From: Octopus sinensis
Lineage: Eukaryota
Direction: 5' to 3'
NCBI RefSeq assembly: GCF_006345805.1
Contig: NW_021825250.1
Location: forward strand, 1 to 15,940
Length of the DNA stretch: 15,940 nt
This document shows, in pieces, positions 1 through 15,940 of the stretch (position 1 is the first letter of the stretch; each line of letters starts with the position of its first letter). A program made the position numbers and the translations under genes. A model generated the notes under the pieces. That model was not told the origin of the DNA and did not search any database. It was given only the letters and a program-made list of their open reading frames with translations.

Positions 1-146
1 ACCTTATTCTCTCATATGTATATATATATATATTATAATATATATATTATATATATATATATATATAATACATCATACATACATGTGTGATGCACAGATT
101 TAAGAGCGAGCCATATTATATACAATACTCCATTGATTATGGTAAT

Positions 147-298
147 TCGTAACGTGGTTAGAAACTTGCTTTCCAACCATATGGTTCCGGGATCAGTCCC
201 ACTGCGTCGCAGCTGAGAAAAGTATCTTCTCCTACAGTCTCGTCCGACCAAAGCCCCGTGAGTGCAATTGGTAGACGGAAACTGAAAGAAGCCCGTCG
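147..298 (+). mobile_element. tRNA-derived SINE family A, 5' head only, diverged copy
   Basis: Aligns by eye with 483-646 and 686-849 (ccaaccatatggttccgggatcagtcccactgcgt...ggtagacggaaactgaaagaagcccgtcg); followed by an AT tract. Confidence 0.85.
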
Positions 299-482
299 TA
301 TTTATATATTTAATATACACAGATATGATGATGCCCTGATAAGGAAAGTTTGTCATGGAAGGAACGGCCTTGATTGTTAGTTTGTTCGCTGAGAGTTACT
401 CCGGGACAAACAACAACGATGACTTTAGGGACGATTATTGCAATAACAGCGACGATAGGAATATCGGAAACGTCTGCATAAT

Positions 483-645
483 AGGCGCCGGAGTGGCAGT
501 GTGGTAAGTAGCTTGCTTACCAACCACATGGTTCCGAGTTCAGTCCCACTGCGTGGCACCTTGGGTAATTGTCTTCTACTATAGCCTCGGGCCGACCAAA
601 GCCTTGTGAGTGGATTTGGTAGACGGAAACTGAAAGAATCCCGTC

Positions 646-646
<1 letters not shown>
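483..646 (+). mobile_element. tRNA-derived SINE family A, 5' head
   Basis: A-box-like tggcagtgtgg (494-504), B-box-like gagttcagtccc (536-547); ends ...gaatcccgtcg then (TA)n at 647-685. Confidence 0.9.
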
Positions 647-685
<39 letters not shown>

Positions 686-688
<3 letters not shown>

Positions 689-1082
689 TGCAGGAGTGGC
701 GGCGTGGTAAGTAGCTCGCTTACCAACCACATGATTCCTGGTTCAGTCCCACTGCGTGGCACCTTGGGCAAGTGTCTTCTACTATAGCCTCGGGATGATC
801 AAAGCCTTGTGAGTGGATTTGGTAGACGGAAACTGAAAGAACCCCGTCGTATATATGTATATATGTATGTGCCTGTTTGTGTGTCTGTGTTTGCGCCCCC
901 AACGTCTCTTGACAACCGATGCTGGTGTGTTTACGTCCCCGTCACCTAGCGGTTCGGCAAAAAGAGACCGATAAAATAAGTACTGGGCTTACAAAGAATA
1001 AGTACCCGGGGTCGATTTGATCGACTAAAGGCGGTGCTCCAGCATGGCCGCAGTCAAAATGACTGAAACAAGTAAAAGAGAG
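686..1082 (+). mobile_element. SINE family A, apparently full length (head + internal TA/TG microsatellite + body + LINE-like tail)
   Basis: Head 686-849 is close to 483-646; body 870-1082 matches 11221-11394; tail ggcggtgctccagcatggccgc (1030-1051) matches the LINE end at 13043-13064. Confidence 0.9.
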
Positions 1083-1561
1083 TAATAATAATATTATTGG
1101 CCAACAACAATAATAACAACGATAATATGAGAAACAAGAAGAAAGAGAAAGACGTCTGCGCCATCATTATCATCAACAAGAGGAATAATAAGAGGAAGGA
1201 CGCTGTCAATAATATGAATGTCAGGAATGATGTCGTCATCAGCGGAAGAAGATAACAGCTACAAGAGGAACAATTAAAAAATCTTCAGGAATATTAACAA
1301 CAACAATGACATCAGTAGCAGTAGCAGTGGCAGTAGTAGCAGGAGCAGTAGCAGCAGCAGTAGCAGCAGTAGCAGCAGCAGCAGCGGCAGTAGCAGCAGC
1401 AGCAGCAGCAGTAGCAGCGGCAGTAGCAGCAGCAGCAGCAGCAGCGCAGTCATCAGCAGCAGTAGCGCAGCACAGCAGTCAGCAGCAGCAGTAGTAGCAG
1501 TAGCAGCAGCAGTAGCAGCAGTAGCAGTAGCAGTAGCAGTAGTAGCAGTAGCAGCAGCAGT

Positions 1562-1602
<41 letters not shown>

Positions 1603-2991
1603 CAGTAGCAGCAGCAGCAGTAGCAGTAGCAGTAGCAGTAGCAGCAGCAGCAGCAGTAGTAGTAGCAGTAGTAGCAGCAGCAGCAGCAGTAGTAGCAGTA
1701 GCAGCAGCAGTAGAAGCAGCAGTAGCAGTAGCAGTAGCAGCAGCAGCAGCAGTAGTAGCAGCAGCAGTAGTAGCAGTAGCAACAGCAGTAGCAGCAGTAG
1801 CAGCAGCAGCAGTAGCAGCAGCAGTAGCAGCAGCAGTAGTAGCAGTACAGCAGCATAGCAGCAGTAGCAGCAGCAGTACGCAGTAGCAGTAGCAGTAGCA
1901 AGCAGCAGCAGTAGCAGCAGCTGTAGCAGCAGCAGCAGCAGTATCAGCAGCACAGCAGTACAGCAAGCAGCAGCAGCAGTAGCAGCACAGCCAGCATCAG
2001 CAGTAGCGAGCAGCATGGCAGTAGCAGCAGCAGCAGAGCAGCAGCATCATAGCATTAGCAGTAGCAGTAGCACAGCATGGCAGTAGCAGCAGAGCACAGC
2101 AGCAGCAAGTAGCAGCAGCAAGCACTAGAAGCAGAGCAGTAGCAGAGCATAGTTTTTTTCAATTTTTTTTAACGCAGTCAGTAGCACAGCAATAGCATAG
2201 CAGCAGTGGCCTAGCAGCAGCAGCACAGCAGCAGCAGCAGCAGCAGTCAGCTCACAGCAGCAGCACTAGAAGCAGCAGCAGTAGCAGCAGCAGCGCAGTA
2301 GCAGCAGCAGCACAGCAGCAGCAGCAGCATAGCAGCAGCAGTAGTAGTAACTGCAGCATTAGCAGCAATAGCAGTAGCACAGCACATCAGCAGCACATCA
2401 GCAACAATAACAATAAAGAAGGCTTTGGTAATAATAATAACAGCACCAAGAACAGAAAATAACTGCAACAACAACAGCAACAACAGCCGCAGCAAAAACA
2501 ACAATAGCAACAGCAGCAACAAAGAAAGCTTTAGTTAATAACAACAGCAACACCGTTAGCAGCAGCAACAGCAACAACAACAACAACAACAACAACGATA
2601 ACAGCAACAACAACAACAACAACAGTAACAGCCACAACAATAACGACAAAAGCGATAGCAACTGTAGCAGTAACAACAATAACAAAGAATTAGTAACAAT
2701 AACAACAACAACAGCGGCAGCAGAAATAATATTAACGACATCTTCATCATCATCATCATCATCACCACCATCGTAATCAACATCTTCATCATCATCACCA
2801 TTATCATCATCATCATCATCATCATCATCATCGTAATCATCCTCATCATCATCTTCATCATCACCAATATCATCATCATCATCATCGTAATCAACATCTT
2901 CATCATAATAACCATCACCATTATCATCATCATCATCATTATCATCATCATCATCGTAATCATCATCATCATCATCATCGTAATCAACATC

Positions 2992-3024
<33 letters not shown>

Positions 3025-3123
3025 GTAATCGTCATCATCATCATCGTAATCATCATCATCATCGTAATCATCATCATCGTCATCGCCATCATCATCATCA
3101 TCATCATCATCGTCGTCGTCATC

Positions 3124-3168
<45 letters not shown>

Positions 3169-3263
3169 GTAATCATCATCATCATCGTAATCATCATCAT
3201 CGTCATCGCCATCATCATCATCATCATCATCATCGTCGTCGTCATCATCATCATCATCACCAC

Positions 3264-3322
<59 letters not shown>

Positions 3323-3560
3323 ACAAGAGCAATTAGAAGACCGTTTCCGTCAACAAATACAACAGCGGCACTCACTACATGGACAAGAAAAAAAAAATCA
3401 ACAAAATATTAGGAACAACGACAAAAACAACAACAACAACAACAGCAACAACAACAAAATAACAACCGGAATGTCATCAACAACACAATGGGTACATCAT
3501 AACAAAACGCGAGCAGCAGCAGCGGCAGCAGCAGCAGCAGCAGACAACAACAGCAGCAAC
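1083..3560. repeat. Compound trinucleotide block: (CAG/TAG)n ~1306-2400, (CAA/TAA)n ~2400-2738, (CAT)n ~2739-3321, (CAA/CAG)n to ~3560
   Basis: Directly visible; explains the poly-A/L/C/D/M ORFs in the track. Confidence 0.97.
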
Positions 3561-3699
3561 AAAAACATTAGAGTTGTATAAAACAACGGAAGAAAAATTA
3601 AATTTTAAAAAAGATAAATGTAAAAAATAAAAAAATAAAAAAATAAATGGAAAGAAAAAATCGTACGAGGAAATCAATCTAATGACAATTAATGAACAA

Positions 3700-3835
3700 A
3701 TCAATAATTAGGTTTATATTTAATTATATTTAATGTATGGCGTATTAAATAGTTAACTAGAAATAATTATGTGGGGAGGTCGATAGATCGATAGATCGAT
3801 AGATCATAACATTAGTTTTGCTTTAATATGGTTTT
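3700..3835. repeat. ~1.5 units of an AT-rich ~90-bp minisatellite
   Basis: Contains gttaactagaaataattatgtgg...gatcgatagat, the same motifs as 5322-6075. Confidence 0.75.
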
Positions 3836-3837
3836 CC

Positions 3838-4421
3838 CATACATCATCCTGTGATGCACCTGGACATATAACTCTGTGATGTTTCCCTGAGACCATTAGT
3901 TGCTTCGGGTCTTTGAACAATTAGAAACCTTCACCCTGGTGATTCAGTCGGGGTTGATCAACCCCCAGGTTGTTAGATCTACCCGTGCTAGAACCACCCG
4001 TGTTAGCACTGCCCTTTCCAGGACTTGCACGTTTTGACCAACAGCCAACCATTTGGATTTTCCTCTACTGGGAGTTCGTTAGGTGTTTCGGGTCTTTAGA
4101 TATCAGACACCTTTATCCAAGCAATCTACCCAAAGTTGACTAAACCCCAGATTACACTCAGTTATCACGGCCCCATCCAGGGCTTTGCCCTCTTGATTCT
4201 CAGCCACGTTGATGTTGTTATTGTTACTGAGCTGCCTTCACAGCCAGCTTGACAACCTTCTGTTTACTGGCCCTTGTGACGCCCCTCAGCTTGTTATAAG
4301 CTCTATCTAGGGTCTGGACTGCAATCCGTCTACATCTCACCTCGAAGGGATCTCATCTTGTTTGTCACCCACTAATTTGGTTACAATTTCATCAGCTCAG
4401 CATATTTCCTTCTCTTTTGTT
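3838..4421 (-). mobile_element. Decayed 3' end of an RLE-type non-LTR retrotransposon (HERO-like), copy 1
   Basis: Minus strand 4419->4171, with stops and frameshifts, reads QKRRKYAELM..G*QTR*DPFEVRCRRIAVQTLDRAYNKLRGVTRASKQKVVKLAVKAAQ..STWLRIKRAKPW. This matches my recollection of HERO C-termini (ERKRAKY..GW..RC.P.EVGCRGF...AAE.ASRWLWIKRGEPW). It is followed by a 3' UTR with the perfect palindrome ggggttgatcaacccc (3950-3965). Confidence 0.8.
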
Positions 4422-4423
4422 TG

Positions 4424-4500
4424 ACCAGAAATAATTTCGTGGTTGAGATTGACGAATCGATAAATCCATAAATCAATAATTTAAGTTTGTGCTAACATAG
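4424..4500. repeat. One unit of the ~90-bp minisatellite between the two HERO-like copies
   Basis: ccagaaataatttcgtggttgagattgacgaatcgat...aataatttaagtttgtgctaacatag matches the 5322-6075 units. Confidence 0.7.
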
Positions 4501-4509
4501 ATTTTCAAT

Positions 4510-5315
4510 AGATCATCCTGTGATGTACTTGGACACATCATCTGTGATGTTTCGCGAGGTCATTGGGTGTTTGGAAACTTTCATCATCAAGACACATTTA
4601 TCCAGTGACCCAGCGAACATTTGACCATGCCCCAGCTTGTGTCAAGTTAGCATTACCCTTGGTTTCACTGCTCCTTCCAGGGCTCATACTTTCTGAACTG
4701 CAGCCTCATTCATGCATTCTCCGCTATCTACCCCGGCCAACCCTGTGGCTTTCCCACTACTGGGAGTTCATTAAGTGCTCCGAAAATTTCAACATCAGAC
4801 ACCATCACGCAGGTGATCCAACCAGGGTTTATGAGACCCCATTTGTGTCCAGTTAGCACTACACTTGACCACACAGCCACATCCAATCACCTTTGATCAA
4901 AAGCCTTTTTAAAGCAACCTTTATTCCTACAGCCAACCTTAAAGCCCTCCGCCTACTGGATGTTCAGTAGCTGTTGTGTGTCGTTTTAACATCAGACACC
5001 CTCATCCAGATGACTCAGCTGGAGTTGATCAACCCCAGGTTGCGTCTCATTAACACCACTACTTGTGGCACTGCCCCTTCCATGGCTCACCCCTCACATT
5101 GGCACAACCTCTGCTGCCTCCATAGCCAACCTAATGTCCTTCCGCCCACGGGGGCCCTATATTGCTCAGCATGGTCCAGGCTCTGCAGAGGAACTAGTCT
5201 GCAAATGTTCTGCATCCGACCCTCGGTGGAATCACACCTCGATTGCCAGCCATTCCTTTGGTATAACTCTACCAGCTCGGTATATTTCGTTCTCTTACTC
5301 TCGTTGAACGACAAA
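4510..5315 (-). mobile_element. Decayed 3' end of an RLE-type non-LTR retrotransposon (HERO-like), copy 2, with a triplicated ORF-end/UTR module
   Basis: Minus strand 5310->5074 with frameshifts reads FNESKRTKYTELVELYQRNGWQSRCDSTE/VGCRTFAD*FLCRAWTML../RKDIRLAMEAAEV../RGEPWKG. The marker atcagacacc recurs at 4991, 4794 and (degenerate) 4586. Confidence 0.82.
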
Positions 5316-5321
5316 CAATTA

Positions 5322-6075
5322 CACAGTGAGATAGAGAGGTAGATCGATATATCGATAAGTCAATAATTTAGTATAATGTTAACATAATTAATGATGGAGT
5401 ATTAATTAGTTAACCAGAAGGAACAAAGAATTATTTGGTATGACATACTGGTAGATTGATCGATACGTCAATAATTTGGTCTTGTGTTAATATATAGAGT
5501 ATTAATTAGAAATTAACTAGAGGTAATTATGCGTGGAGATAGACAGATCGATCAATAGATCAATAATCTATTTTTCTGTTAAAATAATGCTTGGATTATT
5601 AATAGGTTAACTAGAAATAATTATGTAGTGAGATAGAAAGATCGATATAGATCCGTAATATAGTTCGTGTTAACATAGTTAATGTATGGAGAATTAATTT
5701 GTTAGTTAAAAAGAGGGAATTATGCGGGGAGATCGACAGATCGATAATTTGCTTCTTTGTGTTAACATATTTAATGCAAGGAATACTTCATTAGTTAAGT
5801 AAAAATAATTATGTTTTGAGATAGTTAGATCGATAGATAGATTAGTAATTGAGTTTGTGTTGACATTTAATGACAGAGCATTAGTTATCTACAAGTTATT
5901 ATATGGTGAGATAGATAGATCGATGGATCGATAATTTAGTTTCCTGATAGAGTATTAGTTAACTACACGTAATTATATGGTGAGATAGGCAAATCTATGG
6001 ATCGATAATTGAGTTTGTTTTAACATATCTTATGATGGAATTAATTAGCTAGAAATAATTTCATGATGAGACAGA
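5322..6075. repeat. Diverged AT-rich minisatellite, ~8 units of ~75-110 bp
   Basis: A gagat(ag)-type marker recurs near 5328, 5440, 5536, 5629, 5729, 5818, 5908, 5982 and 6068; shared motifs are gatcgatagat, gtgttaacata and gttaactagaaataattatg. Confidence 0.85.
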
Positions 6076-6239
6076 ACAGGACAGAGATAGGTTAGTTTCA
6101 ATACGTTTACTGAATAATGACGGCGATAAAGAAAAGTACGAGTTAAGTACTGTACCTAACAAATCTACTATACCCCTATCTACGAAATTCTGGCCCTGTA
6201 CCTACATTGACTTGTCTTGGGCCCCCAGCTATCAATACT

Positions 6240-6469
6240 TATTTCTTTATTGCCCACAAGGGGCGAAACATAGAGGGGAATAACATGGACAGACAAAGGG
6301 ATTAAGTCGATTACATCGACCGCACTGCGTAACTGATACTTAATTTATTGACCCCGAAAGGATGAAAGGCAAAGTCGACCTCGGCGGAATTTGAACTCAG
6401 AACGCAGCGGCGGACAAAATACCACAAAGCATTTCGCCCGGTGTGCTAACGATTCTGCCAGCTTGCTCC
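6240..6469 (-). mobile_element. tRNA-derived SINE family B flanked by a 12-bp direct repeat
   Basis: Reverse complement aligns with 14996-15213 (ctggcagaatcgttagcac...cctttcatcctttcggggtcaataaattaagta); gctatcaatact occurs at 6228-6239 and 6470-6481. Confidence 0.9.
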
Positions 6470-6627
6470 GCTATCAATACTGTCGTAGGAGTCATGACAA
6501 ATCGTGAAACAATCTTTTTTGTCAACCTTCCCTAGTATGTTTGCCAGAGTTCGGCTCTCCGCTAAATGATTTACTCGCATTTTCTTTGATGTTACAATCA
6601 GACAGGCTTCATAGAATCGTTAATGCG

Positions 6628-6782
6628 AAGGTGGTAGTTTGGCAGAACCGCTAGAGCGTCGAAGGAAAAGCGTTGTAGCAATTCTTCCGGCGCTTTACGT
6701 TCTGAGTTCAAACCCTTCCAAGGTCAATTTCGCTCTTTAATCGATTCTGAGGTCGGTAAAATAAAGTACCAGACAATTATAG
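6628..6782 (+). mobile_element. SINE family B, 3'-truncated; part of a 174-bp duplicate of 8359-8532
   Basis: Motifs tttggcagaa...tacgttctgagttcaaa...ggtcggtaaaataaagtaccag; 167/174 identical to 8359-8532. Confidence 0.85.
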
Positions 6783-7124
6783 CAATAATCCACAAAAGAG
6801 TATAGCGAACTTGACGTGAACAATAGAGACTTCGACGATTCGGAGAGAGTCCTTCTTCAGAGAAAAGTTAACAGGAGAGAAATTAAAGAGATGCAACTGA
6901 GTTTTACGCGTTGTGTGTTAGGAAAAAAAGATCGGAACTGATAAAGAACGCAAGACCACCGGAGATTCATTTGCGGAACGGAAGCATACCTTAGACAGGA
7001 AGCATTCCCTGGACAGGAAGCTATTCTTTGGTATTGTATATCTATCCTACCCTAACCCTATCTACTCAATATTAACATAAATTTGTTTGAAATTTTAAGG
7101 TGTTTCCATTATTTTGTCCAACCC

Positions 7125-7176
<52 letters not shown>

Positions 7177-7195
7177 GTATATGTGTATATATTTA

Positions 7196-7268
7196 TAATA
7201 TTTTGTGAAATTTGATTTAGTATTTCTAAATTTAATTGTTTTCTGTAAGTTTGGAATAATATCCCCTC

Positions 7269-7270
<2 letters not shown>
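7196..7270 (+). repeat. Short TA-adjacent interspersed repeat, copy 1
   Basis: ttgtgaaattt...ctgtaagtttggaataatatcccctc aligns with 13935-14012; both run into (TA)n. Confidence 0.7.
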
Positions 7271-7319
<49 letters not shown>

Positions 7320-7474
7320 TTCTTTATTTCGTATATTTTCATCTGTCTTGCTTATTTTTACATTCTTGCATTTGCTGAAATTTTCTTGAGAACACACTCT
7401 TCTTGGTAAGGTGATTTGACGTCATCTTTAGCACATTAGGATTCATTTTGGTGGTCATTCCTCTTAGTTTGTAT

Positions 7475-7533
<59 letters not shown>

Positions 7534-7679
7534 CATATATTATATTAAATTAGAGATAAAACCACTATTAGGCAAATCAACAATGAAAAACTTAAGCCAA
7601 TACATAAAATTAATTAATTTATATTATTTTAAATATATATCAAAAGTATTAAAAGTTTAATAAAAGATAATGAGTAAAA

Positions 7680-7748
7680 CACAACGATCGTTCATGGCTG
7701 TCCAATTCGTAATAATTCGAGTTATGGTTATAGTCAATCTTCAGGTGA
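7680..7748 (-). ncRNA. Degenerate type I hammerhead relic, Penelope-like, in a TA-flanked island (~7546-7780)
   Basis: Minus strand reads cac-CTGAAGA-[ttgactat...acagccat]-GAAC-gatc-GTT-gtg. One A of GAAA is missing and stem II has mismatches; stem III loop is a palindrome (gatc). Confidence 0.4.
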
Positions 7749-7812
7749 TTGAAATATTATCTTAGCGAGGTTTAGCAATGATGTATATATACATTTATAT
7801 GTATATACATAC

Positions 7813-7906
<94 letters not shown>

Positions 7907-8008
7907 GTATATATATGTGTGTGTATACATAAACTTTCCCTTCATATATATATATATACATATGCATGTATACATATATATGCAAGTGTCTATGTGTGTA
8001 AGAAATAG

Positions 8009-8045
8009 GGCGTGCTCCATCATGACTGAAACAAGTATAAGAATA
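8009..8045 (+). mobile_element. Tiny, internally deleted 3' tail of SINE family A
   Basis: ggcgtgctccatcatgactgaaacaagtataagaata compared with ggcggtgctccagc...atgactgaaacaagtaaaagag at 1030-1080. Confidence 0.55.
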
Positions 8046-8244
8046 CACACGCACACACACTCACACAGGCACGCATATTTATATGTACACTCACACATCT
8101 CGTCGTCGTATATTTTTTTTAGATACAGCGTATCGAAGTCTGAAATATCGTTGGCAATATGGAAGCGCGAACGCGTGAGGACCTGTCAATGACCTGCTTG
8201 AAATAGTAACGTTATCTCCCTCCAATCACGTTCTGGTTTCCAAT

Positions 8245-8325
8245 CAAAGATTGAATTTGCCTTTCATCATTCTGGGGGTCAATAAAATCAAACACGGGTC
8301 AAGTATCGATCTCGATCGCATCGAT
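8245..8325 (+). mobile_element. Old, degenerate SINE family B central segment
   Basis: tttgcctttcatcattctgggggtcaataaaatc resembles tttacctttcatcctttcagggtcgatgaaataag at ~15095-15130. Confidence 0.55.
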
Positions 8326-8377
8326 AATTCTCACATATAACATTTCTGGTTTTCTTTCTCATAGAATCGTTAATGCG

Positions 8378-8597
8378 AAGGTGGTAGTTTGGCAGAACCG
8401 CTAGAGCGTCGAAGGAAATGCGTTGTAGCAATTCTTCCGGCGCTTTACGTTATGAGTTCAAACCCTTCCAAGGTCAATTTTGCTCGTTAATCGACTCCGA
8501 GGTCGATAAAATAAAGTACCAGACAATTATAGGTGTTTGATGTAATCACTTTACTCCTTGCCTCCAAAACGTTCTGTCTTGTGCCGAAATCAGAAGC
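8378..8597 (+). mobile_element. SINE family B
   Basis: Same as 6628-6782 but continues through gatgtaatc...cttgtgccgaaat, as in 15150-15205. Confidence 0.88.
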
Positions 8598-8614
8598 AGT
8601 TGTTATTACTGTTG

Positions 8615-8785
8615 GAAGAAAAAGAAATAGGAGGCGTAAGAGAATAAAGAACGAAATAGAAAATGAAGAAGAATGAAGAAAATGAAGAAGAAAATAAAGA
8701 ATGAAGAAGAAAAAAAGTGAAGAAAGAAGAAAAGAATGGAGAATGATGAAAAAGAATACGAAAAAGAAGTTGATTAAAAAAAAAA
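8615..8785. repeat. Purine-rich (GAA/AAT) low-complexity tract
   Basis: gaagaaaatgaagaa-type repeats are visible. Confidence 0.85.
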
Positions 8786-9028
8786 TATATATATATATAT
8801 ATATTTATTAATCAATATAGGGAGGCAAAAAAATTTTGTAGAATTCTTTTGCCCCCAGCGGCCTAGTGGGAAAAAATTAAATAGTCATAACCATTTTTAA
8901 GTTCAATATCACAATCAAGGAACGGCCATAATAGGCCATACCCACTAGAAAAACAGCCAAAAAGCTTCAACCGCAAAATAACATTAATTCCGTAAACCAG
9001 GAGAAAATTAAAAAACATTTACCCTGAA

Positions 9029-9134
9029 ATTCCTTATACGATGCACCGTTTCGTCTACTGTTTAATGGTAAACTAACCTGATAAATTAAATCAAGCCAAT
9101 CTACCATAGGCCCTTAGATTCATCAGTAAGGAAT
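9029..9134 (-). ncRNA. Type I hammerhead ribozyme, copy L1 (core intact)
   Basis: Minus strand: attcctta-CTGATGA-atcta...tagac-GAAA-cgg tgca tc-GTA-taaggaat; predicted cut between 9037 and 9036. Confidence 0.8.
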
Positions 9135-9519
9135 AGCCAAATCGGAACAGATATTTTTCACGAGGCATTCCCGTCCATGCCTCGCCAATATCTGACCTAA
9201 AATTTTCAAATCGTCGCACACTCGCGCCAAATTTATCGGCAGCAAATAAATATAAGCCGCCGATTCCATTACGGAACCAACCAGAAAATTCATGATTAAT
9301 CAATATAGGGAGGCAAAATAATTTTGTAGAATTCTTTTGCCCCCAGCGGCCTAGTGGGAAAAAATTAAATAGTCATAAACCATTTTTAAGTTCAATATCA
9401 CAATCAAGGAACGGCCATAATAGGCCATTCACCCACTAGAAATAACAGCCAAAAAGCTTCAACCGCAAAATACATTAATTCCGTAAACCAGGAGAAAATT
9501 AAAAAACATTTACCCTGAA

Positions 9520-9625
9520 ATTCCTTATATCGATGCACCGTTTCGTCTACTGTTTAATGGTAAACTAACCTGATAATTAAATCAAGCCAATCTACCATAG
9601 GCCCTTAGATTCATCAGTAAGGAAT
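9520..9625 (-). ncRNA. Type I hammerhead, copy L2 (1-nt insertion next to the cleavage triplet)
   Basis: Same as L1 but reads tcgATAtaagg instead of tcGTAtaagg; this is a real lesion or a consensus error. Confidence 0.65.
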
Positions 9626-9815
9626 AGCCAAATCGGAACAGATATTTTTCACGAGGCATTCCCGTCCATGCCTCGCCAATATCTGACCTAAAATTTTCAA
9701 ATCGTCGCACTCGCGCCAAATTTATCGGCAGCAAATAAATATAAGCCGCCGATTCCATTACGGAACCAACCAGAAAATTCATAATTAATCAATATAGGGA
9801 GGCAAAAATTTGGCT

Positions 9816-9922
9816 ATTCCTTACTGATGAATCTAAGGGCCTATGGTAGATTGGCTTGATTTAATTTAATCAGGTTAGTTTACCATTAAACAGTAGACGA
9901 AACGGTGCATCGTATAAGGAAT
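9816..9922 (+). ncRNA. Type I hammerhead ribozyme, copy R1 (core intact)
   Basis: Stem I attcctta 9816-9823 / taaggaat 9915-9922; CTGATGA 9824-9830; GAAA 9899-9902; stem III ACGG/TCGT around loop TGCA; GTA 9912-9914, predicted cut after 9914. Confidence 0.85.
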
Positions 9923-10300
9923 TTCAGGGTAAATGTTTTTTAATTTTCTCCTGGTTTACGGAATTAATGTTATTTTGCGGTTGAAGCTTTTTGGCTGTTA
10001 TTTCTAGTGGGTGAATGGCCTATTATGGCCGTTCCTTGATATATTGAACTTAAAAATGGTTTATGACTATTTAATTTTTTCCCACTAGGCCGCTGGGGGC
10101 AAAAGAATTCTACAAAATTTTTTTGCCTCCCTATATTGATTAATTATGAATTTTCTGGTTGGTTCCGTAATGGAATCGGCGGCTTATATTTATTTGCTGC
10201 CGATAATTTGGCGCGAGTGCGGCGATTTGAAAATTTTAGGTCAGATATTGGCGAGGCATGACGGGAATGCCTCGTGAAAAATATCTGTTCCGATTTGGCT

Positions 10301-10407
10301 ATTCCTTACTGATGAATCTAAGGGCCTATGGTAGATTGGCTTGATTTAATTTAATCAGGTTAGTTTACCATTAAACAGTAGACGAAACGGTGCATCGTAT
10401 AAGGAAT
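10301..10407 (+). ncRNA. Type I hammerhead ribozyme, copy R2 (core intact)
   Basis: CTGATGA 10309-10315, GAAA 10384-10387, GTA 10397-10399; cut site is 485 nt from that of R1. Confidence 0.85.
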
Positions 10408-10789
10408 TTCAGGGTAAATGTTTTTTAATTTTCTCCTGGTTTACGGAATTAATGTTATTTTGCGGTTGAAGCTTTTTGGCTGTTATTTCTAGTGGGTGAA
10501 TGGCCTATTATGGCCGTTCCTTGATTGTGATATTGAACTTAAAAATGGTTTATGACTATTTATTTTTTCCACTAGGCCGCTGGGGGCAAAAGAATTCTAC
10601 AAAATTTTTTTGCCTCCCTATATTGATTAATTATGAATTTTCTGGTTGGTTCCGTAATGGAATCGGCGGCTTATATTTATTTGCTGCCATAAAATTTGGC
10701 GTCGAGTGCGACGATTTGAAAATTTTAGGTCAGATATTGGCGAGGCATGGACGGAATGCCTCGTGAAAAATATCTGTTCCGATTTGGCT

Positions 10790-10893
10790 ATCCTTACTGA
10801 TGAATCTAAGGGCCTATGGTAGATTGGCTTGATTTAATTTAATCAGGTTAGTTACCATTAAACAGTAGACGAACGGTGCATCGTATAAGGAAT
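10790..10893 (+). ncRNA. Type I hammerhead, copy R3 (GAAA reduced to GAA)
   Basis: CTGATGA 10797-10803; gacgaacgg lacks one A; single-base losses also in stem I and the stem II domain. Confidence 0.6.
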
Positions 10894-11062
10894 TTCAGGG
10901 TAAATGTTTTTTAATTTTCTCCTGGTTTACGGAATTAATGTTATTTTGCGGTTGAAGCTTTTTGGCTGTTATTTCTAGTGGGTGAATGGCCTATTATGGC
11001 CGTTCCTTGATTGTGATATATATATATATATATATTGATGTTTGGGAATCTCTGATGTTTTT

Positions 11063-11147
11063 TCGGCTGATGAGTACGAGCCACCTATATTTACTGCAAT
11101 TTTTGTAGCTTTATTAAAGATGTCCTCGTACGAAACAATTGTACCGA
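11063..11147 (+). ncRNA. Solo type I hammerhead ribozyme, unrelated to the array unit
   Basis: Stem I TCGG 11063-11066 / CCGA 11144-11147; CTGATGA 11067-11073; stem II GTACGAG 11074-11080 / CTCGTAC 11125-11131; GAAA 11132-11135; palindromic stem III ACAATTGT 11135-11142; GTA cleavage triplet 11141-11143. Confidence 0.85.
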
Positions 11148-11220
11148 TATATTGATCCATTCTTGTTGCTTTTTTCCTATATATATATATATGTGTGTGT
11201 GTCTGTGTGTGTGTGTGTGT

Positions 11221-11394
11221 GTGTTTGTGAGTCTGTGTTTGTCCCCCTCAACATCATTTCACAACCGATGTTAGTGTGTTTATGTCCCCGTAACCTAGCA
11301 GATCAGCAAAAAAAAAAAGAAACCGATAGAATAAGAACTAGGCTTACAAAGAATAAGTCCTGGGGTCGATTTGTTCGACTAAAGGCGGTGCTCC
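11221..11394 (+). mobile_element. SINE family A, body only (no head, tail truncated)
   Basis: Aligns with 870-1040; preceded by (TA)n(GT)n at 11178-11220. Confidence 0.85.
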
Positions 11395-11531
11395 TTTATA
11401 CATTGTTTTAGTCGACACACCTTCCGACAAACAGCAGGCCTAGTGTGAAAATTTGAGACAATTGTTGTTGTTGCTAGTGTCGTGGTTGTTAATATTATTA
11501 ACGTTAACATTAATGATTGGGGCGACACCTA

Positions 11532-11795
11532 TGAGAGAGAGAGAGAGAGAGAGAGAGGGGGAGAAATATAGGGGAGAGAAATGGAGAGAGAGAGAAAGAG
11601 GTAATAGTGTGAGAGATGTATTTATTACAAATAGTGGGAAAGAAACACTGAGAAAGTGGGAGTCGTGGGTTGGGTAGCAGGAAGAGTGAAATATTGAATG
11701 GTGGGCAGGAAGACTGCTTTTGTGCGTTTACGTTTGTATACAAATATATGCTTGTATACACACGTGAGTATACACACGTGAGTGTGTATACAAGC

Positions 11796-11830
<35 letters not shown>

Positions 11831-11871
11831 TACACCACATGAATTATATATATATATATATACACCACATG

Positions 11872-11907
<36 letters not shown>

Positions 11908-12003
11908 CACATCAATGGCATATATGTATGTATACATGTGTACACACATGCACTTATATACATACGTATGCAGTATACAGAGAACAAGTGGCGTAAGAAA
12001 TGT

Positions 12004-12034
<31 letters not shown>

Positions 12035-12190
12035 AGAAATGTAAACACAGAGAGAGAGAGAGAAGAAATGTAAACACAGAGAGAGAGAGAGAGGGAGAGA
12101 AAAAAGAAAGAATGAGAATCAGGCAGAAGGAGAAGGAGTGAAAAAGGGGAAGAGAGCGATGGACTGGGAGAAGGAAGGGAAAAGACAATA
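11532..12190. repeat. Mixed (GA)n, (TA)n and (CA)n microsatellites with short local duplications
   Basis: aagaaatgtaaac(ac)agagag x3 (~11995-12090); tacaccacatgaattatata x2 (~11831-11880); gtatacacacgtga x2 (~11755-11782). Confidence 0.85.
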
Positions 12191-12800
12191 CTTCAAAGAA
12201 ATGTTCAAGGTTAAACAACATAATATTCTGAACAAGCGATTGCATGATACTACCAGATCAAACACGCACATACATACATATACACATATTGATAAGCAAT
12301 CGATGTCTTTCTTTACTATGTATCTATTCCACAATTCCAGCTGTATCCATTTTGAAATGGACAGTGTTTTAGACAATTCCTAGATGCCATAATGAATTTT
12401 AATTCAAAACCATCATATTTTCTCTTCCTCTCTCTCCATAAACTCTCAACTCGCTTCTGCACGACAGCACACTGGCTTCAGTAAGGCTATGTTAATCATT
12501 TGAGACGCAATTGTCGTTTTGTCATGCAAAATTATGTCAGCTTTGCTGGACATAAACATGTGATCAAGTGTGGCAAAACTTCAAGCATTAATTTGGTTTA
12601 TGTCAGTTTTTCTGTAACATACGAACTTTTGTTATGTTTCTACAGCGTTGTTCTTGCAACAAAGTTGGAATTGATTCGTGTTCGGAAGTAAATACATACA
12701 TATAAAACATACATACACACGCACATATGTATATATATTCACGATGCACGATGTAGATGTCGAGTGAAATAGCGTGTCGCATAATCTTGGCTATAAGCGT

Positions 12801-12950
12801 AGGCGCAGCTGTGTGATAAGAGCTTTGCTTCCCAGCCTCGTAGCTCCAGGTTCAGTGCACTGCGACGCTGGCACTTTGAGCAAGACTCTTTTACTATAGC
12901 CTCGGGCCGATCAAAGTGTGTTTCATAGACGGAAACTGAAAAAGCCCGTC

Positions 12951-12951
<1 letters not shown>
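12801..12951 (+). mobile_element. SINE family A, 5' head, diverged
   Basis: ggttcagtgcactgcg...actatagcctcgggccgatcaaag...gacggaaactgaaaaagcccgtcg followed by (TA)n. Confidence 0.85.
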
Positions 12952-12997
<46 letters not shown>

Positions 12998-13006
12998 ATA
13001 TATATA

Positions 13007-13324
13007 TCCTTAAATCCTTAAAAATGTTTTAGCCCGAAGGCCGCGGCCATGCTGGGGCACCACCGCTGAATGAGCTACACTAGTTTGTGAATCCACCTCT
13101 GATACGTGGCACTTGATCAACAAGGGAGTTCGATGCTGCTGCCCGCATCCGTGTCTCCTGTCGTGAGGTAGGTTCATCTGGGACTCCCAACAAGAAGAGA
13201 TCCAGTTTAGTTTTAAAGAAACCCACATCCACACCATGTAAGTCTCTCAGGCATTTAGGGAGGATGTTAAAGAGCTGTGGTCCTCTGAAACCGAAGCTGT
13301 TGCAGTATCTGGACCTGTATTTTG
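13007..13324 (-). mobile_element. 5'-truncated LINE 3' end (CR1/L2-group-like ORF2 C-terminus, 3' UTR and tail)
   Basis: Open frame 13322->13080: KYRSRYCNSFGFRGPQLFNILPKCLRDLHGVDVGFFKTKLDLFLLGVPDEPTSRQETRMRAAASNSLVDQVPRIRGGFTN*. It resembles CR1-group C-termini (G..LFN.LP..R....FK.KLD.FL..VPDEP) as I recall them; tail (tttaagga)x2. Confidence 0.85.
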
Positions 13325-13325
13325 A

Positions 13326-13385
<60 letters not shown>

Positions 13386-13453
13386 ATATATTATTAAAAA
13401 AAAAACAAGTTTGAAAATGCCACTATATAAAATAAACTTTAATTTTCTTAGAG

Positions 13454-13503
13454 ATTTTACATGTTTCGGTTTTTCTTGAAAAAACAAACCTCATCAAAAG
13501 TAT
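13454..13503 (-). ncRNA. Degenerate minimal type I hammerhead, Penelope-like
   Basis: Minus strand: ctt-TTGATGA-GGTTT...AAACC-GAAA-CAT-GTA-aaat. C3 is U, stem III is the palindrome ACATGT, stem I is weak. Confidence 0.5.
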
Positions 13504-13639
13504 TTTTAAAAGTTAAGTGTAATGAAAAAGTTCATAATTGTTTCTTACTAGTCTCAACAGAGTACACATGGTGGTGTTTTGTGGTGGTGGGGGGCATAAT
13601 GTGCGTTGACTAGATTCGTTGGCTGTAATTGTGGAAATG

Positions 13640-13790
13640 ACCAGTGGCCGAAACAGCAGTAGTAGCAGAGACTGTTGGTCGTAGTAGTAGTGACCATGGT
13701 GGTGATGGTTGGAATTGCAGCAGCAGTTCATTAGCTGTAGTAGTAGCAGCAGCAGCAGCGGTTGGAGTTGTAGTAGCAGTTCATTGGCTG
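13640..13790. repeat. Degenerate (GTA/GCA/GTG) triplet tract
   Basis: Directly visible. Confidence 0.7.
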
Positions 13791-13805
13791 AACTATATAT
13801 ATATA

Positions 13806-13924
13806 ATTAAGAGAAATAACCTCTATTAAGCAATAATATTTATTATAGTATATTCAAATTTTCTATATGATATAGATAAAGTCTTTCACAATTGAATTAC
13901 TTAATAGGGGTTATTTCTCTTAAT
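13806..13924. mobile_element. 119-bp inverted-repeat element within (TA)n
   Basis: attaagagaaataacctctattaagcaat (13806-13834) and the inverted copy at 13896-13924 match at 27/29. Confidence 0.75.
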
Positions 13925-13934
13925 TATATATACA

Positions 13935-14012
13935 TATTGTATATTGTGAAATTTTATTTGGAATTGCTAAATTGAACTTTTTCCTGTAAGTTTGGAATTA
14001 TATTCCCTCCTT
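13935..14012 (+). repeat. Short TA-adjacent interspersed repeat, copy 2
   Basis: Aligns with 7196-7270. Confidence 0.7.
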
Positions 14013-14287
14013 TTATATATATGTGTGCGTGTTTGTGTTTGTGTGTGTTTGTGTGTGTTAGTGTGTATGTGTTTGTGTGTGCACGTGTGTGTACGTATGC
14101 GTGTGTGTGTATGTGTGCCAAAGGAAGTTATTTTTACATAGCTTTCTCATTTCCAAAAGAAGAAAAAGCTGAAGAATACTTTCAAAATTGCCGTTGAATC
14201 GTGATTGTAAAGGCTTGAAGTGTTTGCGCGTATCTGTAGGGTTGATGCACCCGAGAAACACGTATGAGTCATCTATATAATTGTGAG

Positions 14288-14319
<32 letters not shown>

Positions 14320-14334
14320 TCTTTATTCAGATAT

Positions 14335-14390
<56 letters not shown>

Positions 14391-14398
14391 TGAGAGGT

Positions 14399-14541
14399 CT
14401 CCATCCACCAAATCCATTTACAAGGATTTGGCTTGCCGGGTGCTACAGTAGAAACTCGCTGAAGGTGCCACGCAATGGCACAGAAACAAAATAAACCATG
14501 GGTCTGGTAAGCAATCCCCTTACCACGCAGCTACATCTATG
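14399..14541 (-). mobile_element. SINE family A head, diverged
   Basis: Reverse complement reads gctgcgtggtaagggg...ttgcttacc...ttgcgtggcacctt...ccttgtaaatggatttggtggatgga. Confidence 0.8.
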
Positions 14542-14641
14542 TTTCTTGCACTGGCATAAGCATTACTTTTTACCGTCCACCGTTTTTACTTTCTTTGTCG
14601 ATAACTTCATATCACAGCGGTTAAATTCTATCGATTTTCCA

Positions 14642-14976
14642 ATGAGTTTAGATCAGACTACATATTAGACACTGCATATTGTATGAATTCAAAAGGAAGC
14701 GGCAAGAAATATTCATTCTGTCTATGGAAATGAAGCTTTAAGTGTCTTGAAATGCCAACAATAGTTTGCTCGGTTACACTCGGGAAATTCTTTCTCTTGC
14801 AGACTCCCCTAGGGTTCTGACAATAATGAGGTGCTGAAATCCAAAGTAAATTGTATGAAAATTAGCAAAACAGTTCAATTCAATTCATTTTTCAATCATA
14901 AAATACCTTCGTGAACTAACAAAAATACCCAAACCAGGTGAGTGGCTCTCTCGTTAATTTGGCTTCCTATGATTTC
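14642..14976 (+). pseudogene. Mariner-family transposase relic, N-terminal DNA-binding region
   Basis: With frameshifts: MSLDQT/HIRHCILYEFKR/AARNIHSVYGNEALSVLKCQQ*FARLHSGN.../NNEVLKS.../WLP(H)DF, matching mariner HIRH..LYEF....AARNI..VYG...CQ.WF..F.SG and the WVPHEL motif. Confidence 0.8.
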
Positions 14977-14995
14977 AATATACAGTTTGGTGGTA

Positions 14996-15213
14996 AAAGC
15001 GGTGAGCTGGCGGAATCGTTAGCATGCCGGGCAAACTGCTCAGCGGCATTTCGTTTCTCTTGACGTTGTGAGGTCATATTCCGTCAAGGTCAACTTTACC
15101 TTTCATCCTTTCAGGGTCGATGAAATAAGTACCAGTTACGTACTGAAGTCGATGTAATCGACTTATCACCTGCCTATTTAATTCCTGGCCTTGTGCCGAA
15201 ATTTGAAGCCAAT
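14996..15213 (+). mobile_element. SINE family B
   Basis: gcggtgagctggcggaatcgttagcatgccgggc...cctttcatcctttcagggtcgatgaaataagtaccag...cttgtgccgaaatttgaa. Confidence 0.9.
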
Positions 15214-15308
15214 ATATAAGTTCATGGTGATTTTTAATAATACTTTCAATCTGACTCCTGATAAACAGTAAAAGTAATTACCCAATCTTATATATATATA
15301 TATATATA

Positions 15309-15496
15309 GGGAGAGATTACGAAAAAATCAAAAGACGAAGTCAGGTGGTGTACAAAACAAACAGATGTATTAGTATAACGCTCAGGGATAGAAAATGTCT
15401 TTTACGTTTCGAGCCTACGCTCTTCTACAGAAGGGGACGCAGAAAAAACAAGGAGAGAAGAAAAAGTGTGTAGTGGCTAACGATCTATCATGACGA

Positions 15497-15498
<2 letters not shown>
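15309..15498 (-). mobile_element. Penelope-like terminal fragment between two (TA)n tracts, with a variant minimal hammerhead at 15397-15436
   Basis: Minus strand: ctt-CTGTAGA-A-GAGC gtag GCTC-GAAA-C-GTA-aaagac. Stem II is a perfect 4 bp, stem III is the palindrome ACGT, core position 6 is U instead of A. Confidence 0.55.
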
Positions 15499-15551
<53 letters not shown>

Positions 15552-15563
15552 TATATTATATAT

Positions 15564-15789
15564 AAGGGAAAGGAGAAAATGCTGACAAAATAATTTAAGT
15601 AAGGGAGAGTGTATTTAATTAGGTGAAAGTTCTTTTTACCGGTTGCACATTTGTTATGCTTATCAAAAGATATTTTTTAAGGGAGATAGAGTTCCTTTCT
15701 GATAGATTTTTTTCTCTTATCTGAAAAGATAAATACACTCTCCCTTACTTAAATTATTTTGTCAGCATTTTCTTCATTTCCTTTTTTTA
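15564..15789. mobile_element. Inverted-repeat (MITE-like) element within (TA)n
   Basis: Perfect 43-bp inverted repeat at 15575-15617 / 15730-15772, 112-bp spacer, imperfect outer extension. Confidence 0.8.
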
Positions 15790-15860
15790 TATATCACAAC
15801 TCGTGTTCCACATCTCCTTTTTTAAATATATATATATATATATAATTATACGTGTGTGTA

Positions 15861-15940
15861 GAGGCGCATGGCTCAGTGGTTAGAGCGTCGCGTCTAGCGT
15901 GAGGTTGTGAGTTCGAATCCCGGACCGGGCTGCGCGTTGT
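15861..15940 (+). mobile_element. tRNA-derived SINE family C, 5' head, cut by the window end
   Basis: A box tggctcagtgg and B box gttcgaatcc, but no tRNA acceptor stem closure; the sequence runs on into gggctgcgcgttgt. Confidence 0.8.

Follow-up and report, generated by a model that had tools for sequence, protein, structure and literature searches.

The locus at positions 8807–11019 of the window (the whole stretch of 15 940 nt of Octopus sinensis contig NW_021825250.1 that was analysed) is probably a single insertion of a non-autonomous, non-coding element of the metazoan non-LTR retrozyme type, with a unit of ~491 nt. It is filled by two head-to-head arrays of this unit, with ~2.0 copies on the minus strand and 2.5 on the plus strand. 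The initial annotation had described a tandem unit of ~489 bp, and this is borne out by the searches for repeats. TRF finds a period of 485 bp with 2.5 copies and 97% matches at 9808–11019, a repeat search places two further copies in the opposite orientation at 8807–9807 with a spacing of 488–492 nt, and in BLAST the 491-nt consensus tiles 8807–11019 exactly, with no match elsewhere in the window. The copies differ by ~20 indel events, almost all of 1 nt, as against three or four true substitutions. Differences of this kind, dominated by indels, are the mark of a long-read assembly that has not been fully polished. The elements of the locus are as follows.

8785–8806, no strand: left flank, a (TA)10 microsatellite plus TT, touching the 3′ end of the minus arm
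8807–9036, minus strand: last (3′) partial unit of the minus arm, unit positions 1–234, running into the left (TA)n
9037–9527, minus strand: complete monomer of 491 nt, from predicted cleavage site to predicted cleavage site
9528–9807, minus strand: first unit of the minus arm, 5′-truncated, beginning at about unit position 210 at the junction
9807–9808, no strand: head-to-head junction, GGCAAAAA|TTTGGC, where the 5′-truncated ends of both arms meet; unit position ~210 faces 385, so that it is not mirror-symmetric
9808–9914, plus strand: first unit of the plus arm, 5′-truncated, beginning at unit position 385, a short way upstream of its ribozyme
9915–10399, plus strand: complete monomer of 485 nt
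10400–10885, plus strand: complete monomer of 486 nt, with the most indels of all the copies
10886–11019, plus strand: last partial unit of the plus arm, unit positions 1–134, running into the right (TA)n
11016–11035, no strand: right flank, an (AT)10 microsatellite, touching the 3′ end of the plus arm

The two arms, 1001 and 1212 bp in length, are each longer than one unit, and both are 5′-truncated at the non-symmetric junction. Their outer (3′) ends both adjoin (TA)n, while tracts of (TA)n with n of at least 5 make up only 4.6% of the window. This insertion geometry adds support to the retrozyme reading beyond that on which the initial annotation drew.

Each unit contains one hammerhead motif of type I. 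A motif search and alignment of the copies reproduce the five hammerheads, 485–491 nt apart within each arm, that had been reported initially. The elements CUGAUGA...GAAA are found at 9824–9902 and 10309–10387 on the plus strand, and at 9617–9541 and 9126–9049 on the minus strand; in the fifth copy CUGAUGA lies at 10797–10803 of the plus strand.

9029–9134, minus strand: hammerhead with full topology; predicted cut after 9037 (minus-strand reading), A10.1 at 9119
9520–9625, minus strand: hammerhead with broken topology; CUGAUGA and GAAA intact, an extra A (CGAUA) in the 3′ strand of stem III
9816–9922, plus strand: hammerhead with full topology; predicted cut after 9914, A10.1 at 9831 and C11.1 at 9898
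10301–10407, plus strand: hammerhead with full topology; predicted cut after 10399, A10.1 at 10316 and C11.1 at 10383
10788–10893, plus strand: hammerhead defective as assembled; GAA-C in place of GAAA (one A lost), and a 1-nt deletion in stem I

The three-helix topology is complete in three of the five copies, comprising an 8-bp stem I, a stem III of ACGG/UCGU with a UGCA cap, and the GUA triplet. These three have CUGAUGA, GAAAC and GUA, in agreement with the core descriptor CUGANGA / GAAAY / RUH, and the layout is that of type I, where helix I is the open one and the other two are closed. The 8 bp of helix I are followed by a UUCA bulge. Helix II is formed by 4 bp (five positions with its base), then an internal loop and a 19-bp hairpin, giving a total of 68 nt. 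The sites of cleavage predicted from this topology on the plus strand are exactly those that had been proposed in the initial annotation. Given that 1-nt indels make up nearly all the differences between copies, the two apparently defective ribozymes may be the result of read noise.

The base of helix II departs from the consensus. In all five copies there is an A·C mismatch (CUGAUGA-A...C-GAAA) where a G10.1–C11.1 pair is expected, a pair described as highly conserved. Three cores had been taken to be intact in the initial annotation; their 8-bp stem I, GUA and UGCA-capped stem III are indeed present, but because the quasi-invariant pair is replaced by A·C the cores are not fully intact. The mismatch could cripple catalysis by the unit ribozyme. 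Compared manually, position by position, with four validated retrozyme ribozymes, the unit motif is paired at every helix position except 10.1–11.1. The two halves of the ribozyme correspond in BLAST to those of the mussel retrozyme Mg353 (ACTGATGAaTCT in the unit and ACTGATGAgTCT in Mg353, with GTAGACGAAACG identical in both), and nothing outside these two halves was matched between the unit and the mussel and coral retrozymes. Thus the base of stem II is that of a validated mussel ribozyme with the sole change of G10.1 to A. The validated axolotl Ax353 ribozyme, cutting at GUA, has a U·U mismatch at 10.1–11.1, and its cleavage is weak in the monomer but good in the dimer (PMC7229834). We considered the alternative that the A following A9 is the unpaired nucleotide found in Penelope-type hammerheads, but dropped this since C11.1 would then also be left unpaired, while the A·C reading fits the GUCU/AGAC stem of the mussel. 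No conserved nucleotides for a tertiary contact of loop 1 with loop 2 are recognizable in the unit motif; mussel hammerhead ribozymes likewise lack most of these. The five copies derive from one event, and therefore provide no evidence from covariation.

The search with Infernal that had been proposed initially failed. With the Rfam Hammerhead_1 model (RF00163) the unit motif was undetected at the gathering score (34 bits; whole window), at E ≤ 10 (8700–11300, 2.6 kb) or with the 141-nt motif alone. The model has 45 positions, and penalizes loop 2 inserts of 48–60 nt such as those of the unit motif and of a second hammerhead described below (HHR#2). The snoRNA, U7 and sRNA matches that appeared in the Rfam scans at E = 2–8 are noise. 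A covariance model was also built from the four validated retrozyme ribozymes (supplement of PMC7229834) and run with filters off; it matched only stem I and CUGAUGA of the unit via a local end, at 11.5 bits, and did not span the motif. The 60-nt insert in helix II defeats both covariance models, but this is still a failed formal test. The four-ribozyme model does not test the core fairly, and for this reason the comparison was made manually; a MAFFT alignment of seven trimmed hammerheads misaligned the 3′ half, and was not used for counts of structure pairs.

How might such a ribozyme fold? For a single motif the active fold lies 3 kcal/mol above the MFE, with the hairpin of helix III worth only −0.2 kcal/mol, so that a lone copy is predicted to misfold or be inactive. 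For two copies in trans the MFE structure is the double hammerhead (−89.1 vs 2 × −38.9 kcal/mol), and the same is true for a tandem transcript of 622 nt. Helix III is then extended to 12 bp including two G·U pairs, compared with four potential pairs in the monomer. If the single copy is inactive as predicted, cleavage would need two tandem copies. The monomer is also predicted to be highly structured as a circle, with an MFE of −154.9 kcal/mol against −114.4 ± 6.2 for shuffled sequences (z = −6.6) and 59% of nucleotides paired.

The unit is non-coding. The longest stop-to-stop frame in the consensus multimer is 68 codons, and the unit has neither a Pfam match nor a protein relative, upholding the earlier view that it contains no credible ORF. 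It has no LTR, and no terminal direct repeats besides the units themselves. Pfam analysis of 20 non-low-complexity frames of at least 55 codons across the window gave nothing significant, and neither RT nor GIY-YIG domains; no helper reverse transcriptase was found in the 16-kb window, and ARAGORN found nothing there. Patterns specific for the unit and for HHR#2 were found zero times in collections of metagenomes (two), viruses (one) and prokaryotic genomes (two), none of which includes cephalopod genomes. A protein-word search with the 70-aa ORF of the unit, aimed at ORFs called on other copies, gave no candidate.

The closest known systems are the metazoan non-LTR retrozymes, among them coral Amil224, mussel Mg353 and axolotl Ax330 and Ax353 (PMC7229834), beside which we place the octopus element from its sequence and predicted folds. 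They have in common head-to-tail non-coding units of a few hundred bp with one type-I hammerhead each, a predicted circle with a high degree of self-pairing, the absence of LTRs and ORFs, and a low GC content (37% for the present unit vs <45–50% published; PMC7229834). In the axolotl retrozymes, too, helix III is palindromic and weak, which favours cleavage as a dimer, as predicted for the octopus unit, and Ax353 further shares the GUA site and a mismatched 10.1–11.1. By contrast, the elements of PMC7229834 have units of 170–400 nt vs 485–491 nt, a helix II of ~4 bp plus a small loop vs 68 nt, and (Ax353 apart) G–C at 10.1–11.1 vs A·C, and only in the octopus locus is the array split into two inverted arms. 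Other retrozyme unit lengths in the literature are 150–450 bp and, in a vertebrate survey of 2026 in which most families have no more than seven repeats, 51–972 bp, a range that includes the present unit. Newt satellite 2 and the amphibian hammerhead repeats (PMC6155905) provide a second parallel. These are tandem repeats that are transcribed (as presumed for octopus), and the single ribozyme is too weak in helix III, which in newt satellite 2 is extended by two tandem copies (as predicted here), leading to double-hammerhead cleavage (Forster et al. 1988, reviewed in PMC6155905). However, satellite 2 is a large satellite, compared with a tiny array of 4.5 units in the octopus, where four potential pairs in the monomer give way to the 12-bp duplex with two G·U pairs. 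The assignment made in the initial annotation is therefore partly sustained, by the tandem non-coding units with their single type-I motifs, GC content, self-paired predicted circle and weak palindromic helix III, while the outcome of the Rfam search and the A·C core pair count against it.

On the retrozyme reading the element might propagate in the following way. A multimeric sense transcript would be produced, in which the palindromic helix III strands of adjacent ribozyme copies (ACGGUGCAUCGU) would pair as a 12-bp helix to form the predicted double hammerhead. This would cut after GUA to release monomers of ~490 nt. From work on coral, mussel and axolotl, a host tRNA ligase of the RtcB type would be expected to circularize the monomer, and within the circle the single ribozyme would refold into an inactive form and thus be protected. 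The geometry of the locus suggests that a Penelope-like GIY-YIG endonuclease and reverse transcriptase could then nick (TA)n and reverse-transcribe the RNA, circular or multimeric, beyond a full turn, generating tandem units; priming at both DNA ends would give rise to two diverging arms, whose 5′-truncated ends meet centrally.

Twin priming by L1 reportedly generates two diverging segments with their 3′ ends at the target flanks and their 5′-truncated ends joined internally. The octopus locus shares the diverging segments, the 3′ ends at the flanks and the internal join of 5′-truncated ends, with ~1 nt of microhomology, but here each segment (2.0 and 2.5 units) is longer than the template unit, and therefore a circular or multimeric template is needed. 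The enzyme that copied the element is likely to be a Penelope-type RT/EN rather than L1 ORF2p. Insertions of Penelope-like elements are described as partial tandems next to which lies an inverted, 5′-truncated copy (PMC8557442). In the general scheme for these elements (TA)n is drawn as a preferred target, while in the text a bias towards (TA)n is reported for Naiad, a clade without canonical hammerheads (PMC8557442). Thus the octopus locus and the Penelope-like elements (PMC4209133; PMC8557442) are alike in their partial tandem plus inverted 5′-truncated insertion with (TA)n at the ends, and in having type-I hammerheads with a palindromic helix III. They differ in that Penelope-like elements have an RT/GIY-YIG ORF between their pLTRs, vs none in the present window, and the unit ribozyme departs from Penelope hammerheads in its 8-bp helix I, the lack of G10.1–C11.1 and the lack of an extra nucleotide after A9. 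Penelope-like families have been reported in Octopus vulgaris.

Two further hammerhead motifs lie beside (TA)n within 2.5 kb of the array, and both appear as minimal hammerhead fragments.

11061–11149, plus strand: HHR#2, a second hammerhead motif unrelated to that of the unit; predicted cut after 11143
13458–13500, minus strand: HHR#3, a degenerate minimal hammerhead motif with UUGAUGA (C3 to U), GGUU/AACC and ACAUGU

HHR#2 sits within a fragment of ~140 bp (11036–11177) that is flanked on both sides by (TA)n. It has a canonical core with G10.1–C11.1, a 7-bp helix II, a 44-nt loop 2, a helix I of 4 bp and, as helix III, the palindrome ACAAUUGU. It aligns with Rfam Hammerhead_1 over the full length of the model, at 14.2 bits and E = 0.8 (gathering score 34 bits). 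The minimal Penelope-type hammerhead (PMC4209133) has a helix II of 7–8 bp, a helix I of 4–5 bp, G10.1–C11.1, a palindrome comprising 15.2–16.2 and loop 3, and, between A9 and 10.1, an additional nucleotide. HHR#2 agrees with this in helices I and II, the G–C pair and the palindrome, but has no extra nucleotide after A9 and a 44-nt loop 2. HHR#3 is found ~65 nt upstream of the (TA)n tract at 13325–13391.

Other explanations of the locus have to be weighed against a retrozyme. The unit could descend from an element with a hammerhead whose catalysis has been killed by the change of G10.1 to A and the oversized helix II. It would then be a small repeat of the satellite or retro-copy kind, from which neither monomers nor circles of RNA are made, and its multi-unit arms would have arisen by reverse transcription of uncleaved multimers or by duplication at the DNA level. 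We regard this as unlikely, but not remote. It would account for the A·C in every copy, the lack of an Rfam match to the unit motif and the further lesions in two of the five copies; moreover minimal Penelope-type hammerheads are reported to be poor cleavers in vitro, and an uncleaved multimer would suffice to make arms longer than one unit, with no need for a circle. Yet all other core and helix positions are retained, and validated Ax353 works as a dimer in spite of its own 10.1–11.1 mismatch. The MFE structure of the dimer is exactly the active double hammerhead, which would be unexpected for a decayed motif, and the near identity of the copies indicates that the element was active very recently with its present ribozyme sequence. 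A decidedly improbable reading derives the unit from an autonomous Penelope-like element, as its terminal repeat (pLTR) or as what an internal deletion left of it, making the locus a heavily 5′-truncated tandem/inverted Penelope insertion. The pLTRs of these elements carry hammerheads and their partial-tandem insertions have inverted 5′-truncated copies (PMC8557442), Xenopus retrozyme families are sister to pLTRs, and the arm geometry and (TA)n ends of the locus agree. Against this, the units run head-to-tail with no coding sequence in between, RT and GIY-YIG domains are absent throughout the 16-kb window, and the unit ribozyme, whose helix I is long (8 bp) and whose helix III is a true one, fits the minimal Penelope type much less well than does HHR#2.

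Noisy long reads might have created the inverted arrangement as a fold-back or chimeric assembly artefact of what is truly a single direct array, and the copies do differ almost wholly by 1-nt indels. This has little chance of being right. A fold-back read should give a mirror-symmetric palindrome, whereas the arms start at unit positions ~210 and 385 and differ in length, and each outer end joins unique flanking sequence via (TA)n; from the lack of mirror symmetry at the junction we reject a fold-back. Lastly, it is very unlikely, to the point of being negligible, that the hammerhead-like motif is a chance match in an ordinary tandem repeat. Rfam does find no hammerhead in the unit, but even a laxer descriptor (stems of at least 5/3/2 bp) gave 0.007 matches per dinucleotide-shuffled window (2000 shuffles), compared with motif helices of 8 bp, 4 (+19) bp and 4 bp. 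Two additional independent hammerhead motifs are present in the window, and the base of stem II is the same as in the mussel ribozyme apart from G10.1 to A.

The octopus element looks like a further member of the known family of animal retrozymes, and not a new kind of system. As 235 Hammerhead_1 loci have been counted in a giant squid genome (PMC6962438), any claim to priority among cephalopods could hold at most for the retrozyme organization. The present case is a single locus known from its sequence, and the class, the ribozyme and the proposed life cycle have been described before. If confirmed, it would add one more lineage of molluscs, apparently octopus, to those with hammerhead retrozymes, and one in which the unit and helix II are unusually large. 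The footprint of the insertion is more useful. Tandem units of more than one turn, arms that diverge from a 5′-truncated join and 3′ ends at (TA)n are what would be expected from a Penelope-type EN/RT acting on circular or multimeric RNA. The link between retrozymes and Penelope in animals has so far been based on co-occurrence and similarity to pLTRs; such footprints at individual loci, if counted genome-wide, would provide an independent test.

RNA editing occurs on an exceptional scale in coleoid cephalopods, and it is at A:C mismatches in dsRNA that ADAR deaminases edit best. A10.1 opposite C11.1, the only departure from the canonical core, lies at the foot of a double-stranded helix II of ~30 bp. 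It is a long shot, but A-to-I editing at 10.1 (9831 and 10316, and T at 9119 of the plus strand) would create an I–C pair equivalent to G10.1–C11.1, gating the ribozyme so that cleavage and the formation of circles would depend on ADAR. Helix II also differs between the strands. Strand asymmetry in the global fold was considered as a proof of polarity, but this was dropped; z is −5.4 for the linear sense monomer, and the antisense strand likewise folds better than its own shuffles, with z = −4.75. For helix II the energy is −26.6 kcal/mol in the sense strand and −11.7 kcal/mol in the antisense, a gap that arises from five G·U pairs, and it is to this helix that a clear G·U-dependent strand asymmetry is confined.

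The 2.2 kb of sequence at 8807-11019 probably represents one recent insertion of a retrozyme-type, non-autonomous element dependent on Penelope, with a ribozyme that is likely to work only as a double hammerhead. The initial annotation had placed a tandem repeat here, and this position is borne out by Tandem Repeats Finder, a repeat search and BLAST tiling. A plus-strand array at 9808-11019 has a period of 485 bp, 2.5 copies and 97% matches (Tandem Repeats Finder), and the repeat search gave two more copies at 8807-9807, spaced by 488-492 nt, in reverse complement to the 9808-11019 set. Cutting the copies at the predicted cleavage sites and aligning them yielded a unit consensus of 491 nt with 37% GC, which on BLAST within the window covers 8807-11019 gap-free and has no match elsewhere in it. 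The components of the array and its flanks are:

8807-9807, minus strand: minus arm, 1001 bp or 2.04 units, starting at unit position ~210 and ending with position 234 at 8807
9808-11019, plus strand: plus arm, 1212 bp or 2.47 units, starting at unit position 385 and ending with position 134 at 11019
8785-8804: left (TA)10 tract, adjoining the outer end of the array
11016-11035: right (TA)10 tract, adjoining the other outer end

The 3′ ends of both arms lie at (TA)n flanks, and the 5′-truncated ends are joined at 9807/9808. Such (TA)n tracts make up 4.6% of the window, and for two given points, taken as independent, the probability of both falling at most 3 nt from one is ~0.3%. Target-primed reverse transcription with twin priming also gives a two-arm geometry of this kind. 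As both arms exceed one unit in length, the template was either an uncleaved multimer or a circle that was copied through more than two turns, and the sequence is compatible with either. Penelope-like insertions comprise partial tandems with an adjacent inverted 5′-truncated copy (Craig et al. 2021, PMC8557442); (TA)n is drawn as a preferred target in the structural scheme of these elements, with (TA)n bias reported in the text for the Naiad clade (PMC8557442). A transcript through the whole of 8807-11019 on one strand would contain antisense units for ~1 kb and then sense units for another ~1 kb. Such read-through RNA could form a long, near-perfect double-stranded hairpin, on which ADAR or small-RNA pathways would be likely to act.

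Over the 2.2 kb the copies differ by ~20 indel events, nearly all of a single base, as against 3-4 true substitutions. Such differences indicate long-read noise, a single event of very recent date, or a combination of the two. The pattern of single-base indels also suggests an assembly from long reads that was incompletely polished.

The sequence CUGAUGA...GAAA is present in four unit copies, the fifth having GAA-C. A descriptor requiring contiguous helices around CUGANGA/GAAA/UH identified three hammerheads of full topology:

9816-9922, plus strand: cut predicted after 9914
10301-10407, plus strand: cut predicted after 10399
9134-9029, minus strand: cut predicted after 9037

All three have the 8-bp helix I, the GUA triplet and the UGCA-capped helix III (ACGG/UCGU) that had been noted initially. 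A far laxer descriptor gave 0.007 matches per dinucleotide-shuffled window (14 in 2000 shuffles). The remaining two of the five hammerheads are disrupted by single-base indels, and since the copies differ almost only in this manner the lesions may be artefacts. The earlier view that three cores are intact holds for their topology, but not for the base of helix II, where the 10.1-11.1 pair is A·C in every unit copy; G10.1-C11.1 is present there in nearly all hammerheads. Helix II extends over 68 nt, as four pairs, an internal loop and then a 19-bp hairpin. The hairpin is worth -26.6 kcal/mol in the sense strand and -11.7 kcal/mol in the antisense, where the replacement of five G·U pairs by A·C weakens it.

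The initial annotation had proposed an Infernal search, and this went against it: Rfam Hammerhead_1 did not match the unit motif, whether at the gathering score, in 2.6 kb with E ≤ 10 allowed, or with the 141-nt motif as the sole query. Our own covariance model, for which four retrozyme ribozymes with experimental validation were used (Cervera & de la Pena 2020, PMC7229834, supplement), failed to bridge the helix II insert. Compared position by position, the unit motif pairs at all the helix positions of these four ribozymes except 10.1-11.1. Two segments resemble the mussel ribozyme Mg353:

9824-9835 and 9893-9904, and equivalents: Mg353-like halves, matching the experimentally validated Mg353 ribozyme

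The first half (ACTGATGAaTCT, compared with ACTGATGAgTCT in Mg353) agrees at 11/12 nt, the sole change being G10.1 to A, and the second, GTAGACGAAACG, is identical (12/12 nt). No similarity to mussel or coral elements was found beyond these halves. They may reflect shared molluscan ribozyme ancestry, or coincidence.

For a single ribozyme domain an inactive fold is predicted to be favoured, in which the core UGAUG is paired to the helix III sequence CAUCG; the active fold is less stable by 3 kcal/mol, and its helix III hairpin contributes only -0.2 kcal/mol. With G·U pairs allowed, the strand of helix III (ACGGUGCAUCGU) is complementary to itself, forming a duplex of -17.5 kcal/mol. For two copies in trans the minimum free energy structure is a domain-swapped double hammerhead (-89.1 vs 2 × -38.9 kcal/mol), and a double hammerhead is likewise the minimum when the two copies lie in cis on a tandem transcript of 622 nt, the helix III strands pairing over a distance of 491 nt. 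Dimeric cleavage of this kind is the classical mechanism in newt satellite 2 and the amphibian retrozymes, and the fold predicts that multimeric transcripts would be cleaved while the finished monomer or circle would be protected. The circular monomer folds at -154.9 kcal/mol, compared with -114.4 ± 6.2 for shuffled sequences (z = -6.6; 59% paired). The linear unit has z = -5.4, and its antisense strand z = -4.75 against its own shuffles, so global stability alone gives no polarity; this is defined by the ribozyme and the G·U pairs of helix II.

The lack of a credible open reading frame, remarked on earlier, was upheld: the longest frame has 68 codons, with neither a Pfam match nor a protein relative, and a multimer of the consensus contains none longer. 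A comparison with 5.8 billion protein clusters gave no relative for the unit frames, which are without a Pfam match as well. Elsewhere in the window, twenty frames that are not of low complexity gave no significant Pfam match either, and therefore the window contains no reverse transcriptase or endonuclease. ARAGORN found no tRNA genes in the window.

The main rival to a Penelope-dependent retrozyme insertion is that the array is a relic whose ribozyme was killed by the change of G10.1 to A. We consider this reading unlikely, although the A·C, common to every copy, speaks for it. The axolotl ribozyme Ax353 has a U·U mismatch at 10.1-11.1 and a GUA site, and its cleavage is weak in the monomer and efficient in the dimer (PMC7229834). 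Less probable again is a truncated array of Penelope-like terminal repeats (pLTRs); a 2026 preprint relates retrozymes to Penelope-like elements through the pLTR. Artefact and chance are minor possibilities. The absence of mirror symmetry at the junction 9807/9808 speaks against an artefact from a fold-back read.

We regard the retrozyme-type insertion as a sound and modest finding at one locus, for which cleavage and circular RNA are predicted. Non-LTR retrozymes have been described in coral, mussel and axolotl, and bioinformatically in many invertebrate phyla. A vertebrate survey (2026 preprint) gives consensus lengths of 51-972 bp, mostly with ≤7 repeats per array. Hammerhead motifs in cephalopod genomes are not new, as 235 Hammerhead_1 loci come from Rfam annotation of the giant squid genome (PMC6962438). 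In the retrozyme and related literature searched, neither retrozymes nor elements with a self-cleaving ribozyme are mentioned for octopus or any other cephalopod. Retrozyme organization in a cephalopod would be a new record inside a known class.

Two further hammerhead motifs lie outside the unit:

11061-11149, plus strand: HHR#2, unrelated to the unit, inside a ~140-bp fragment (11036-11177) with (TA)n on both sides
13458-13500, minus strand: HHR#3, a degenerate minimal motif, the interval including helix I

The HHR#2 fragment is located just past the right (TA)n of the array. HHR#2 has a canonical core with G10.1-C11.1; its helix I is of 4 bp, helix II has 7 bp and closes on a 44-nt loop, and helix III (ACAAUUGU) is palindromic throughout. 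In Rfam it is matched best by Hammerhead_1, along the whole length of the model, at 14.2 bits (E = 0.8) where the gathering score is 34. In most respects it agrees with the Penelope-type minimal hammerhead (Cervera & de la Pena 2014, PMC4209133), and the fragment looks like a 3′-terminal piece of a Penelope-like element. Our covariance model matched HHR#3 on the minus strand, from 13496 to 13458 (15.6 bits, E ~0.008); the core of HHR#3 begins at 13497 when the C3-to-U base is counted. It reads UUGAUGA (C3 to U), GGUU/AACC and ACAUGU, and the (TA)n tract 13325-13391 follows ~65 nt downstream. Three unrelated sequences, the unit, HHR#2 and HHR#3, hence have the motif in common but differ in helix sequence, and (TA)n lies downstream of all three.

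Other features of the window are:

13083-13373, minus strand: open frame ending '...FRGPQLFNILPKCLRDL...FKTKLDLFLLGVPDEP'
490-868: SINE-like tandem duplication, 203 bp, 92% identity
11240-11400: SINE-like tail after a (TG)n tract
1313-3322: trinucleotide microsatellite, ~2 kb nearly unbroken, of (CAG)n, then CAA/CAG-rich repeats, then 584 bp of (CAT)n

The open frame has no Pfam match, and we take it to resemble the C-terminus of LINE ORF2. The two SINE-like sequences, in which ARAGORN found no tRNA, presumably resemble abundant octopus SINEs. The microsatellite gives rise to long, spurious low-complexity open reading frames on both strands.
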